Shown piece by piece: positions 1-64,000 of a stretch of DNA of 64,000 nt. The notes under the pieces are model-generated. The model was not told the DNA's origin. It saw only the letters and a list, made by a program, of their open reading frames with translations, and did not search any database. Both the position numbers and the translations under genes were made by a program. Origin of the DNA: Polyangiales bacterium. GTDB lineage: Bacteria > Myxococcota_A > Polyangia > Polyangiales > Ga0077539. Within the stretch, counting starts at the first letter, position 1; each line of letters begins with the position of its first letter. The stretch is taken from the NCBI GenBank assembly GCA_044229975.1, contig JBGARZ010000002.1, positions 1-64,000 of the forward strand, given 5' to 3'.

Positions 1-72
1 TCGGTCGTCAAGCCCTCCAGCGTCGATGGTACTGCACAGGTGACTGTGTGGGAGAGTAGAACGCCGCCGGGG
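1..72 (+). rRNA. rrf: 5S rRNA, 3' part (truncated by window start)
   Basis: Matches the 3' half of bacterial 5S rRNA (…TCAAGCCCTCCAGCGTCGATGGTACTG…GGGAGAGTAGAACGCCGCCGG); followed by a terminator hairpin. Confidence 0.9.
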
Positions 73-88
73 TTCCTAATCAGGCAAC

Positions 89-140
89 ACCCCATCGGGT
101 CAATCGCATCAGCGAACGACCCGGTGGGGTTTTGTCATTT
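89..140 (+). terminator. Intrinsic terminator of the rRNA operon
   Basis: ACCCCATCGGGTC pairs with GACCCGGTGGGGT, followed by TTTGTCATTT. Confidence 0.75.
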
Positions 141-156
141 GTGCGTTGGTGGCCGG

Positions 157-185
157 TTGACGTGAGCGCTCAATCACTGGACACT
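157..185 (+). promoter_or_regulatory. Putative sigma70 promoter for tRNA-Lys
   Basis: TTGACG-N17-GACACT, 13 nt upstream of the tRNA. Confidence 0.5.
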
Positions 186-198
186 GCCGCCCGCGAGA

Positions 199-271
199 GG
201 GTCGTTAGCTCAGTCGGTAGAGCAGCGGACTTTTAATCCGTTGGTCCAGGGTTCGATCCCCTGACGACCTA
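199..271 (+). tRNA. tRNA-Lys(UUU)
   Basis: Full cloverleaf: acceptor GGGTCGT/ACGACCT, anticodon loop CTTTTAA, T-loop TTCGATC; no encoded CCA. Confidence 0.97.
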
Positions 272-598
272 CCCCCAACGCAAGGTCTGGCCGGAGTTGT
301 CGCTCACCACTCGCGTCAGCGTCGCGAAGAGCTCGTCGCCCCGCCCCTTGTCGTCCATCCACTTCCCGGTCGCCTCATCGAGGCTGAAGTGCCAGGCGCG
401 GCTGTTGGCAGCCATCCACACCTGCCGGGTCGGTCGTTGGGTGTTGAGCACGCAGCGTGACCGGTCGCGAAAGGTCAGCGTGAGCACGTCACCCGCCGCG
501 ACCGCCTCGACGTCGTCGGGGTCGAGTGGCTCACACGCGTCCTGAATCACCTTGAACACATCGTCGACGAGGCGCAGGTAGGCCGGTTCGGTGATCAT
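269..598 (-). CDS. cyaY: Iron donor protein CyaY (frataxin family)
   Basis: GDVLTLTF…VLNTQRPTRQVWMAA…WHF frataxin motifs; start at ATG 598 (alternative 610). Confidence 0.9.
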   Translation of the reverse strand: MITEPAYLRLVDDVFKVIQDACEPLDPDDVEAVAAGDVLTLTFRDRSRCVLNTQRPTRQVWMAANSRAWHFSLDEATGKWMDDKGRGDELFATLTRVVSDNSGQTLRWG

Positions 599-687
599 CG
601 TGACCAGCATGCTATCGCCCTTCGGGGACCGGTGGAAGGCTGCGTGACCCGTGACCTCGCGACGAGTTGGCACTAGAGTCGCCCCCC

Positions 688-1530
688 ATGACGACTGAGT
701 TCCGACGGTTTCGTGGCACTCCGGGCTACCTCACCAGCGACGCGCTGGAGTCCGCGGTCAACTGCTCGCTCGCCCTCGAAAAGCCGCTGTTGGTGAAGGG
801 CGAACCGGGGACGGGCAAGACGCTCCTCGCCGAGGCCATCTCCGCCGCCTTCGACGCTCCGCTGCTCACGTGGCACGTCAAGAGCACCACCCGCGCGCAA
901 GACGGTCTCTACGTCTACGATACGGTCGCCCGGCTCTACGACTCGCGCTTCGGCGACGGCGACGTGAAGGACATCCGCCGGTACATCAAGTTCGGCCCCA
1001 TGGGAGAGGCGTTTCGCGCCGATCGTCGGGTGGTGCTGCTCATCGATGAGGTGGACAAGGCCGACCTGGAGTTTCCCAACGACCTCCTTCACGAACTCGA
1101 CCGCATGCGCTTCCGCGTGAGCGAGACCAACGATGCCGTCGTCGCGCAGGAGCGACCCATCGTGATCATCACCAGCAACAACGAGAAAGACCTCCCCGAC
1201 GCGTTTCTGCGCCGCTGCGTCTTCCATTTCATCGACTTCCCCGATCAAGAACTCATGCGGCGCATCGTCGCGGTGCACCACCCGGGGCTCGACGCCGCCC
1301 TGCTCGAACAGTGCCTTTCGGTGTTCTTTGAGATTCGCGGGATGCAGCGCATTCGCAAGCGCCCCAGCACCAGCGAACTCGTCGACTGGATCGCCGTGCT
1401 CCAACGGGCCGGCATCACCTCGGTGAAGCTCGATCGCGAGCTGCCCTTCCTCGGCGCGCTCCTGAAGAAGGAGCAAGACCTGGTGGCCTTCGCCGATCAA
1501 CTCTCGGGTGGCCGCAAGTTCAGGTCGTAG
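688..1530 (+). CDS. MoxR-family AAA+ ATPase (CoxD-like)
   Basis: Walker A GEPGTGKT, Walker B VLLIDEVDKAD, TSNNEKDLPDAFLRRC. Confidence 0.92.
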   Translation: MTTEFRRFRGTPGYLTSDALESAVNCSLALEKPLLVKGEPGTGKTLLAEAISAAFDAPLLTWHVKSTTRAQDGLYVYDTVARLYDSRFGDGDVKDIRRYIKFGPMGEAFRADRRVVLLIDEVDKADLEFPNDLLHELDRMRFRVSETNDAVVAQERPIVIITSNNEKDLPDAFLRRCVFHFIDFPDQELMRRIVAVHHPGLDAALLEQCLSVFFEIRGMQRIRKRPSTSELVDWIAVLQRAGITSVKLDRELPFLGALLKKEQDLVAFADQLSGGRKFRS

Positions 1531-1533
1531 GCG

Positions 1534-2700
1534 ATGATCGTTCCCTTCCTGTTCGCACTCCGTCGAAGGAAGCTGCCCGTCGGGACGCAGGAGGCCGTCA
1601 ACCTCGCGAAGGCTCTCTCGATGGGCCTCCACGAGAGTTCGCTGGAAGGTTTCTACGAAGTCGCCCGCGCGCTGCTCGTGCACTCCGAGCAACACCTCGA
1701 TGAGTTTGACGTCGCGTTCGCCGAGCACTTTCGCGGGGTGGTGTTTGACTCGGTCAAGATCACCGAAGAGATTCGCGGTTGGCTCGATGAGGTCAAGAAG
1801 CTGCGCGAACTCACCGATGAAGAGAAGGCGTCCATCGAGTCGCTCGACCTCGACGAACTCCAGAAGCTCTTCGAGCAGCGGCTGAAAGAACAGACCTCAC
1901 GCCACGATGGCGGCAATCGCTGGATCGGCACCGGCGGCACCTCCCCTTTTGGGCGCGGGGGGTATCACCCGACGGGCATGAGCGTGGGAGGGGGAGGGGG
2001 CAAGAGCGCGGTGAAGAGCGCCGACGCCCGACGCTACAAGGGATACCGCACCGACCTCGTCCTCGACCTTCGCCAGATCGAGGTGGCGCTGCGCCGCCTG
2101 CGCGCTTTCACCCGAGAGGGATACGCCGACGAGCTCGACGTCGAAGGTACCATCGACGCCACCGCGAAAAACGCCGGCGAACTGGAAGTGGTCACGCGGC
2201 CGCCGCGGCGACCCGACACCCGCGTCCTCCTCATCATGGATGTGGGCGGCTCCATGGACCCGTACGCCGACGCCGTGTCCCAGGTGTTCTCTGCCGCCAA
2301 GCGCGCCACGCACTGGAAGGAACTGCGGACCTTCTACTTTCACAACTGCGTCTACGGGAGGGTGTACCGCACCGATCACTTCGGAGATCCCCTCGGCGTT
2401 CACGAGCTGCTTCGGCAGACGTCACGACAGTACAAGCTCATCTTCCTCGGCGATGCGCTGATGGCTCCCTACGAACTCCTGGCGACCAGCTCCGATGAAC
2501 CGGGTGGCACGCCCACCGCTGGGCTCCACTGGCTCAACCTCCTGCGCGAACACTTCCCACACTCAGTGTGGCTCAACCCCGAGTCGCCGCGCGGCTGGTC
2601 CGGCAATACCATCGAAGCCGTGCGCTCGGTATTTCCAATGTATCACCTTACGGTCGATGGGCTGACCGAGGCGGTACGGGAGCTCACCCGTCGGCGCTGA
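1534..2700 (+). CDS. vWA-domain protein (CoxE-like), MoxR partner
   Basis: MIDAS-like MDVGGSM, WIGTGGTSPFG and YFHNCVY motifs; 3 nt downstream of the MoxR gene. Confidence 0.88.
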   Translation: MIVPFLFALRRRKLPVGTQEAVNLAKALSMGLHESSLEGFYEVARALLVHSEQHLDEFDVAFAEHFRGVVFDSVKITEEIRGWLDEVKKLRELTDEEKASIESLDLDELQKLFEQRLKEQTSRHDGGNRWIGTGGTSPFGRGGYHPTGMSVGGGGGKSAVKSADARRYKGYRTDLVLDLRQIEVALRRLRAFTREGYADELDVEGTIDATAKNAGELEVVTRPPRRPDTRVLLIMDVGGSMDPYADAVSQVFSAAKRATHWKELRTFYFHNCVYGRVYRTDHFGDPLGVHELLRQTSRQYKLIFLGDALMAPYELLATSSDEPGGTPTAGLHWLNLLREHFPHSVWLNPESPRGWSGNTIEAVRSVFPMYHLTVDGLTEAVRELTRRR

Positions 2701-2785
2701 TCATCGAGGGACAGACTACGTCCCACCATTCGGGCACCGGCCTGAGGTCAGTGATAGAGTGCCTCCACCTCGGAGACACCCTGTC

Positions 2786-3211
2786 ATGTCGTCACCATCC
2801 TCCAGCGCCCACCGTGTCGCATCAGCACAGACGTCCCTGGAAGAGACCCTTCGCGCGTCGCTTCCGGCCAACGATGCGCCGTCCGCCGTACTCGACCGAC
2901 CGCGGCTCCGTCGCGCCGTTCGAGCCATCCACGAGCAGCGCGTGTGCCTCATCCGCTATGCGTCGGAGCCCGGCGGTGCCGTCTGCGAGCGCTCCATCGA
3001 GCCGCTGGCGATCACGTCCGCCCGGGGCGCCCTCGCCGTCCTCGCCTGGTGTCGCCTGCGCGGCGACCTCCGCACGTTTCGCCTCGATCGCATCCGAACC
3101 ATCGTCATCACGACGGAACACTTCGACGATCATCCCGCCCTCGCGCTCGAACGCTTCATTCAAGGGCGTCGCCGCGATCTGCGGAAACATCCGTCCCTCC
3201 CCTTGCGGTGA
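2786..3211 (+). CDS. Stand-alone WYL-domain protein
   Basis: AIHEQRVCLIRY…ERSIEPLAI…VLAWCRLRGDLRTFRLDRI; no N-terminal HTH. Confidence 0.85.
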   Translation: MSSPSSSAHRVASAQTSLEETLRASLPANDAPSAVLDRPRLRRAVRAIHEQRVCLIRYASEPGGAVCERSIEPLAITSARGALAVLAWCRLRGDLRTFRLDRIRTIVITTEHFDDHPALALERFIQGRRRDLRKHPSLPLR

Positions 3212-3243
3212 GGCCGCGTCCGGCTGCATGACTCGGGCGCTCG

Positions 3244-3975
3244 ATGACCGCCCCCCGACCGCACATCCTCGCAACCGCGGTCGTCCTCCTCTACGCCGGG
3301 GCAAGCTCCGCGCAACCACGCACGACCGAGCCACCGTTTCCGATGCCGAGGTCGGCACCACCTGTTGCGCCCCTGCTGGCGCGCACCACCGCTCCGCACA
3401 ACTGGCGTGGCAGCACGCTCGTCGGGCTCTCGTCCGGGCTCGGGTCGCCGTATGGGCTCCTCGGCGCGTTCGTCGGGTTCTTCCCACATCAACACGTGCA
3501 GCTCGAAGTCGGGGGAGGGTACTCGACCGGCTTCGGTCCGAGCGTCGCGGCCCTCGGGCGCTTTGGCATCAATCCTGGCAACAGCTCGTTTCTCGCGCTC
3601 GGCGTCGGCGTGTCGACCAGCTTTGCCGACTATCGCTATCCCGACAACTGTGAGTATCCCGACAACGGCGCCACCGCCGCGCGCTGCACCCCACCGGGTG
3701 CTCCGCGGTACGTCGAGGGGTCGGCCAGCGCCCTCTGGCTCAACGTCGAGATCTCGGAAGACGTTCGCCTCGGTGGTCGCGTCGGAGGACGGCTCGCTGC
3801 GGGCGCAGGGTTTCTGTTGAACCCGGGGGCATTTCCAGGCGCCGCGGGGTGCGCCTCTGATGGGCTCGGACAGTCTCCTTGCGACGTAGGCGCAGCACGC
3901 TCCCGCGACGAGCCATCGTGGCTCCTGCACGTCCGCATCGACCTCTATTACATCATCGTCCGCGGGGACCCTTGA
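3244..3975 (+). CDS. Secreted / outer-membrane beta-barrel-like protein
   Basis: Signal peptide (…ASSA|Q), Gly/aromatic alternating strands, paired Cys in loops. Confidence 0.6.
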   Translation: MTAPRPHILATAVVLLYAGASSAQPRTTEPPFPMPRSAPPVAPLLARTTAPHNWRGSTLVGLSSGLGSPYGLLGAFVGFFPHQHVQLEVGGGYSTGFGPSVAALGRFGINPGNSSFLALGVGVSTSFADYRYPDNCEYPDNGATAARCTPPGAPRYVEGSASALWLNVEISEDVRLGGRVGGRLAAGAGFLLNPGAFPGAAGCASDGLGQSPCDVGAARSRDEPSWLLHVRIDLYYIIVRGDP

Positions 3976-3981
3976 TGGCCG

Positions 3982-5430
3982 CTATCGGGGGGCTCGGGTC
4001 GCGCGCACCAGTGCCGTCACTACCCGGTCGGCGACCTGACGTGTCTCGGGACCATGGCCGCGCACCCCGTTGGCGAGGATCGAAAACACCAGCGTGCGCC
4101 CTGGGTCCGTGGCGAGCACATAGCCCGATAGCGCGATGACGTCGTCCAGCGTTCCGGTCTTGGCGCGCACCACCCGCTCGGCCCCGGGGATGCGAAGTCG
4201 GTTGTGGAGCGTTCCGTCGTCGCCGCCCACCGCGAGCTGGGCGATGAACTCCTCGCGGAGGCTCGGCCGCCGCCACGCCGCGCGGAGCACCTGCGCGAAC
4301 TGGCGCGCGCTCACCCGGTTGGCGTCGTAGAGCCCGGAGCCGTTGCGCAACACCATGCCCCGCGTGTCCACACCGACGCTCCGCGACCACTCCACCACGC
4401 GCTCCGTCCCTCGCTCAAACGTGACCGCGCCAGGTGATGCCTGCGCCGCGATCGAGAGCAGCGTCATCTCGGCGTAGAAATTATTGGAATCCTTGCCGAC
4501 CTCATAGAGCAGTGAAGAAAGGGCCTGGGAGGTATGGGTCGCCAGAGCCAATGAGGGGGCCGCGCTCCCCACGCGAACGCCACCGGCGACGTGGACGCCG
4601 AGGCGTTCGAGCGCAGCGCGCATCGCGTATCCGGCGGCGAGCGAAGGGTTGGAGAGGCGGCGTCGATAGGCCGTGATGGGCGTTGCGGCGGGCACCGTGC
4701 CGCTCACCCTCACCCTTTCCCGCCCGTCAGGGAGCGCGGTGGCATCGATGGTCAGCGTCGGCGTGTCGGTCGCCACGGTGGTCACACCGTTGTCGAGGTC
4801 GACGTAACCCGACGGATCAACCGCCACGATCGCCGCGCTGCCGGGGGTGGCCCCGGCGCGAACCCGCACCGTCAGCACGTTTTCGTCGACGGAGACGGCA
4901 CCCACGGCCGCGCGAAAGGGGGCGGTCTCGTTGGGCTGCTGCTCGAAGGCCGGCGGCAGGTGCTGCGACCCGAGCGCCGTGTCGTCGACGACCAGGTCGC
5001 CCTCCACCCGGCGCACCCCCATCGCCGACAGCTCGTGGGCGAGCGCGTAGAGATCGCCGGTGGTGAGCGACGGGTCGCCCTGACCGCGCAGCACGAGGGC
5101 ACCAGTGACGGCATCACCCGCGACGGTCCCGTGCAGCGAAGTGGTGAAGCGATGGGAGGCGCCGAGCACCGCGAGCGCGGTCGCGGCGGTGAGCAGTTTG
5201 GTGTCGCTCGCCGGGTTGAGCGCGGCGTCTGCCTCGCGCGCGAAGAGCACCCGACCCGAAGCGGCCTCCATCACCACCACCGCGAAGGTCGCGCCCGCCG
5301 GGAGCTGTCCCTCGACGAGGGGCGTCAGCGCGGTTGCGAGCGGGGCCGCCGCCGCGGGAGACTGCGCGCCCACATGACCGGTCACCGCGAGCGCGGCGCA
5401 CACGAGCGCGGCGCCAATCTTCGTACGCAT
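3982..5430 (-). CDS. dacB: D-alanyl-D-alanine carboxypeptidase/endopeptidase (PBP4, peptidase S13)
   Basis: PASDTK (SxxK), SNN, NGSGL and KTG motifs; signal peptide. Confidence 0.93.
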   Translation of the reverse strand: MRTKIGAALVCAALAVTGHVGAQSPAAAAPLATALTPLVEGQLPAGATFAVVVMEAASGRVLFAREADAALNPASDTKLLTAATALAVLGASHRFTTSLHGTVAGDAVTGALVLRGQGDPSLTTGDLYALAHELSAMGVRRVEGDLVVDDTALGSQHLPPAFEQQPNETAPFRAAVGAVSVDENVLTVRVRAGATPGSAAIVAVDPSGYVDLDNGVTTVATDTPTLTIDATALPDGRERVRVSGTVPAATPITAYRRRLSNPSLAAGYAMRAALERLGVHVAGGVRVGSAAPSLALATHTSQALSSLLYEVGKDSNNFYAEMTLLSIAAQASPGAVTFERGTERVVEWSRSVGVDTRGMVLRNGSGLYDANRVSARQFAQVLRAAWRRPSLREEFIAQLAVGGDDGTLHNRLRIPGAERVVRAKTGTLDDVIALSGYVLATDPGRTLVFSILANGVRGHGPETRQVADRVVTALVRATRAPR

Positions 5431-6984
5431 CGATCAACCTCGCGTCGGCTCTATCACGTCCTCCTGCCGCTCTCCCTCGCCGCGTGTCGCGGGCCCGCTC
5501 GCGCTCCCGATCACCTCACGCTGCTCACGCTCGCGCGCCCTGAACACGTCGACCCCCGCCACCCGGAGGACGCCCTCGGCGCCTCCATCGGACGACTCCT
5601 CTATCGCGGGCTCATGGAGAGCGACCCGCTCACGTTCTTGCCGCGGCCCGCGCTCGCGGCCGAGACCCGTTGGGTCGATGCGACCCGCTACCGGGTGCGG
5701 CTGCGCGCTGATGCGGTGTTCCATGACGGGCGCCCCGTCACCGCCGCCGACGTCGTAGCCACGTACGAGAGCGTCCTCGATCCGGCGCAGCGCAGCCGAC
5801 TCCGCACCGCGTACGCGCGGCTGCTTCGTGCGGTGCGTGTCGTCGACGAGCGCACCGTCGACTTTGAGCTGCACCGACCCGACGGCTCGCTGGAGGCGAT
5901 GCTCCAGCTCGGCATCCTGCCGCGCGCCGACGCTGCCGCGGTCGAGCGTCGGCCCGAGGAGATCGCCCTTCGCGCGCTCGCTGGCAGCGGCCCGCTGCGG
6001 CTCACGCGCTACGCGCCGGACTCACTCACGTTGACGGCGACGGACCCGGCGGTGGCGTTTCGCGCGCTCGACGTGGTGACGCTCCACGACCCCAACACAC
6101 TCGCGCTGCGACTGCTCCATGGCGAGGGAGACGTCGCCGAGCTCAAGCCGGAGCTCTACCCGATCTTCGACGGTCGGCCGGGCTTCGAGGTGGCCTCCGC
6201 ACGCACCTCCGGCATGACCTACCTCGGGATGCACTGCGAGCACGGTGCGCTCGCCAACGTCGCCGTCCGTCGTGCGCTCGCGCTCGCGCTCGATCGCCCA
6301 TCGCTGCAACGTGCGATGCTCGGTGGACGAGCGGTCACCTCGACGGGGGTACTGCCGCCATCGCACTGGGCGTACACGAGCGAGGTCGCTCGCCACGAGT
6401 TCGACCCAGCCGCGGCGCGACGGGCGCTCGTCGCGGCGAGGGGAGAGCGAGCCGCTCCGCTCCGACTCACGCTGCGGGTGTCGTCGCAGCGCTTCGCCGT
6501 CACCGCGGCGCAGGCCATCACCGCGATGCTCCACGACGTGGGCGTCGAGGTCGACGTGCGACCGTCGGAGCTCGCGACGCTGCTGTCCGATCTGCGCGCC
6601 GGTCGCTTCGACCTCTCCATTCTTACGGTGCCCGACCTGAGCGATCCGTTCGGGTTGGGGTTCTGGTTCGGGTCCGCTTCGATTCCGACGCCGAGCAATC
6701 CGACGGCGGGTGGCAACCGTTGGCGCTTCCGCGACGCCGCCCTCGACGCCGCGCTCGACGCGGGCCTCCGTGCGCTCGGCCCCGACGCGCGCAGGCCGCA
6801 CTACCAACGCGCGCAGCAGGTGCTCGCCGATCAGCTCCCGGTGATCCCGCTCTGGCACGCGGACGTGGTGTTTGCCGTACGCGAGCCGTATCGGGGACTG
6901 CGGCCGCGCGGGGATGGGCAGCTCGACTTCCTGCTGCGCCTGACCCGCGCGAGTTTTACCGATGCAGGTACTGCCAGCCGATGA
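5374..6984 (+). CDS. ABC transporter substrate-binding lipoprotein, family 5 (start uncertain)
   Basis: LAAC lipobox, FHDGRPVTAADV, VRRALALALDR; only in-frame ATG nearby overlaps the dacB start. Confidence 0.82.
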   Translation: MTGHRERGAHERGANLRTHRSTSRRLYHVLLPLSLAACRGPARAPDHLTLLTLARPEHVDPRHPEDALGASIGRLLYRGLMESDPLTFLPRPALAAETRWVDATRYRVRLRADAVFHDGRPVTAADVVATYESVLDPAQRSRLRTAYARLLRAVRVVDERTVDFELHRPDGSLEAMLQLGILPRADAAAVERRPEEIALRALAGSGPLRLTRYAPDSLTLTATDPAVAFRALDVVTLHDPNTLALRLLHGEGDVAELKPELYPIFDGRPGFEVASARTSGMTYLGMHCEHGALANVAVRRALALALDRPSLQRAMLGGRAVTSTGVLPPSHWAYTSEVARHEFDPAAARRALVAARGERAAPLRLTLRVSSQRFAVTAAQAITAMLHDVGVEVDVRPSELATLLSDLRAGRFDLSILTVPDLSDPFGLGFWFGSASIPTPSNPTAGGNRWRFRDAALDAALDAGLRALGPDARRPHYQRAQQVLADQLPVIPLWHADVVFAVREPYRGLRPRGDGQLDFLLRLTRASFTDAGTASR

Positions 6985-8173
6985 ACAGCGCGGCGCCGAG
7001 GGAGGTGCCACCGATGAGCACGGCCGCAACGACCAGCGCCGTACGCGGACCGCCACCGCCACCACCGTTGGTGCGAGGAGGCGTGGCGGGTCGTGGTGCC
7101 ATCGCGGCGCTCGAAGGAGCACCCGCGACGGCCGGACCGCCGGGCTGATCGAGGACGATCATCACGGTGCGCGCGCGCTTGTCCGCGAACTCCGCCCCGC
7201 GCACGACGGGACCGCTGGGCATCGGCGCGGGCGGCGGCGCCATGCGCGAGGCGATCACCCGCTCGGCGAGCGGGTACTGCCGCAGGGCAGCTGAGCCCAT
7301 CGGCTGTTGCAGGGCGTCGTGGAGCGCGGCGCCGAACACGTTCATCGACACGAAGCGGTGCTCGGCGCTCTTGGCCATCGCGCAGAGGATCACGGCCTCC
7401 ATCGCGGGGCTGATGCTCGGGACGATCTTGGACGGTGACCGAACGGCCTCCTGGAGGATGGCGTCGATGGTCGACTGTTCGCTCTCGCGCAGAAACGGCG
7501 ACGACCCGGTGAGGAGCTCGTAGAGCAACACACCGAGCGAGTAGATGTCCGCGCGCGGATCGACGGTGCCTGTGCCGGCGGCCTGCTCGGGGGCCATGTA
7601 CGCGGGGGTGCCGACGAGGAGCGAGCCGTTGTTCCAGGCGAGGCTGTCGTTGGGGTCGGAGAGGAGGCCCGCGATTCCGTAGTCCATGAGCACGGGGTAC
7701 GTCGGGGCGCCGAGGTTGCGCGCGAGGTACACATTGTCGGGCTTGAGGTCGCGGTGGACCACCCCGGCCCGATGGGTCGCCTCGAGCGCGGAGATGATGG
7801 GCGTGAGCAGCTGCACCGCTTCGAGGTCGGTGAAGCGCCCCTTCCGGTAGAGGAGGTCGACGAGCGTCTCCCCCTCCAGGTAGGTCAGCACCATGAACGG
7901 CGCGCCGTCGTCGGCGTACCCCGTGTCGAGGAGCTGCACCACGTGCGGGTGCGAACACATCGCCACGGCCTGCGCCTCGCGCAAGAACCGCTCGACGATG
8001 CCGCGGTCACGCACGAAGCGGGCGCGCAGCATCTTGATGGCGACGCGGTGCCCGCTGTGGAGGTGGAGGGCGGCGTAGACCAGCCCCATGCCCCCCTCGC
8101 CGATCTGGCGCTCGACCTGGTACGCGCCAGCGAGGACCGTACCGATCCTGATTGGCTCTGGGGGCGCGGACAT
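6956..8173 (-). CDS. Hanks-type Ser/Thr protein kinase with C-terminal TM helix
   Basis: GEGGMG, VAIK, HRDLKPDN, DYG, GTPAYMAPE. Confidence 0.95.
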   Translation of the reverse strand: MSAPPEPIRIGTVLAGAYQVERQIGEGGMGLVYAALHLHSGHRVAIKMLRARFVRDRGIVERFLREAQAVAMCSHPHVVQLLDTGYADDGAPFMVLTYLEGETLVDLLYRKGRFTDLEAVQLLTPIISALEATHRAGVVHRDLKPDNVYLARNLGAPTYPVLMDYGIAGLLSDPNDSLAWNNGSLLVGTPAYMAPEQAAGTGTVDPRADIYSLGVLLYELLTGSSPFLRESEQSTIDAILQEAVRSPSKIVPSISPAMEAVILCAMAKSAEHRFVSMNVFGAALHDALQQPMGSAALRQYPLAERVIASRMAPPPAPMPSGPVVRGAEFADKRARTVMIVLDQPGGPAVAGAPSSAAMAPRPATPPRTNGGGGGGPRTALVVAAVLIGGTSLGAALFIGWQYLHR

Positions 8174-8244
8174 CGCGGGGCAGTCTCTCAATCCGGCGCG
8201 TCGCGGGCAAGGGTTCTCGCGACGGGCGTAGAGTTGGGGCCCTC

Positions 8245-9621
8245 GTGCGCGCGATCCGACTCTCTCGAATCTTCCTGGTTGCGGTGCTCTTCGGTGCGTC
8301 CGCGTGTCGTCCGCGTGCGCCCCGGCGCGCCGTCCCCGATCGGTCGACCGTGGTCGACGCCGGGCGTGACAGCTTCATCCGTCACGCCGCGCACCCCGCC
8401 CTCGGATGTCCCGCGGTGACGGGCGACCGGACCGCCGGCGGGAGTCTCCACGGCGACACCGTCTCGGGCGTCGAGCGCTGGCTCGCAGCGGACAGCCCGC
8501 ACCGCGTCACCTACGGGCTGCATGTTCACCCAGGCGCCAGATTGACCATCGAGCCGTGTGCCCTGGTGCTCGTGGGAGCGGGCACCGAGGTCGTCGTGCA
8601 CGGCGGCGCGACGTTGCGCGTGGAGGGACAAGCGGGTCGCCCCGTGCACTTCGCGCGTCTCGACGTCACCAACGCGTGGCAGGGGCTCGAGCTGCGCCCC
8701 GACGTGCTCGCGGACACATCGCTCCACGAGCTGACGCTCGATGGCGCCGGGGCTATGCCGCCAGACCGTGGCGTGACGGCGGCCTCGCTACGTCTCGCGA
8801 TGAGCGCGGGGCTGGACGCCCGCGGCCTCGCGATCACCCGCAGTGTCGGATGGGGCGTCGCGGTGATGGGAGATGGACGCTTCGCCGACCCCGACGCGGT
8901 CGTGACGGTGACGGGGTCGCACGGCGAGGGGGTCGCGACGGTCGAGGATGTTCGACGCGTCGCCGACCTCCCGCGCTTCGAGGTTCGCGACAACGCGAGC
9001 GATGACGTGCGCGTCGAGGGGAGGGCGCGGACGCTGAGCGAGAGCGGACGCTGGCGGGCGCTCGGTGGAGCGGGGCGCTACCGCGTCCGGCCTCACATCC
9101 ACGTCGTGGTGGAGGGGCCGAGCGATCCGACGCTCACGCTGGACGGGGGCGCGCGGTTGGCCTTCGGCGAAGGGGCCGAGCTCGACGTCGGCTTCGGGGC
9201 GCCCGGCGCGCTCGTCGCGGTGGGGGACGCCATACACCCGGTTGTATTCGAGGGCAGCGAGGCGGCGCGCTGGGTGGGGTTGCACTTCGGCCCGAACCTC
9301 TCGCTCGCTCGCACTCGCGTGGCGTTCGCGCGCGTCGAGCACGCCGGAGAACCCTCGGGTTCGCTGCTGCCGACCTGCGGGGCAGACGACGCACGAACCG
9401 ACGAAGCCATGATCACCTTTCAGGGGGTCGATGGCGTCCGGGCGCTCCGCTCTGTGAGCTTCGTCGACGGACCACCCACGGGCTTCGCCATCGTCGTTGC
9501 GGGGGATTTCGCTGGACCAGCAGCTCCCTATGACCTTGTTGCGGGCGCGTTGGACTTTACGCGGTCGCGTGTTCGACACCCGTTGAGCCGGGCCCTGCGC
9601 GCCGGTCGATGTGCGCCATAG
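8245..9621 (+). CDS. Hypothetical lipoprotein, probable beta-helix
   Basis: Lipobox-like ASAC; two repeats of LTIEP/LTLDG…G…PV.F…W.G typical of myxobacterial beta-solenoid lipoproteins. Confidence 0.65.
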   Translation: MRAIRLSRIFLVAVLFGASACRPRAPRRAVPDRSTVVDAGRDSFIRHAAHPALGCPAVTGDRTAGGSLHGDTVSGVERWLAADSPHRVTYGLHVHPGARLTIEPCALVLVGAGTEVVVHGGATLRVEGQAGRPVHFARLDVTNAWQGLELRPDVLADTSLHELTLDGAGAMPPDRGVTAASLRLAMSAGLDARGLAITRSVGWGVAVMGDGRFADPDAVVTVTGSHGEGVATVEDVRRVADLPRFEVRDNASDDVRVEGRARTLSESGRWRALGGAGRYRVRPHIHVVVEGPSDPTLTLDGGARLAFGEGAELDVGFGAPGALVAVGDAIHPVVFEGSEAARWVGLHFGPNLSLARTRVAFARVEHAGEPSGSLLPTCGADDARTDEAMITFQGVDGVRALRSVSFVDGPPTGFAIVVAGDFAGPAAPYDLVAGALDFTRSRVRHPLSRALRAGRCAP

Positions 9622-9692
9622 GGCGCGTATGAGCGCAGGAATCCTTTGAATTCAGGCAAATCAAGCACGGGACGCACAATCTCGCGCGGGGG

Positions 9693-9710
9693 GTCAATCA
9701 TAATTTTGAC
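9693..9710. promoter_or_regulatory. Inverted repeat GTCAA-N8-TTGAC, candidate operator
   Basis: GTCAATCATAATTTTGAC in an AT-enriched intergenic stretch. Confidence 0.45.
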
Positions 9711-9912
9711 GCTGCTCGAATGTGCAGCTTTGGCGACTTTGGGAGGGTCACCGTCACGTCCTGGTCACCTGGGGGTTCCTGGTGTCATTTCCTTGGCTTA
9801 CCCCCCGGACGTTGCCTGTCCGATCGCGAAAATGGCTTGTAGCGCAGGCTCCTGCGATGGAGCCGGCGGCGTCGCGACGCGAAGCGTCGAAGGACGACGA
9901 ACGATTCTGATG

Positions 9913-10145
9913 GGAGCTCCAGGGGACAAAGCGTCACCTGCACCGACCTGAACGTCTGTCTGTGTCTTGAAGGGCCCCGGAATCTGGCGCACCAAGGGCG
10001 TGCGTCGGGTGGCTCTGGGCCCGACGGGCAGCGGACGGACGGACCCGCTGTCGCAGTGCATTGAAGGGCCCCGCGGATCTCCTTTGATGTGGTCGGGTCG
10101 GTGTCGCCTTCGGGTGACCGGTACCCCCACACCCTGGGGACCTCC
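9913..10145 (+). ncRNA. Candidate structured RNA (sRNA or 5' leader), family unidentified
   Basis: Nested long-range helices with at least 8 G-U pairs on the + strand (see findings). Confidence 0.65.
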
Positions 10146-10258
10146 GTTGGGGTGTTGGGAGTCGTGTGCCCGGTGAGCGGGCGCGCGGCCGGAGGGGCTG
10201 TGGTGGCCCCGACGGGCGGAGCCTTGTTGCGCGACAGCGCACGGTTGGAGGTCGAGAG

Positions 10259-10783
10259 ATGTCGATGGAGGAACCGATCGAGATGAGGCCCGGCAGCGTG
10301 GTGACGCTGTCACTGGTTCGCGAGGCGCTCGGCGAGGCAGCGCCCTCCCGCGGGCCCGTCGGACTCGCCGGGTCGCGCGAGAAGTCCAAGACCATCTCCG
10401 TGAAGCGCCTCTCCAAGCGGGAGATTGCGCGCTCACGGCAAGAGGTCGAGGGCTTCGCGTATCACCGCCCGCGGCATCGGGCGGATTGCCAGCACGGCGC
10501 GTTCGCGGCGCGGCCGTGCCCCTATGTTTCGTGCAAGTTCCACCTCTTCCTGGAGGTGAACCCGCGCACCGGGAGCATCCGGATGAACTTCGTCGACAAG
10601 GAGCCGTGGGAGCTTCTGGAGACCTGTGCGCTCGACGTGGCCGACCGAGGCGGCGTGACGTTGGAGGAGGTCGGCGGTTGGCTCAACCTCACCCGCGAGC
10701 GCGTTCGTCAGCTCGAGGTCCACGCCCTCGGCGTGCTCCGCGCCGTGTCGGAATCCGCCGAGCTCATGGACCTCTGCGGCTGA
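10259..10783 (+). CDS. Cys/His-motif protein with a sigma70 region-4-like HTH only
   Basis: C…[12 protein letters not shown]…TCALD, then [21 protein letters not shown] (sigma 4.2 signature); GGAGG RBS. Confidence 0.85.
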
Positions 10784-10876
10784 GCACAACGCCACGGCCG
10801 ACTCGATGCAGAGGGAGGCGGCGCGGGGTTTGGGTATAGTGCCCGCGCCGCGCCGGTGCGGCCCCCCGAAGGCGTC

Positions 10877-12451
10877 ATGACAACGATCCGTCGCGTCCTG
10901 GTTTCTGTCTCCGACAAGCGTGGTCTCGTGGACTTCTTGCGCGTCGTCGCCGCGAAGGGGGCTGAGCTCCTTTCCACGGGCGGCACCGCGAAGGCGCTGC
11001 GCGAGGGCGGCCTCACCGTCACCGATATCAGCACCTACACGGGCTCGCCGGAGATCATGGACGGCCGCGTGAAGACGCTGCACCCGCGGGTGCACGGCGG
11101 CATTCTCATGCGCGAGCTCGATGAAGATCGCGCGGCGCTCGCGTCCATCGGCGGCGAGCCCATCGACCTCATCGTCGTGAACCTCTACCCCTTCGAGGAG
11201 ACGCTGCGGCGGCCGGGCGCCTCGCACGAAGAACTCGTCGAGAAGATCGACGTCGGCGGTCCGACGATGGTGCGGGCCGCGGCCAAGAACCACGCGCGCG
11301 TCGCGGTGGTGGTCGACCCGGCGGACTACGCGCGGGTGCAGGCCGAGATCGAGGCCGACGGCGCCGTGTCGCACGCGACCCGGGTGTCGCTGGCGGCGAA
11401 GGCCTTCGCCCACACGGCGGCCTACGATGGCGCCATCGCGGGCTACCTCTCGGGCCTCGGCGATGACGGCGGGCGGGAGCGATTTCCGCGCTCGCTCCAC
11501 CTCGACTTCGAGCGCGCGTACTCGCTGCGCTACGGGGAGAACCCCCATCAGGAGGCGGCGTTCTATCGCGAGCGCGCTGCGGCGGAGGGCACGCTCGGTC
11601 GCGCCGAGAGCCTCGGGTCGGGGGGCAAGGAGCTCTCGTTCAACAACCTCGTCGACGTGGACGCCGCGCTCGAGGCGGTGCGCGAGCACGAGGGCCCGGC
11701 GGCCGTCGTGGTGAAGCACTGCAACCCGTGCGGCGTGGCCGTGGGCGCGACGCTCGAAGCGTCGTACCGGGCGGCGCGTGACGCCGACGCGGTGAGCGCC
11801 TTCGGCGGCATCGTCGCGCTCAACCAGCGGGTCGACGCGGCCACGGCGCGGGCCCTCGCCGAGACCTTCCTGGAGGCGGTGGCGGCGCCGGGCTTCGACG
11901 ACGAGGCGCTCGCGATCCTGCGCGCGAGGAAGAACCTGCGGCTGCTCGCGGTTGGCCCGTGGCTCACGGCCGACCATCGCGCGACGACGCTCAAGGCCGT
12001 GAGCGGTGGTCTTCTATTGCAGGACCGTGACGCCACGGCGCGCGACGAGGTCCGCCACGGCAAGGTCGCCACGAAGCGCGCGCCGACGGAGGACGAGCTG
12101 CGGGCGCTGACCTTCGGGTGGGCCGTGTGCAAGCACGTGAAGAGCAACGCGATCGTGCTGGCGCGCGGCGACGGCGGTGTGCTCCGCACGGTGGGCGTGG
12201 GCGCCGGTCAGATGTCGCGCGTGATCTCGGTGGACATCGCGGCGCGCAAGGCGGGCGACCTCGCGGGCGGGAGCGTGCTCGCGTCCGATGCGTTCTTTCC
12301 GTTTCCCGACGGACTGGAGCGCGCGGTGGAAGCGGGCGTGCGCGCGGTGGCCCAGCCGGGTGGCAGCGTGCGCGACGCCGAGGTCATCGCGGCGGCCGAC
12401 CGCGCGGACATCGCGATGGTGTTCACGGCGGTGCGACACTTCCGGCACTGA
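10877..12451 (+). CDS. purH: Bifunctional AICAR transformylase/IMP cyclohydrolase
   Basis: SVSDK, STGGT, GRVKTLHP, LRYGENPHQ, SDAFFPF, C-terminal RHFRH. Confidence 0.98.
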   Translation: MTTIRRVLVSVSDKRGLVDFLRVVAAKGAELLSTGGTAKALREGGLTVTDISTYTGSPEIMDGRVKTLHPRVHGGILMRELDEDRAALASIGGEPIDLIVVNLYPFEETLRRPGASHEELVEKIDVGGPTMVRAAAKNHARVAVVVDPADYARVQAEIEADGAVSHATRVSLAAKAFAHTAAYDGAIAGYLSGLGDDGGRERFPRSLHLDFERAYSLRYGENPHQEAAFYRERAAAEGTLGRAESLGSGGKELSFNNLVDVDAALEAVREHEGPAAVVVKHCNPCGVAVGATLEASYRAARDADAVSAFGGIVALNQRVDAATARALAETFLEAVAAPGFDDEALAILRARKNLRLLAVGPWLTADHRATTLKAVSGGLLLQDRDATARDEVRHGKVATKRAPTEDELRALTFGWAVCKHVKSNAIVLARGDGGVLRTVGVGAGQMSRVISVDIAARKAGDLAGGSVLASDAFFPFPDGLERAVEAGVRAVAQPGGSVRDAEVIAAADRADIAMVFTAVRHFRH

Positions 12452-12465
12452 GCCGGAGGTGGGCG

Positions 12466-12702
12466 CTACGGCGAGACGCAGGACGCGAGCGCGAGGGACG
12501 CCGTGGCGGTGGTGATCAGCGCGTCGCGCCGCGACGGAGCGAGTCGGGAGACGATGAGCAACAGGGCCGTCGGCGCGAGCAGCGTGAACGTCCAGCCGAG
12601 CAGCGGCCCGCGCGCGTCGATGAGCCGGGCCCCGAGCGTCAGGCGCGAGAGCCACAGCAGGAGATTGAAGGCGACCGTGAAGAGCGCAACGCGGAGACCC
12701 AT
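12466..12702 (-). CDS. Small membrane protein
   Basis: 78 aa with 2-3 hydrophobic segments; fills the gap between purH and the HD gene. Confidence 0.55.
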   Translation of the reverse strand: MGLRVALFTVAFNLLLWLSRLTLGARLIDARGPLLGWTFTLLAPTALLLIVSRLAPSRRDALITTATASLALASCVSP

Positions 12703-12756
12703 CGACGTGGCCGGTAGCACGCGCGCCCGCGTCCACTCAAAGAAGCGACGGACGCG

Positions 12757-14052
12757 ATGATCCTGCGAGACCCGGTGCACGGCGTGGTGGCCTTCGAGGG
12801 CGTCAACGGGCGGGTGCTGCCGACGCTGATCGACACCGCCGAGGTGCAGCGTCTTCGGCGCGTGCGCGCGCTGGGCGTGGCGTCGATGGCCTTCCCCGGG
12901 GCCGAGCACTCGCGCTTCGCGCACGCCGTCGGGGCAGCGCAGGTGATGGCTCGCTTCCTCGCGCGCATCGAGCCGCTCGCCGAGGCCGCCGGGTCGCCGC
13001 TCGCTCCCCACGACCACGACGACGCGCTCGCGGCGGCGCTGCTCCATGACCTCGGCCACGGCCCGCTCTCGCACCTCTTCGAGGAGGCCTTCCCGGGCAT
13101 GCAGGCCCACGAGCTGTGGACCAGCGCGGCCATCCTCGACCCCGACACGGAGACTCATCGCGCGCTCGCGTCATTCGACGTCGACATGCCCTCGCGGGTC
13201 GAGCGTCTCGTCCACGGCGTCCACCCGATGCCCGTGCTCGCGCGCGCGGTGTCCGGCACGCTCGACGTCGACCGCTGCGACTACCTCCTGCGCGACTCTC
13301 ACATGACGGGCACGCGCTACGGCCTCTTCGACCTCGACTGGCTCCTGCGCTCGCTCGCGCTCGAACCCCACGAGGGCGGACCGCGCCTCGCGGTGGACGG
13401 CTCCAAGGGTCTGCCCGCCGTCGAGGGATTCTTCCTCGCGCGGCTGTTCATGTACCAGCAGGTCTACTTCCACAAAGCGACGCGCGCCGCGGAGTGCGTG
13501 CTGCGATCGGCGTTCCGTCGGCTCGCCGACCTCGTCGCCGACGGGCGCACTCCTCACGGCACCCCGGCGCCCATCGCCCGCCTCGCGCGCGGCGAGCGCA
13601 TCTCCACCCGCGAGTACCTCTCGCTCGATGACAACGTGCTGTGGTGCGCGGTGGACGCCTGGCGGGGCGACGCCGACGAGGTGCTCGCCGGGCTCGCCGC
13701 GCGCAGCGGTCAACGCGACCTCTTCAAGACCGCGTCGCTCGACGACATCGACCCCGAGCTCGACCCCACCCTGCGCGCTGCGCTCGAAGGCATCGTCGCC
13801 GCGCGCGGGCTCGATCCGCGCTACTTCGCCTACCTCGACGTCGCCGACGTGGTGCCCTTCGAGTCGCCGCGCGTCCCCGACGATGGCCTGCGCGTCGTCC
13901 ACGCTCGTCGGCCGTCGCAGGCCCTCGAGCACGCTTCGTTTCTCATCGCCCGCATCGCCGACACACCCTTCGTGCGTCGACGGCTGATCTTCCCCGGCGT
14001 GGTGCGCGCGGCCGTCACCGAAATGCTGGAGTCGCACCGACCCCACCGATGA
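12757..14052 (+). CDS. HD-domain phosphohydrolase (dNTP triphosphohydrolase-like, YwfO/SAMHD1 type)
   Basis: RDPVHG, QRLRR, HSRFAHA, LLHDLGHGPLSH, DVDRCDYLLRD, MYQQVYFHK. Confidence 0.92.
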   Translation: MILRDPVHGVVAFEGVNGRVLPTLIDTAEVQRLRRVRALGVASMAFPGAEHSRFAHAVGAAQVMARFLARIEPLAEAAGSPLAPHDHDDALAAALLHDLGHGPLSHLFEEAFPGMQAHELWTSAAILDPDTETHRALASFDVDMPSRVERLVHGVHPMPVLARAVSGTLDVDRCDYLLRDSHMTGTRYGLFDLDWLLRSLALEPHEGGPRLAVDGSKGLPAVEGFFLARLFMYQQVYFHKATRAAECVLRSAFRRLADLVADGRTPHGTPAPIARLARGERISTREYLSLDDNVLWCAVDAWRGDADEVLAGLAARSGQRDLFKTASLDDIDPELDPTLRAALEGIVAARGLDPRYFAYLDVADVVPFESPRVPDDGLRVVHARRPSQALEHASFLIARIADTPFVRRRLIFPGVVRAAVTEMLESHRPHR

Positions 14053-14099
14053 ACGCCTCACCGCTCCGTCGGTGATGCCGTAGACTGCCGCCCGACCCG

Positions 14100-15092
14100 A
14101 TGGCGCACCCCACGCGAGCACTGCTGTTTACGTTGTTGAGTATTCCCTCCGCGGCGCTGGCCGACCCGCCGGCGCCCGTGGCGCTGGAGGTCGCCGCGAC
14201 GTCCGTGCCGGGGCGCCTGCGCTACACCCTGCGCAACGTCTCCGACGCTCCCGTCGAGGTGCTCGCCGATCGTCGGCTCCTCTCCTTCGTCGCGACCCCG
14301 CCGGCGCCTGTTCCGGGTGTGCGCCGTCGCGCTGCACCGCGACTCGCCCGCTGCGCTCATGACCAGCGGCCGCCGCTCAACGAGTTCTCGCCGCGCATCA
14401 CGCTGGAGCCTGGTCAGCGCTACTCCGAGGCCGTCGACGTGGCCGACCTCTGCGCATTGCGCACCCCCGCGCTGGGGCCCGAGCCGGTCGAGTTCCACTA
14501 TGGGTTCGCGCCGCCGCGGCGAGGGGCGGCGTCGCACGCGCGGTCCATCGTGACCGACGAGCGCGCCGAGACCTTTGCCGAAGTGACGACGCAGGTGCCC
14601 TCGTCGACCATCACCGTCGACGCGCCGGTCGACGCCGCGGGCCGCGCGGGTCAGTTGCTCGTGCTCGATGCGCGCGGATCGGGCGCGGCGGCGCCAGCGG
14701 GGTTGCGGGTCTCGGTCACGGTGCGCAACCCGAGCGTGCAGGCTACCTGGACCATGATGCGGCCGACGCAGTTCTCCTTTGTCGTGACCACGCCCGCGGG
14801 GCGTGACGTGGAGTGCCAGGCCGTCACCCGACAGCCCTCTCCGCTGCGCGACCTCTTCGTGCGCCTGCCCGCGCGGTCGCGGCGCGCCGTGACGCTGGTG
14901 CCGACGATGTATTGCGCGGCGGGCACCTTCCAGGCGGCCGGGGTGTACCGGGCGCGGGCTCGTCTGGAGAGCCGCGCGAGCGGTGAGGCGTTCGGATTTC
15001 AGCGGGTGTTTACTGGCGTCGTGGAGTCGGCGAGCTTCCCGCTGCGCTTGTCGCGGGGGGCCATCGTTCCCATGGAGCCGCGCTTCGAGTAG
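14100..15092 (+). CDS. Hypothetical secreted protein with two Ig-like domains
   Basis: Signal peptide (…AALA|D); two similar beta-rich halves (YTLRN / VTVRN), each with a Cys pair. Confidence 0.65.
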   Translation: MAHPTRALLFTLLSIPSAALADPPAPVALEVAATSVPGRLRYTLRNVSDAPVEVLADRRLLSFVATPPAPVPGVRRRAAPRLARCAHDQRPPLNEFSPRITLEPGQRYSEAVDVADLCALRTPALGPEPVEFHYGFAPPRRGAASHARSIVTDERAETFAEVTTQVPSSTITVDAPVDAAGRAGQLLVLDARGSGAAAPAGLRVSVTVRNPSVQATWTMMRPTQFSFVVTTPAGRDVECQAVTRQPSPLRDLFVRLPARSRRAVTLVPTMYCAAGTFQAAGVYRARARLESRASGEAFGFQRVFTGVVESASFPLRLSRGAIVPMEPRFE

Positions 15093-15136
15093 CACCCACA
15101 AGACGGCGCTCGCGCCGGGGAGAGGCGGAGAGGGAC

Positions 15137-16492
15137 ATGGCGAGGATCCTGGTCGTCGACGATCAGAAGAACATGCGGATCACCCTGTCGATCATGCTCC
15201 GCGCAGGCGGGTATGAGGTCGACGAGGCCGAGAATGCGGCGATGGCTGCGGCGCAGCAGAAGCAGAGCGCCTACGACCTCGTGCTCACCGACCTGAAGAT
15301 GGGCGCCGAGGACGGCATCGAGGTGCTGCGTCGCACCAAGGAGGCGTTCGCGCTCACCGAGGTCATCGTGATGACCGCGTACGGCACCATCGAGAGCGCG
15401 GTCGCGGCGATGCGCCTGGGCGCCTACGACTACATCCAGAAGCCCTTCAACGAGCAGGAGCTGCTCGTGAAGGTGCAGCGCGCCGTGGAGAAGCGGCAGC
15501 TCGGGACGCAGGTGGCGTTCTTCGCCCAGGAGTTTCGCGACAAGTACCGCTTCGAGAACATCGTCGGCCGCTCGTCGCCCATCCGCGAGGTGCTCGGCCG
15601 CATCGTGAAGATCGCGGGCTCGGACGCCACCGTGCTCATCACCGGCGAGAGCGGCACGGGCAAGGAGCTCGTCGCCAAGGCGGTGCACGTGAACTCCAAG
15701 CGCTCGGCGCTGCCGTTCATCCCCGTCAACTGCGCGGCGGTCACCGAGACGCTGCTGGAGAGCGAGCTCTTCGGGCACGTGAAGGGCGCGTTCACAGGCG
15801 CGTCGAGCCATCGCAAGGGGCTCATCGAAGACGCCTCCGGGGGGACCTTCTTCTTCGACGAGATCGCCGAGACCTCGACGGCCTTCCAGGCGAAGCTTCT
15901 GCGCGTGTTGCAGGAGGGGGAGATTCGTCGCGTCGGCGACAACAAGGCCATCAAGGTCGACATCCGGGTCATCGCGGCGACCAACCAGGACATGCACCGC
16001 GCCATCCTGGAGAAGCGCTTTCGGCAGGACCTCTACTACCGCCTCAACGTCGTTCGCTTCCTGCTACCGCCACTGCGCGAGCGACGCGAGGACATCCCGG
16101 TGCTCGCCGAGCACTTCATCGAGAAGGTGTGCCGCAAGACCAACGCGCGCGTTCGCATGGGCGACGGCGTGATGGACTTCCTGCTCGCCTACGAGTTTCC
16201 GGGCAACATCCGCGAGCTCGAAAACATGATCGAGCAGGGCGTCGCGCTCGCCTCGCAGACGGGCGTGATCCAGCTCGAAGACATCGCGCCGCAAGACCTC
16301 CCGACGGCCCCGCGCGACCTCCCCGGCGAGCGCTCGCTGGCCGCGTCCGTCGACGCTGCCGAGCGACAGGCCATCGAAGCGGCGCTGCGCGAGTGCGACG
16401 GCAACCGCGAGCGGGCGGCCGACCAGCTCGGGCTCTCACCGACCACGCTGTGGCGGAAGATGAAGCGCCTCGACATCCGCTGGCCGACCTGA
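15137..16492 (+). CDS. Sigma54-dependent response regulator (NtrC/AtoC family)
   Basis: Receiver domain, GESGTGKE, GAFTGA, FRQDLYYRL, PGNIREL, Fis-type HTH. Confidence 0.96.
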   Translation: MARILVVDDQKNMRITLSIMLRAGGYEVDEAENAAMAAAQQKQSAYDLVLTDLKMGAEDGIEVLRRTKEAFALTEVIVMTAYGTIESAVAAMRLGAYDYIQKPFNEQELLVKVQRAVEKRQLGTQVAFFAQEFRDKYRFENIVGRSSPIREVLGRIVKIAGSDATVLITGESGTGKELVAKAVHVNSKRSALPFIPVNCAAVTETLLESELFGHVKGAFTGASSHRKGLIEDASGGTFFFDEIAETSTAFQAKLLRVLQEGEIRRVGDNKAIKVDIRVIAATNQDMHRAILEKRFRQDLYYRLNVVRFLLPPLRERREDIPVLAEHFIEKVCRKTNARVRMGDGVMDFLLAYEFPGNIRELENMIEQGVALASQTGVIQLEDIAPQDLPTAPRDLPGERSLAASVDAAERQAIEAALRECDGNRERAADQLGLSPTTLWRKMKRLDIRWPT

Positions 16493-16507
16493 CCAGCGGA
16501 CGAAGCG

Positions 16508-17101
16508 CTACTCGCGGGGCGTGAAGTTGAAGCGCACCTCGGCGATGGCGCAGCCGCCTCGCGAGGGGGGGAAGCTGATGCGCATGAGCGCGGCCTTCAC
16601 GCAGTTGACCAATGGACGGCTGCTCATGCCAGTGGAGACCTGCACGGCGTCGAGGTGGCCGCCGGTGTTGATCTTGAGCTGAGCCGTGAGGGCGCCGCGG
16701 AGCGTGGGGTTGGCCCGCAGCTCGCGCTCGTAGCAGGCGCGCATCGCGCCGTAGTTGTTTTGCGCGGTGCGCTGGACGCCGCCGGGGTCGCTGAGGGTGC
16801 CCGAGCACTCGCTGACATACCGGGTCACGTAACGGATGCGGGGGGCCGCGGAGGCAACGTCCGGGGGAGGGCCGCTGTCGGGGATCTCCGGCGGCAGTTC
16901 GATGACCGCGCCGACCGTGGAGTTGGTGACGATGGGGGGCCCCGCGTCGTGCAGCATGGGGCGCACCGGCGTCGGGGTGGGAGCCGGCGTTCGCGTGAGG
17001 GCGTATATGCCCGCGCCGCCACCGAGCAGGAGCAGCAGCCCGATGACCGCGTATTTCCCGTTGCCCCCACCTGAGGTGGGAGGCGTCAAGTTGTCACTCA
17101 C
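16508..17101 (-). CDS. AgmX/PglI C-terminal (TonB-C-like) domain membrane protein
   Basis: TM helix, Pro-rich linker, MRACYEREL…LVNCV…ISFP. Confidence 0.8.
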   Translation of the reverse strand: MSDNLTPPTSGGGNGKYAVIGLLLLLGGGAGIYALTRTPAPTPTPVRPMLHDAGPPIVTNSTVGAVIELPPEIPDSGPPPDVASAAPRIRYVTRYVSECSGTLSDPGGVQRTAQNNYGAMRACYERELRANPTLRGALTAQLKINTGGHLDAVQVSTGMSSRPLVNCVKAALMRISFPPSRGGCAIAEVRFNFTPRE

Positions 17102-17162
17102 GTCGAGATCCCTCCATCACTCACCGCGCCGGGCCCGTCATACCACAGTTGAAACCGGTCAC

Positions 17163-18389
17163 TCACCGCGCCGGAACCTGCCACGGACGCAGCCCTCGGA
17201 AGGTCACGGTGGTCACCGAGTCGGGGTACACCCGCGCGCGGTAGCTACCGAGGTGCACCGGCTGGCGAGCGGCGTTGTAACCGACGGCGGACACGCGAAC
17301 GGGGCCAGGCGCGACGTCGAGCAGCGCGTAGGTCCCGAGGAGCGAGGTGCCTCGCTCGGCGCGGCTCAGGTCGGGGAGGGGGTTGGTGTCGTTTTCGGAG
17401 AAGTAGACCACCGGGCCGTCCCACGCGCGGCGCGGTGAGCTCTCGACGGTGGCGTTGGAGAGGCGGACGTCGTCGCAGTCGTGCACCTCGCCCGCGAGCG
17501 CGCCGCTGCCGATGGGGATGCCCGAGGTGAGCGTCGACGTGGCCGGAATGGCCGTCCAGTCGGAGTTGGAGATGACGCGCGCGAGGAAGCGCACCGATCG
17601 GCCCGTGACACCCGCCGGGGCGGGCATCGTGTCGATCTCCGAGTTGAGCATCACGACGTTGTAGTCGTAGATGCGGTGCGACCACAGGCCGGCTGCCTCA
17701 GAGTCGGCCGGGTCGCCCTCGGTGATGATGAGGAGCTCGGTCTCGGTCGGGATGTTGGGGATGGCATAGCCGCCCGCGCGCCGGGTGAAGAGCACCCGAT
17801 CGCGCGACGGGCTGTAGACGTCCTCCATGCCGGTCGCAGCGTGGGTGGTGTCGCTCACCGCGCTGCCGAGGAGCTCGCCGGCCGTGCCGTCTTCGTTGAC
17901 GCGGTGGACGGAGATCTTGATGTGCTGCGAGTCGCCGCCGTTGCCGAACACCTTCACGTAGCCCCACACCGTCACGCGCTCCGACACACCCGCGGTGGGG
18001 TAGCTGCCGGGCTGGAAGCACTGGAGGTTGGGCGCGCCGGCGGTGCCGCTGCGGCAGTACTCGCGGCGCTGGGTGTCGTCGCAGTTGGTGCGCTCGAGCA
18101 CCGCGCGCATGGGGGAGGGCTCGACACACACGCCGCAGGTGTTGATGGCGGGAGAGCGACAGGTGACGCCCGCCGCGTTGGCCCGGCAGTACTCGTCACC
18201 CGGGAGGCCCGTGCCGACGGGCGTGCCGGTGTCGACCGGCGTTGAGCCATCGCTGGGGGTCCCACCGTCGGTGGGCGTCACGCCCGAGTCGTCCCGAGCG
18301 CCACCACCGTCGGGGGTGTTGGTAATCGTCGAGTTGCTGCACGCGCAGCCAAGGAGCAGGAATCCGACGTGAACGAGCGAACGGCGCAT
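17163..18389 (-). CDS. Cys-rich hypothetical lipoprotein
   Basis: LLLGCACS lipobox, DGG/DSG/DTG linker repeats, C-terminal carboxypeptidase-regulatory-like fold. Confidence 0.7.
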   Translation of the reverse strand: MRRSLVHVGFLLLGCACSNSTITNTPDGGGARDDSGVTPTDGGTPSDGSTPVDTGTPVGTGLPGDEYCRANAAGVTCRSPAINTCGVCVEPSPMRAVLERTNCDDTQRREYCRSGTAGAPNLQCFQPGSYPTAGVSERVTVWGYVKVFGNGGDSQHIKISVHRVNEDGTAGELLGSAVSDTTHAATGMEDVYSPSRDRVLFTRRAGGYAIPNIPTETELLIITEGDPADSEAAGLWSHRIYDYNVVMLNSEIDTMPAPAGVTGRSVRFLARVISNSDWTAIPATSTLTSGIPIGSGALAGEVHDCDDVRLSNATVESSPRRAWDGPVVYFSENDTNPLPDLSRAERGTSLLGTYALLDVAPGPVRVSAVGYNAARQPVHLGSYRARVYPDSVTTVTFRGLRPWQVPAR

Positions 18390-18537
18390 GAGACCTCCGG
18401 TGCCGATAGCGGCGAGCGGCGCGGACCCTACCAAGAGGGCAACGCCCTGAACAGGTGGAGCATGCGCCGCGGCAGGGGGCGCCGGGTTGACGTCAGAAGT
18501 TGAGGCCGGTCGCGCGGGGGTGATAGCGTCGCGGGCT

Positions 18538-18801
18538 ATGCCGCTGATCGAAACCGAAGAGGCCGCGCGTCGCCTGGCGCGCGCCATCGCGAGTGACGTC
18601 TCCCTCTACAACGAGGAGAAGATCACCAAGGGGTTCCAGAACGACGACCTCTTCGACGCGCTCAAGGATGAGATCGAGGAGGGCCGCCAGCTCTATAAGT
18701 CGCGCGTGTCCGCCGACCTCTACGAGCGCAATTTCTACGGGCGCGCGCTCGTGGACATCCTCGTGAAGTCGAAGCGGCACATCAAGTCCAAGGTGTGGTG
18801 A
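18538..18801 (+). CDS. romX: RomX-like polarity protein (MglA GEF partner of RomR)
   Basis: RLARAIASDVSLYNEEKI…EIEEGRQLYKSRV…KSKVW recognised from memory as RomX family; upstream of rluD, as I recall for M. xanthus. Confidence 0.75.
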   Translation: MPLIETEEAARRLARAIASDVSLYNEEKITKGFQNDDLFDALKDEIEEGRQLYKSRVSADLYERNFYGRALVDILVKSKRHIKSKVW

Positions 18802-19769
18802 CGGGCGTCCCCCGGGTCGTCGTCGTCGCGCCCGAAGAGGCCGGCGAACGGCTCGACAAGGTTCTCACCCGGCACCTCGATGGGGTCTCGCGCTCGGCCA
18901 TCGCGCTCTGCTTCGACGCGGGGCGCGTGACCGCCGGCGAGCGCTCTCTCAAACCCAGCGAGAAAGCTCGCGCGGGTCTCACGGTCACCGTCGACCTGCC
19001 GCCGCCGCTCCCAACCATCGCCCTCGCCGAGGACATCCCGCTCACGGTCACCTTCGAGGACGATCACCTCCTCGTCATCGACAAGCCCGCCGGGATGGTC
19101 GTCCATCCGTCGCGCGGTCACGCCGGCGGAACGCTCGTCAACGCCGTGCTCCACCACGCCGAGGTCGAGGAGGAGGGCGACCCGATGCGGCCGGGGATCG
19201 TTCATCGCATCGACCGCGACACATCGGGCCTGCTCGTCGTGGCCAAGTCCGTCGCGGCGCGCGATGGGCTGGTGGCGCTCTTCAAGGCCCACGACATCGA
19301 GCGCAGCTACGTCGCGCTCGTCGAGGGCGTCCCTCCGGCGAACGTCACCTACGACACGCTCCACGGCAGGCACCCGACCGACCGACTGCGCTTCACGTCC
19401 AAGGTCGGCGACGGGCGGCGAGCCATCACCCACGTCGCGCGCGTCGAGACCTTCGCGGGTGGCGTCGCGTCGATGGTGCGCTGCCGACTGGAGACGGGGC
19501 GCACCCATCAGATTCGCGTTCATCTGACCGAGCACGGATTCCCGCTGCTGGGTGATGCGCTCTACGGGCGCGCGGCGCGCGACGCCTCAGTGCGCGAGAT
19601 CTCCGCGGCGCTCGGTCGACAGGCGCTGCACGCGGAGGTGCTCGGGTTCGTGCACCCCGTCACGCGCGAGGCGCTCCGCTTCTCCGCTGATCCGCCAGCC
19701 GACTTCGCTGCGGCGCTCGCGGCGCTGCGCGCGATGGTCGCGCCGACGGCGACGAAGCGGTCTCGCTGA
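18798..19769 (+). CDS. rluD: 23S rRNA pseudouridine synthase RluD
   Basis: S4 domain (RLDK), DKPAGMVVHP, GIVHRIDRDTSG, TGRTHQIRVH; GTGA overlap with romX. Confidence 0.93.
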   Translation: MTGVPRVVVVAPEEAGERLDKVLTRHLDGVSRSAIALCFDAGRVTAGERSLKPSEKARAGLTVTVDLPPPLPTIALAEDIPLTVTFEDDHLLVIDKPAGMVVHPSRGHAGGTLVNAVLHHAEVEEEGDPMRPGIVHRIDRDTSGLLVVAKSVAARDGLVALFKAHDIERSYVALVEGVPPANVTYDTLHGRHPTDRLRFTSKVGDGRRAITHVARVETFAGGVASMVRCRLETGRTHQIRVHLTEHGFPLLGDALYGRAARDASVREISAALGRQALHAEVLGFVHPVTREALRFSADPPADFAAALAALRAMVAPTATKRSR

Positions 19770-19772
19770 CGG

Positions 19773-20429
19773 TCAGAGGTCGAGCAGCTTACGCAGGCGC
19801 TTGGCGTCGGCGTACATGTCGACGTTGCAGAGGGCCACGAGCAACACGTCGCAGCGCGAGGCGCGGATGGTCGCCGCCGCGGCTTCGAGCGCGGGGTCTT
19901 CGTAGCGGGACTTGAACCCCGCCGGACCAGGGAGGCGGAAGCAGCCGAGCGCCCCCTTGGCGATGGGCGGATGACGGAGCGGATCGCGCGCGACCACCAC
20001 GGAGAGGTCTTTCACCGTGGCCTCGGCGTCGCGAAACTCCCAGCTCGCCGGGGCTTCCCACACGAGGGGCGGGAGTCGATCGCGGGGCAGGGACTCGAAG
20101 TAGGCGCGCACCGACGCGCGGTGCAGCTTGCTCGCGGTCATGTCGGCCGCGGACGTCACGATGATCGCGCGGGCGTCGAGGTCGCGCACCACCGGGAGGA
20201 AGCCCTCCCACGCGGCCTGCCCCTCGGCGGTGGGCTTGAACCCCTCGGCCGAGACCTCCTTCGGCGCGATGGCCGTGAACAAAAATCCCTCTGGTGCCTC
20301 GCGTCGCCAGCGTCGGACGAGCGCCGGGCCCGGCACTCCGAGCAGCGTGTCGGCCACCTCGACGGACTTGAACTCCTTGAGGTAACGCGTGGCGGGCACC
20401 GGGAAGCCCGAACAACCCAGGTGAATCAT
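19773..20429 (-). CDS. DUF72-domain protein
   Basis: IHLGCSGF…Y…F..VEV…W..EAPEGF.F; C-terminal N..MYADA. Confidence 0.75.
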   Translation of the reverse strand: MIHLGCSGFPVPATRYLKEFKSVEVADTLLGVPGPALVRRWRREAPEGFLFTAIAPKEVSAEGFKPTAEGQAAWEGFLPVVRDLDARAIIVTSAADMTASKLHRASVRAYFESLPRDRLPPLVWEAPASWEFRDAEATVKDLSVVVARDPLRHPPIAKGALGCFRLPGPAGFKSRYEDPALEAAAATIRASRCDVLLVALCNVDMYADAKRLRKLLDL

Positions 20430-20495
20430 CGCGAGCCGGACTGTACGCCCTTTCCCGCTCCGCGCGGTGGTTCTTCGCGGGTATCCTCCGGATCG

Positions 20496-22211
20496 ATGCT
20501 TCCATCGGGCTGGAGGTCCGCGGCGTGGACGCTTGCGGCGGTCACGTCGCTTGGCACCCCGGCGTCCGCCCAGGACCCGCGCCCCGGTGCCTTCGACCCG
20601 CGCCTGCTCGTCACTTCGCCGTCGCCGCGCAGCCTGATCGTGACCGACCTGCCCTCGATCGCGGGGCACCTGACCTTCACCGGGAGCCTCTTCGCGAGCT
20701 ACGCCGCGGGGACGCTCTTCGAGGCGCACCCCGATGGCGTCGCTCCGGTGCGGGTGCGTGATGCGCTGCGGGCCGAGGCGCAGCTCTCCCTGGGGCTCTT
20801 CGAGTTCTTCGAGCTTGGGCTCGCGATGCCCGTGGTGCTGCAGACCTCGCCCGAGGTCTTCAACAACGGTCGCGCGCTGCGGTCTGGCGTCGAGCATCGG
20901 GACTTCTCCCAAGGGGACCTCCGGGCGATGGTGAAGGTGCCCATCCTCCGGGGCGCGACGGGGCTCGCCGTACGGGTGGTCACCTCATTCCCGACGGGCG
21001 ACGATCGCCGGTTCGCCGGGTCGTCGTCGTGGACGCTCACGCCGACCGTCATCCTCGGTCGCACAGCCGGGCGATGGACCTTCGCGGGTCAGCTCGGGAT
21101 GACCTTTCGTGAGCGCAACGCGATCGCGGACGTCGAGGTCAACGACGACGCGCTGCTCACCGCGGGCGCCTCGTACGCCGTGCATCCGCGCGTCGACCTG
21201 CTGCTCGACACTGCGCTGCGGGTGACGGTGAACCCGTCGAGCGGACGGGCGTCGCAGGTTCCGTTTGGGGCGTGGCTCGGCGTGGCGTGGCGACCGGCGC
21301 GGTGGGTCTCGCTGTCGGCGACCGCGGGCGCGGGCTTCACGTCGGACGTCGCGACGTCGCTGCCGGAGGTGATGCTCGGGGCGAGGTTCAGCGCGGCGCG
21401 GGCGAACCCGTGCACCCACGGGCCGGAAGACCTCGACGGCTTCCAGGACGGGGACTTCTGCGCGGACCCCGACAACGACAACGATGGCATTCCCGACGAG
21501 CGCGACCGCTGTCCCAACGACGCCGAAGACCGCGACGGTGTGCTCGACGACGACGGCTGCGCCGACCCCGACAACGACGGCGACGGCGTGCTCGACGACG
21601 TCGACCGCTGCCCCATCGAGCCCGAGGATCAAGACCGATTCCAGAACGAGGACGGCTGCCCCGAGCCGGACAACGATCGCGACGAGATCGTCGACGTGCG
21701 CGACGCCTGCCCCGACGAGCCCGAAGACCGCGACGGCTACCAGGACGACGACGGCTGCCCCGAGCCCGGGCCCGACGCCGTGGTGGTGACCCGCACGGAC
21801 AGCCGACTGCTCATCAACCAGCGGGTGTTCTTCGACTTCGACAGCGACACGATTCGCAGCGTGTCGTTTCCCATCCTCGACGAGGTCGGCAACACGCTGC
21901 GGCGCAACGCGGACATCCTGCGGATGCGCGTCGAGGGCTACACCGACGACCGCGGCACCCCGGAGTACAACCTCGACCTGTCCTACCGGCGCGCCCGTTC
22001 GGTGGTCGACTACCTCGTCACTCGCGGCGTCGACCGCTCGCGCCTCGACTTCGCGGGCTATGGCCGCGAGCATCCGGTGGCCGAAAACGGCTCGCCCGAA
22101 GGTCAATCGCTCAATCGGCGGGTGGAGTTCACCATCGTCGGCCAGGCGACCCCGACCCCCGCGGAGGCGCCCACGACCGCCCCGTCGCCCCGTCGTCGCC
22201 GTCGCCGCTAG
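20496..22211 (+). CDS. OmpA-family protein: beta-barrel + thrombospondin type-3 repeats + OmpA_C
   Basis: Signal peptide; DNDNDGIPD..DRCP repeats; VEGYTDDRG…NLDLSYRRA…NRRVEF. Confidence 0.92.
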   Translation: MLPSGWRSAAWTLAAVTSLGTPASAQDPRPGAFDPRLLVTSPSPRSLIVTDLPSIAGHLTFTGSLFASYAAGTLFEAHPDGVAPVRVRDALRAEAQLSLGLFEFFELGLAMPVVLQTSPEVFNNGRALRSGVEHRDFSQGDLRAMVKVPILRGATGLAVRVVTSFPTGDDRRFAGSSSWTLTPTVILGRTAGRWTFAGQLGMTFRERNAIADVEVNDDALLTAGASYAVHPRVDLLLDTALRVTVNPSSGRASQVPFGAWLGVAWRPARWVSLSATAGAGFTSDVATSLPEVMLGARFSAARANPCTHGPEDLDGFQDGDFCADPDNDNDGIPDERDRCPNDAEDRDGVLDDDGCADPDNDGDGVLDDVDRCPIEPEDQDRFQNEDGCPEPDNDRDEIVDVRDACPDEPEDRDGYQDDDGCPEPGPDAVVVTRTDSRLLINQRVFFDFDSDTIRSVSFPILDEVGNTLRRNADILRMRVEGYTDDRGTPEYNLDLSYRRARSVVDYLVTRGVDRSRLDFAGYGREHPVAENGSPEGQSLNRRVEFTIVGQATPTPAEAPTTAPSPRRRRRR

Positions 22212-22247
22212 ACAGGCGGGCGTCGCTCCCCGATAGAGGGAGCCGCC

Positions 22248-22901
22248 ATGAGGATCGAGCTCGACCCGAGACACCCGGAACCCCGGAAGATCGCCCGCGC
22301 GGTGCAGTCGCTGCGCGTCGGCGAGTGCATCGCCTACCCGACGGACACCGTCTACGGGCTCGGCTGCGCCATGAGCGAGAAGCGCGCGGTGGACGCCCTC
22401 TACGACATGAAGCGTATGAAGCGCGAGCAGTCGCTGGCGCTGGTGGTGCCCGACCTCTCGGGCATCTCCCGCTTCGCCGTGATGCAGGACTTCCACTACC
22501 GCTTCATCAAGCACCTCGTGCCGGGGCCGTACGTGTTCATCCTCGAAGCGACGCGTGAGGTGCCGAAGCTCCTCATGATGAAGCGCAAGACCATCGGCAT
22601 CCGCGTGCCGAACCACCCCGTTCCGCTGGCCATCGCGCGCGAGCTCGGGGAGCCCATCATCTCGACCACCGCGTCGCACCCCGCCGAAGGGGATGAGGCC
22701 ATCCAGGATCCGGACGTCATCGACGAGCGCTTCCCGCAGCTCTCCATGGTGCTCGACGTGGGCTTCGGTGACGTCCACCCGAGCACGGTGATCGACCTCA
22801 CGACCTCCGAGCCGCGGCTCGTACGCGGCGGCGCCGGCATGGAGCTCCTGGAGAAGCTCTACGGTCTGCGCTCGCCCATCGGGGCGCTGGAGGACGATTG
22901 A
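22248..22901 (+). CDS. Sua5/YciO/YrdC family protein (threonylcarbamoyl-AMP synthase-like)
   Basis: YPTDTVYGLGC, PGPYVFIL, IGIRVP, PSTVIDLT. Confidence 0.92.
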   Translation: MRIELDPRHPEPRKIARAVQSLRVGECIAYPTDTVYGLGCAMSEKRAVDALYDMKRMKREQSLALVVPDLSGISRFAVMQDFHYRFIKHLVPGPYVFILEATREVPKLLMMKRKTIGIRVPNHPVPLAIARELGEPIISTTASHPAEGDEAIQDPDVIDERFPQLSMVLDVGFGDVHPSTVIDLTTSEPRLVRGGAGMELLEKLYGLRSPIGALEDD

Positions 22902-23809
22902 TGCCGACGCGTGCTCAGACCGTCGCGGTGGCCCTCGCGTGTGGGGTGATGGGCCTTGGGACCGGCGTCGCGTGGAGTCAGCTTCGCGCGCCGAGACCGC
23001 GCGCGGCGGTGAACACTCCGGGCGTGACCATCGAAGACCGCGATCACGACGGGCGCCCCGACCGCTGGACCGAGCGCGACGCCGTCGGGAACATCACCCT
23101 GACGCGCGAGGACTCCAACCACGACGGCGCGCCCGACCGCATGCGCGTGTACGTGAGCGGTCGCCCCAACCGCGTGGACTACGACAGCAACTTCGACGGG
23201 CGCTTCGACCACACCGACGACCTCGGCGCCGACGGCCGCGTGCTCTTCACGCGCGTCGACGCCGACTGGAACTCCGTTCCGGAGAGCTGGGTGCAGTTCA
23301 ACGCGCAGGGGCGCGTGACGGGCGAGTGGACCGACGCCGATCAGGACACCATTCCCGAGCGATATCGGGCGCTCGACGCCCAGCGGCGCATCACCGAGGA
23401 GGGCATCGACGCCAACGGCGACGGGCTCTACGAGGTCAACCGCATCTACAACCAGCGCTGGCCCGCGGGGTCGCCGCCGGTGCGCATCGAGCGCGACGAC
23501 GACCGCGACGGCGTCTTCGAGCGCCGCGAGACGTACACCATCAACGGGCGCCTCAAGGCCGTGCAGCTCGACACGGACGGGGACGGGACGCGCGACCGCA
23601 TGACCCTCTTCGACGTGGCGGGGCATGTCCTCAAGGAGGGCTCGGACGCCGACGGCGACGGGTACTTCGAACGCTGGCGTTACCCCCAACCCGACGGTGG
23701 GGTGAGGGTCTCCCACGACGACGATGGCGACCAGGACTCCGACTACTGGGATCCGCCGGGGCCGCCGCCCGGGTGGTGCGCCCAGCGGTGCGTGACGCGG
23801 GCCCCGTGA
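22901..23809 (+). CDS. Exported protein with many Dx[DN]xDG Ca2+-binding repeats
   Basis: DRDHDG, DSNHDG, DSNFDG, DANGDG, DDDRDG, DTDGDG, DADGDG; TGATG coupling. Confidence 0.75.
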   Translation: MPTRAQTVAVALACGVMGLGTGVAWSQLRAPRPRAAVNTPGVTIEDRDHDGRPDRWTERDAVGNITLTREDSNHDGAPDRMRVYVSGRPNRVDYDSNFDGRFDHTDDLGADGRVLFTRVDADWNSVPESWVQFNAQGRVTGEWTDADQDTIPERYRALDAQRRITEEGIDANGDGLYEVNRIYNQRWPAGSPPVRIERDDDRDGVFERRETYTINGRLKAVQLDTDGDGTRDRMTLFDVAGHVLKEGSDADGDGYFERWRYPQPDGGVRVSHDDDGDQDSDYWDPPGPPPGWCAQRCVTRAP

Positions 23810-24489
23810 TGGTGGCAACGTGGGCGGCGATGTCGCCCGATCAGGTCACGCACACGCTCACGATGTTCGATGCGTTTCTGGCCTTCACGCGGAGCGCCTC
23901 GGCCGTCGCCGCTCATCCGCCGCTCACGGACGTGTCGACGGCGGTGACCGCGGTGCGTGGGTCGAGCCCCGTCGAGCTCCAAGAGGACGGCGTCTCGGAC
24001 GGCGATGTGACGAGGGTGACGGCGCTTCCGATCGCCGAGGTCGAGCGCACGACGCCGCGGGCAGGGGACTGGGAGGAGCCCACGCACGAGCGCCCCGACA
24101 TCATGCGCGCCCTGGCGCGGAGCGACGCCGCGCAGCCCGACACGGACGTGAGCATCAAGCTCCCAAAGGCGCCGAAGGCCGACCCGCGCGTCGATCAGGC
24201 GTCGATCATCATCGAGGACGACTCGCTCACCGAGCCCGAGTTTCGCCGCGAGGACGTGCTGCGCGCGATGGCCGAGCACGCGCGGACGAAGACCGAGGAG
24301 CTGCCGCCCGCGACGACCGTGGAGGAGTTCGGGTTGGAGATGCAGGTGCTGGTGAAGTACGGCCACGCGGCGCAGGCGGTGACCGAGATCGATCGCTGGG
24401 TGACGACGCGTCCGGGCGACGCGGAGGCGCTCGCGGCGGTGACGGCTGCGGTCAGACGCGCGGCATCGCGAGCCGCTCGGCGGGAATGA
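23809..24489 (+). CDS. Hypothetical protein (acidic, low complexity, C-terminal helical region)
   Basis: TGATG-coupled to the upstream gene; 38-nt convergent overlap with purF. Confidence 0.55.
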
Positions 24490-25891
24490 TCTCCACGGGG
24501 TACTCACCCGTGAAGCACGCCTCGCAGAAGCCCTCGCCGCCGGGATAACCGACGGCCTCGCGGAGGCCCTCCTGGCTGAGGTAGGCGAGGGAGTCGGCGG
24601 TGATGTACCGGCTGATCTCCTCGACCGAGTGGCTCGCGGCGATGAGCTCGCGGCGCGTCGGCGTGTCGATGCCGTAGAAGCACGGCCAGCGGGTGGGCGG
24701 CGACGAGATGCGGAGGTGCACCTCGCGGGCGCCGGCGTCGCGGATCATCTTCACGATCTTGCGTGAGGTGGTGCCGCGCACGATGGAGTCGTCGACCACG
24801 ACGACGCGCCGACCCTGGAGCATCTGGCGCACGGGGTTGAGCTTCAGGCGCACGCCGAAGTGGCGGATGGACTGCGCGGGCTCGATGAAGGTGCGGCCCA
24901 CGTAGTGGGAGCGGATGAGGCCCATCTCGAAGGGGATGCCCGACTCGGCCGCGAAGCCGATGGCGGCGGGCACGCCAGAGTCGGGGACCGGGATCACCAC
25001 GTCGGCCTCGACGGGGCTCTGGCGCGCGAGGATCTTCCCCATGTGCTTGCGCGCGCTGTAGACGGCGCGGCCGTTGATGGTGCTGTCGGGTCGCGCGAAG
25101 TAGACGTGCTCGAAGACGCAGAAGCGCGAGGGCGCCGGGTCGAAGGGGCGCAGCGAGCGAACGCCCTCGGGGCCGATGACCAGCACCTCGCCGGGCTCGA
25201 CGTCGCGGACGAACTCCGCGGCGATGAGGTCGAAGGCCGTCGGCTCGCTCGCGAGCACGTGGGCGCGGTTGAGGATGCCCAGCGAGAGCGGGCGGAAGCC
25301 GTGGGGGTCGCGCGCCGCGACGATGGTGTCGCCGACGAGGAAGAGCACCGAGTAGGCGCCGCGCGTCTGCTTGAGCGCGTGGATGACGCGGTCGACGACC
25401 GGGCCCGCCGGAGCGCGCGCGAAGAGGTGGAGGAAGACCTCGGTGTCCGTCGTGGTCTGGAAGATGGAGCCCGCGGCGTCGAGCGCGGACTTGAGCTGCT
25501 CGACGTTGGTGAGGTTGCCGTTGTGGGCGCAGGCGAGGGGCAGGCCGCCGTGCTCGACGGCGAAGGGCTGCGCGTTTTTCACGTGCGAGCCGCCGGCGGT
25601 GGAGTAGCGCACGTGCCCGATGGAGATGGCGCCCGGCAGGCCGCTGATGACCGTCGGCGAGAAGATGTCCTGCACGAGCCCCATCTCGCGGTGCAGGTGC
25701 ATCTTGCCGCCCGCGTCGAGGGTGGCGATGCCGGCCGACTCCTGGCCGCGGTGCTGCAGCGCGTGCAGCCCGAGGTAGGTGAGGTTGGCCGCCTCGGGGT
25801 GGCCGTAGACCGCGAACACCCCGCACTCGTCGTGGAAGTGGTCGTCGTCGTCTTCGTGGGCGTCGGTGAGCACGTCGGGGGCGAAGTTCAT
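24452..25891 (-). CDS. purF: Amidophosphoribosyltransferase
   Basis: Propeptide then [33 protein letters not shown], Fe-S cysteines C..CF. Confidence 0.98.
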
Positions 25892-25985
25892 GGCGGTTGG
25901 GCGGTGGCCTACCACAGCGCCCTCGCGAAGGCAGGGAAAGGACGCTCGCGAAACCCCAGGGGTGTCCGTTAGGATGCGAGCCGCG

Positions 25986-28613
25986 ATGAGATGGCTGGTT
26001 TCGCTCCCCGAGGCGCATGATGCCGCGCGCTACGGGCGCAAGGCCGCGGAGCTGGCGCGTCTCGGCGCCGTCGCGGGCCTGCAGGTGCCGGGGGGCTTCG
26101 TCGTCGATGCGAGCGCGCTCGATGAGGTGCTGCGGTCGTCACTCCCTGCGGCTCAGTGGCCCGATGCCCTCCTGCGCGCGCCCGCGGTCGATCGTCGCGC
26201 GGCTCGCCTCGCCTCCATCCGCCAGCGCATTCTCGACGCGACGCTGCCGGCGGGCTTCGAGGCCGAGCTCGCGCAGGTGGCTGCTGCCCTTGGCGATCGC
26301 TCGCTCGCCGTGCGCTCCAGCGGCCTGCACGAAGACGCCGCGATGGCGAGCGCGGCGGGTCTTCAGGAGAGCTACCTCGGGGTGCGCGGCGCGGTTGCCC
26401 TCGTAGACGCCGTGCGGCACTGCTGGGCGTCGCTCTATGCCGAGCGGGCGCTCACCTACCTCTCGCGGCACCGCGGTCCGCCACCAGCGCTCGGCATGGC
26501 GGTGATCGTCCAGGTGATGGTCGACGCGGCCTGCGCGGGCGTGCTCTTCACGGCCGATCCGCTCGATGGCGCGCGCGACGTTGCGGTCATCGAAGCGACG
26601 CGAGGTCTCGGGGTGGCGGTGGTCGACGGGCGCGGTGTCCCTGAGGTGTTGCGCCTCCGCCGCAGCGACGGATCGGTGCTCCAGCACACCCCCGCGGTGG
26701 CCGCCGTGGCGACGGTGCTCGCCGAGGGCGGCGGGTTGCTGGAGCGCGAGCTGCCCGAGACCGTGCGCGCGGCGCCGGTGCTCGCGGACGACGTGGTGGG
26801 TGCGTTGCGGGCCCTCGGCGACGCGGTGCAGGCGGCGTCGGGCGAGCCGCGCGACATCGAGTGGGCGTGGGACGGCGCGGCGCTGTGGCTGCTCCAGTCG
26901 CGCCCCATCGTCGGTCTACCGGGGGCGGTGTCCGACGCGCGCGGCCTCGACGATCGCCGCGGCTGGATCTGGAGCAACGTCAACGTGGGCGAGGCGCTGC
27001 CGGGCGTCGCGACGCCGCTGACGTGGTCCATCGCGGTGGCCTTCAGCGAGCGCGGGTTTCGCAAGGCGTTTGCGGGTCTCGGTTGCGAGGTGACGCCCGA
27101 CGCGGAGCTCGTGGGCATCTTCCACGGGCGCATCTATCTCAACCTCACCAACTTCGTTCGGGTCGCGCGGCAGGTGCCGCTGCTCTCGCCGCGCATGCTC
27201 ATCGAGCTCGGCGGCGGCGGTGGGCTGGAGGCCGTCGAGCAGCAGGTTCCGCCCGGGTCGTGGTGGCCCTTCGTGCGACGGCTGCCCTCCACGGCGGCCA
27301 ACCTCGCGCGCGAAAACGTCGGCCTGCACGACCGCCTCGATCGCTTCGAGACGGAGTTCATGGCGGCCCGCCAGCGCTTCGCCTCGCTCCCCTTTGCGAC
27401 GATCGCTCGCTCGTCGCTCCGGCAGGCGTTGCGTGATGTGCGCGCGCTGCTCGACCGCACCGGCGAGCTGATGCTCACCTGCGCGTCGGGCTACCTCGCG
27501 AGCATCGTGGCGATGCGCGAGCTGCTGCGGAGAGTGTTGCCCGACGACGGCGGTCGATTGGAGCGGGAGCTCCTGGCAGGATTCGCCGACCTCGACAGCG
27601 CCGCACCGGGCATCGCGCTGGTGCACATCGCGGACATTGCGCGGCAGGAGACGGCAGCGCGCGCAGTGATTCTCGGCGGCGACCCGATGAACCTCCGGCT
27701 CGATGACCTGCCCGACGGTCCGACGCGGCGGGCCTTCGTCTCCTTTCTCAAGGCGTATGGGTTCCGTTGTCCGCGCGAGGCCGAGCTCTCGACGCCACGG
27801 TGGCGCGAGGCGCCCGGCACCCTCTTCGCCGCGCTGCGTGCGTACCTCCAGCAGTCCGACGATCGGCCCATCGGTCGCGTCGAACGACAGCTCCGCCTGC
27901 GCGCCGAAGCGGAAGAGAGCCTCTCGCGCACGCTCCCGCCGGTCGCCCGATCGGGTGCGCGGCATCTCCTCGCCCGCACGCAGCGCTTCGCCCGGCTGCG
28001 TGAACGGATGCGGTCGCGAGTCACCGAGGTGCTCGGCTTCGTTCGCATGGTGGCCGTCGAAGCGAGCGCGCGCCTCGCTCACGAAGGGCCCGACAAGGGA
28101 GCTGATGGGGCGTTCTATCTGACCGTGGACGAGCTCGATGCGTGGCTTGGCGGTGAGCTCACCGATGCTCCCGCGGTCATCACGATGCGCCGCGCCGAGG
28201 TGGCGAGAGATCTTGCGCGACCTGATCCACCCGCGAGCTTCGTGGGGTCACCGCCGTCGGTGGTCTCGTCGCCGGAGCCTACGGGTGACTACTTCACGGG
28301 CGTCGCGGCGTCGCCGGGCGTGGTGACCGGCGTGGTGCGCGTGCTGCGCGATCCGGCCGACGGCGCGCTTCTCACGCCGGGCGAGGTGCTGGTGACGGCG
28401 GTCGCGGACGTCGGGTGGACGCCGCTCTTCCTCATTGCGACGGCGGTGGTGACCGAGCTCGGTGGAGCCCTCTCGCACGCGGCCTTGGTGGCGAGGGAGT
28501 ACGGCGTGCCTGCGGTGGTCAACGTGGCGGGCGCGACGCGCGCGCTGAAGACCGGTGACCGGGTGCGCGTGGATGGCAACCGTGGCGTCGTGGAGCGCAT
28601 CGAGTGCGCCTGA
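25986..28613 (+). CDS. PEP-utilising enzyme with rifampicin-phosphotransferase-like architecture
   Basis: N-terminal ATP-grasp (GRKA, AVRSS, DIEWA, LLQSRPI), central helical domain, C-terminal His domain [16 protein letters not shown]. Confidence 0.88.
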
Positions 28614-29305
28614 TCGACGCGCCCGTCCTGTTCGACGCCGACGACTGGCTGGTGCTGGACAAGCCCGCCGGGTTGCTCACGACGCCGCGCGCGAAGGGCG
28701 AGCACTCCCTTGTCGCCGTGGCCCAGCGGTTGAGGGCGAAGAGCGCGCACTGGCACCCGCTCTCGCGGCTCGATGCGGGCGTGACGGGAGCGGTGGTGTT
28801 TGCGCTCAGTGATTGGGCCATCGCGACGGCGCACGCGGCGAAGGAGGCGGGCGAATACCAGCGCTGGTATGCGGGCCTCGCGAGCGGAGCCGTCGAGGGT
28901 GACGCGGGCGAGTGGACCTGGCGCATCGAGGACGACCCGAAGGACCGCGCGCGGCGACGATGCGGCGACGGGCCGACCTCGCAGGACGCGCTCACCCGCT
29001 GGTCACGCCTCGGAGGCGGCGAGAGGGTGACGGCGCTGGGCATCGTTCCGGTGACGGGGCGCACGCACCAGATCAGGGTGCACGCCTCGAAGGCGGCGCA
29101 CGGGCTGCTCGGTGATGTGGCGTACGGGAGCCCGCGGCGGCTCACCTCGGACAACGGGTCGGTGCTCGCGGTGCCGCGGGTGATGCTGCACGCGAGGGCG
29201 GTGCGGGTGCCGGGCCGGCCGACGGTGGTCACGTCGCCGTGGCCGACGGACTTCGCAACGTTGCGCGACGCGCTCGCCATCGAGCTCGCGCCGTGGCCGC
29301 CGTAG
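28604..29305 (+). CDS. RluA-family pseudouridine synthase
   Basis: DKPAG, SRLD..VTG, TGRTHQIRVH, GDVAYG, LHA. Confidence 0.88.
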   Translation: MRLIDAPVLFDADDWLVLDKPAGLLTTPRAKGEHSLVAVAQRLRAKSAHWHPLSRLDAGVTGAVVFALSDWAIATAHAAKEAGEYQRWYAGLASGAVEGDAGEWTWRIEDDPKDRARRRCGDGPTSQDALTRWSRLGGGERVTALGIVPVTGRTHQIRVHASKAAHGLLGDVAYGSPRRLTSDNGSVLAVPRVMLHARAVRVPGRPTVVTSPWPTDFATLRDALAIELAPWPP

Positions 29306-29308
29306 TCT

Positions 29309-31180
29309 TCAGGCCGCGTCGATGAACTCGCGGAACCACAGCTCCAGCATCAGCAGCGTCCAGACGCGGTCGTAGCGGGGGTTGCGGCTGTCGAGCGTGG
29401 CGACGATCGACTCCACCTCGCGCGCCTGGAAGAGCCCGCGCGCGCGCGCCGTCGCGCCCAGCAGGAGGTCGTTGACCATCGGGCGGAGGGCGGTGCGAAA
29501 CCAGTGCTCCAACGGAATGCCGAAGCCCATCTTCTTGCGGTCGATGACGGCGGGCGGGAGCAGTCGGCGAGCCGCCGAGCGCAGCACCACCTTCCCGTGG
29601 CCGTCGAAGAGCTGCTTCGACGGGAGCCGCGCCGCGAACTCCACCACGTCGGTGTCGAGGAAGGGGCAGCGCACCTCCAGCGCGTGCGCCATGGCGGCGA
29701 TATCAACCTTCACGTTGATGTCGTCGATCATGTACGTGTGCCAGTCGAGGTCGGTGACGCGCGCCATCGGCGAACGCGCGGCGCTCGCGGCCAGGATGCG
29801 CTCGAAGCGCTGCTCGGTGGCGCCGGTGCGAACAGTGTTGAGACGGTCGCCGTAGAGGCGGTCTTTCTCGGCGCCGACGAACTGCCCGACGAGCACGAGG
29901 TACCGCGCGGCCTCGCCCTCGGACATGCGCGCGGCGTAGCGGCCGATGTAGGGGAAGAAGGTGCGCGCGAAGCCGCCGAGCGCGGACTGGGCCGGGCGCT
30001 GGAGCAAGCTGGGGAGCTGGTCGAAGAGGTGCCCGATGCGCGCGGTGTTGTAGCGACGGTAGCCGCCGAAGTTCTCGTCGCCGGCGTCGCCCGAGAGGGA
30101 CACCGTGACGTGCTCGCGCGTCATCTTGGAGAGGTACCAGGTGGCGACGGCGCTGCTGTCCGCGAAGGGCTCGCCGTGGTGGTGAACGATCTCCGGCAGC
30201 ACCGACACCATGTCGGCGCGCACTTCGAGCTCCTGGTGGTCGGTGCCGAAGCGCCGCGCGACCATCCGCGCGTACTCGACCTCGGAGTAGTCCGCCTCGG
30301 AGAACCCGATGGAGAAGGTCTTCACCGGGCGGTCGCTCGCCTCGGCCATCAGCGCGACGACCGTGGAGCTGTCGATGCCGCCCGACAGAAACGCCCCCAG
30401 CGGAACGTCCGCCACCATGCGCCGCTTCACCGCACGCCGCAGCAGCACGAGCAGCTCTTCGGCGAGCTCTTCGGTCGACTCGGTGCGCTCGACGCCTACG
30501 GGGCGCGACCAGTAGCGTTCGAGGCGCGGCTCCTTGCCGGGTTCGAGCACCGCGTAGTGCGCGGGCGGCAGCTTGAAGGTGTCCTTGAAGGCCGCGCGGG
30601 GCGACGGGACGTACGCGAGCGTGAGGTACTCCTCGATGACCGCGAGGTCGGCCTCCGCGCGCTCGTCAGGGAACGCCGTCGCGAGCGCGTGCACCTCCGA
30701 CGCGAAGGCCACCCCGTGGCGCAGACGGCGATAGAAGAGCGGCTTCTTGCCCGACCGATCGCGCGCCAGCAGCAGGCGTTGCTTGCGACCGTCCCAGAGC
30801 GCGAGGGCGAACATCCCGTGCAGGCGTTGGATGCACGCCTCGCCGATCTCCTCGTAGAGATGAACCACCACCTCGCTGTCGGAGCGAGAGCGGAAGGTGT
30901 GCCCCTTGGCGACGAGCTCTTCGCGGATCTCGGCGAAGTTGTAGATCTCGCCGTTGACCACGACGTGCACGGTGCCGTCCTCGTTGGGGAGCGGCTGTCG
31001 GCCTTCGGGCGAGAGGTCGATGATGGACAGTCGGCGGTGGCCCAGCACGCAGGGCCCGTCCGCCATGATGCCGTCGGCGTCGGGGCCGCGGTGGCGGATG
31101 GCGTCGTTGATGCGGCGTACGGCGGGCTCGTCGCCGGGGCGCTGCGGGTCGTGCGACAGGAATCCGCTGAGGCCGCACAT
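29309..31180 (-). CDS. asnB: Asparagine synthase-like amidotransferase, copy 1
   Basis: MCG Ntn nucleophile, HRGPD, RLSIID, NGEIYN, LSGGIDSS, EVRCPFLD. Confidence 0.95.
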   Translation of the reverse strand: MCGLSGFLSHDPQRPGDEPAVRRINDAIRHRGPDADGIMADGPCVLGHRRLSIIDLSPEGRQPLPNEDGTVHVVVNGEIYNFAEIREELVAKGHTFRSRSDSEVVVHLYEEIGEACIQRLHGMFALALWDGRKQRLLLARDRSGKKPLFYRRLRHGVAFASEVHALATAFPDERAEADLAVIEEYLTLAYVPSPRAAFKDTFKLPPAHYAVLEPGKEPRLERYWSRPVGVERTESTEELAEELLVLLRRAVKRRMVADVPLGAFLSGGIDSSTVVALMAEASDRPVKTFSIGFSEADYSEVEYARMVARRFGTDHQELEVRADMVSVLPEIVHHHGEPFADSSAVATWYLSKMTREHVTVSLSGDAGDENFGGYRRYNTARIGHLFDQLPSLLQRPAQSALGGFARTFFPYIGRYAARMSEGEAARYLVLVGQFVGAEKDRLYGDRLNTVRTGATEQRFERILAASAARSPMARVTDLDWHTYMIDDINVKVDIAAMAHALEVRCPFLDTDVVEFAARLPSKQLFDGHGKVVLRSAARRLLPPAVIDRKKMGFGIPLEHWFRTALRPMVNDLLLGATARARGLFQAREVESIVATLDSRNPRYDRVWTLLMLELWFREFIDAA

Positions 31181-31183
31181 CCG

Positions 31184-32005
31184 TTACGGTCGCTCGAAGA
31201 CGAACTCGTTGTTGCCCCAGCCGTTTTCGGGCGCCGGGATGGTCTTCACCTTGCGGAGCCCGCGGCCCTCGACGAAGCGCTCGACCTCCTCGACCGAGGC
31301 GTACTCGTAGGGGAAGCCACCCACCCAGTCGACGGCGTCGTGCAGCCACGACATGCCGCGCGAGCTCTTGTACTCGCGCACCTCACGAATCGGACTACGG
31401 AACTGACTGAGCGCGATGCCCACGCGCCACACCGAATAGGCGCCCACCAGCGACGCACGACGCACGCGGCCGCCGCTCACGTAGGCCCGCTTGATGGTGT
31501 GCCATGACTCCGAGCTGAAGGTTCCGAGCTCGCCGCGGACCTTGTTGTAGAGCGCGATGACGAAGAGCCCGCCCGGGCGCACCGGGATCATCGCCGTCTC
31601 GATGGCCTTCCACATCTCGCCCGTGTGGTGGAGCACGCCCCACGAGTAGACGACGTCGAACTCACCGAGCGACTTCACGAAGTCCGGGTCGAGCGCCGAG
31701 CCGCGCAGCACCGTCCAGCGCGCCTTCTCGTCGGCGGTGGCAGAGGCGCGCACCGACTCGCTGCACGACACCGAGTCGGGGTCGTAGTCGAAGCCCACCA
31801 CCTTCGCCGCACCGCTGCGCAGCGCGGCGAGGGACATGAGCCCGCTGCCGCAGCCGATGTCGAGGACGGTCTTGCCGCGGAGGTTCTCGGCGCCGACGAG
31901 CGCGGCGATGGCGCGCTGGGCCTCCTCGATGCGCTCGGGGTTGAGCGCGTTGGCGCGGAAGTCGTCCCAGTTCTTGCCGAAGCCGAAGCGTAGCTCGCGT
32001 TCCAT
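31184..32005 (-). CDS. Class I SAM methyltransferase
   Basis: LDIGCGSG, FDVVYSWGVLHHTG, DWVGGFPYE. Confidence 0.92.
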   Translation of the reverse strand: MERELRFGFGKNWDDFRANALNPERIEEAQRAIAALVGAENLRGKTVLDIGCGSGLMSLAALRSGAAKVVGFDYDPDSVSCSESVRASATADEKARWTVLRGSALDPDFVKSLGEFDVVYSWGVLHHTGEMWKAIETAMIPVRPGGLFVIALYNKVRGELGTFSSESWHTIKRAYVSGGRVRRASLVGAYSVWRVGIALSQFRSPIREVREYKSSRGMSWLHDAVDWVGGFPYEYASVEEVERFVEGRGLRKVKTIPAPENGWGNNEFVFERP

Positions 32006-32143
32006 GTGCGGTGCGGGGGTCTAGCGTTGGTAGCGAGCCGCTGTAAATACCGGCGCCCGAAACCCGTGCGCGTCGGCGGGGGCCCATGGTAGAGCCACGA
32101 CCTCTGCCGATCGGGCCCGCGGCCGCCGCTTCTCCTCCCGCCG

Positions 32144-33001
32144 ATGTCTACGCCCAGCGAAGCGATTGCAGTCGACAACCACCTCCGGCGCGACCGGTGC
32201 CCGCTCTGCGGCGCCGCCGTCGAATCTGCCGGGGTGATGCGCCTGCCGCCCGCCATCCCGTTTTCGTCGCACTGGATCTCGCCGCAGCGCCCGCCTGAGC
32301 TCTGGCGCTGCGTCGCGTGCGGCTCGGCGTTCACGCAGTATGCGATTCCCGAAGACGTCGCGATGGGCCTCTATGGCTCGGGTGATGGCGGAGCGCGCTG
32401 GGGCACCGACCAGCCCTTCACCAAGACCCACACGCGCGAGACGCTCGCGGCGCTTCAGCGCATCGTGCGCCCGGGAATGCGGGTGCTCGACGTGGGTTGC
32501 AACACGGGTGACCTCCTCGACTACGCGCGCGGGCTCGGCGCCGTGACGGCCGGGGTCGAGCCCTCCGATGCGAGTCGCAAGGTCGCGGCCGACAAGGGCC
32601 ATCGCATGGTCGCGTCGCTCGCCGAGGCCGTCGGCCCCTTCGACGTGGTGACGGCCTTCGACGTCGTCGAGCACCTCTACGAGCTGCCCACGATGCTCGA
32701 CCAGATCGCGTCGCTGCTCCCGTCGGGCGGACGATTGATCGCGCTCACGGGTGACATCACCTGCCGCGCCTCGAAGAACGCGGGCGCGGGCTGGTGGTAT
32801 GTGCAGTGCCCCGAGCACGTCATCTTCCCCACGCTCACGGCGCTCGGCGGAATGAAGGGCTGGAGCGTCGAAGAGTCCGTCACGACCTTCGCCGCCACGA
32901 GTCACGAGCCGCGGCTGTTTCGCCGCTTGTTGATGGGTCTCACGGGCCGCTCCCGCGCCGACCTCCATGACCACATCCTCGTCGTAATGAAGAAGGGCTG
33001 A
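32144..33001 (+). CDS. Class I SAM methyltransferase with N-terminal Zn ribbon
   Basis: CPLC…CVACG, VLDVGCNTG, FDVVTAFDVVEH. Confidence 0.9.
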   Translation: MSTPSEAIAVDNHLRRDRCPLCGAAVESAGVMRLPPAIPFSSHWISPQRPPELWRCVACGSAFTQYAIPEDVAMGLYGSGDGGARWGTDQPFTKTHTRETLAALQRIVRPGMRVLDVGCNTGDLLDYARGLGAVTAGVEPSDASRKVAADKGHRMVASLAEAVGPFDVVTAFDVVEHLYELPTMLDQIASLLPSGGRLIALTGDITCRASKNAGAGWWYVQCPEHVIFPTLTALGGMKGWSVEESVTTFAATSHEPRLFRRLLMGLTGRSRADLHDHILVVMKKG

Positions 33002-33010
33002 GAGTCTCCG

Positions 33011-33727
33011 ATGCTCGACCGATTGATCGAACGGGTGGGCCTGCGCCGGGTGGTGGACGAGACCCGAGAGCGCCTCGGCATCGACCTCCGACCGCACGAG
33101 CGCTGGCTCCGGCAGATGGGGTTCCGCACCGTCTTCGACGTCGGCGCCAACACCGGGCAGTTCGTGGGCGAGGCCCGCAAGATCGCGCCCGACGCGTTCA
33201 TCTACTCCTTCGAGCCGCTGGGCGCGTGCTTCGAGGCGCTGCGCGATGCGCGCCGTGATGACCCGCGGTTTCGCGCCTTCCACGTCGCCCTCGGCGACGA
33301 GCCCGGCGAAGTGACGATGCACCGCAACGACTACTCGCAGTCGTCGTCGCTCCTGCCGATGGCCGAACTCCACAAGCGGGCCTTCCCCGAGACGCGGCAC
33401 AGCACCCCGGAGACCGTGCAGGTGAAGCGCCTCGACGACATCGTCGCCGACCTCACCATCGAGCGCCCCGCGCTCCTGAAGATCGACGTGCAGGGCTTCG
33501 AGGCGAAGGTCATCGCGGGCGCGACAGAGACGCTGAAGCTCGCCGACGTCATCATCGTGGAGACCGGCGTCGAGGCGCTCTACGAGGGGCAGGCGCTCTT
33601 CGACGACGTGTACCGCATGCTCTACGACCGGGGCTTCCGCTACCGCGGCAACCACAACCAGCTCCTCTCGCCCGACGACGGGCGGGTGCTCCAGGCCGAC
33701 GCGTTCTTCACCCCGGTCGGAGTTTGA
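33011..33727 (+). CDS. FkbM-family methyltransferase
   Basis: DVGANTGQF, FEP, LLKIDVQGFE. Confidence 0.93.
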   Translation: MLDRLIERVGLRRVVDETRERLGIDLRPHERWLRQMGFRTVFDVGANTGQFVGEARKIAPDAFIYSFEPLGACFEALRDARRDDPRFRAFHVALGDEPGEVTMHRNDYSQSSSLLPMAELHKRAFPETRHSTPETVQVKRLDDIVADLTIERPALLKIDVQGFEAKVIAGATETLKLADVIIVETGVEALYEGQALFDDVYRMLYDRGFRYRGNHNQLLSPDDGRVLQADAFFTPVGV

Positions 33728-33743
33728 GTCGACGGCGCCGCGC

Positions 33744-34952
33744 GTGAACGTCGTCGTCGTCGGTGACGAGCTCGCCTTCCCGCGCGGCTTCGCGTCGAGC
33801 AGCTACGTCCGCCTCTTCGCGCGGGCGCTGGTCACCGCGGGCGCAGGCGCTCACGTCGTGGCGCTCGACTACTCCGAGCGCGCGACGCCGCCGCTCAACA
33901 CCGAGGCCCGCGGCTCCGTCGACGGTGTCACCTTCGAGTACACGACCGGCTCCCCCACGCTCCCCACCTTCCCGCTCGCCATCCCGCTCGGCCGCGCCCG
34001 CTCGCACGCGCGCTTCCTCGCCGACATGCTCGCTCGCGCCCGCGCCGGTGCGGTCGACGCGATCCTCTACTACGGCCGCTCGTCGAGTGAGCTCCTCCAG
34101 TGCCTGGCCGTCGCGCGCGCCGCGGGCGTCGCCTACGGGGCCATCATCGTCGAGTGGCGCCTTGCCTACCGCGACCAGACGCCTGCCCAGGTCGCCAACG
34201 ACCACGCCTTCGTCCGCGCGCTGCGCCTCGTCGACGGCGCCGCGGTCATCTCGCGCTTCCTCGTCGACCGCGTGACGCCGCTGCTCCCACCGGGCGCGCC
34301 GGTGCTGCGATTGCCGATCCTCGCCGAGCCCTCGGCGTGGAAGGCCGCGACGCCTGCGGTGCGCCCGAAGCCCTACGCAGTCCTGTGTACGGACTTCGAC
34401 TCGTACCCCGACGACGCGGTGTCCGTGGTGCGCGCCGCGGCCTCGCTCGCTCCGCGTTCGCTGGAGCTGCTCTTCATCGGCAAGGCGTCGGCCACGACCC
34501 GCCAACGCTTGCTGGACGAGGCTCGCGCGCTCCCGTCGGGCGTGTCGCTCACGCTGCTCAACGACTTCGTCCCAGAGCCCGAGCTGCGGGCGTATTACGC
34601 CGGCGCGGCGGCGTTGGTGGCTCCGCTGCCAGACGACGATCGCTCGCGGGCGCGCTTCCCAAGCAAGCTCGCGGAGTACCTGCTCTCGGGGCGGCCGGTG
34701 GTGTCGTCGATGGTCGGCGAGGTGGCGGAGTTTCTATGCGACGGCGAGAGCGCGTTTCTTGGCGCGGCGGGCGACGCGGCGGACTTCGCGCGGGCGTTGC
34801 AGCGGGCGCTCGATCACCCCGAAGCGGACGCGATCGGTGAGCGGGGCAGAGGCGTCGCGTTGGAGCGCTTCGACCACGAGCGCCTCGGCCCGCAGATCGT
34901 CGCCTTCGTCGCGCAGCTCGTCGCGCAGCTCGTCGCGCAGAGGGCCCGTTGA
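33744..34952 (+). CDS. Glycosyltransferase family 4
   Basis: FPSKLAEYLLSGRPVVSSMVG GT-B motif. Confidence 0.88.
   Translation: MNVVVVGDELAFPRGFASSSYVRLFARALVTAGAGAHVVALDYSERATPPLNTEARGSVDGVTFEYTTGSPTLPTFPLAIPLGRARSHARFLADMLARARAGAVDAILYYGRSSSELLQCLAVARAAGVAYGAIIVEWRLAYRDQTPAQVANDHAFVRALRLVDGAAVISRFLVDRVTPLLPPGAPVLRLPILAEPSAWKAATPAVRPKPYAVLCTDFDSYPDDAVSVVRAAASLAPRSLELLFIGKASATTRQRLLDEARALPSGVSLTLLNDFVPEPELRAYYAGAAALVAPLPDDDRSRARFPSKLAEYLLSGRPVVSSMVGEVAEFLCDGESAFLGAAGDAADFARALQRALDHPEADAIGERGRGVALERFDHERLGPQIVAFVAQLVAQLVAQRAR
34908..34940 (+). repeat. 12-bp in-frame tandem repeat (GTCGCGCAGCTC x2.75, encoding VAQL)
   Basis: Read directly at the GT4 C-terminus. Confidence 0.85.
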
Positions 34953-36463
34953 GCGAGGACGAGAGTACGGCGGGGCGTGAGGCGCGCGGCATCGGGGTCA
35001 ATTTCCTCACGCTGCTCGCCCAGGCGTCGCTGCCGGCCTTCTACATGGTGCTCACCAACGGGCTCGGCCCCAGCGCCTTCGGCCTCTACGCGAGCGCGGG
35101 CTCCATCGTCGATCCGCTCTCGGGCATCACGATGTTCGGGATGGACCTCGCCCTCAGCCGGCGAGCGAGCGTCGCGCACGCCGAGGGCGACCCCGACCGC
35201 GCCTCGGCCGCGACCGCGGGCGCCCTGCGGGTGGTGTTCACCACGGGCGCGCTCGTGACGCTCACGCTGGTGTTCGGGGCGGATCTCATCGCCGCCCTGT
35301 GGCGCAAGCCGGGGCTGACGGGGCCGCTGCGCGCCTACGCGGCCATGCCCATCGGCTACCACCTTGCCTCCATCTTCATCGTCGCAACCCAGGCGAAGAT
35401 GGTGATGAGGTACGACTTCTGGGCGCGCGGACTCTTCCAGCCGCTCGCGCTCCTGGCGCTCACGACGCTCACGCTGTTGCTGGGATGGGGTGCTACCGGC
35501 GCGGCCGGCGCGGTCACCGTGGGCATGACGTTGACCGCCCTGCTCGCCGCGTACTTCTACTCGCGGGAGTATCCGCTCGGTCGCACGCTGCGGGCGGCGG
35601 TGCGTGAGCCCATCGACTGGGGCCTCGTCCGGATGGGCGCCCCCATGGTGGTGCTCGGCCTCGTCTGGAACCTCCAGGGCGCCGTCGATCTGTGGGCGCT
35701 CGCGCACTACCGCGACACGGCCTCCATCGGCGCCTACAAGGGCGCGCTCATCTGGGTCATCAGCTTGAGTCAGGTGCGCGGCACCTTCGCGCCGGTCATC
35801 TCGGCGACCCTCCCGCCGTTGTTGGCGCGCGGCGACACCGCCGCGATCGGCAGCTTCATCCAGCGGCAGAACCGCTGGGTCGCCATCATCGCCATGCCGC
35901 TGTGCGTGCTCTTCGCCGGCTTCGGCGAAGGGCTCCTCGCGCTCTACGGCACGGGCTTCCGCGCCGGGACGGGTGCGCTGGCGATCCTCGCGCTGGGCAA
36001 CCTCTGCGGGGCGCTCGCGGTCCCCGGGTACGTCCTGCTGCTGGGCGGCCACACGCGGTACAGCACCGTGGCCGGCGCCTCGTGCCTGGCCTTCCAGGTC
36101 GCATCGCTTCCCCTCCTCGTGCCGCGATACGGGATGGTGGGTGCCGCGCTCTCCTCGGCGCTCGGCATGCTGCTCGGGCAGGTCGTCCAGCAGGGCTTCA
36201 CCTGGCGGGTCGCGCGCGTCCACGGCTTCTCCTGGGGGCTCGCCAAGGTCGCGATCGCCGCGCTCTCCGGACTCGCACTCGGCCGCCTCGTCTTCACGGC
36301 GCTGCCGCCCGACATCAAGGTGCGCTTCTTCGGTGGGGTCGGCGTTGCAGCGCTCGTGTACCTCGTCGTGCTCGTGGCCCTCGGGCTCACCGACGAGGAG
36401 CGCGCGATGTTCGCCGCGGGCCTCGCTCGCATCCGCGAGTGGCGCTCACGCCGCCGGGGCTGA
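34949..36463 (+). CDS. Wzx-type oligosaccharide flippase
   Basis: Many TM segments, LGPSAFGLY, LVPRYGMVGAA; TTGA overlap with the GT4 gene. Confidence 0.88.
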   Translation: MSEDESTAGREARGIGVNFLTLLAQASLPAFYMVLTNGLGPSAFGLYASAGSIVDPLSGITMFGMDLALSRRASVAHAEGDPDRASAATAGALRVVFTTGALVTLTLVFGADLIAALWRKPGLTGPLRAYAAMPIGYHLASIFIVATQAKMVMRYDFWARGLFQPLALLALTTLTLLLGWGATGAAGAVTVGMTLTALLAAYFYSREYPLGRTLRAAVREPIDWGLVRMGAPMVVLGLVWNLQGAVDLWALAHYRDTASIGAYKGALIWVISLSQVRGTFAPVISATLPPLLARGDTAAIGSFIQRQNRWVAIIAMPLCVLFAGFGEGLLALYGTGFRAGTGALAILALGNLCGALAVPGYVLLLGGHTRYSTVAGASCLAFQVASLPLLVPRYGMVGAALSSALGMLLGQVVQQGFTWRVARVHGFSWGLAKVAIAALSGLALGRLVFTALPPDIKVRFFGGVGVAALVYLVVLVALGLTDEERAMFAAGLARIREWRSRRRG

Positions 36464-37303
36464 CCGCAGCCGCCGGAGCGCCGCGGCCGCGTAGCCCTGG
36501 GCCGACTTCGCGAGCGCCTTCGCCGACCGACGCAGATCACCCGACGCGAGAAACTGCGTCGCCGCCGCCGACATCACGTCGCCGTACTGGCGCGGGCTCC
36601 ATCGCCGCAGCTTGTCGAGGTAGTCCGTCGCCTCCTCGGTGAGCACCACGAACGACCGATACTGCCGCGGGTTGGCGCTGAACAGCTTGGTCCGCGTGAG
36701 CTGGTCGGCGCCGTCGGTGTAGTAGATGCGCAAACCCTGGTGGATGTAGTACCAGCGCGCGTTTTCGTGGATGCGTGTCCAGAGCACCGACTCCCGGCCC
36801 GCGAGCCGTTCGTCGAAGCGGTGCTTGCCCAGGATGCGCGTGTGGAACATCCCCCAGAACTCCCCCCGCGTGTCCGAGAGCCAGCCTTCGAGGGTGATGT
36901 ACTGGTCCCGCTCCCACCCGTGGCCGGAGAAGCGGCCGGTGCTCGAATCGACGCAGTTGCAGGAGATGGCATCGAGCGTCGGGTCGACGTCGCGCAGCAC
37001 CCGCATCATCGTCGAAAGTGCCTCGGGCGCGAGCGCGTCGTCGCTGTCGAGCGCCGCGATCCACTCGCCGCGGCAATGGTCGAAGCCGGTGTTCTTGGCG
37101 GCTGTCACGCCGCGGTTGACGTCGTGGGAGACCAGTCGGATGCGCGGGTCGGTGTAGCGGGCGACCACCGCGCGCGTGTCGTCCGACGAGCCGTCGTCGA
37201 CGATCACCACCTCCCAGTCCTGCCAGTCCTGCGCGAGCACGCTGTCCAGCGCCCGCGGCAGCGTGTGCGCCCGGTTGAACGCCGCCATCACCAGCGAGAT
37301 CAC
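36446..37303 (-). CDS. Glycosyltransferase family 2
   Basis: ISLVMAAFN, IVDDGSSD, AKNTG, LDSDD; GTGA coupling. Confidence 0.92.
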   Translation of the reverse strand: MISLVMAAFNRAHTLPRALDSVLAQDWQDWEVVIVDDGSSDDTRAVVARYTDPRIRLVSHDVNRGVTAAKNTGFDHCRGEWIAALDSDDALAPEALSTMMRVLRDVDPTLDAISCNCVDSSTGRFSGHGWERDQYITLEGWLSDTRGEFWGMFHTRILGKHRFDERLAGRESVLWTRIHENARWYYIHQGLRIYYTDGADQLTRTKLFSANPRQYRSFVVLTEEATDYLDKLRRWSPRQYGDVMSAAATQFLASGDLRRSAKALAKSAQGYAAAALRRLRSAPAA

Positions 37304-38442
37304 GACGCCGCGAGCCCCGGCTCGCCGAGCACCCGCGCGTAGACCTCCACCGTGCGCGCGACCATCCGCCGCACCGCGAAACGCTCCTTCGCGGCGTCGT
37401 AGGCGCGGGCGCCCATCTCGACGCGCTGCTCGTGCGACAGCGCGAGGTAGCGGGCGATGGCGCGAACGATGTCCGACGGTTCGGTGCCGCCGCAGACGAG
37501 GCCCGTCACGCCATCTTCGACGAGGGCGTCGGTGTTGGCGGCGGGCGACACGATGGGCGCCGTGGCGCAGCTCATGGACTCGATGACCGCGTTGGGCAGG
37601 CCCTCGTAGTGCGAGGGCAAGAGCACCCCATCGGCCGCCGCGACGAGCTTCTCGATGGGCTTCACCACACCGACGAGGCGCAGCGCATCGCCGAGCTTTG
37701 CACCGTCGGCGAGGCGCCGGACGTACTCGCCGTGCAGGGGAGGGGAGCCGCGACCCGCGAAGAGCACCGTGAGCTCGGGCGGGAGCGTCCCGGCGCGCTT
37801 CATGGTCTCCAGCGCGCGAACGATGGCGACCTGGTTCTTCTGCGCGGAGAGGCGGCCGGGGACGATGAGCGCCGTGCGGCCCTCGAGCTTCCACTCGCTC
37901 CGAACACGAGCGCGCTCGCCCTCGTCGATGGGCCGGAAGCGCTCCTGATCGACGCCGTTTTCGATCACGTCGATGTTGGCGAGCGGAATGCCCGCGCGTG
38001 TGTGGAGCTCGTCGCGGATGCCCACCGAGTTGCAGATGAGCGCGTCGACCATCGACTGCGTGGTGCGCTCGTAGAACACGTCGCGCCGCGGCATCTGCGT
38101 GCAGCGCACCGAGCCCACCACCTTGCCGATGCCGGTGTAGCGACCGGCGAGGCGCGCGAAGAGGTTTTCGTAGCCCATGTACGAGTGGATGATGTCGGGC
38201 CGCTCGCGCCGCACCACGCGCACCAGCCGCGCGAAGGAGGCGGGCGAGGGGCCGAGCGTCGCGTCGAGGAAGTACGGCTCGCCACACGGGAGCGAGTACC
38301 CGAGGTCATCGGTGCGGTTGCAGAGCACCAGCCGCGTCTCGAAGCGATCGGGGTCGAGCCCCCGCATCAGCTCCATCATCTGCCGCTCGGCGCCCCCTTG
38401 ATTGAGCGACGAAATGAAGAAGAGAACCTTCCGACGCGGCAT
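37300..38442 (-). CDS. Glycosyltransferase family 4
   Basis: GGAERQ, IENGVD, GRLSAQKN, PSHYEGLPNAVIESM. Confidence 0.93.
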   Translation of the reverse strand: MPRRKVLFFISSLNQGGAERQMMELMRGLDPDRFETRLVLCNRTDDLGYSLPCGEPYFLDATLGPSPASFARLVRVVRRERPDIIHSYMGYENLFARLAGRYTGIGKVVGSVRCTQMPRRDVFYERTTQSMVDALICNSVGIRDELHTRAGIPLANIDVIENGVDQERFRPIDEGERARVRSEWKLEGRTALIVPGRLSAQKNQVAIVRALETMKRAGTLPPELTVLFAGRGSPPLHGEYVRRLADGAKLGDALRLVGVVKPIEKLVAAADGVLLPSHYEGLPNAVIESMSCATAPIVSPAANTDALVEDGVTGLVCGGTEPSDIVRAIARYLALSHEQRVEMGARAYDAAKERFAVRRMVARTVEVYARVLGEPGLAAS

Positions 38443-38506
38443 CGGCGGGCGTATAGCACCCCCCGTTCTGAGGCGGCAAGGCGCACGCCCCGCCCGGAAA
38501 ACCAGC

Positions 38507-40231
38507 ATGAAGGCACTGCTTCGACGACTGCGCGCGATCGACCCGCGCGACCCCTTCACCTGGGTCGTCGCGCTCTTCGTGGTGGCCGTTGTCGCAGGCA
38601 GTCACTGGGACATTCCGTGCACCGACGCGTGGCACAACGACGCGCTCTCGCCGCGGCCCTGCGGCCTCGGCGCCGTGACCGAGACCTGGGTGCCGGGGCA
38701 CTTCTTCCGCTACCCGCCGCTCCAGACGCTGCTGCTCACGGTGCTCTCGCTGCCGTTCATCGTGGCGGGCGTGATCAACGCTCCGTCGGGTGGCCTCGAC
38801 TCGCTCCGCACCGAGCTCATCGAGCCGCGGTACATGACCGGCATCGAGGTCGTCGCGCGTGTCGTCACGCTGCTGATGGCCATCGGCGTGCTGGTCCACG
38901 TGCGCCGTCTCATCGGACGCGTGTGGGGCGATCGCGCGGGCACCATCGCCGCTCTGCTCACTGCCCTCGATCCGGTGTTCGTGTACTTCGCGCACAGCGG
39001 CAACAGCGACATCCCGTGCCTCTTCTGGGTCACCCGCGGCCTCGTCGAGCTCGACCGCGTCATGGCCGGTGAGTCGCGCGAGCGCCACGCCCTCCTCTGC
39101 GCGATGGCCGCCGCCCTCACCAAGGACCAGTCCGCCCCGCTCTTCTTCCTCGCCGCCCCGTGGGCGCTGGTCGTCGTTCCGCTGCTGCATCGGGGCGAGC
39201 GATCGGTGCGCGAGGTGCTGCTGCGTCCCGCGCTGTGGCGCTCGTTGGCGCTCGCGCTCGGCGGGTACCTCCTCATCGCCGGCGCCATCACCAACCCCGT
39301 CGGCTGGACGCGCCGCCTCGCCTGGATCACCGGCCCCGCCAACGCCGACTGGGTCGTCGCGGGTAGGAACCTCATCGGGATCGTCGATCTCTCCAAGGAG
39401 GTCATTCGTTCGGCGCCGCTCTTCGCATCGCGCGGCGTCGCGCTCCTCGCGCTCGTCGGCATCGGCCTCGCGCTCGCCGGGGCGCGCGGCGTGTCGCGTG
39501 TGCGCGCGGCGTTCCCGGCGCTCGCTGCGTTCTCCTACCTGGTGTTCTTCGTCTTCCCGTCGCGGTGGACGATGGAGCGCCACCTGATGCCGCTGGCCAT
39601 CCTCTTCTTCGCGTACGCGGGCGCTTCCATCGGCGCCCTCCTCGACGCTCTCCCCGCTCGCACCCGCGTGCTCGTCGCGGCGCTCGCGGCGCTCGGTCTG
39701 ATCCCCCAGCTCGTCGACGTCGCGTCCATCGACGCCACGCTTGCGGTCGATTCCCGCCACGCCGCCCAGCGCTTCCTCGCCGCCCTCCCGCGCGGAACCA
39801 CCCTGGAGATCTATGGCGGCAACCAGTACCTCCCCAACCTCCCGCGGCACCTGCGCGTGACCCGCATCGGCCCCGAGCCCGACGCCGAGCGCAGCCCCTT
39901 GCCCGGCGTCACCGAAGGCCACGCTCCCTTCCGCGACGTGGGGAGTCGCGCGCCCGACTACGCCCTCGTCGGCGAAGACTTCGCCAGCTACTACCTCCCC
40001 ACCAACGTCCCCCAGGCGCCCCACAACGCGCGCTTGCAGCAAGACCCCGACGGTCGCGCCCTCATGATGGGTCTGCGCAACGAGTCGCTCGGCTACCGCT
40101 GGGCGCTGCGCTCACGCTGCGAGCTGCCGTGGCCTCTGCGCTGCGTCCGCCTGCACCGATCGACCGGCGCCGAGACGTGGATCTTCCGCCGTGCGCCCAC
40201 TCCCGCTAGCGTCGCCGCCCCGACCCCATGA
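38507..40231 (+). CDS. ArnT/PMT-like (GT-C) membrane glycosyltransferase
   Basis: Multi-TM; W..D after TM1, YPPL, LTKDQ, RHLMPL. Confidence 0.78.
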   Translation: MKALLRRLRAIDPRDPFTWVVALFVVAVVAGSHWDIPCTDAWHNDALSPRPCGLGAVTETWVPGHFFRYPPLQTLLLTVLSLPFIVAGVINAPSGGLDSLRTELIEPRYMTGIEVVARVVTLLMAIGVLVHVRRLIGRVWGDRAGTIAALLTALDPVFVYFAHSGNSDIPCLFWVTRGLVELDRVMAGESRERHALLCAMAAALTKDQSAPLFFLAAPWALVVVPLLHRGERSVREVLLRPALWRSLALALGGYLLIAGAITNPVGWTRRLAWITGPANADWVVAGRNLIGIVDLSKEVIRSAPLFASRGVALLALVGIGLALAGARGVSRVRAAFPALAAFSYLVFFVFPSRWTMERHLMPLAILFFAYAGASIGALLDALPARTRVLVAALAALGLIPQLVDVASIDATLAVDSRHAAQRFLAALPRGTTLEIYGGNQYLPNLPRHLRVTRIGPEPDAERSPLPGVTEGHAPFRDVGSRAPDYALVGEDFASYYLPTNVPQAPHNARLQQDPDGRALMMGLRNESLGYRWALRSRCELPWPLRCVRLHRSTGAETWIFRRAPTPASVAAPTP

Positions 40232-41178
40232 GCCACCCCTACCTCGTTCGCCGCGACCGATGCCCGGCGTGCACCAGCGATCAGCACAAGACGCTCTTCG
40301 AGTGCGGGCTCACCGCGTCGCCCATCCGCGAGCACCTCGTCTCCCTCTACGAGCCGCAGGGAATGATCGAGCTCCAGTACCTGGAGGGCGGTGACTTCCG
40401 CCTTCAGGAGTGCCTCGTGTGCGGGCTGCTCTACCACCAGGACGTCCCCGGCGACGCCCTGATGGAGCGCCTCTACGAGCACTGGATCGACCCCGTCCGC
40501 GCCCAGGCGCAGCACGACGCCCACGTCACGATGGACACGCGGATGATGTTCATCCGGGAGATCGTGTTGGCAATGGAGGTGGTCGAGCGACCGTCGCCGA
40601 AGCTGCGCGCCTTCGACTTCGGCATGGGCTGGGGCGACTGGTGCCTCATGGCGCGGGCCTTCGGCTGTGAGGTCTCGGGCAACGAGCGCTCACCCAGCCG
40701 ACTCGCGCGCGCGAAGGCCAACGGCATCGAGGTGGTTCCGTGGGAGGACATCCCCGCGCGCAGCTTCGACCTCATCAACTGCGACCAGGTGTTGGAGCAC
40801 GTCGTCGATCCCCTCGACACGCTCACCTACGTCGCGAAGGCGCTCGCGCCCGGCGGGCTCTTGAAGGTCAGCGTGCCCAACGGCGCGGACATCCACCAGC
40901 GGCTCGCGCGCGCCAACTGGATGGCGCCCGAAGGGTCGGCCGACTCGCTGCTGTCGGTGACGCCGCTCCAGCACATCAACTGCTTCCGGCACGACTCGCT
41001 CGTGGCAATGGCGCGTCGCGCGGGGCTGCGTCCCGCGGAGATTCCGATCGCCAAGCAGATGGCCAGCACGGTCGACCGCTTCACGCCGTCGCAGCTCCTC
41101 AACGGGCTCACCCGACCGCTCGGCCGACGCCTCCTCACGCGCGACACCTACCTCTTCCTCGAACACGCGAAGGACTGA
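40228..41178 (+). CDS. Class I SAM methyltransferase with Zn ribbon
   Basis: CPAC…CLVCG, FDFGMGWG, FDLINCDQVLEH, VSVPN. Confidence 0.9.
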   Translation: MSHPYLVRRDRCPACTSDQHKTLFECGLTASPIREHLVSLYEPQGMIELQYLEGGDFRLQECLVCGLLYHQDVPGDALMERLYEHWIDPVRAQAQHDAHVTMDTRMMFIREIVLAMEVVERPSPKLRAFDFGMGWGDWCLMARAFGCEVSGNERSPSRLARAKANGIEVVPWEDIPARSFDLINCDQVLEHVVDPLDTLTYVAKALAPGGLLKVSVPNGADIHQRLARANWMAPEGSADSLLSVTPLQHINCFRHDSLVAMARRAGLRPAEIPIAKQMASTVDRFTPSQLLNGLTRPLGRRLLTRDTYLFLEHAKD

Positions 41179-41184
41179 CGCGCC

Positions 41185-43059
41185 ATGTGTGGCATCGCGG
41201 GCTTCCTGGCCGACGACGGGAGCGCGGGGGTTCATCCCGACGACGAAGCCGCGGTGAAGCGGATGCTCGACGCCATCGCCCACCGCGGACCTGACGCCGA
41301 GGGGCTGTGGCGCGGCGACGGCGTGGTGCTCGGCCACCGACGATTGTCCATCATCGATCTCAGCGTCGAGGGCAACCAGCCCATGGGCAACGAGGACGGC
41401 GCCGTGATGGCCGTCGTCAACGGCGAGATCTACGACTACGCGCCGCTCCGCGACGAGCTCACTTCGAAGGGGCACACCTTCCGCTCGCGCTCCGACAGCG
41501 AGGTGGTGCTGCACCTGTGGGAAGATCGCGGCGAGGCCCTCGTCCACGCCATCCACGGGATGTTTGCGTTTGCGCTCTGGGACGCGCGCCGCCGGGTGCT
41601 GGTGCTCGCCCGCGATCGGAGCGGGAAGAAGCCGCTCTTCTACCGCCGCACCCGCCGCGGATTGGCCTTCGCCTCCGAGCTCCACGCGCTCGTGCGCGCC
41701 TTCCCCGACGAGCGTCCGGGCGTCGACCTCGCGGCCGTCGACGAGTACCTCTCGCTCCAGTACGTCCCCGCGCCGCGCACCGTCTATCAAGGCATCTACA
41801 AGCTCCCCGCGGCGACCTACGCGGTCATCGCGCCGGGCGAGTTGCCCGCGCCGAAGACCTACTGGCGCCGACCGTGCAGCGAGACCACGACGGGCACCGA
41901 GGACGACCTCGCGCGCGAGCTCCGCGGCCTGCTCGACGGCGCCGTGCGACGGAGGCTGGTGGCCGACGTGCCGCTCGGTGCCTTCCTCTCGGGCGGCATC
42001 GACAGCTCGGTGGTGGTCGCGCTCATGGCGGGCGCCACCACGCGGCCGGTGAAGACCTTCTCCATCGGCTTCCCCGACGCCGACGACAGCGAGTTGCGGT
42101 ACGCGCGTCTCGTCGCCACCCGCTACGCAACCGACCACCACGAGCTGGTCGTCGCCCCCGAGATGACCACCGTGCTGCGCGAGATCGTCGAGCACCACGG
42201 CGAGCCCTTCGGCGACAGCAGCGCCGTCGCAACCTGGTACCTGGCGCGCATGACCCGCGAGCACGTCACCGTGTCCCTCTCGGGCGATGCGAGCGACGAG
42301 AGCTTCGCCGGGTACAAGCGCTACAACCCGGCCCGCGTTGCGGGCGCCTTCGATCACCTGCCAGCGGCGGTGGGGCCGACGGTCGCGCGCACCATCGAGC
42401 GCGCGGGGCGCTTCATCCACCCCGACGTGGTCCATCTCGCGCGAGCGCTTGGTGATGGCGAAGCGGGTCGCTACCTCGCGCTGCTCGGTCACTTCACCGC
42501 CGACGACAAGCGGCGCCTCTACGGCCCGGCGATGGGCGCGGTCGACCCGTCGTCCACGCGTCGTCGCTTCGAGTCGCTGCTCGCGGCGAGCCCGGCGCCC
42601 GATGCGCTGCGCCGCCTGCTCGACCTCGACTTCCAGACCTACCTCTCCGACGACATCAACGCGAAGGTCGACATCGCCGCGATGTCCCACGCGCTGGAGG
42701 TGCGCTGCCCCTTCCTCGACACCGCCGTCGTGGAGTTCGCCGCGCGGCTGCCGAGCTCGATGCAGCTCCGCTGGCAGGGCAAGCGCCTCCTGCGTCGCGC
42801 GGTGGGCGACCTCGTCCCCCGCGAGATTCTCCACCGCAGCAAGCGCGGCTTCGGCCTGCCGCTCGGACGCTGGATGTCGCGCGACCTCGGGCCCATGGCG
42901 CGCGACCTGCTGCTCGACGACACGGCCCGCAACCGCGGTGTGCTCGACCCCACGGCGGTGAGGGCGCTCTTCGCCGACCTCGACGCGGGTCGCGGCGGCG
43001 CCGATCGGCTCTGGACGCTGCTGGTGTTGGAGACGTGGTTCCGCGCCTTCGCGGATTGA
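41185..43059 (+). CDS. asnB: Asparagine synthase-like amidotransferase, copy 2
   Basis: MCGIAG, HRGPD, NGEIY, LSGGIDSS, EVRCPFLD. Confidence 0.95.
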   Translation: MCGIAGFLADDGSAGVHPDDEAAVKRMLDAIAHRGPDAEGLWRGDGVVLGHRRLSIIDLSVEGNQPMGNEDGAVMAVVNGEIYDYAPLRDELTSKGHTFRSRSDSEVVLHLWEDRGEALVHAIHGMFAFALWDARRRVLVLARDRSGKKPLFYRRTRRGLAFASELHALVRAFPDERPGVDLAAVDEYLSLQYVPAPRTVYQGIYKLPAATYAVIAPGELPAPKTYWRRPCSETTTGTEDDLARELRGLLDGAVRRRLVADVPLGAFLSGGIDSSVVVALMAGATTRPVKTFSIGFPDADDSELRYARLVATRYATDHHELVVAPEMTTVLREIVEHHGEPFGDSSAVATWYLARMTREHVTVSLSGDASDESFAGYKRYNPARVAGAFDHLPAAVGPTVARTIERAGRFIHPDVVHLARALGDGEAGRYLALLGHFTADDKRRLYGPAMGAVDPSSTRRRFESLLAASPAPDALRRLLDLDFQTYLSDDINAKVDIAAMSHALEVRCPFLDTAVVEFAARLPSSMQLRWQGKRLLRRAVGDLVPREILHRSKRGFGLPLGRWMSRDLGPMARDLLLDDTARNRGVLDPTAVRALFADLDAGRGGADRLWTLLVLETWFRAFAD

Positions 43060-43068
43060 GTTCGGCGA

Positions 43069-44421
43069 CTACGGGGCGTGCAGGGCGGGTTGGCGGTGCA
43101 GCCAGTCGGCGAGGAGCCGGTTGCCGGCTGGACTGAAGTGCGGATCGGACGGCTGCCGCGGCACGAACCAGGCGTCGTCACCAGTGCGCCGCACGGCATC
43201 GGCGAAGAGGTCCCATGAGTCGACGATGGGCACGTCGAGCGCTTCGGCCGTACGACGCATTCGCTGGTGATCGTTCCGACCCGCGGCCGCCTCAGGGCTG
43301 TTTCCCGCCAGCGCGCTGCGCAGCGGGAGGATCGACACCACGAGCCGCGAGCGTCGCGCGGCGAGCTCATCGCGGAGCGCGCGGAGGATGGCGCCGAGCT
43401 GACGGTCGGCGTCGCCGGGCGTGGGCATCGTCCGCGTCGTGTGACGGGTGATCGCATCGGCGAGGTGCGCGGACAGCATCGAGACACTCCCGGTGGTGCG
43501 GAGCACGTACGGAGCCGGGCTGCTCTCGACATAGTGGCGAAACGGCGCGACCGACCGATCGAGCGCGCGCGGTTGCGGGCAACGCAACGTCGGCGCGTGG
43601 CCGCGTGGGTACGCGAGCAATGCTCCCGACGCGCAGCATGTGTACGGCGTGCCGAGATCCCGGAGGTCGTTGCCGACGAAGAGATGGAACACCACGACGT
43701 CCGGCGTCATGACCCGGAGCCAGCCCTGCGTCACCGCGTAGTAGGCGTCGGGCCCGACGCCCGGAACGCCTGCGTTGATGTGCTCCACCTCTGGCTCCTG
43801 CTGCGCCAGTTGCTCGGGAAAGGCCTCCCCGCGGTCAACGCTCGCGCCGTACACCATCGAATCGCCGACGTGCAGCACGATGCGGTGAACACCCGGTCGC
43901 CGCGAGATCGCGTGCGGAAACTGCGTCGGATAGGCGAGCTGCGGGTTGGTCGGCCAGGCGTCGCCGTAGATCGCATGACAGGCGGTCTCGCTGGGTCGGC
44001 CGATGGCGCGGTGAGCCTCTCCGCTCGGGGCCTGGTCTCGCGACGGGAGCATCAGGCGCGCAAACCGTGGGGGAGGCAGGGCGGGCGGCGGCTGCACGAA
44101 CCGACGGACGGCGGCCTCTCCGCCGACGAGCGAGACCCCCGTCGAGACGATCACCAGCGCGACCCCGGCGCGACGTGGACGCCCGGCGACGTAGCCGACG
44201 CACAGACCCAACCCCAGCAGTCCCCCGTGCACCAAGGCGTCGGGCGCACCGACCAGCCAGAACCGATGAGCCACCCACAGACACGCGGCCGGCGGCACCG
44301 CCAGGAGGAGCGCCGCCGCGAGCCGTCGTCGACCGAAACGACGGCTGAGCTGCCATCCGCCGAACATCCCGCCGAGCAGCATGACGAGACAGAGCGCGAG
44401 CGCGACGCCGACCTGAATCAC
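43069..44421 (-). CDS. Membrane-anchored SGNH/GDSL hydrolase
   Basis: N-terminal TM helices, GDSM, NAGVPG, GND, DPHFS. Confidence 0.85.
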   Translation of the reverse strand: MIQVGVALALCLVMLLGGMFGGWQLSRRFGRRRLAAALLLAVPPAACLWVAHRFWLVGAPDALVHGGLLGLGLCVGYVAGRPRRAGVALVIVSTGVSLVGGEAAVRRFVQPPPALPPPRFARLMLPSRDQAPSGEAHRAIGRPSETACHAIYGDAWPTNPQLAYPTQFPHAISRRPGVHRIVLHVGDSMVYGASVDRGEAFPEQLAQQEPEVEHINAGVPGVGPDAYYAVTQGWLRVMTPDVVVFHLFVGNDLRDLGTPYTCCASGALLAYPRGHAPTLRCPQPRALDRSVAPFRHYVESSPAPYVLRTTGSVSMLSAHLADAITRHTTRTMPTPGDADRQLGAILRALRDELAARRSRLVVSILPLRSALAGNSPEAAAGRNDHQRMRRTAEALDVPIVDSWDLFADAVRRTGDDAWFVPRQPSDPHFSPAGNRLLADWLHRQPALHAP

Positions 44422-44606
44422 GCTCCCACCGCTCTCCGCCGACCGCGGAGCCTGACCCCCTGCGCTGATGCTTCCACGGCCCGAGCGTGGTGACCCATGG
44501 TCCGCGATCGTCGCACATCGAAGGCCGGGTTCAGCAACCAGCGTCCCACCGGGCAATCCATGCGAACGCGCTTGTTTTCGGCCGCGTCGCGTGGTTCATC
44601 CGAAAG

Positions 44607-44864
44607 ATGCACATCTTCGAGTGTCACCTGGCGGCGGGCAGCGATCCGGAGACCCTTCTTTCGGAGGAGACGCTCCGGGAGACCGGCGCGCAGGTGATGA
44701 CCCCCGACGAGGCGCGGGCCGTCGGCTTCGCGCGCATCGCCGACGCGAAGGACGGTGGCGACGTGCGCCTGGTGGCCGTCGCGGCCCGCGACGCCCAGTG
44801 GATCCACCGGGTGATGGAGCGATCGCCCATCGTGACGAGCTACAGGGTCCACGAGGTCGGGTGA
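44607..44864 (+). CDS. Small hypothetical protein
   Basis: 85 aa; GTGA-coupled to alr. Confidence 0.65.
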   Translation: MHIFECHLAAGSDPETLLSEETLRETGAQVMTPDEARAVGFARIADAKDGGDVRLVAVAARDAQWIHRVMERSPIVTSYRVHEVG

Positions 44865-46060
44865 GCCACGAAGGGGACGCGCTGCGGGTGGTGGTGTCCT
44901 CCCGCGCCGAGGCCGACGGTGCGCTGCGTCCGACGCGGGCCGAGGTCCACCTCGAAGCCATCGCCCACAACCTCGGAGTGGTGCGCGCCCTCATGGCCGA
45001 AGACCGCGCGACGCCGCCGCGGGCGTTCGCCGTGGTGAAGGCCGACGCCTACGGACACGGGGTCATTCCGGTGGCCCGCGCGCTGGAGTCCGCAGGCGTC
45101 GACGGCCTCTGCGTCGCACTCGTGGAGGAGGGCATCGAGCTGCGCGACGCGGGCGTGGCGCTGCCCATCCTGGTGATGTCGGGGCTCTACGGTGACGGCC
45201 TCGGGGCGGCGCTCGACGCGCGTCTGACGCCGGTGATCCACGAGGCGTCGCAGTTGAAGGCGCTGCGTTCGGCGCGCTCCCATGCGCCGGTGCGGGTGCA
45301 CGTGAAGGTCGACACCGGCATGGGCCGCCTGGGCATCACGCTCGACGCGCTGCCCGCCTTCCTCGACGCGCTCGCGGCCATGCGGCACGTCGTGGTCGAG
45401 GGGCTGATGACCCACTTCGCCAACGCCGACTGCGACGACCCGAGCTTCACCACGACGCAGCTCCACCGCTTCGAGGAAGCCCGCGTGATGTGCGAGCGCG
45501 TCGGCATCCACCCCGAGGTCGTTCACGCCGCGGCGAGCGCCGGTGCGTTTCGCTTCCCCGAGACGCGGCTCGATCAGGTGCGCGTCGGCATCGCCATGTA
45601 CGGCGTCGCTCCCTTTCCCCACGCGGCGCCCGGCTTGCTCCCGGCGATGCGTCTGCGCACCGAGGTCATCGCGCTACGCGAGCTTCCCGCGGGCTCGCCC
45701 ATCGGGTACGGCGGGGCGTACCGAACGGGTCGCCCGTCGGTCATCGCGACGCTGCCGGTGGGCTACGCCGACGGCTTCTTCCGTCGTCTCTCGTCCGAGG
45801 CCGAGGTGCTCATCCAGGGTCGGCGCTGCCGGGTGGTCGGCAACGTGTCGATGGACATGACCACCGTCGACGTGACCGAGCTGTCGCGCGCCGTGGGCGT
45901 CGCCGTGGGCGACGAGGCCGTGCTGCTGGGCTCGCAGCGCGGCGCCGCGGGCTTCGACGTCATCCGCGCCGAGGAGATCGCCCAGCGCGTCGGAACCATC
46001 CCCTACGAGGTGCTCACCGCCGTGTCGCGGCGGGTGCCCCGCTTCTACCGCGACCGATGA
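44861..46060 (+). CDS. alr: Alanine racemase
   Basis: AVVKADAYGHG, VKVDTGMGRLG, THFANAD, GYADG, VSMD, TIPYE. Confidence 0.97.
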   Translation: MSHEGDALRVVVSSRAEADGALRPTRAEVHLEAIAHNLGVVRALMAEDRATPPRAFAVVKADAYGHGVIPVARALESAGVDGLCVALVEEGIELRDAGVALPILVMSGLYGDGLGAALDARLTPVIHEASQLKALRSARSHAPVRVHVKVDTGMGRLGITLDALPAFLDALAAMRHVVVEGLMTHFANADCDDPSFTTTQLHRFEEARVMCERVGIHPEVVHAAASAGAFRFPETRLDQVRVGIAMYGVAPFPHAAPGLLPAMRLRTEVIALRELPAGSPIGYGGAYRTGRPSVIATLPVGYADGFFRRLSSEAEVLIQGRRCRVVGNVSMDMTTVDVTELSRAVGVAVGDEAVLLGSQRGAAGFDVIRAEEIAQRVGTIPYEVLTAVSRRVPRFYRDR

Positions 46061-46857
46061 GCGACCCCGAGACGCCGCCCAGGCCCGGCCTGCTGGCCAC
46101 CGTGTTTGGCCCCGTGAAGAGGGTGCTTGAAGAGGCCGGCATGCTCGCCGACATGGCCTTCCAGGCGCTGGTCTGGGGCGTCCGGCCGCCGTACCGCATC
46201 TCGCTGGTGGTGGCGCAGATGGAGTTCGTCGGGGTGCAGTCCATCTTCCTCGTCGGGCTCGTCGGGCTCTTCACGGGGATGGTCTTCGCGGTGCAGACCA
46301 TCTACGGCTTCCGCCGCTTCGGCGCCGAGAACATGGTCGGCGGCGTCGTGGCCCTCACGCTCTCGCGCGAGATGGCGCCGGTGCTCACGGCCATCATGGT
46401 GTCGGCGCGCGCGGGCTCCGGCATCGCCGCCGAGCTCGGCAACATGCGCTCGTCCGAGCAGATCGACGCGCTCGAGACCATGGCCGTCAACCCGGTGCAG
46501 TACCTCGTGGTGCCGCGGATGCTTGCCGGCGTGGTGATGGTCCCGGTGCTCGCGCTCATCTTCTTCCTGGTGGGCCTCGGCGGCTCCTGGGTCGTCGGCG
46601 TGTGGGGCCTCGCGCTCGACCCGGGCATCTTCGCCGACCGCATCAAGACGATGCTCCAGCCGTCGGACATCACGCAGGGGCTCATCAAGGCGCTGGTGTT
46701 TGGCTTCGCGGTGACGCTCATCGCCTGCCGCCACGGCTACTACGCCTCGGGCGGCGCGGTGGGCGTCGGGCAGGCGACGACGCGCGCGGTGGTCTGGGGC
46801 GTCGTCGGGGTCTTCGTGCTCGACTACATCATCACCTCGATGCTGACGCAGGTCTGA
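46057..46857 (+). CDS. mlaE: MlaE-family ABC permease
   Basis: REMAPVLTA, AELGNM..SEQIDALE..AVNP. Confidence 0.93.
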   Translation: MSDPETPPRPGLLATVFGPVKRVLEEAGMLADMAFQALVWGVRPPYRISLVVAQMEFVGVQSIFLVGLVGLFTGMVFAVQTIYGFRRFGAENMVGGVVALTLSREMAPVLTAIMVSARAGSGIAAELGNMRSSEQIDALETMAVNPVQYLVVPRMLAGVVMVPVLALIFFLVGLGGSWVVGVWGLALDPGIFADRIKTMLQPSDITQGLIKALVFGFAVTLIACRHGYYASGGAVGVGQATTRAVVWGVVGVFVLDYIITSMLTQV

Positions 46858-46876
46858 CGTGGGCGAAGCCATCGCG

Positions 46877-47722
46877 ATGACGCCGGGGCAGAGCGACGCG
46901 CATGTGGTCGTCGAAGGCCTCGTGAAGATCTACGGCGACCGCACCATCCTGCACGGCGTCGACATGACCATCGGCCGCGCCGAGACGCTGGTGGTGATCG
47001 GCGGATCGGGCGCGGGCAAGAGCACCCTGGTGCGCCACCTCATCGCATTGGAGCGCCCCACGCGCGGGCGCATCGTCATCGACGGGACGGACATCTCGTC
47101 GCTCGACGACCTCCAGCTCGCCAAGGCGCGACGGCGCTTCGGGATGGTGTTCCAGAAGTACGCGCTCTTCGACTCGATGACGGTGTTCGACAACGTGGCC
47201 TTCCCGTTGCGCGAGCAGACCAAGCTCTCGGAGAAGGACATCCGCGAGAAGGCCATGACCAAGCTGAAGGAGCTCGGCGTCGACCACGCGGCCCCGCTCA
47301 CGCCCGCGCAGATCTCGGGCGGCATGGCCAAGCGTGTTGGTATCGCGCGAGCGCTGGTGATGGAGCCTGAGCTGCTCATCTACGACGAGCCGACGAGCGG
47401 CCTCGACCCGGTGACGTCGCGCACCGTCGACGCGCTCATCGAGGAGATGCGCGAGCGCTTCGGCGTGACCTCCGTGGTCATCACCCACGACATGGTGAGC
47501 GCCTTCGACATCGCCGACCGCATCGCGATGCTCATCAAGGGGCGCGTGGTGGCGCAGGGTTCGCCCGCCGAGGTGCTCAAGGTCGACAACGAAGACGTGC
47601 AGCGCTTCATCAAGTCGAGCGGCGTGGACATCGAGCGCTTCCAGGAGCGCGGTGACCGCAAGCCCGCCTCGGAGCTCGCAGCGCGGGCGCGCGCCCGCAA
47701 GGCCGAACGCCCGACCGAGTAG
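46877..47722 (+). CDS. mlaF: MlaF-family ABC ATPase
   Basis: GGSGAGKS, ALFDSMTVFDNVAFPL, ISGGM, DEPTSGLDP. Confidence 0.92.
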   Translation: MTPGQSDAHVVVEGLVKIYGDRTILHGVDMTIGRAETLVVIGGSGAGKSTLVRHLIALERPTRGRIVIDGTDISSLDDLQLAKARRRFGMVFQKYALFDSMTVFDNVAFPLREQTKLSEKDIREKAMTKLKELGVDHAAPLTPAQISGGMAKRVGIARALVMEPELLIYDEPTSGLDPVTSRTVDALIEEMRERFGVTSVVITHDMVSAFDIADRIAMLIKGRVVAQGSPAEVLKVDNEDVQRFIKSSGVDIERFQERGDRKPASELAARARARKAERPTE

Positions 47723-47832
47723 GCGCAAACGTTGCGGCTCCGCGCGCTTGACGGGCGAGGGGCGCCGGGGACAATCCGCGCCGACGCGCAGCCCTGTGGC
47801 GCTGCGAAGCAACCTTCACGAGGAGAGCGGTG

Positions 47833-49011
47833 ATGTCGAAGTCGGACGTGTTCATCTGTAGTGCGGTGCGTACGCCCATCGGGGCGTTTCAGGGTTCGCT
47901 CGCGGACGTCGCGGCGACGCGCCTCGGTGCGACGGCGGTGAAGGCCGCGCTCGAGCGCGCGAAGGTCGCGCCCGACCAGGTGGGCGAGGTCTACATGGGC
48001 AACGTGCTGACGGCGGGCGAGGGGCAGGCGCCGGCGCGGCAGGCGGCGTTGTACGCGGGCCTCCCGACGGACGTGCCGTGCACGACCGTGGGCAAGGTGT
48101 GCGGCTCGGGGCTCATGGCCGCGGTGCTGGGCGCCAAGAGCATCCTGCTGGGCGACGCCGAGGTGGTGGTCGCGGGCGGCATGGAGAGCATGTCCAACGT
48201 GCCGTACTACCTGCCCACGGCGCGCAAGGGCATGCGGATGGGCAACGCCACCGCCATCGACGGGATGATCCACGACGGCCTGTGGGACCCGTACAAGAAC
48301 TTCCACATGGGCGTTGCGGGCGAGCTCTGCGCGAAGGAGATGTCGTTCAGCCGCGAGGCCCAGGACGCGTTTGCGAAGGAGAGCTACCGACGCGCGCTGG
48401 CGGCGCAGGCCGAGGGCCGCTTCGCCGACGAGATCGTCGGCGTGACCATCGAGGGCCGCAAGGGCTCGGTCACCATCACCGAGGACGAGGAGCCCAGGCG
48501 CGGCGACGCCGACAAGATGGGCTCGCTCAAGCCGGCGTTCGACAAGGCCGGGACCATCACCGCGGCCAACGCGAGCAAGATCAACGACGGCGCCTCGGCG
48601 CTGGTGCTCGCTTCGGGCGACGCGGTGAAGCGGTTGGGTCTGACGCCGCTCGCGCGCATCGTGGGCTACGGCTCGGCGGCGCAGGAGCCCGAGTGGTTCA
48701 CCACGGCACCGTCGAAGGCCATCGCCGTGACGCTGAAGCGGCTCGGGTTGTCGGTGGGCGACATCGACCTCTTCGAGGTCAACGAGGCCTTCGCCGTGGT
48801 GGCGCTCGCGGTCGCGCAGAAGTCCGAGCTCGACCTCGCGAAGGTCAACGTCCACGGCGGCGCGGTTGCTCTCGGTCACCCCATCGGGGCGAGCGGTGCG
48901 CGCATCCTGACGACGCTGGTGCACGCGATGGCGAGCCGCGGCGCGAAGCGTGGCCTGGCGACGCTGTGCATCGGCGGCGGCGAGGCCGTGGCGGTGGTGA
49001 TCGAGCGGTAG
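47833..49011 (+). CDS. Acetyl-CoA acetyltransferase (thiolase)
   Basis: KVCGSG, GGMESMS, NEAFA, GHPIGASG, CIGGG. Confidence 0.96.
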   Translation: MSKSDVFICSAVRTPIGAFQGSLADVAATRLGATAVKAALERAKVAPDQVGEVYMGNVLTAGEGQAPARQAALYAGLPTDVPCTTVGKVCGSGLMAAVLGAKSILLGDAEVVVAGGMESMSNVPYYLPTARKGMRMGNATAIDGMIHDGLWDPYKNFHMGVAGELCAKEMSFSREAQDAFAKESYRRALAAQAEGRFADEIVGVTIEGRKGSVTITEDEEPRRGDADKMGSLKPAFDKAGTITAANASKINDGASALVLASGDAVKRLGLTPLARIVGYGSAAQEPEWFTTAPSKAIAVTLKRLGLSVGDIDLFEVNEAFAVVALAVAQKSELDLAKVNVHGGAVALGHPIGASGARILTTLVHAMASRGAKRGLATLCIGGGEAVAVVIER

Positions 49012-49015
49012 TCCG

Positions 49016-49580
49016 TCAGAAGGCGCCGCCGAGCGCGATGCGCGCCGCGGGAAGGAATCCCGCGACGTCGTAGATCGCGGAGGACGAGCCCGACGAGGCG
49101 TTGACCGAGACCGCGTAGTACCGCGCCCCAATCCCCAGCGAGATCGCGAAGTGGTCGGCGATGAGCCACTGGTAGCCGACCAGCGCGGCGACCCCGAAGC
49201 CCGACCCCGAACCCTCGGCCGACGAGGTCTTGGCGGACACCCACGCAGCAGATACCTCGGGTGAGAGAAACATCCCGCGCGGCGCGTCACCGAACAGGTA
49301 GAAGCGAGCCCCGGCGCTGACGCCGAAACCGAAGACCTCCATGTTCGAGGCGCTCGCCAGAACCCCCTGCGAGAACTGCAACTCCGGCCCGACAAAGACG
49401 CTCACCATCGGGGCGACGGCGCGCTCGTACTCGACGTTGAAGGTCCCACCCAGCACGAGGGCGACGGGGTTGGTGGTGATGACGTTGGGCGGTGACCGTC
49501 GCGCGGGCCCGTCCTGCGCGGCAGCCGCGGTGGGTGCGAGGGCGAGCGCGGTGCATACGGCGAAGAAGGATGTGGCTCAT
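49016..49580 (-). pseudogene. Outer-membrane beta-barrel protein (DUF3575-like) with a frameshift in the signal-peptide region
   Basis: RBS+ATG at 49580 is one base out of frame with …AVCTALALAPTAAAAQD…NPVALVLGGTFNVEYER…GGAF*. Confidence 0.65.
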
Positions 49581-49684
49581 GGGTCTCCCGGTCGGTGAGC
49601 CTACCCGCACTCTGCGACGACTCGGAAGTGCGCGGCGGTGCGGGGGTTGACGTTCGCGTCGCGGGTGGACTACCCGAACCGGCC

Positions 49685-50545
49685 ATGAGTGACATCACTG
49701 TGTTCGGGGTGTTGGGCGCGGGTCAGATGGGTGCGGGCATCGCGCAGGTCGCGGCCGGCGCGGGGTGGACGGTGAAGCTCGCCGACGCCTCGCTCGACCG
49801 CGCGACGGCCGCGCGCGACAAGATCGGGGGAGGGCTGAAGAAGCTCGTCGAGAAGGGCAAGGTCACCGCCGACGAGGCGAGCGCGCTCGTGGGGCGCATC
49901 GTCCCGGTGGCGGGCATCGATGACCTCGCCGACTCGGACTTCGTGGTCGAGGCCGTGACCGAGCACCTCGACACCAAGCTCGCGCTCTTCGCAAAGCTCG
50001 ACGCCGCCGTGAAGCCCGGCGCGGTGCTCGCGACCAACACCAGCTCCATCTCCATTACCCGCATCGCGGCCTCCACCAGGCGCCCGGCCGACGTGGTGGG
50101 CCTGCACTTCTTCAACCCGGTTCCGTTGATGAAGCTGGTCGAGGTGATTCGCGCGCTCCAGACGAGCGACGCGACCTACCAGCGGGCGGTGGCCGCCGTC
50201 GCGAAGCTCAACAAGACCTCCGTCACCGCGAAGGACAGCCCCGGCTTCCTCGTCAACCGCATGCTGATGCCGCTGCTCATCGAGGCGGCCTTCGTGCTGG
50301 AGAACGGCCTCGGAACGCCCGAAGACATCGACCAGGCCGCCAAGCTCGGGCTCAACCACCCGATGGGCCCGCTGGAGCTGTCGGACTTCGTCGGGCTCGA
50401 CACGGTGCTCGCCATCGCCGACGTGCTCCACAAGGAGTTCGGCGACAGCAAGTACCGCGCGCCGGTGCTGCTGCGAAACTACGTCGCGGCGGGCTGGCAC
50501 GGCCGCAAGACGGGCCGCGGCTTCTACGACTACAGCAAGAAGTGA
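49685..50545 (+). CDS. hbd: 3-hydroxybutyryl-CoA dehydrogenase
   Basis: GAGQMGAGIAQ, VVEAVTE, TNTSS, GLHFFNP, HPMGP, GRKTGRGFY. Confidence 0.95.
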   Translation: MSDITVFGVLGAGQMGAGIAQVAAGAGWTVKLADASLDRATAARDKIGGGLKKLVEKGKVTADEASALVGRIVPVAGIDDLADSDFVVEAVTEHLDTKLALFAKLDAAVKPGAVLATNTSSISITRIAASTRRPADVVGLHFFNPVPLMKLVEVIRALQTSDATYQRAVAAVAKLNKTSVTAKDSPGFLVNRMLMPLLIEAAFVLENGLGTPEDIDQAAKLGLNHPMGPLELSDFVGLDTVLAIADVLHKEFGDSKYRAPVLLRNYVAAGWHGRKTGRGFYDYSKK

Positions 50546-50559
50546 CAGGGGCGACGCAC

Positions 50560-51348
50560 ATGGACTACGAGACGATCAAGGTCGCGGTCGAGGGCAGCGT
50601 CGCGACGGTGACCATCCACCGTCCCGAGAAGCTCAACGCGCTCAACGCGAAGGTCATCGAGGAGCTCACGGTGGTCTTCGCCGACCTCGCCAACAACCCT
50701 GATGTCCGCGTCGCGGTGCTCACCGGCGCGGGCGACAAGGCCTTCGTGGCGGGCGCCGACATCGCGGCCATGTCGACCATGGGCAGCGAGGAGGCGGGTC
50801 GCTTCGCGCGCAAGGGCCACGCGCTCGGTGAGCTGATGGCGGCGGTGGGCTACCCCATCATCGCGATGGTCAACGGCTTCGCGCTCGGCGGCGGGGCGGA
50901 GATCGCGCTCGCGTGCGACCTCATCGTGGCGAGCGACAAGGCGAAGTTCGGCCAGCCCGAGGTGGGCCTCGGCGTCATCCCGGGCTTCGGCGGAACCATC
51001 CGCCTCGCCCGCCGGGTGGGCGTCGGCAAGGCGCGCGAGCTGGTGTTCGTGGGCGGCGTCATCGACGCGCAGGAGGCCCTCGCCATCGGGCTCGCCGACC
51101 GGGTCGTACCGCACGACTCGCTCGCGGCCGAGGTGAAGACACTCGCCGGGAAGATCGCCGCCAACGCGCCGCTCGCCGTGGGCCACGCCAAGCGGGTGAT
51201 GAACGCCGCGGAGAACGTCCCGCTCGGCGTCGCGAAGGAGCTGGAGATCCAGGGTTTTGCGCTCTGCTTCAGCACCGAGGACCAGAAGCAGGGGATGAAG
51301 ACCTTCGTCGAAAACCCCCGCACGCCGCGCACCTTCGCGGGTCGCTGA
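50560..51348 (+). CDS. crt: Enoyl-CoA hydratase (crotonase)
   Basis: LNALN, FVAGADI, GFALGGGAE, FGQPE. Confidence 0.93.
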   Translation: MDYETIKVAVEGSVATVTIHRPEKLNALNAKVIEELTVVFADLANNPDVRVAVLTGAGDKAFVAGADIAAMSTMGSEEAGRFARKGHALGELMAAVGYPIIAMVNGFALGGGAEIALACDLIVASDKAKFGQPEVGLGVIPGFGGTIRLARRVGVGKARELVFVGGVIDAQEALAIGLADRVVPHDSLAAEVKTLAGKIAANAPLAVGHAKRVMNAAENVPLGVAKELEIQGFALCFSTEDQKQGMKTFVENPRTPRTFAGR

Positions 51349-51365
51349 GCGCCTCAACTTTTTCT

Positions 51366-51395
51366 TTGACAGTCGGGCGGAGCCAAGAGTAAACC
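51366..51395 (+). promoter_or_regulatory. Putative sigma70 promoter for tRNA-Asp
   Basis: TTGACA-N18-TAAACC. Confidence 0.55.
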
Positions 51396-51444
51396 CCGGC
51401 TCCCTTCGAGGGGAGGTGGTCGCCAAGACCGCCGACTTGAGAGT

Positions 51445-51518
51445 GGGGTGGTAGCGAAGTTGGTTATCGCGCTGGCCTGTCACGCCGGAGATCGCGGGTT
51501 CAAGTCCCGTCCACCTCG
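51445..51518 (+). tRNA. tRNA-Asp(GUC)
   Basis: Cloverleaf: acceptor GGGGTGG/CCACCTC, anticodon loop CTGTCAC, T-loop TTCAAGT; no encoded CCA. Confidence 0.97.
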
Positions 51519-51536
51519 CAAGTTGTCTCGCAGATT

Positions 51537-51573
51537 CGCCCCGCAGAACCGATGAGGTTCCCGGGGCGTTTCT
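51537..51573 (+). terminator. Intrinsic terminator after tRNA-Asp
   Basis: CGCCCCG..GAACC/GGTTC.CGGGGCG followed by TTTCT. Confidence 0.6.
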
Positions 51574-51621
51574 AATTCCGGGGCGCCGTCTCCGGTCGAC
51601 GCCCCGTACCGTCGGCGGTGA

Positions 51622-52191
51622 TCAGAAGAAGGTGGCGGCGTCGCGGGCGGCGCGGACGAGGTCGGAGTGGGACTCCTGCTCGTGCTGCACGGCGACGGCG
51701 AGGTCTTCGATCTTCGTCGCGAGGGGCTCACGCTGCTCGGGCGTCGGGTGTCCCGCGGCGTGGGTGACGTCCTGCTCAAGGGCGCGCGCGGTGGCCATCA
51801 ACCGGAGGAGCGCCGAGCGCTCGCGCTCGCGCAACCGGTACACCTCGATGGGCGGGTTCTGGATCGACTCGACGAAGCTGTTGGGCGCCACGAGGAGCTC
51901 GGCCATCGGACCGCGGTGACAGAGGCCGAAGGTCGTCGGGACCGAGCCCGCGCGCACCTGATCGGCGACGCGTCGCAGGTCGGGCGCGGCGGTCGCGCCG
52001 AAGCAACGGCGGAGGGCGGTGTCGATGTAGCGCGCGTGGTTCTCCTCGACGCGCTTGGCCCAGAGCTGGTGCGGATCGCGCGCGTGCTTCCACGCGAAGA
52101 AGATCGCGATGGCGCCGACGATGAGCGCGAGGTTGATCCAGAGGGTGACGCGCGAGGACTTGGGCTTCGGGGAATCGTCGGAGGTCGCCAT
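51622..52191 (-). CDS. Hypothetical single-TM protein
   Basis: N-terminal TM helix, helical C-terminal region. Confidence 0.7.
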   Translation of the reverse strand: MATSDDSPKPKSSRVTLWINLALIVGAIAIFFAWKHARDPHQLWAKRVEENHARYIDTALRRCFGATAAPDLRRVADQVRAGSVPTTFGLCHRGPMAELLVAPNSFVESIQNPPIEVYRLRERERSALLRLMATARALEQDVTHAAGHPTPEQREPLATKIEDLAVAVQHEQESHSDLVRAARDAATFF

Positions 52192-52466
52192 TGGGGGGCC
52201 TTCAGAGTGCAGTGAGGGGAGCCCGTAGGTAGTGCATCCCGGCGGATGTCGCCACGGAGGAGCATCGGGAGAACCGTCGCGACGGTGCTTTACCTTCCCC
52301 GGTACTTCGGCGTAGGTTCCCCGGCGACATCGCGTGACCAGGGATCAGGCCCTGGTACGAGGCCGATGTCTGTATCGGGTCGAACAGTCTCTCCCCGCGT
52401 GAGCCCCCGGATGTTCGGGCGAGCTCGCAGGCGATGGGGCGTGCGACCATCAAACAGAGGATTTCC

Positions 52467-54125
52467 ATGACGTTCACCGAGGCCGCTGAGGCCGTGCTGC
52501 GCAAGGTCGGCAAGCCCTTGCATTTCAAGAAGATCACGCAGATTTCCATCGACGAGAACCTCCTGTCGCACGTGGGCAAGACGCCGGAGGTCACCATGAG
52601 CACCCGGCTCGCGACGCTCACCCGTCGCGACGACACGTCGCAAAACATCGTGCGGGTGAAGCCCGGCGTGTTTGGCCTGCGCGAGTGGGGCTCCATCGAC
52701 GCCGCCGCGGCCGACGACAGCGAAGGCACCGAGACGACCGAAGCCGCCGCCGAGGCGCCCGTCGCCGCGGCTCCCGCCGCCGAGACCGACGGCTCCGAGG
52801 AGCACGCTGGCGAAGAGCTCACCGCGCAGGAAGTGGCGCCCAGGCCCGCGCCGGCCTCCGTGGCTCCCGCCGCGCCCGTCGAAGACGAGACGCCGCGCAC
52901 CCCCGAGGAGCTGGAGCGTCAGGCTCGCCTCGCCGCCGCGGTCGAGGGTCTCTCGGAAGAAGACGACGATGAAGAGCCGCTCCTGGGCGGCACCGCGGAG
53001 AAGGCCGCCGACGGCAGCAAGCGCCGTCGCCGCCGCCGTCGCCGTGGTCGCAATGGTGAGCGCGAGGTCGGCGCCGATGGCGTCGCCGTCGCGGGTGAGG
53101 ACGGCGCCGCGGGCGAGGGCGAAGCGCCCGCCGAGGGCGAAGGCGCCGCCGAGGGCGAAGGTGCGCCGCGCGAAGGCGGCGAGCGCACCGAGACCCGCAG
53201 CGGCGATCGGGACCAGGACCGCGGCCGTGGACGTCGCGGTGACCGCGGCGATCGCGGCCCGCGCGGCGAAGGCCGTGGCGAAGGTCGCCGCGATGAGCGC
53301 ACCGAGATCCGCGTCGAAGGCAACGCGGACGGTCGGGACGAGGAGGTCGGTCGCGACACGGCGGACATCGTGGTGGCGCTGCTCGCGCGCCGCGACGACC
53401 GTCAGCCGGTGGCCATCCGCTCGCTCGTCGAGGAGGGTCTCCGCTCGGGCAAGCTCGCGGGCGATCCGCAGCTCCTCCAGCTCTCGGTGTCGGCCGCCAT
53501 CCGCGTCGACGGCGCTCGTCGCGCGCTGCGCGGCGAGCGTAGCCGCCTCCGCCTCGCCGGCGGTCGCGTGGGCCTCCTCGATTGGACCCTCCCGCCCGAC
53601 CTCGTTCGTGTCGAGGCCGAGGCCCTCGCGGCGCTTGAGCGCCTGCGCGACGCCTCGCGGCGTTACGTGGTGCGGCGCATCAACGAGCTCCCGCAGGCGT
53701 CGTTCGTCGAGGCCGCGGCGCTCCTGCTGGAGCGCATGGGCATCTCGTCGCTGCGTTCGACGCGTCGGCCGGGGCTGTCCCAGGTCGAGGCGCACATCTG
53801 CGGCATCGCCCGCCGCGGGCCCGAGGAGGTTCCGGTCGCCATCGTGCTGCGTCGCGGTGGCGAGGTCGGTCGCGAGCGCGTGATCGAGCTCCGCGGCTCG
53901 CTGCACCACTACAACAACGCCCGCGCCGGCTGGCTCTTCAGCACCGGCCAGGTGTTGTCAGGCGCGCGCGACGAGGCTTCGCAGGAGGGCGCTCCGCCCA
54001 TCACGCTGGTCGACGGCGTGGGCCTCGGTCGCCTGCTCGACGAGCACAAGGTGCTCATCAGCCACGCCACCGTGACGCTCCCCTACCTCGACGTCGACCT
54101 CTTCGATCAGCTGCGCGGCACCTGA
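52467..54125 (+). CDS. HARE-HTH protein with disordered region and degenerate Mrr-like domain
   Basis: MTFTEAAEAVLR..GKPLH..IT……GKTPEVTM..RL…G.FGL..W; C-terminal GWLFSTG…ARDEA…ITLVDG..L..LL. Confidence 0.8.
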   Translation: MTFTEAAEAVLRKVGKPLHFKKITQISIDENLLSHVGKTPEVTMSTRLATLTRRDDTSQNIVRVKPGVFGLREWGSIDAAAADDSEGTETTEAAAEAPVAAAPAAETDGSEEHAGEELTAQEVAPRPAPASVAPAAPVEDETPRTPEELERQARLAAAVEGLSEEDDDEEPLLGGTAEKAADGSKRRRRRRRRGRNGEREVGADGVAVAGEDGAAGEGEAPAEGEGAAEGEGAPREGGERTETRSGDRDQDRGRGRRGDRGDRGPRGEGRGEGRRDERTEIRVEGNADGRDEEVGRDTADIVVALLARRDDRQPVAIRSLVEEGLRSGKLAGDPQLLQLSVSAAIRVDGARRALRGERSRLRLAGGRVGLLDWTLPPDLVRVEAEALAALERLRDASRRYVVRRINELPQASFVEAAALLLERMGISSLRSTRRPGLSQVEAHICGIARRGPEEVPVAIVLRRGGEVGRERVIELRGSLHHYNNARAGWLFSTGQVLSGARDEASQEGAPPITLVDGVGLGRLLDEHKVLISHATVTLPYLDVDLFDQLRGT

Positions 54126-54169
54126 TCGCGCCGCCCGGGGGCCTCGCAGCCCCCGTTGCCTTCCCACCC

Positions 54170-54799
54170 TCAGAAGCAGCCCCGCATGCACTCGCGGTAG
54201 CCCTCGTCGCAGCGCGCGACGCAGGCCGCGTCCTGCCTCGGACAGTGCCCACCGCAGGTGCTCCAGCCGCCGCGGCACTCGTGTCCACACGAGGCGCCAG
54301 GTGGTTCGGCGCCGGTGCTGTCCCGCTGGGTCGGAGGAGGTGCGCTCACGGGGTTGCCGCCCGTGGAGACGCGACCGTTCCAGGGGCTCGGCGCGGTGGC
54401 GGCCTCGGGGGCTGCTGGGGTCGGGAGCGCGCGGTCGACGTCGACGGTGAGCGGCGCGGTGCCGCCCGCGCTCGTCGCGGCCGGTGCGGTGGGGCTGGTG
54501 CTTTGCGTCGGTGGCGTTCCCGCGGTGGCCGGCGGGGCGGCGCGACGCTCGCCCGCGCCGACGGTGCCGAGGCGGTTGCGCGCGAAGTCGATGCGGTCGG
54601 GGTTGGCGCCATAGCTGTACGACTGGAGCCAGGTGCTCCAGCACGCCGAGCGCGCGGTGTCGTTGACCGTGGTGTCGTAGTCGAGCCCGTAGCAGCGCTC
54701 GAAGGCGCTCTCGCCGTCGTAGACGTAGCGGTAGTTGGGGCCGCAGCCGATGGTGATCGCGAAGGCGGCGAGGAGGAGCGGGCGGACGGGGCTCGACAT
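54170..54799 (-). CDS. Cys-rich lipoprotein
   Basis: TIGC lipobox; C-terminal CxxxC helical repeats. Confidence 0.72.
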   Translation of the reverse strand: MSSPVRPLLLAAFAITIGCGPNYRYVYDGESAFERCYGLDYDTTVNDTARSACWSTWLQSYSYGANPDRIDFARNRLGTVGAGERRAAPPATAGTPPTQSTSPTAPAATSAGGTAPLTVDVDRALPTPAAPEAATAPSPWNGRVSTGGNPVSAPPPTQRDSTGAEPPGASCGHECRGGWSTCGGHCPRQDAACVARCDEGYRECMRGCF

Positions 54800-54835
54800 G
54801 CGGGCACTGTATCCCGCATCGGTCGCGGGCGCAGT

Positions 54836-55474
54836 TCAGGGGGTGGGGGCGAGCAGTCGGTGGGCGAGCTCGCGCCAACGACGGGCCGCGTCCTGCTGGG
54901 CGCGCACCTGGAGGAGGGCGTCGAGGGTGGCCTCGTCGGCCGTGCCGCGGGCCTCGTCGATCATGGCCGTGGCGGGGAGAAGCTGCGAGAGCTCCAGGGC
55001 GCTCGCACGGTGGGCCTCTGCCGTGCGGCGGCAGTCGACGACGACGCGCGCGGTATGGATCGTCTCGCGAATGGAGCGCGGGAGCGTAGTCACCAGCGCG
55101 AGGTACGACATCGGGAGGTGCACCGACTCGGCGAGGTTCCAGAGGTCGCGCGCGCTCCAGCAGGGGAGGGCCTCGGCGAAGTCCCAGTTGGTGCCGTACT
55201 CGGCGCCGTCGAGGGCGAGCTCACGCCGCAGCGTGCGGTCGTCGACGCCCATCACCAGCTCCTGCACGGCGCCCTCGAACCAGCGACGCTTCGCGCCTTC
55301 GAGGTTCTGGTCACCGGCCACGGCCACCGAGCGAAACGCCTGCCGCCAGCGCCGTCGATCGGGGTCGCGGCGCTGGAGCAGGTTGACCGCCCGCGGGAAG
55401 TCCTTCCGCCGGCTTAGGATCGCGGCGTCGTCGCTGATGCGGGTGTAGTCGATCACCAGATTGTCGGGCGTCAT
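54836..55474 (-). CDS. Hypothetical protein
   Basis: Co-oriented downstream of valS; host-like GC3. Confidence 0.7.
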   Translation of the reverse strand: MTPDNLVIDYTRISDDAAILSRRKDFPRAVNLLQRRDPDRRRWRQAFRSVAVAGDQNLEGAKRRWFEGAVQELVMGVDDRTLRRELALDGAEYGTNWDFAEALPCWSARDLWNLAESVHLPMSYLALVTTLPRSIRETIHTARVVVDCRRTAEAHRASALELSQLLPATAMIDEARGTADEATLDALLQVRAQQDAARRWRELAHRLLAPTP

Positions 55475-55519
55475 CACACGAAGGCTTCGCAGAGCTCCCG
55501 ACGGTGGGTCAAAGAACCG

Positions 55520-58348
55520 TCAGCCGCCGACCTCACCGACCACCGCGACGGCGGCGCGCAGGCGCTCGACCTTGTCGGCGAGCTCGGTGAGACGCGCGCG
55601 GTCCTTGGCGACGACGTCGGCGGGCGCGCGGCCCACGTAGTCGGCGTTGTTGAGGCGCTTGGAGAGCCCGTCGGACTCCTTCTGCGCCTTGGCGATGTCG
55701 TTGGCGAGGCGGGCCTTCTCCTTCGCCACGTCGATGTGCCCCGCGATGGGGATGAGAATCTCCACGCCGTGGGCCACGCCGAAGCCGACCCCCCGCGGTC
55801 GGTCGTCGCTCGGGGGCGCGTGCACGATCTTCCCCGCGCGCGTCAGCCTCAGTGCTTGCGGCTCGTAGGTGGTGAGCACCGCGCGCACGTCCTCGTCGGC
55901 GGTGCGGAGCGTGACCTCGATGGAGCCGCCTGCCTTGATGCCGAGCTCGGCGCAGATGCGGCGCACGCCCTCGACGGTCCCCTGGAGGGCGGCGATGCGG
56001 GCCTCGGCCTCGGGGTCGACGGCCGCGTCTCCGTCGTCGGGGAAGGGCGCGAGCGCGAGCACCTCGGGGAGCTCACCGTCGCTCCGACGTCGCCGCGCGT
56101 TGTCGGGCAGGTGCGACCAGCACTCGGCGGTGAGGTGCGGCATGAAGGGATGGAGCAGGCGGTGAACCGTCTCCAGGCAGTGCGCGAGGGTGAGCTTGTA
56201 CGAAGCGCGCGCGGCCTCGTCGGAGCCTTCGAACACTGGCTTGCACAGCTCCAGAAACCAGTCGCAGAGCTCGTACCAGAAGAACTGGTAGACGGCCGCC
56301 GTGGCCTCATCGAGGCGGAAGTCCTTCACGCCCTGGTTCACCGCCGCGATGGCGCGCGCGAGGCGCGAGAGGATCCACCGCTCGGCCGCCGAGTCGGGCC
56401 GCGGGAAGGCGCCCGTCGGTCGCGGCGCGACGTCGGCGATGTGGGTGAGGGCGAAGCGCGTGGCGTTCCAGACCTTGTTGCAGAAGTCGCGATACCCTTG
56501 GAGTCGCCCGAGGTTGAGGTTGATCTTGCGAGACTGCGGTGGATGGCTCGCGAGGTAGAAGCGCACCGCGTCGGCGCCGAAGGCCGGGAAGCCTTCCTTC
56601 ATGGTCGAAACGCTCGGGTACGCCGCGCGGAATTTCCTCAGACCTTCCTCGAAGGGAGCGCTCCCCGACGCGTGCGCGATGATCTCCTGCAACGTCGCGC
56701 CGTGGACGAGGTCCAGCGGGTCGATGACGTTGCCCTTCACCTTGGACATCTTCGAGCCCGACTCGTCGCAGACCATCCCGTGCAGCAGCACCTTGCGAAA
56801 CGGAACGTCCCCGATGAAGTGCAGCCCCATCATCAGCATGCGGGCGACCCAGAAGAAGATGATGTCGAAGCCGGTCTCCATCACCGACGTCGGGTAGAAG
56901 GCCTTGAGCGCCGCGGTGTCCTCGGGCCAGCCGAGCGTCGCGAAGGGCCAGAGCGCCGAGCTGAACCAGGTGTCGAGCACGTCGGGGTCGCGCGCGATGT
57001 GGGTCGACCCGCACGCGGTGCACGTCGTCGGGTCTTCGCGCGCCACGACCGTCGCCGCGCAATCGGCGCAGTACCAGGCCGGAACCTGATGCCCCCACCA
57101 GAGCTGGCGCGAGATGCACCAGTCCTCGATGTTGGTCATCCAGTGCATGAAGGTCTTGGTCCACTCCTCCGGGGTGAACGTCGTGCGACCCTCCTCCACG
57201 GCCTTCACCGCGGGCGCAGCGAGCGGCTCCATCTTCACGTACCACTGCGGCAGGAGCAGCGGTTCGAGGATGTCCTGCGTGCGCTGGCAGCGGGCGTAGG
57301 GGATGGAGTGCGGTGAGCTCCCGCGGGCCAGGCCCTTCTCGGTGAGCGCGGCCTTCACGGCCTCGCGCGCGGCGAAGCGGTCCATGCCGGCGAAGGGCCC
57401 GCCCTCGGCGTTGAGGGTGCCGTCGAGGTTGAGGATGTTGATCATCGCGAGGCCGTTGCGGCGGCCGCACTCGTAGTCGTTGAAGTCGTGGGCGGGCGTG
57501 ACCTTCACGGCGCCCGTTCCCTTCGTGGGGTCGGCGAGCTGGCCGTCGGCGATGATGGCGAAGCTGCGATCGACGAAGGGGTGCTTCACCATCTTGCCCA
57601 CCATGGCGGCGTAGCGCGGGTCGTCGGGGTGCACCGCGATGGCCGTGTCGCCGACCATGGTCTCGGGGCGCGTGGTGGCGACGACGATCTCGCCGCTGCC
57701 GTCTTCGAGCTCGTACGCGAAGGAGAAAAGCTCGGCGTTGGGACGACTTGGATCCGGCTCCTCGCGATCGACCTCGAGGTCGGAGATGACCGTCTGCGCT
57801 TTGATCGACCAGTTCACGAGGCGGTTGGCCCGATAGATGAGCCCCTCCTCGTAAAGCCGCACAAACGCTTCACGAACGGCGCGCGAGAGCTCCGGGTCCA
57901 TGGTGAACTTCTCGCGGCGCCAGTCGACCGACGAGCCCATCACCTTGAGCTGCTCGGAGATGCGCCCGCCGGAGCGACCCTTCCACTCCCACACCCGCTC
58001 GATGAACTTCTCGCGGCCGAGCGCGTGGCGGTCGGAGCCCTCGCGCTTCAGCTCGCGCTCGACGACGATCTGCGTCGCGATGCCGGCGTGGTCGAGGCCC
58101 GGGAGCCAGAGGGCGTTGCGCCCCGACATGCGGGCGTGGCGCGTGATGCTGTCCTGGATGGTGAGCATCAGGGCGTGGCCCATGTGCAGCGAGCCCGTCA
58201 CGTTGGGCGGCGGGATGACGATGGAGAAGCTCTCCGCGTGGGGGGCGTCGTCGCTCGCCTGAAACCAGGTCGACGCGAGCTCGCGCGCGCGCCATCGCGG
58301 CTCAACCTCGTTGGGGTCGTAGGGGCGGGTGAAATCGCTGGTCGACAT
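55520..58348 (-). CDS. valS: Valine--tRNA ligase
   Basis: PPPNVTGSLHMGHA, TTRPET, TGAVKVTPAHD, DWCISRQLWWGH, KMSK. Confidence 0.98.
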   Translation of the reverse strand: MSTSDFTRPYDPNEVEPRWRARELASTWFQASDDAPHAESFSIVIPPPNVTGSLHMGHALMLTIQDSITRHARMSGRNALWLPGLDHAGIATQIVVERELKREGSDRHALGREKFIERVWEWKGRSGGRISEQLKVMGSSVDWRREKFTMDPELSRAVREAFVRLYEEGLIYRANRLVNWSIKAQTVISDLEVDREEPDPSRPNAELFSFAYELEDGSGEIVVATTRPETMVGDTAIAVHPDDPRYAAMVGKMVKHPFVDRSFAIIADGQLADPTKGTGAVKVTPAHDFNDYECGRRNGLAMINILNLDGTLNAEGGPFAGMDRFAAREAVKAALTEKGLARGSSPHSIPYARCQRTQDILEPLLLPQWYVKMEPLAAPAVKAVEEGRTTFTPEEWTKTFMHWMTNIEDWCISRQLWWGHQVPAWYCADCAATVVAREDPTTCTACGSTHIARDPDVLDTWFSSALWPFATLGWPEDTAALKAFYPTSVMETGFDIIFFWVARMLMMGLHFIGDVPFRKVLLHGMVCDESGSKMSKVKGNVIDPLDLVHGATLQEIIAHASGSAPFEEGLRKFRAAYPSVSTMKEGFPAFGADAVRFYLASHPPQSRKINLNLGRLQGYRDFCNKVWNATRFALTHIADVAPRPTGAFPRPDSAAERWILSRLARAIAAVNQGVKDFRLDEATAAVYQFFWYELCDWFLELCKPVFEGSDEAARASYKLTLAHCLETVHRLLHPFMPHLTAECWSHLPDNARRRRSDGELPEVLALAPFPDDGDAAVDPEAEARIAALQGTVEGVRRICAELGIKAGGSIEVTLRTADEDVRAVLTTYEPQALRLTRAGKIVHAPPSDDRPRGVGFGVAHGVEILIPIAGHIDVAKEKARLANDIAKAQKESDGLSKRLNNADYVGRAPADVVAKDRARLTELADKVERLRAAVAVVGEVGG

Positions 58349-58488
58349 GGACGGTGGTCCTCGCGGTGGGAAGTCGGAAACGCTTCCTACTGCGCGGACG
58401 CACGAGCCACAACGCATCTCGCGCGCGGTCGTCGGGTCGATGTCTTTGGAGGGAGGAGAGACTGCGGGGCGGGGCGGGGCGGTCGACG

Positions 58489-59340
58489 CTACGGCGCGGT
58501 GAGGCGCTTGAGCTCTTCGCGGATCATCGTCTCGGCGAGGGTCGGGACGACCTCCCACACGATGCGCTCGACGACTTCACGGGTGAGGGCGGTGATGGCC
58601 TCGGCCTGCTGGGGCGTGAGGCCGAGCGATACGGCCTTGGCCGACATCTGCTCGACGGCGGAGCGCGCGAGGTCGGTCGCCTGCACCGGGATGACCGGGG
58701 TGGGCGTCGAGACGGGCTCCGGCGGAGCGGGGCGCACCGACACCTTGGCGGACTCGGCGCCTTCGACGGGGAGGTCGTCGCGGGTGGTGCTCTTCGGTGC
58801 CGCGAGCGGAGCGGTCGGCGGCTTGAGGGCAGCGGCCGCCGGGATGGCGGCGCGCGAGAGCGAACTCGGCGGCGCGGTGGGGGGCTTCGCCGCCGTGGGC
58901 AGCGGAGGCGCCGGCGGGCGAACGGGCGCCGAGACCTGCGCGGGGGCCGTCGAGGGGGAGGCGGCCGGAGCGGCCGCGGTGACCGACTGACGCACACGGT
59001 CGATCATCGCCTGCGAGTCGAAGGGCTTGAGCACCGCCCCTTGAGCGCCCGCGGCGCGCGCGGCGGCCTCGTCGAGCGGCGAGTGGTCGGAGTAGAGCAG
59101 GTAGACCGGGACGGCCGAGAGGTTGGGCTCGCCGCGGAAGCTCTTCACGAGGTCGTAGCTGCTCGAACCGGGGAGGTTGACGTCGACGATGATCGCGTTG
59201 GGCCGAAGCTCCTTCGCGCGGGCCACGGCGCCGTCGGCGCTGTCGTGGGTGACGACGGCGATGTCCTCGCCGGCGAAGGTCATCTCGAAGACCTTTCGCA
59301 TCGTCGCGCTGTCATCGATGACGAACACGGATTTGGGCAC
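58489..59340 (-). CDS. romR: Polarity response regulator RomR
   Basis: Receiver domain + Pro/Ala linker + REVVERIVWEVVPTLAETMIREEL C-terminal motif; directly upstream of valS. Confidence 0.85.
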   Translation of the reverse strand: MPKSVFVIDDSATMRKVFEMTFAGEDIAVVTHDSADGAVARAKELRPNAIIVDVNLPGSSSYDLVKSFRGEPNLSAVPVYLLYSDHSPLDEAAARAAGAQGAVLKPFDSQAMIDRVRQSVTAAAPAASPSTAPAQVSAPVRPPAPPLPTAAKPPTAPPSSLSRAAIPAAAALKPPTAPLAAPKSTTRDDLPVEGAESAKVSVRPAPPEPVSTPTPVIPVQATDLARSAVEQMSAKAVSLGLTPQQAEAITALTREVVERIVWEVVPTLAETMIREELKRLTAP

Positions 59341-59417
59341 GACCGACTCCTTCTTCAGCGGGCTTCGAGGGGTTGTCCGGCGCTCGCGCGCCCTCCGACC
59401 GGAAATCCCGTTGTGAC

Positions 59418-59447
59418 GTTGTAGGAGGGTGCGAAAGAGAGTGTCAA
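59418..59447 (-). promoter_or_regulatory. Putative sigma70 promoter of romR
   Basis: TTGACA-N18-TACAAC on the minus strand. Confidence 0.55.
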
Positions 59448-59591
59448 GAATCACGAGAGGCCGCCGGGTTTTCTCGCGACGCGCCGATGCCTTGCCCCGC
59501 GAAGGCGAGCCGTGGCAGACACCTCTGGCGGGACGGCGGCGGTACGCCATCGACGCGCCCGCGACGGAGCCGTTGACGGTCCTGGTGAGAC

Positions 59592-61013
59592 TTGGCCCCC
59601 CCCGACAAAGATAATTCGCGCCTGGACGACTATCGCATCGTCGCCGAGCTGGCGCGGGGCGGGATGGCGGCGGTGTTCCTCGCGGTGTACGAGGGCTCCG
59701 CGCGGCCGCGGGAGATCGTCGCCATCAAGGTGGTGCACCCGCACCTCGCCTACGACCCCGACTTCGTCGCGATGCTCGCCGACGAGGCCCGCATCGCCTC
59801 GTCCATCGGCCACCCCAACGTGGTGGAGATCCGCGAGTTCGTCCTCGGGCGCGCCGACGGTCGCAACTACATCGTGATGGAGTACGCCGACGGCGAGACG
59901 CTCTCGATGTTCTTGAAGCAGGCGGGGCGCGGCAAGCGCGTCGACACTGCCCTCGCGGCGAGCATCGGCGCCGACATCGCCGGCGGCCTCCACGCGGCGC
60001 ACGAGCTGCGCGGTCCCCAGGGTGAGCCCCTCGGGCTGGTGCATCGGGACGTCTCCCCGCAAAACATCATCGTGACCTACGACGGTCGCGTGAAGCTCAC
60101 CGACTTCGGCGTCGCCAAGGCGACGGGTCGCCTCCAGCGCACGCAGCCCGGGGAGATCAAGGGCAAGCTCGCGTACATGGCGCCCGAGCAGGCGTTTGGC
60201 CGCGAGGTCGACCGCCGCTCGGACGTCTACGCGCTCGGCGTGGTGCTCTACGAGCTCGCCCTCGGGCGCCGACTCTTCGGCGGCAAAAACGACGCGGAGA
60301 CCATCCGCAACGTCATGCAGCACAACATCGTCGCGCCGCGCGAAGTCGACCCGTCGTTTCCCGAGGGCCTGGAGCAGATCATCCTCGCGATGCTCACCAA
60401 GGAGCCCAACGACCGCTTCCAGACGGCGGGCGCGGCCGAGCGCGCGCTGCGTGGCTACCTCCGGAGCGTCGGCGCTCCCGACCTCGTCGACACCCTCGGT
60501 GCCTTCGTCCGCGACCTCGACACCGACCGCTACACGGCGAAGCAGGAGCTGCTCCGCCCCGAGCGTGCTCGTCTCCCGCCGCCGCCTGCTCCTCGACCTG
60601 CGCCGAGTCGGGTCTCCCATCCTCCCGCGCAGGTGGTCGAGTCCCGTGCGTCCGAGGTGTCGGACGATGGCCCGACGCTCGTCTCGGGGCAGCTCGAAGA
60701 CGTCATCCGGCGCATGGGCGTGACGCCGCAGTCGTCGGTCCCAGCGGCGCCGAGGCCGTCGTTTCCGCCGCCGTCGCGCCCCAGCGCTCCGCCTCCACCG
60801 CAGCAGGTGCCTGACCATCATCCGGTCGATCGCACGGTGCAGGCGGAGTTCTCTCAGGGACTCATGGAGCAGATCAGGGCCTCGTCGATGCCGCCTCCCA
60901 CGGCGCCGCTCCCGGTCCCGGCACGATCTCGCGTCGGCCTCTGGATCGCCATCGTCGTCGGGCTGCTCGTCATCGCCATCGGCGCGGCGGTGCTCGCCCT
61001 CCTGCTCAGCTAG
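59592..61013 (+). CDS. Ser/Thr protein kinase with C-terminal TM helix
   Basis: GGMAAV, AIK, HRDVSPQN, DFGVAK, GKLAYMAPE. Confidence 0.95.
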   Translation: MAPPDKDNSRLDDYRIVAELARGGMAAVFLAVYEGSARPREIVAIKVVHPHLAYDPDFVAMLADEARIASSIGHPNVVEIREFVLGRADGRNYIVMEYADGETLSMFLKQAGRGKRVDTALAASIGADIAGGLHAAHELRGPQGEPLGLVHRDVSPQNIIVTYDGRVKLTDFGVAKATGRLQRTQPGEIKGKLAYMAPEQAFGREVDRRSDVYALGVVLYELALGRRLFGGKNDAETIRNVMQHNIVAPREVDPSFPEGLEQIILAMLTKEPNDRFQTAGAAERALRGYLRSVGAPDLVDTLGAFVRDLDTDRYTAKQELLRPERARLPPPPAPRPAPSRVSHPPAQVVESRASEVSDDGPTLVSGQLEDVIRRMGVTPQSSVPAAPRPSFPPPSRPSAPPPPQQVPDHHPVDRTVQAEFSQGLMEQIRASSMPPPTAPLPVPARSRVGLWIAIVVGLLVIAIGAAVLALLLS

Positions 61014-61084
61014 CGGCCTCTCTTTACGAGTCCGGGTATTCGCGGTGCCCCCAGTGGGCCTATGCTGTGGTCCACGGAGCGGGC

Positions 61085-62299
61085 ATGGCGACGATCCTCC
61101 ACATCGAAGACGACCCGCAGAGCCGCCTGCTCGTACGCAAGCTGCTCCAGCGCGCGGGCCACGAGGTGTTGGAGGCGGTCTCCGGGGTCGAAGGGACCCG
61201 CGTCGCGATGCACGCGCGGCCCGACCTGATCCTGCTCGACATCAACGTCCCCGACCTCGACGGCTACGAGGTCGCGATGCTGCTGCGCGAGCGGCTGGCC
61301 GAGGTTCCGATCGTGGCGGTGACGGCCGAGGGCGACCGCGCGACGGCGCTGGGCCTCGGGTGCCGCGGGTTCATCGCCAAGCCCATCGAGGTGCGAACCT
61401 TCGTGACGACGGTGGAGTCCTTCCTCGGGGCGCGCGCACACGAAGAGGCCGCGGCGGTCCCCGCGTCGGAGACGAGCTCGGAGGCGCTGCTCCGGGCGCA
61501 GGGCGCGCGGGTCGCGGCCCGCCTGGAGGCGAAGGTCCACGAGCTGAGCGACGCGCACGAGCGCCTGGTCGAGGCCGACCGTCTGCGGCGGGAGTTCTAT
61601 CGCAACGTGAGCCACGAGCTGGCGACGCCGCTCACCCCGATGGTGGGCTACCTCGGGCTCCTCGGGCGGGAGGAGCTCGGGCCGCTCAGCGAGCCGCAGC
61701 GCAAGGCCGTGCGCAACATGGACGGCGCGCTGGCGCGCCTGCGACGCACCATCGACAATCTGCTCGACGTGACCCAGCTCGAGACCGGTCGGCTGCGCTT
61801 CAGCTTCGCGCCGTACGACCTGCGGGACGTGGTGCTCCGCGTCGTCGAGGCTCGCCGCGCGGCGCTGTCGACCCAGGGCGTGGAGCTGTTCACCACGGTT
61901 CCTGACGGCTCGCTGCCTTCGCTCGGCGACGCCGATCGGGTCGGCCGCGCCATCGATCACCTGCTCGACAACGCGGCCAAGTTCGGCGGCGCGAGCGGCG
62001 CCATCGGGGTCGAGCTCCGGTACAGCGCGACGCACGCCGAGCTGCTCGTGGCCGATGCTGGGAGTGGTGTCGCGGCCGGGTGGCTCGCGCGCATCTTCGA
62101 GCCCTTCGTGCAGGTCGACGGATCGCCCACCCGTCGACACGGCGGCGCGGGCATCGGACTCGCGGTGGTGCGTGGCGTCGCCGAAGCCCACGGGGGAGGG
62201 GTCGTGGCCGAGACCGGGTCGCGCATGCGGGTGGCGGGGCGGACGTTCACGGGGCTGCTCGTGCGGCTCCAGGTGTCGCGTCGCCCCGAGGAGCCGTAG
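61085..62299 (+). CDS. Hybrid receiver-histidine kinase
   Basis: N-terminal REC, SHELATPL, LLDNAAKF, DAGSG, GGAGIGL. Confidence 0.93.
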   Translation: MATILHIEDDPQSRLLVRKLLQRAGHEVLEAVSGVEGTRVAMHARPDLILLDINVPDLDGYEVAMLLRERLAEVPIVAVTAEGDRATALGLGCRGFIAKPIEVRTFVTTVESFLGARAHEEAAAVPASETSSEALLRAQGARVAARLEAKVHELSDAHERLVEADRLRREFYRNVSHELATPLTPMVGYLGLLGREELGPLSEPQRKAVRNMDGALARLRRTIDNLLDVTQLETGRLRFSFAPYDLRDVVLRVVEARRAALSTQGVELFTTVPDGSLPSLGDADRVGRAIDHLLDNAAKFGGASGAIGVELRYSATHAELLVADAGSGVAAGWLARIFEPFVQVDGSPTRRHGGAGIGLAVVRGVAEAHGGGVVAETGSRMRVAGRTFTGLLVRLQVSRRPEEP

Positions 62300-62305
62300 C
62301 GTCCC

Positions 62306-63418
62306 GTGCGGGTCTATCTCGACCACCACGCCACCACGCCATTGAGCGTGCGCGCCCGCGACGCGATGCGGCCGTTGTGGGAGGAGGGCTTCGTCGGCAA
62401 CGCGTCGAGCGCGCACCGCGAAGGCCGCCGGATGCGCTCGCTCATCGACGAAGCGCGCAACTCCGTCGCGCGCGCGACAGGCGCCACCGCCCGGTCGTTG
62501 ACCTTCACCTCCGGCGGAACCGAGTCCGCCCACCTCGCCGTGCTCGGTCTCGGTCGCGTCGGTGCGGTCACGTCCCTGTGGTGCGACCCCGGCGCGCACC
62601 CCTGTCTCGTCGCGGCGATGGAGCGCCTCGGCGTCGAGCGTGGCCTCGCGCTCCGCTGGATTCCCACGACGTCAGAAGGCGCGGTCGACGTCGAGGCGTT
62701 GGCGACCGTGGAGCGCGACGCGCTGGTGGCCCTGTCGTGGGTGCAGCACGAGACGGGCGCCGTCACCGACGTCGCCGCGGTGCGGTCGGCGCTGTCGGCG
62801 AGGTGGCTGCTCGACGGGGTGCAGGCGCTGGGGAAGGTCGCGGTGGATGTCTCGACGATTGGCGCAGACGCAGTGACCTTCTCGGCGCACAAGATCGGCG
62901 GACCGCAGGGCGTCGGCGTGCTCTGGGCGGTGGGCGACCTCGCCGCTGTGATGCCCGGTGGTGGTCAGGAGCGCGGGCTGCGCGGCGGAACCGAAAACCT
63001 CCCCGGCATCGTCGGCTTCGGCGCAGCGGCCTCGGAGGTGGGCGACCGCCTCGCCGCGGTGCCGTCCGTGGGCGCACTCCGCGATCGCCTGGAGACGGCC
63101 CTGATCTCGCTGGGCGCGTCGCCTTCGGTGCGCGAGCGGGCGAGGGTGGCGACGGTGAGCCATGTCGCATGGCCCTCGGGCGTGGAGGGCGCGGAGCTGG
63201 TCGCCGCGTTCGATGTGGAGGGCGTCGCGGTGTCGTCGGGCTCGGCATGTTCGAGCGGCCGGGCGCGGGTGTCGGCGTCCATCGCCCGCGCCTATCCAGA
63301 CGAGCCGTGGCGCGCCACGTCGGCGCTGCGCGTGTCGCTCTCGCCCGCGACCACCGAGGCAGAGGTCGACCGGTTCATCGAGGCGGCCAACGTGGTGCTG
63401 CCTCGCTTCGTTCGCTGA
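62306..63418 (+). CDS. Cysteine desulfurase (IscS/NifS group I)
   Basis: YLDHHATTP, FTSGGTES, SAHKIGGPQG, SSGSACSS. Confidence 0.92.
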   Translation: MRVYLDHHATTPLSVRARDAMRPLWEEGFVGNASSAHREGRRMRSLIDEARNSVARATGATARSLTFTSGGTESAHLAVLGLGRVGAVTSLWCDPGAHPCLVAAMERLGVERGLALRWIPTTSEGAVDVEALATVERDALVALSWVQHETGAVTDVAAVRSALSARWLLDGVQALGKVAVDVSTIGADAVTFSAHKIGGPQGVGVLWAVGDLAAVMPGGGQERGLRGGTENLPGIVGFGAAASEVGDRLAAVPSVGALRDRLETALISLGASPSVRERARVATVSHVAWPSGVEGAELVAAFDVEGVAVSSGSACSSGRARVSASIARAYPDEPWRATSALRVSLSPATTEAEVDRFIEAANVVLPRFVR

Positions 63419-63422
63419 CGGG

Positions 63423-63830
63423 TCAGCGCAGGACGATGCGCGCGAAGAAGTCCTGACCGCCGCCGTTGCGAACCAGCACCGAGCGCTCGTTGACGCCCAC
63501 CTCGGTGCCGCACGTGGGGATGACGATGGCGGCGCTGCCGATCTGCTGCGCGACGCTGCCCGTCGGCGCGAAGCCCGCCCAGACCTCGACGGAGGTCGGC
63601 GGTCGCCCGAGCCCGTGGCAGAGGCGCAGCGTCGTGTACTTGGGATAGCTGATGTGCGGGCCCGCCCAGCTGGAGCTGGCCCAGGTGCCGCTCGCGTCGT
63701 CGAAAGAAGCGCCCGGGAGGCCGCCGTCGCACCCGACCTCGACGACCCCATCGCACTGCGCGGGCTCCGTCGGCTCGGCGCACCCGACCGTCACGACGCC
63801 GAGCCACGCGAGCGCGCAGGCACACCTCAC
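63423..63830 (-). CDS. Hypothetical lipoprotein
   Basis: TVGC lipobox; GTGA-coupled to hemB. Confidence 0.65.
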
Positions 63831-64000
63831 GCGAGCGCCTCGGCGAGGTCGCGTGCGTGGTAGGTCACGATGATGTCCGCGCCCGCGCGGCGGATGGAGG
63901 TCAGCGTCTCGCGCACCGCGCGGTGCAGGTCGATCCAGCCGTTTTGCGCGGCGGCGTGGAGCATCGCGTACTCGCCCGACACGTTGTAGGCGGCGACCGG
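63827..64000 (-). CDS. hemB: Porphobilinogen synthase, 3' end (truncated by window)
   Basis: Own translation: [24 protein letters not shown]…[15 protein letters not shown]…*. Confidence 0.95.

Follow-up and report, generated by a model that had tools for sequence, protein, structure and literature searches.

An asgB-family gene ahead of purH in a Polyangiales bacterium: a probable reader of TTGAC-like DNA with a four-cysteine domain

The 64,000-nucleotide stretch of Polyangiales DNA analyzed here (the window; positions 1 to 64,000 of contig JBGARZ010000002.1) carries on its plus strand, at 10259..10783, a gene for a protein of 174 residues that is, judged from its open reading frame, its Pfam match and its alignment with AsgB, a member of the AsgB family. 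The gene appears to hold the ancestral position of this family before purH, and the protein is probably a DNA-binding regulator that reads TTGAC-like sequences. The initial annotation of this DNA had joined the protein with an upstream palindrome and a neighbouring structured RNA into a single system. That system is not supported by the comparisons made here: since the palindrome is found in one locus and the RNA is limited to one genus, the three-part proposal fails on the genomic side.

Over 140 residues, which cover both domains, the window protein shares 50% identity with M. xanthus AsgB (MXAN_2913; E 7e-44), a 163-residue UniRef entry (Q1D899, or Q1D899_MYXXD) under the name ‘DNA-binding protein AsgB’ that was reached via Myxococcaceae proteins. 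The source annotation of one close homologue gives the same name. From its N-terminus, the protein is laid out as a variable region, a basic segment at about residues 37-60, which had been noticed from the start, a four-cysteine domain and a sigma-4.2-type helix-turn-helix at residues 132-161. A ribosome-binding site, GGAGGT (10247..10252, plus strand), precedes the gene, and its GGAG is invariant in the genus alignment. Besides the four cysteines and the region-4.2 helix, the window protein and M. xanthus AsgB have in common their size class and, in close relatives, the purH gene downstream; they differ in that H95 of the window protein is Asn in AsgB, and in that the window genus has two copies of the gene. 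The family is large, with 3388 matches among 3971 candidates in one search and 2528 representatives at E<=1e-30 in another. An AsgB-type protein was found in 184 of the 301 phylum genomes searched, in a count that scored most genomes on 11 candidates only, and the impression that similar proteins occur across the myxobacteria was therefore sound. Annotated phages gave no match to an AsgB-like protein. As separate observations, one protein cluster of an atlas, largely viral in its members, is similar to the AsgB family, and some genomes carry divergent extra AsgB-like copies (L116-L121) that are not beside purH.

The initial annotation knew of no assigned function for these proteins, whereas the family is that of AsgB, whose mutants have been studied; given the 50% identity, the published phenotypes apply to the family of the window protein. 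Passages of PMC3986340 describe AsgB as a 163-residue DNA-binding protein with a region-4-like C-terminus, and the asgB mutant as severely defective in development, locked in the tan phase and over-expressing iron-uptake genes; according to the same passages, the prediction had been that asgB is essential, yet its disruption succeeded. AsgB is required for the A-signal according to passages of PMC4320627, and a footnote in the supplement of that paper has MXAN2912 preceding asgB and suggests that the two may share an operon. In passages of two preprints the protein is called a likely or putative transcription factor, and in a table row of PMC2129111 a DNA-binding protein; it goes unmentioned in the passages of an RNA-interactome preprint from 2025. 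The passages on AsgB name neither a target nor a mechanism, and a literature search that had most of the classic J Bacteriol papers outside its reach turned up neither a DNA or metal site of AsgB nor an RNA that partners with it. The present analysis offers three leads for AsgB: four invariant cysteines on which these passages are silent, a lone -35-like site kept ahead of the gene in four genera, and a conserved gene for a MerR-type partner.

The DNA-reading part of the protein is a sigma70 region 4.2-like helix-turn-helix, encoded at 10652..10741 (plus strand) and recognized both by Pfam and in the alignment with sigma-A. Sigma70_r4 (PF04545) is the single Pfam match in the 174 residues; it covers residues 132-161 and profile positions 20-49 of 50, with 31.2 bits against a cut-off of 24.1. 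No Pfam match to region 2 or 3 of sigma70 was found in the protein, and the NCBIfam sigma models align with residues 118-172 only, far under their cut-off, which bears out the earlier description of a protein with sigma region 4.2 alone. Passages of PMC4943231 list the sigma70 residues for the -35 interaction and six core-binding residues, and we assigned their counterparts by an alignment through this genome’s sigma-A. All ten of the listed -35 residues from L573 to Q589 are kept in the helix of the window protein; the equivalents of K593 and R596 are replaced, by H155 and G158. As the residues from L573 to Q589 are kept, it is reasonable to infer that the protein recognizes TTGAC-like DNA. 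The likeness to region 4 of the primary sigma70 or sigma-A thus lies in the recognition helix and these -35 residues, and the difference is that the window protein is without regions 1-3 or 4.1 and has a four-cysteine domain fused in front. We propose that the helix would read TTGAC-like, that is -35-like, sequences, and that a protein without regions 2 and 3 would not open promoters; its effect at -35-like sites would be either to block sigma-A or to assist it. A -35 proposal for AsgB is said to go back to Plamann in 1994.

The purH gene (AICARFT/IMPCHase; 10877..12451, plus strand) is the conserved downstream neighbour. It comes directly after asgB in all nine genus loci and in 64 of the 70 AsgB-like loci from metagenomes; among the other loci it does so in 47 of 106. 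On the upstream side, a MerR_1 gene (match of 23.5 bits, cut-off 21.6) directly precedes asgB in 49 of 54 AsgB-like metagenome loci and 35 of 103 other loci, giving the order MerR-asgB-purH; examples of the MerR-type gene are found at L018:632-1150 and in the AsgB-like loci L133-L212. Left out of these counts are seven duplicates, the 6S locus, and loci with <900 nt upstream or <400 nt downstream; L120 was likewise dropped from one step of the analysis. The MerR-type helix-turn-helix gene was found in 11 of the 31 host-family genomes and in none of the nine genomes of the window genus (completeness 64-94%). It seems to have been conserved across the phylum and lost several times within the host family, and it is probably MXAN_2912, the gene order of M. 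xanthus being deduced here from related loci. Compared with M. xanthus, the window locus has a 640-nt non-coding region where the MerR-type gene would stand. A search for remnants of this gene in the leaders that are without it gave a best tblastn E of 0.14, and a short DNA-level match to MerR in the leader was seen in genus g5 only. Farther upstream in the window is a gene for 489 residues with no Pfam or NCBIfam match (8152..9621, plus strand), and several host-family genera also have this gene upstream of their asgB. The sole Rfam matches above cut-off in the window are tRNA-Lys (199-273) and tRNA-Asp (51445-51519).

The genome has a second asgB copy, at C38:845839, with 52% identity to AsgB over 147 residues. 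A quick tree (78 rows, 140 columns), whose backbone is poorly resolved, places both copies within the family clade (SH-aLRT 91), and the genus sequences form two clades in it (SH-aLRT 99 and 97), with a stem of 0.73 for the window clade and of 0.20 for the relocated one. We read this as a duplication within the genus in which the old-position copy apparently evolves the faster of the two; the window and relocated copies are likely co-orthologues of AsgB. Since the second copy is equally close to AsgB and has the shorter stem, the window copy may have changed its function. There is a real, if lesser, chance that the relocated copy has the role of AsgB and that the copy in the window is a duplicate on a diverging course whose targets have changed, which would fit the reading of the window protein as a TTGAC-like-reading regulator as well. 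In addition to the two clades and their unequal stems, this possibility draws on the second copy’s own conserved promoter boxes. In the DNA upstream of it (C38:845560-845840), a GTGA-N6-TCAC-like inverted repeat with CRP-type spacing stands immediately ahead of TTTTTGAC in 8 of the 9 relocated-copy loci, one of these 8 having a single mismatch, and a GGAGCTC box follows in 9 of 9. However, the window copy retains its four cysteines, its recognition helix, its position at purH and its ancestral upstream module in all nine genus loci, and the tree on which the stems depend is a quick one of 140 columns.

The upstream module of the window copy has the form GAGCTC - TGAAC - N13 - TTG - N20 - CAC. 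It is present in 20 of 30 host-family loci, and these 20 are related and represent four genera, not twenty events; within this genome it is unique. A search of 93 other phylum loci did not find it, and 3 of 54 AsgB-like loci fit a loose two-box pattern alone. In the window, the module and its surroundings comprise the boxes ATTTC..(G/C)TT and GACGT-N3-CTGTC (9787..9820; 104-108 nt from the GAGCTC anchor), which are likely protein-binding DNA, the GAGCTC and CTGAAC boxes (9914..9954; 27-30 nt between AGCTC and TGAAC), and a promoter-like TTGAAG-N17-CACCAA (9967..9995, plus strand). The spacing of the module boxes is held across otherwise unalignable sequence in the four genera. No covarying helix was detected in 15 anchored loci, the five module loci without the GACGT box being excluded, and the one invariant 4-bp run was equalled in 74 of 200 shuffles. 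The folds of the module have z values of -1.3 to +1.9 in 20 loci and differ among loci, and the conserved-structure index upstream of about 10000 is low (SCI 0.05-0.17). This constancy of spacing without pairing points to promoter DNA as the best reading of 9693-9995, with several putative protein-binding boxes. The TTGAAG-N17-CACCAA element may be a weak promoter of the sigma-A type with a start near 10002; it was not called in a scan with the consensus promoter, and its -10, CACCAA, is non-canonical. Readings of the boxes as sigma-54 or ECF promoters were set aside, as their spacings do not fit the consensus sequences, and so was GAGCTC as a genome-wide site, with 0.69 occurrences per kb of crude intergenic DNA against 0.95 overall. 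The loci of genus g5 (L012, L213, L216, L217 and L219) have a different arrangement, in which the module is followed by a hairpin with a T-rich run and then by a second promoter-like element, TTGAC-N17-CGAATG, before the MerR gene; there may be a short leader transcript or an operator there.

Downstream of the promoter-like element, 10002-10258 would be the gene’s own 5′ leader, left long after the loss of the upstream MerR-type gene, and the simplest reading is that a group of hairpins opens this GC-rich leader, which would be about 257 nt long. Three genus-limited hairpins (10004..10090, plus strand) occupy what would be its 5′ end and are followed by two more (10096..10159, plus strand), the sequence of which is not conserved. 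The conserved structure is confined to about 10000-10110, so the structured RNA of the initial annotation stands in this part and not in 9693-9995, which is without conserved pairing; 9730-10000 folds like its shuffles (z +0.43), and 9730-10260 has a z of -2.56 (2 of 100 shuffles). We consider it possible, though doubtful, that the hairpins at 10004-10090 are a functional, genus-private element, either a cis-regulatory part of the leader or a small RNA, which acts on asgB expression apart from the protein; this too would agree with the protein being a regulator that reads TTGAC-like DNA. Among eight related sequences, whose alignment also supplied the structure itself, 93% of the cells are paired, against 43-57% in slid controls, and 8 of the 26 pairs have changed on both sides (1 of 500 shuffles); the SCI is 0.50-0.64 and 0 of 30 column shuffles were as stable. 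In contrast, the stability of the single sequences is ordinary (mean z -0.73, and -0.43 for the window’s own), the ninth genus member and other genera carry different hairpins, and a scan for terminators called none in the stretch from the hairpins to the start codon. A model built from the hairpins recovered only its 8 training genomes among the 31 of the host family and none of 100 distant loci, with one weak match (E 0.037) among 91 non-training sources.

Any likeness between the candidate RNA of the initial annotation and 6S RNA (RF00013) amounts to a few similar short words and a similar length; the candidate differs in having no RF00013 match, no rod fold with a central bubble, and no covariation. 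An Rfam search over 9550-10900 gave no match for the leader at E<=10 and two weak matches behind the gene. The 6S RNA of this genome is on another contig, at C20:79402-79588 (57 bits), and 28 of the 31 host-family genomes have one 6S match each. A 6S-like reading of 9765-9990 was tried as well; its stems can be drawn by eye, but the folds vary across 20 loci, and the 15 anchored loci gave no covarying helix.

The likely metal-binding domain of the protein extends from the codon of C77 to that of C123 (10487..10627, plus strand). Without exception (148 of 148), the aligned relatives have cysteine at C77, C87, C92 and C123, and 133 of the 148 keep H95. Of the metal site first pointed out (C…CPYVSCKFH…C), C77, C87, C92 and H95 are present, and C123 had been overlooked; because the four cysteines are invariant and H95 is replaced in some relatives, a four-cysteine site is more likely than the C3H site that had been suggested. 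The domain would bind a metal, most likely zinc, and would replace sigma region 4.1 as the scaffold of the helix. Of two predicted structures, the first has a pLDDT of 57 and the second a pLDDT of 88.5, but the latter merges the helix-turn-helix into one helix and is not trusted there. Foldseek with the predicted structures gave no match at E<=0.001, and the best VIA Z, 5.0 with the first model (pLDDT 57), concerns the helix only. An analogy is offered by the Wbl (WhiB-like) proteins, which are also small four-cysteine regulators tied to sigma region 4. Wbl proteins bind region 4 in trans via an Fe-S cluster, while the AsgB-family cysteines are spaced 9-4-30 and fused to the helix, and the 174 residues gave no Pfam match to Wbl. 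A more speculative idea, which we think unlikely, is that AsgB is a metal-sensing mimic of sigma at the -35, in which the four-cysteine domain, as an unannotated Fe-S or zinc domain, would switch the helix on lone TTGAC sites, among them the one kept ahead of its own gene, in competition with sigma-A. If true, this would tie the iron-dependent yellow/tan switch of M. xanthus and its A-signalling to one sensor, and would give AsgB its first candidate binding site.

It seems still less probable that the protein acts on RNA polymerase itself, either as a sigma-4 mimic on the beta-flap or as one of the two parts of a split sigma factor, the one with region 4, in the manner of SigO-RsoA of Bacillus. 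The near identity of its recognition helix with that of the primary sigma factors is compatible with such an action, and the broad transcriptome effects and the contested essentiality of asgB mutants would fit a global role. However, the first 19 positions of the Sigma70_r4 profile, corresponding to region 4.1, are unmatched in the protein, and of the six core-binding residues only G577 and L598 have counterparts, with none for E555, R562, F563 and I565. With these four and the K593 and R596 equivalents absent, binding to the flap is less supported than the recognition of TTGAC-like DNA. Moreover, the conserved neighbours are the MerR-type gene and purH, neither of which encodes a region-2 protein.

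For the window protein as a reader of TTGAC-like DNA, the candidate site nearest at hand is one half of the upstream palindrome. The two inverted TTGAC half-sites that had been described are indeed present, as GTCAA-N8-TTGAC at 9693-9710, but their pairing is at chance level, with 2 genome copies against 1.08 expected per spacing, and spacings of 0-30 giving 0-3 copies each. Of the 174 loci that extend 900 nt or more upstream, the window locus alone has the palindrome. The left half, GTCAA (9693..9697; a minus-strand TTGAC for which no -10 partner is evident), is invariant in the genus alignment (8/8), and all 20 loci with the module have it 198-223 nt ahead of their GAGCTC anchor; the right half, TTGAC (9706..9710, plus strand), is absent from all seven close orthologues and present in 1 of the 8 aligned genus loci and 1 of the 20 module loci. 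As a whole, the palindrome arose by chance in this lineage around a single conserved half-site, GTCAA, and this lone half is a candidate for an autoregulatory site. Only three other sites in the genome score as high with a matrix of the GTCAA box, and thus no regulon is visible. A sigma-A promoter reading from GTCAA on the minus strand was rejected, as inspection showed no conserved -10 at 16-18 nt.

That the protein binds this palindrome as a dimer under the control of the neighbouring RNA is very improbable: the palindrome does exist, with no change in its halves among the differences listed against a contig about 93% identical, and the three hairpins show some covariation, but the co-conservation of palindrome, RNA and gene across the phylum, put forward as a check, comes down to one locus of 174 and to hairpins confined to eight training genomes, with no Rfam match and with 6S RNA elsewhere. 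The surface of region 4 that reportedly binds 6S RNA would be the helix after the helix-turn-helix, and the window copy keeps few of its basic residues, having H155, G158 and V159 where the family has mostly R or K at 155, 159 and 161. Just after the GTCAA box there is also a small imperfect inverted repeat, CTG-N10-CAG (9712-9727), which is conserved in 8 of 8 genus loci.

Follow-up and report, generated by a model that had tools for sequence, protein, structure and literature searches.

Positions 9913-10145 of the 64,000-nt stretch of DNA analysed here (the window) probably hold parts of two adjoining elements, the promoter of an asgB homologue (9913-9995) and, from around position 10002, an untranslated leader that forms a chain of local hairpins and not a rod. 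This reading is based on the fixed spacing of the motifs in the 5' part, the free variation of the spacers between them, a rod that is lost among relatives and local hairpins that persist within the genus. The sequence-only reading had proposed a single structured RNA of about 230 nt across both parts, closed by a long rod of nested helices.

The candidate RNA sits inside the intergenic gap 9622-10258, 5' of the asgB homologue (10259-10783, + strand), which codes for a 174-aa protein with a C-terminal sigma-70 region 4 (PF04545, E 1.6e-7). Its identity was judged by size and domain (approximately 160-175 aa with a C-terminal sigma-70 region 4), and a 77%-identical relative bears the NCBI name 'DNA-binding protein AsgB'. 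Such homologues were found in 93 of 151 genomes of the phylum. In most loci of the family the gene 3' of asgB is purH (10877-12451, + strand; PF01808 and PF02142), which may own a promoter, with a TATAGT at 10835-10840 close upstream that has no good -35 hexamer. On the other side of the element, a 489-aa ORF (8152-9621) without Pfam or NCBIfam match is found in genera g1, g5 and g7. Two further features of the gap were noted: GGGTCAA at 9691-9697 (TTGACC on the - strand) is kept in the genus and might be an antisense promoter or an operator, although no divergent gene is present, and TTGAAGGGCCCC occurs twice (9967-9978 and 10061-10072), likewise in the metagenome locus L110, and is absent from the other sequences of the genus. 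According to the accessible parts of the published work, AsgB of Myxococcus xanthus has 163 aa with a C-terminal region 4 and is required for the A-signal (PMC3986340, PMC4320627, bioRxiv 10.64898/2026.08.28.747804), and both A-signalling and phase variation are under its control (PMC3986340, PMC4320627).

The proposed fold was accurately drawn. All eight of its helices occur without mismatches, and they contain exactly eight G-U pairs. The 233-nt piece folds on the + strand with a minimum free energy of -117.4 (z -2.39), as good a value being reached by 4 of 200 shuffles; the hand-drawn structure itself amounts to -94.6 kcal/mol. The two strands differ (z -2.39 for the + strand vs +0.68 for the - strand). 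The G-U pairs had been read as a sign of a + strand RNA; the leader strand is rich in G and U (G108 T45 C74 A25 over 252 nt) and thus favours G-U pairs by composition alone. Among random 233-nt, intergenic-like control pieces of the same genome, drawn from contig C32 and folded with 15 shuffles each, z values of -2.39 or below were obtained in 19 of 190 strand-folds (13 of 95 pieces), and a strand difference of at least 3 in only 1 of 95. The folding evidence beyond chance for the 233-nt piece is weak. Furthermore, the helices ACGTC/GATGT and GGCAGCGG/CCGCTGTC have a pair probability of 0.0 in the ensemble of the 233-nt piece, and the probability of the two outer rod helices falls from 0.87-0.99 to 0.0 once the folded piece reaches as far as the start codon, so that they depend on the cut at 10145. 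None of the three terminator-like sites in 9550-10900 is near 10145, and no second copy of the element was found in the genome. Rfam searches gave no match for 9600-10300 at E<=10 and, at gathering level, two tRNAs and nothing else in the whole 64-kb window. As had been noted, signatures of SRP, RNase P and tmRNA are absent here; family models for each of them matched elsewhere in the genome.

We compared the rod among 11 sequences of the genus, i.e. this locus, seven genomes and three metagenome contigs, several of them close kin. The four closing rod helices are paired in 48.5, 48.8, 40.9 and 51.5% of cells, next to 31-44% for slid controls. In L110, which is 89% identical (26 of 233 positions differ), the 3' arms of the rod carry eight changes and the paired 5' arms none; 6 of 36 rod pairs are broken and 0 compensated. 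One of these changes, T10090C, loses a rod pair and turns a G-U pair of the local hairpin H3 (described below) into G-C. Arm-swap tests run without this locus gave p=0.033 for the inner rod, p=0.017 for H4, p=0.15 for H2 and p=0.33 for H3, values that do not separate rod from hairpins; the same procedure gave p=0.22 for the whole 5' arm of the rod and p=0.035 for its spacer alone. The rod is not conserved in relatives. Most likely, it represents chance pairing of a GC-rich promoter spacer with a G/U-rich leader.

What had been taken for the 5' arm of a rod RNA is instead an ungapped, promoter-like array of motifs. The 5' half (9913-9995) consists of the palindrome GGAGCTCC, CTGAAC and TTGAAG-N17-CACCAA at fixed spacing, with spacers of freely varying sequence. 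We aligned 21 loci from three genera, anchored on GAGCTC and CTGAAC. They stack without gaps from 9914 to approximately 9995, apart from two in which the register slips by one base ahead of GCAC, and TTG and GCAC-N-AA are also conserved. The distance from AGCTC to TGAAC is 34 in 16 of 18 loci, 33 in one and 35 in another. The palindrome (9913-9920), likely the site of a dimeric transcription factor, coincides with the outermost 5' arm of the rod. The bulk of that arm is a 27-nt spacer (9921-9947, + strand) of fixed length and free sequence, with near-zero information per column. The array part shows no folding advantage at offsets -1 to 88 (z -2.1 to +1.8).

Of 301 genomes searched in the order, 16 hold the exact pattern GAGCTCY-N27-CTGAAC-N13-TTG, each a single time and always upstream of asgB, and all 16 belong to a single family; a relaxed pattern was found in 18 of the 29 asgB loci of the family. 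The pattern had eight matches in metagenomes, from which L105, L109 and L112 were left out as chance matches without asgB, and L111 was retained at 92-94% identity, its contig stopping short of asgB. A genome scan with the whole array detected no second regulon member, the next score being 9.1 vs 58.7. The array precedes the first gene of the unit, be it asgB or a MerR-like gene, and the sequence beyond the -10 hexamer differs between genera. As the MerR-like gene lies between array and asgB in some loci of genus g5, the array tracks the first gene and not the ribosome-binding site of asgB.

The predicted -35 hexamer is TTGAAG (9967-9972, + strand), whose TTG is invariant, and the predicted -10 hexamer is CACCAA (9990-9995, + strand), at a 17-nt spacing that falls within the 16-18 nt of sigma-70-type promoters and in a conserved register; transcription would start at about 10002. 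We scored this site with a matrix of 35 tRNA-promoter sites of the genome, chosen for TTG and for A at position 2 of the -10 hexamer. These promoters read TTGACA-N16-18-TA(G/C)ANN, and only 5 of the 35 selected sites have the last T of the -10 hexamer, which is why the site at 9967 went undetected in a promoter scan of the E. coli type. With the tRNA-promoter matrix, it is the top + strand site in 9622-10258. In 13 of the 21 anchored loci, this locus included, none of the 1812 candidates ranks above it, and in the other eight it is 3rd to 32nd. Its score of 8.0 bits is low, 31 of the 35 training sites being higher. The 6S gene of the genome is preceded by a similar TTGAAG-N17-CACGGT, 36 nt ahead of the Rfam start, with 4.0 bits. 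The site thus resembles the tRNA and 6S promoters of the genome in its TTG -35, 17-nt spacer and A at -10 position 2; it differs by its weak score and by the adjoining conserved palindrome and CTGAAC box, which are undescribed for asgB in the accessible parts of the literature. Sigma-54 promoters have the consensus GG-N10-GC at -24/-12, and no conserved site of this type was found in the 21 loci. Upstream of the array, a motif resembling the IHF site (consensus WATCAANNNNTTR) lies at 9788-9800 on the + strand, with three mismatches at this locus; 17 of the 21 loci have it with two mismatches or fewer at an offset between -123 and -127. A GAC-N7-GTC inverted motif (9808-9820) is also conserved in the alignments. 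Overall, the asgB homologue is likely to have its promoter at 9913-9995.

Downstream of the predicted start, the proposal of a regulatory leader on the + strand retains its value for the 3' part only, from about 10002. H0 (CGUCGGGU/GCCCGACG, 10003-10026, + strand) stands at the predicted 5' end and is 94.8% paired in the 11 sequences. It excludes the hairpin first drawn at 9982-10010, of which it takes the 3' arm and whose 5' arm is promoter spacer and -10 hexamer. In 10 of 11 sequences of the genus, a hairpin of -12 kcal/mol or lower has its first base no more than 2 nt away from 10002, which is the peak over 175 offsets; an equivalent start was found in 4 of 10 sequences from outside the genus, where it is not the peak. 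H2 (GGCAGCGG/CCGCTGTC, 10027-10052, + strand) is 95.5% paired, with two double-change pairs and a variable loop, and in L110 the loop has changed and the stem is intact. The overlooked H3 (GCAUUGAAGG/CCUUUGAUGU, 10058-10090, + strand) takes the GATGT that the rod had used. It is 70-84% paired, depending on register, and the duplex of its two arms amounts to -12 to -17.5 kcal/mol in all 11 sequences. H4 (GUCGCC-UUCG-GGUGAC, 10103-10118, + strand), 67-68% paired, takes CGGGTGAC from the rod and has one pair broken in L110. The remainder of the predicted leader (10119-10258, + strand) contains poorly conserved further hairpins and a Shine-Dalgarno GGAGG (10247-10251); whole leaders measure 256-388 nt across loci.

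Taken together, H0, H2 and H3 are 90.9% paired with seven double-sided changes in the 11 sequences, H3 on its own standing at 83.8%, next to 41-58% for slid controls. The covariation is modest, the observed values being reached by 8-21 of 500 shuffles and within reach of relatedness. G-U is preferred to A-C in H0 (6:1), H2 (13:2) and H3 (23:11). At this locus the local leader folds no better than its shuffles (z +0.4 and +0.9). H2 and H3 both turn up in local folds; in folds without constraints that run from 10000-10024 up to the start codon, the probability of H2 is 0.02-0.2. RNAalifold applied to alignment A3 returned H2 and a weak outer helix only, and model R1 was therefore unused. The covariance model R2 (H2-H4), whose structure was given by hand, detected 8 of 9 genomes of the genus, with a single strong copy ahead of asgB in each; all eight belong to its training set. 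In the remaining 22 genomes of the family it gave no convincing match (best E 0.04). Thus, as far as the alignments and models indicate, the leader from about 10002 is likely a genus-restricted chain of local hairpins comprising H0, H2, H3 and, more weakly, H4. Two other readings of it were considered and rejected. CsrA/RsmA was not found as PF02599 in this 93%-complete genome, and the GGA loop that might be its target or sponge is changed in L110, L073 and L075; no HMM trace of a decayed MerR-like gene was detected in leader or genome (best E 0.47).

The CTGAAC of the array corresponds, as its reverse complement, to the strong half-site in the SOS box of M. xanthus, given as CTRHAMRYBYGTTCAGS in the accessible parts of PMC9705874 and bioRxiv 10.1101/2020.12.14.422803. 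The predicted LexA-box-like site A (CTGAAC-RNNY-G..., 9948-9963, + strand), 3 nt 5' of the -35 hexamer, shares with that box, and with the 58 lexA and recA sites of the family, the invariant CTGAAC half and the RNNY-G spacer, but the terminal AG is found in only 1 of its 21 copies. R at +6 is present in 21 of 21 copies and G at +10 in 20 of 21, against a genomic CTGAAC background of 980 and 494 of 1782. We built a LexA matrix solely from lexA and recA promoters of the family, such a site being present in 30 of 30 and 28 of 30 of them, respectively (58 sites). Site A has both halves in 10 loci of g5 and g7, where it scores 12-18.8 bits; in g1 it is a half-site, with 1.6-5.4 bits over 11 loci (2.5 at this locus). 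A second predicted site, B (CTGCTC-GAAT-GTGCAG, 9712-9727), lies some 280 nt 5' of the predicted start in the genus where site A is a half-site. Its 14.6 bits are matched or beaten in 3 of 740 intergenic stretches. It directly follows a TTGACG (9706-9711), as does the box in the lexA promoter of the genome; the -10 there is poor. In 20 of 21 loci, the best predicted LexA site of the asgB region has 9.6 bits or more, and in 15 of 21 it has 12 bits or more; the null values are 31 of 740 and 8 of 740 intergenic stretches. Selection on CTGAAC inflates these figures for site A and not for site B, and they come from kin loci, which are not independent. In genera without the array, predicted LexA sites of 11.6-21.3 bits were found in four loci.

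Among the 16 top matches of the matrix outside the training set, genes coding for RecA-domain, DNA polymerase III alpha-like, RecT and topoisomerase VIB proteins lie downstream; the other matches are unrelated or intragenic. The LexA-box-like sites in question precede a topoisomerase VI B subunit gene (G000:C38:243874) and a RecT gene (C11:111060). Facing CTGAAC...GTTCAG half-sites were also seen about 35 nt ahead of a TTGAC in L087, L091, L093 and L095, from genera without the array. In the accessible part of PMC9705874, a recN box of M. xanthus with two mismatches is unbound, and asgB is unnamed in its main text and one supplement; the supplements of PMC8844925 examined have no asgB entry. 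A search of the literature outside subscription journals found no publication naming asgB together with LexA. SOS control of asgB is thus a prediction from the sites. We tentatively propose, at somewhat less than an even chance, that in this family LexA directly represses the asgB promoter, together with purH and in some genera the MerR-like gene, so that developmental signalling would respond to DNA damage, and that the transcript carries a hitherto undescribed hairpin leader specific to the genus.

The genes around asgB showed additional features. A second asgB paralogue is present in all nine genomes of the genus searched (L096-L104; in this genome L103, G000:C38:845836-846378). A strong promoter is predicted upstream of it (TTGACG-N17-GAGAAG, 14.1 bits), and behind this promoter the GGAGCTC palindrome recurs. 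The occurrence of this palindrome (GGAGCTCC) ahead of both paralogues hints at a shared regulator or at autoregulation by AsgB. A gene of the MerR_1 HTH type directly precedes asgB-purH in 17 loci of the order (L087, L090-L093, L095, L040, L078, L081 and loci of other families). In three g5 loci it lies between array and asgB, and HMM searches did not find it in this genome. With regard to M. xanthus, asgB (MXAN_2913) belongs to the same family of small sigma-70 region-4 proteins, judging by its description in the accessible part of PMC3986340. Its upstream region, likewise compared by description, has a MrpC ChIP peak at -288 and another gene starting close by (PMC4320627, accessible part). 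Here, no exact site for the MrpC consensus was found in the 64-kb window, and none is conserved in the 21 loci.

A discrete rod sRNA of about 230 nt starting at 9913, possibly a second 6S-like RNA with its long closing stem, is very unlikely. The presence of all helices, the z value of -2.39, the rarity of the strand asymmetry and the inner-rod swap without this locus (p=0.033) speak in its favour, as does a contig from an RNA library that spans the region. This contig, from run X1 of a relative, covers 9751-10047 and 10235-10614, thereby crossing the predicted start and joining the leader to asgB. It possibly reflects DNA carry-over or read-through and gives no information on the start position; as the run shares only 0.05 of words, we withheld any inference on habitat. 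Against the rod sRNA, its pairs are kept at only 41-52% in relatives and are broken without compensation in L110, the closest of them, its outer stem goes once flanking sequence is included, and no terminator-like site is near 10145. The likeness to 6S RNA (RF00013) is confined to a similar length and to a possible drawing of the 233-nt piece in which a long stem closes an inner junction. The candidate falls below the 46.4 bits of RF00013, with no match at E<=10, its long closing stem around a bubble is not conserved, and the only RF00013 match of the genome, at 57 bits, is elsewhere (G000:C20:79402-79588). The same X1 contig, in reaching 9751, and box B, placed after TTGACG as in the lexA promoter, agree with transcription from further upstream, by read-through from the 8152-9621 gene or from a promoter at TTGACG 9706, which would make the motifs operators and the hairpins incidental. 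This is the least probable reading: the -10 there is poor (3.8-5.9) and TTGACG is lost in most of the genus, whereas the TTG-N17-CAC register is invariant and a hairpin starts at 10002.

An identical promoter might also be followed by a hairpin chain with a function of its own, as a true regulatory switch (an attenuator or a protein- or ligand-bound leader) or as the source of a released, stable small RNA. We regard this as improbable, if less so than the two preceding readings. The order of H0-H4 is kept across the genus, G-U is preferred to A-C, and R2 finds its single strong copy upstream of asgB in 8 of 9 genomes; yet this is one genus only, the best other family match has E 0.04, loops are variable, leader length ranges over 256-388 nt and there is no CsrA for the GGA loop. 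No terminator-like site was detected in 10002-10258. Riboswitches and attenuators would be recognised by an Rfam aptamer or by a conserved core with a terminator, and the leader, restricted to the genus, has neither.

In the reading that we prefer, a promoter followed by a leader of local hairpins, the housekeeping sigma factor would read the weak TTGAAG-N17-CACCAA and start at about 10002. The palindrome GGAGCTCC, the IHF-like site and the CTGAAC boxes would be bound by proteins, the best candidate for CTGAAC being LexA, which would repress until DNA damage occurs. Stabilizing stem-loops at the 5' terminus and long structured 5' UTRs are known from other bacteria, e.g. E. coli ompA. The predicted leader is like them in having a hairpin at its 5' end and further local hairpins behind it, with no relation in sequence. 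The 5' hairpin may guard the mRNA end against decay, and a G-rich leader packed with hairpins may evade the loading of Rho, for which a gene was found in the genome.

As an RNA, the element would therefore be an ordinary, genus-restricted structured leader, neither a new class of sRNA nor a second 6S RNA, and its useful part is the promoter. Should the boxes be genuine, asgB would be a member of the SOS regulon in this uncultured family of Myxococcota.
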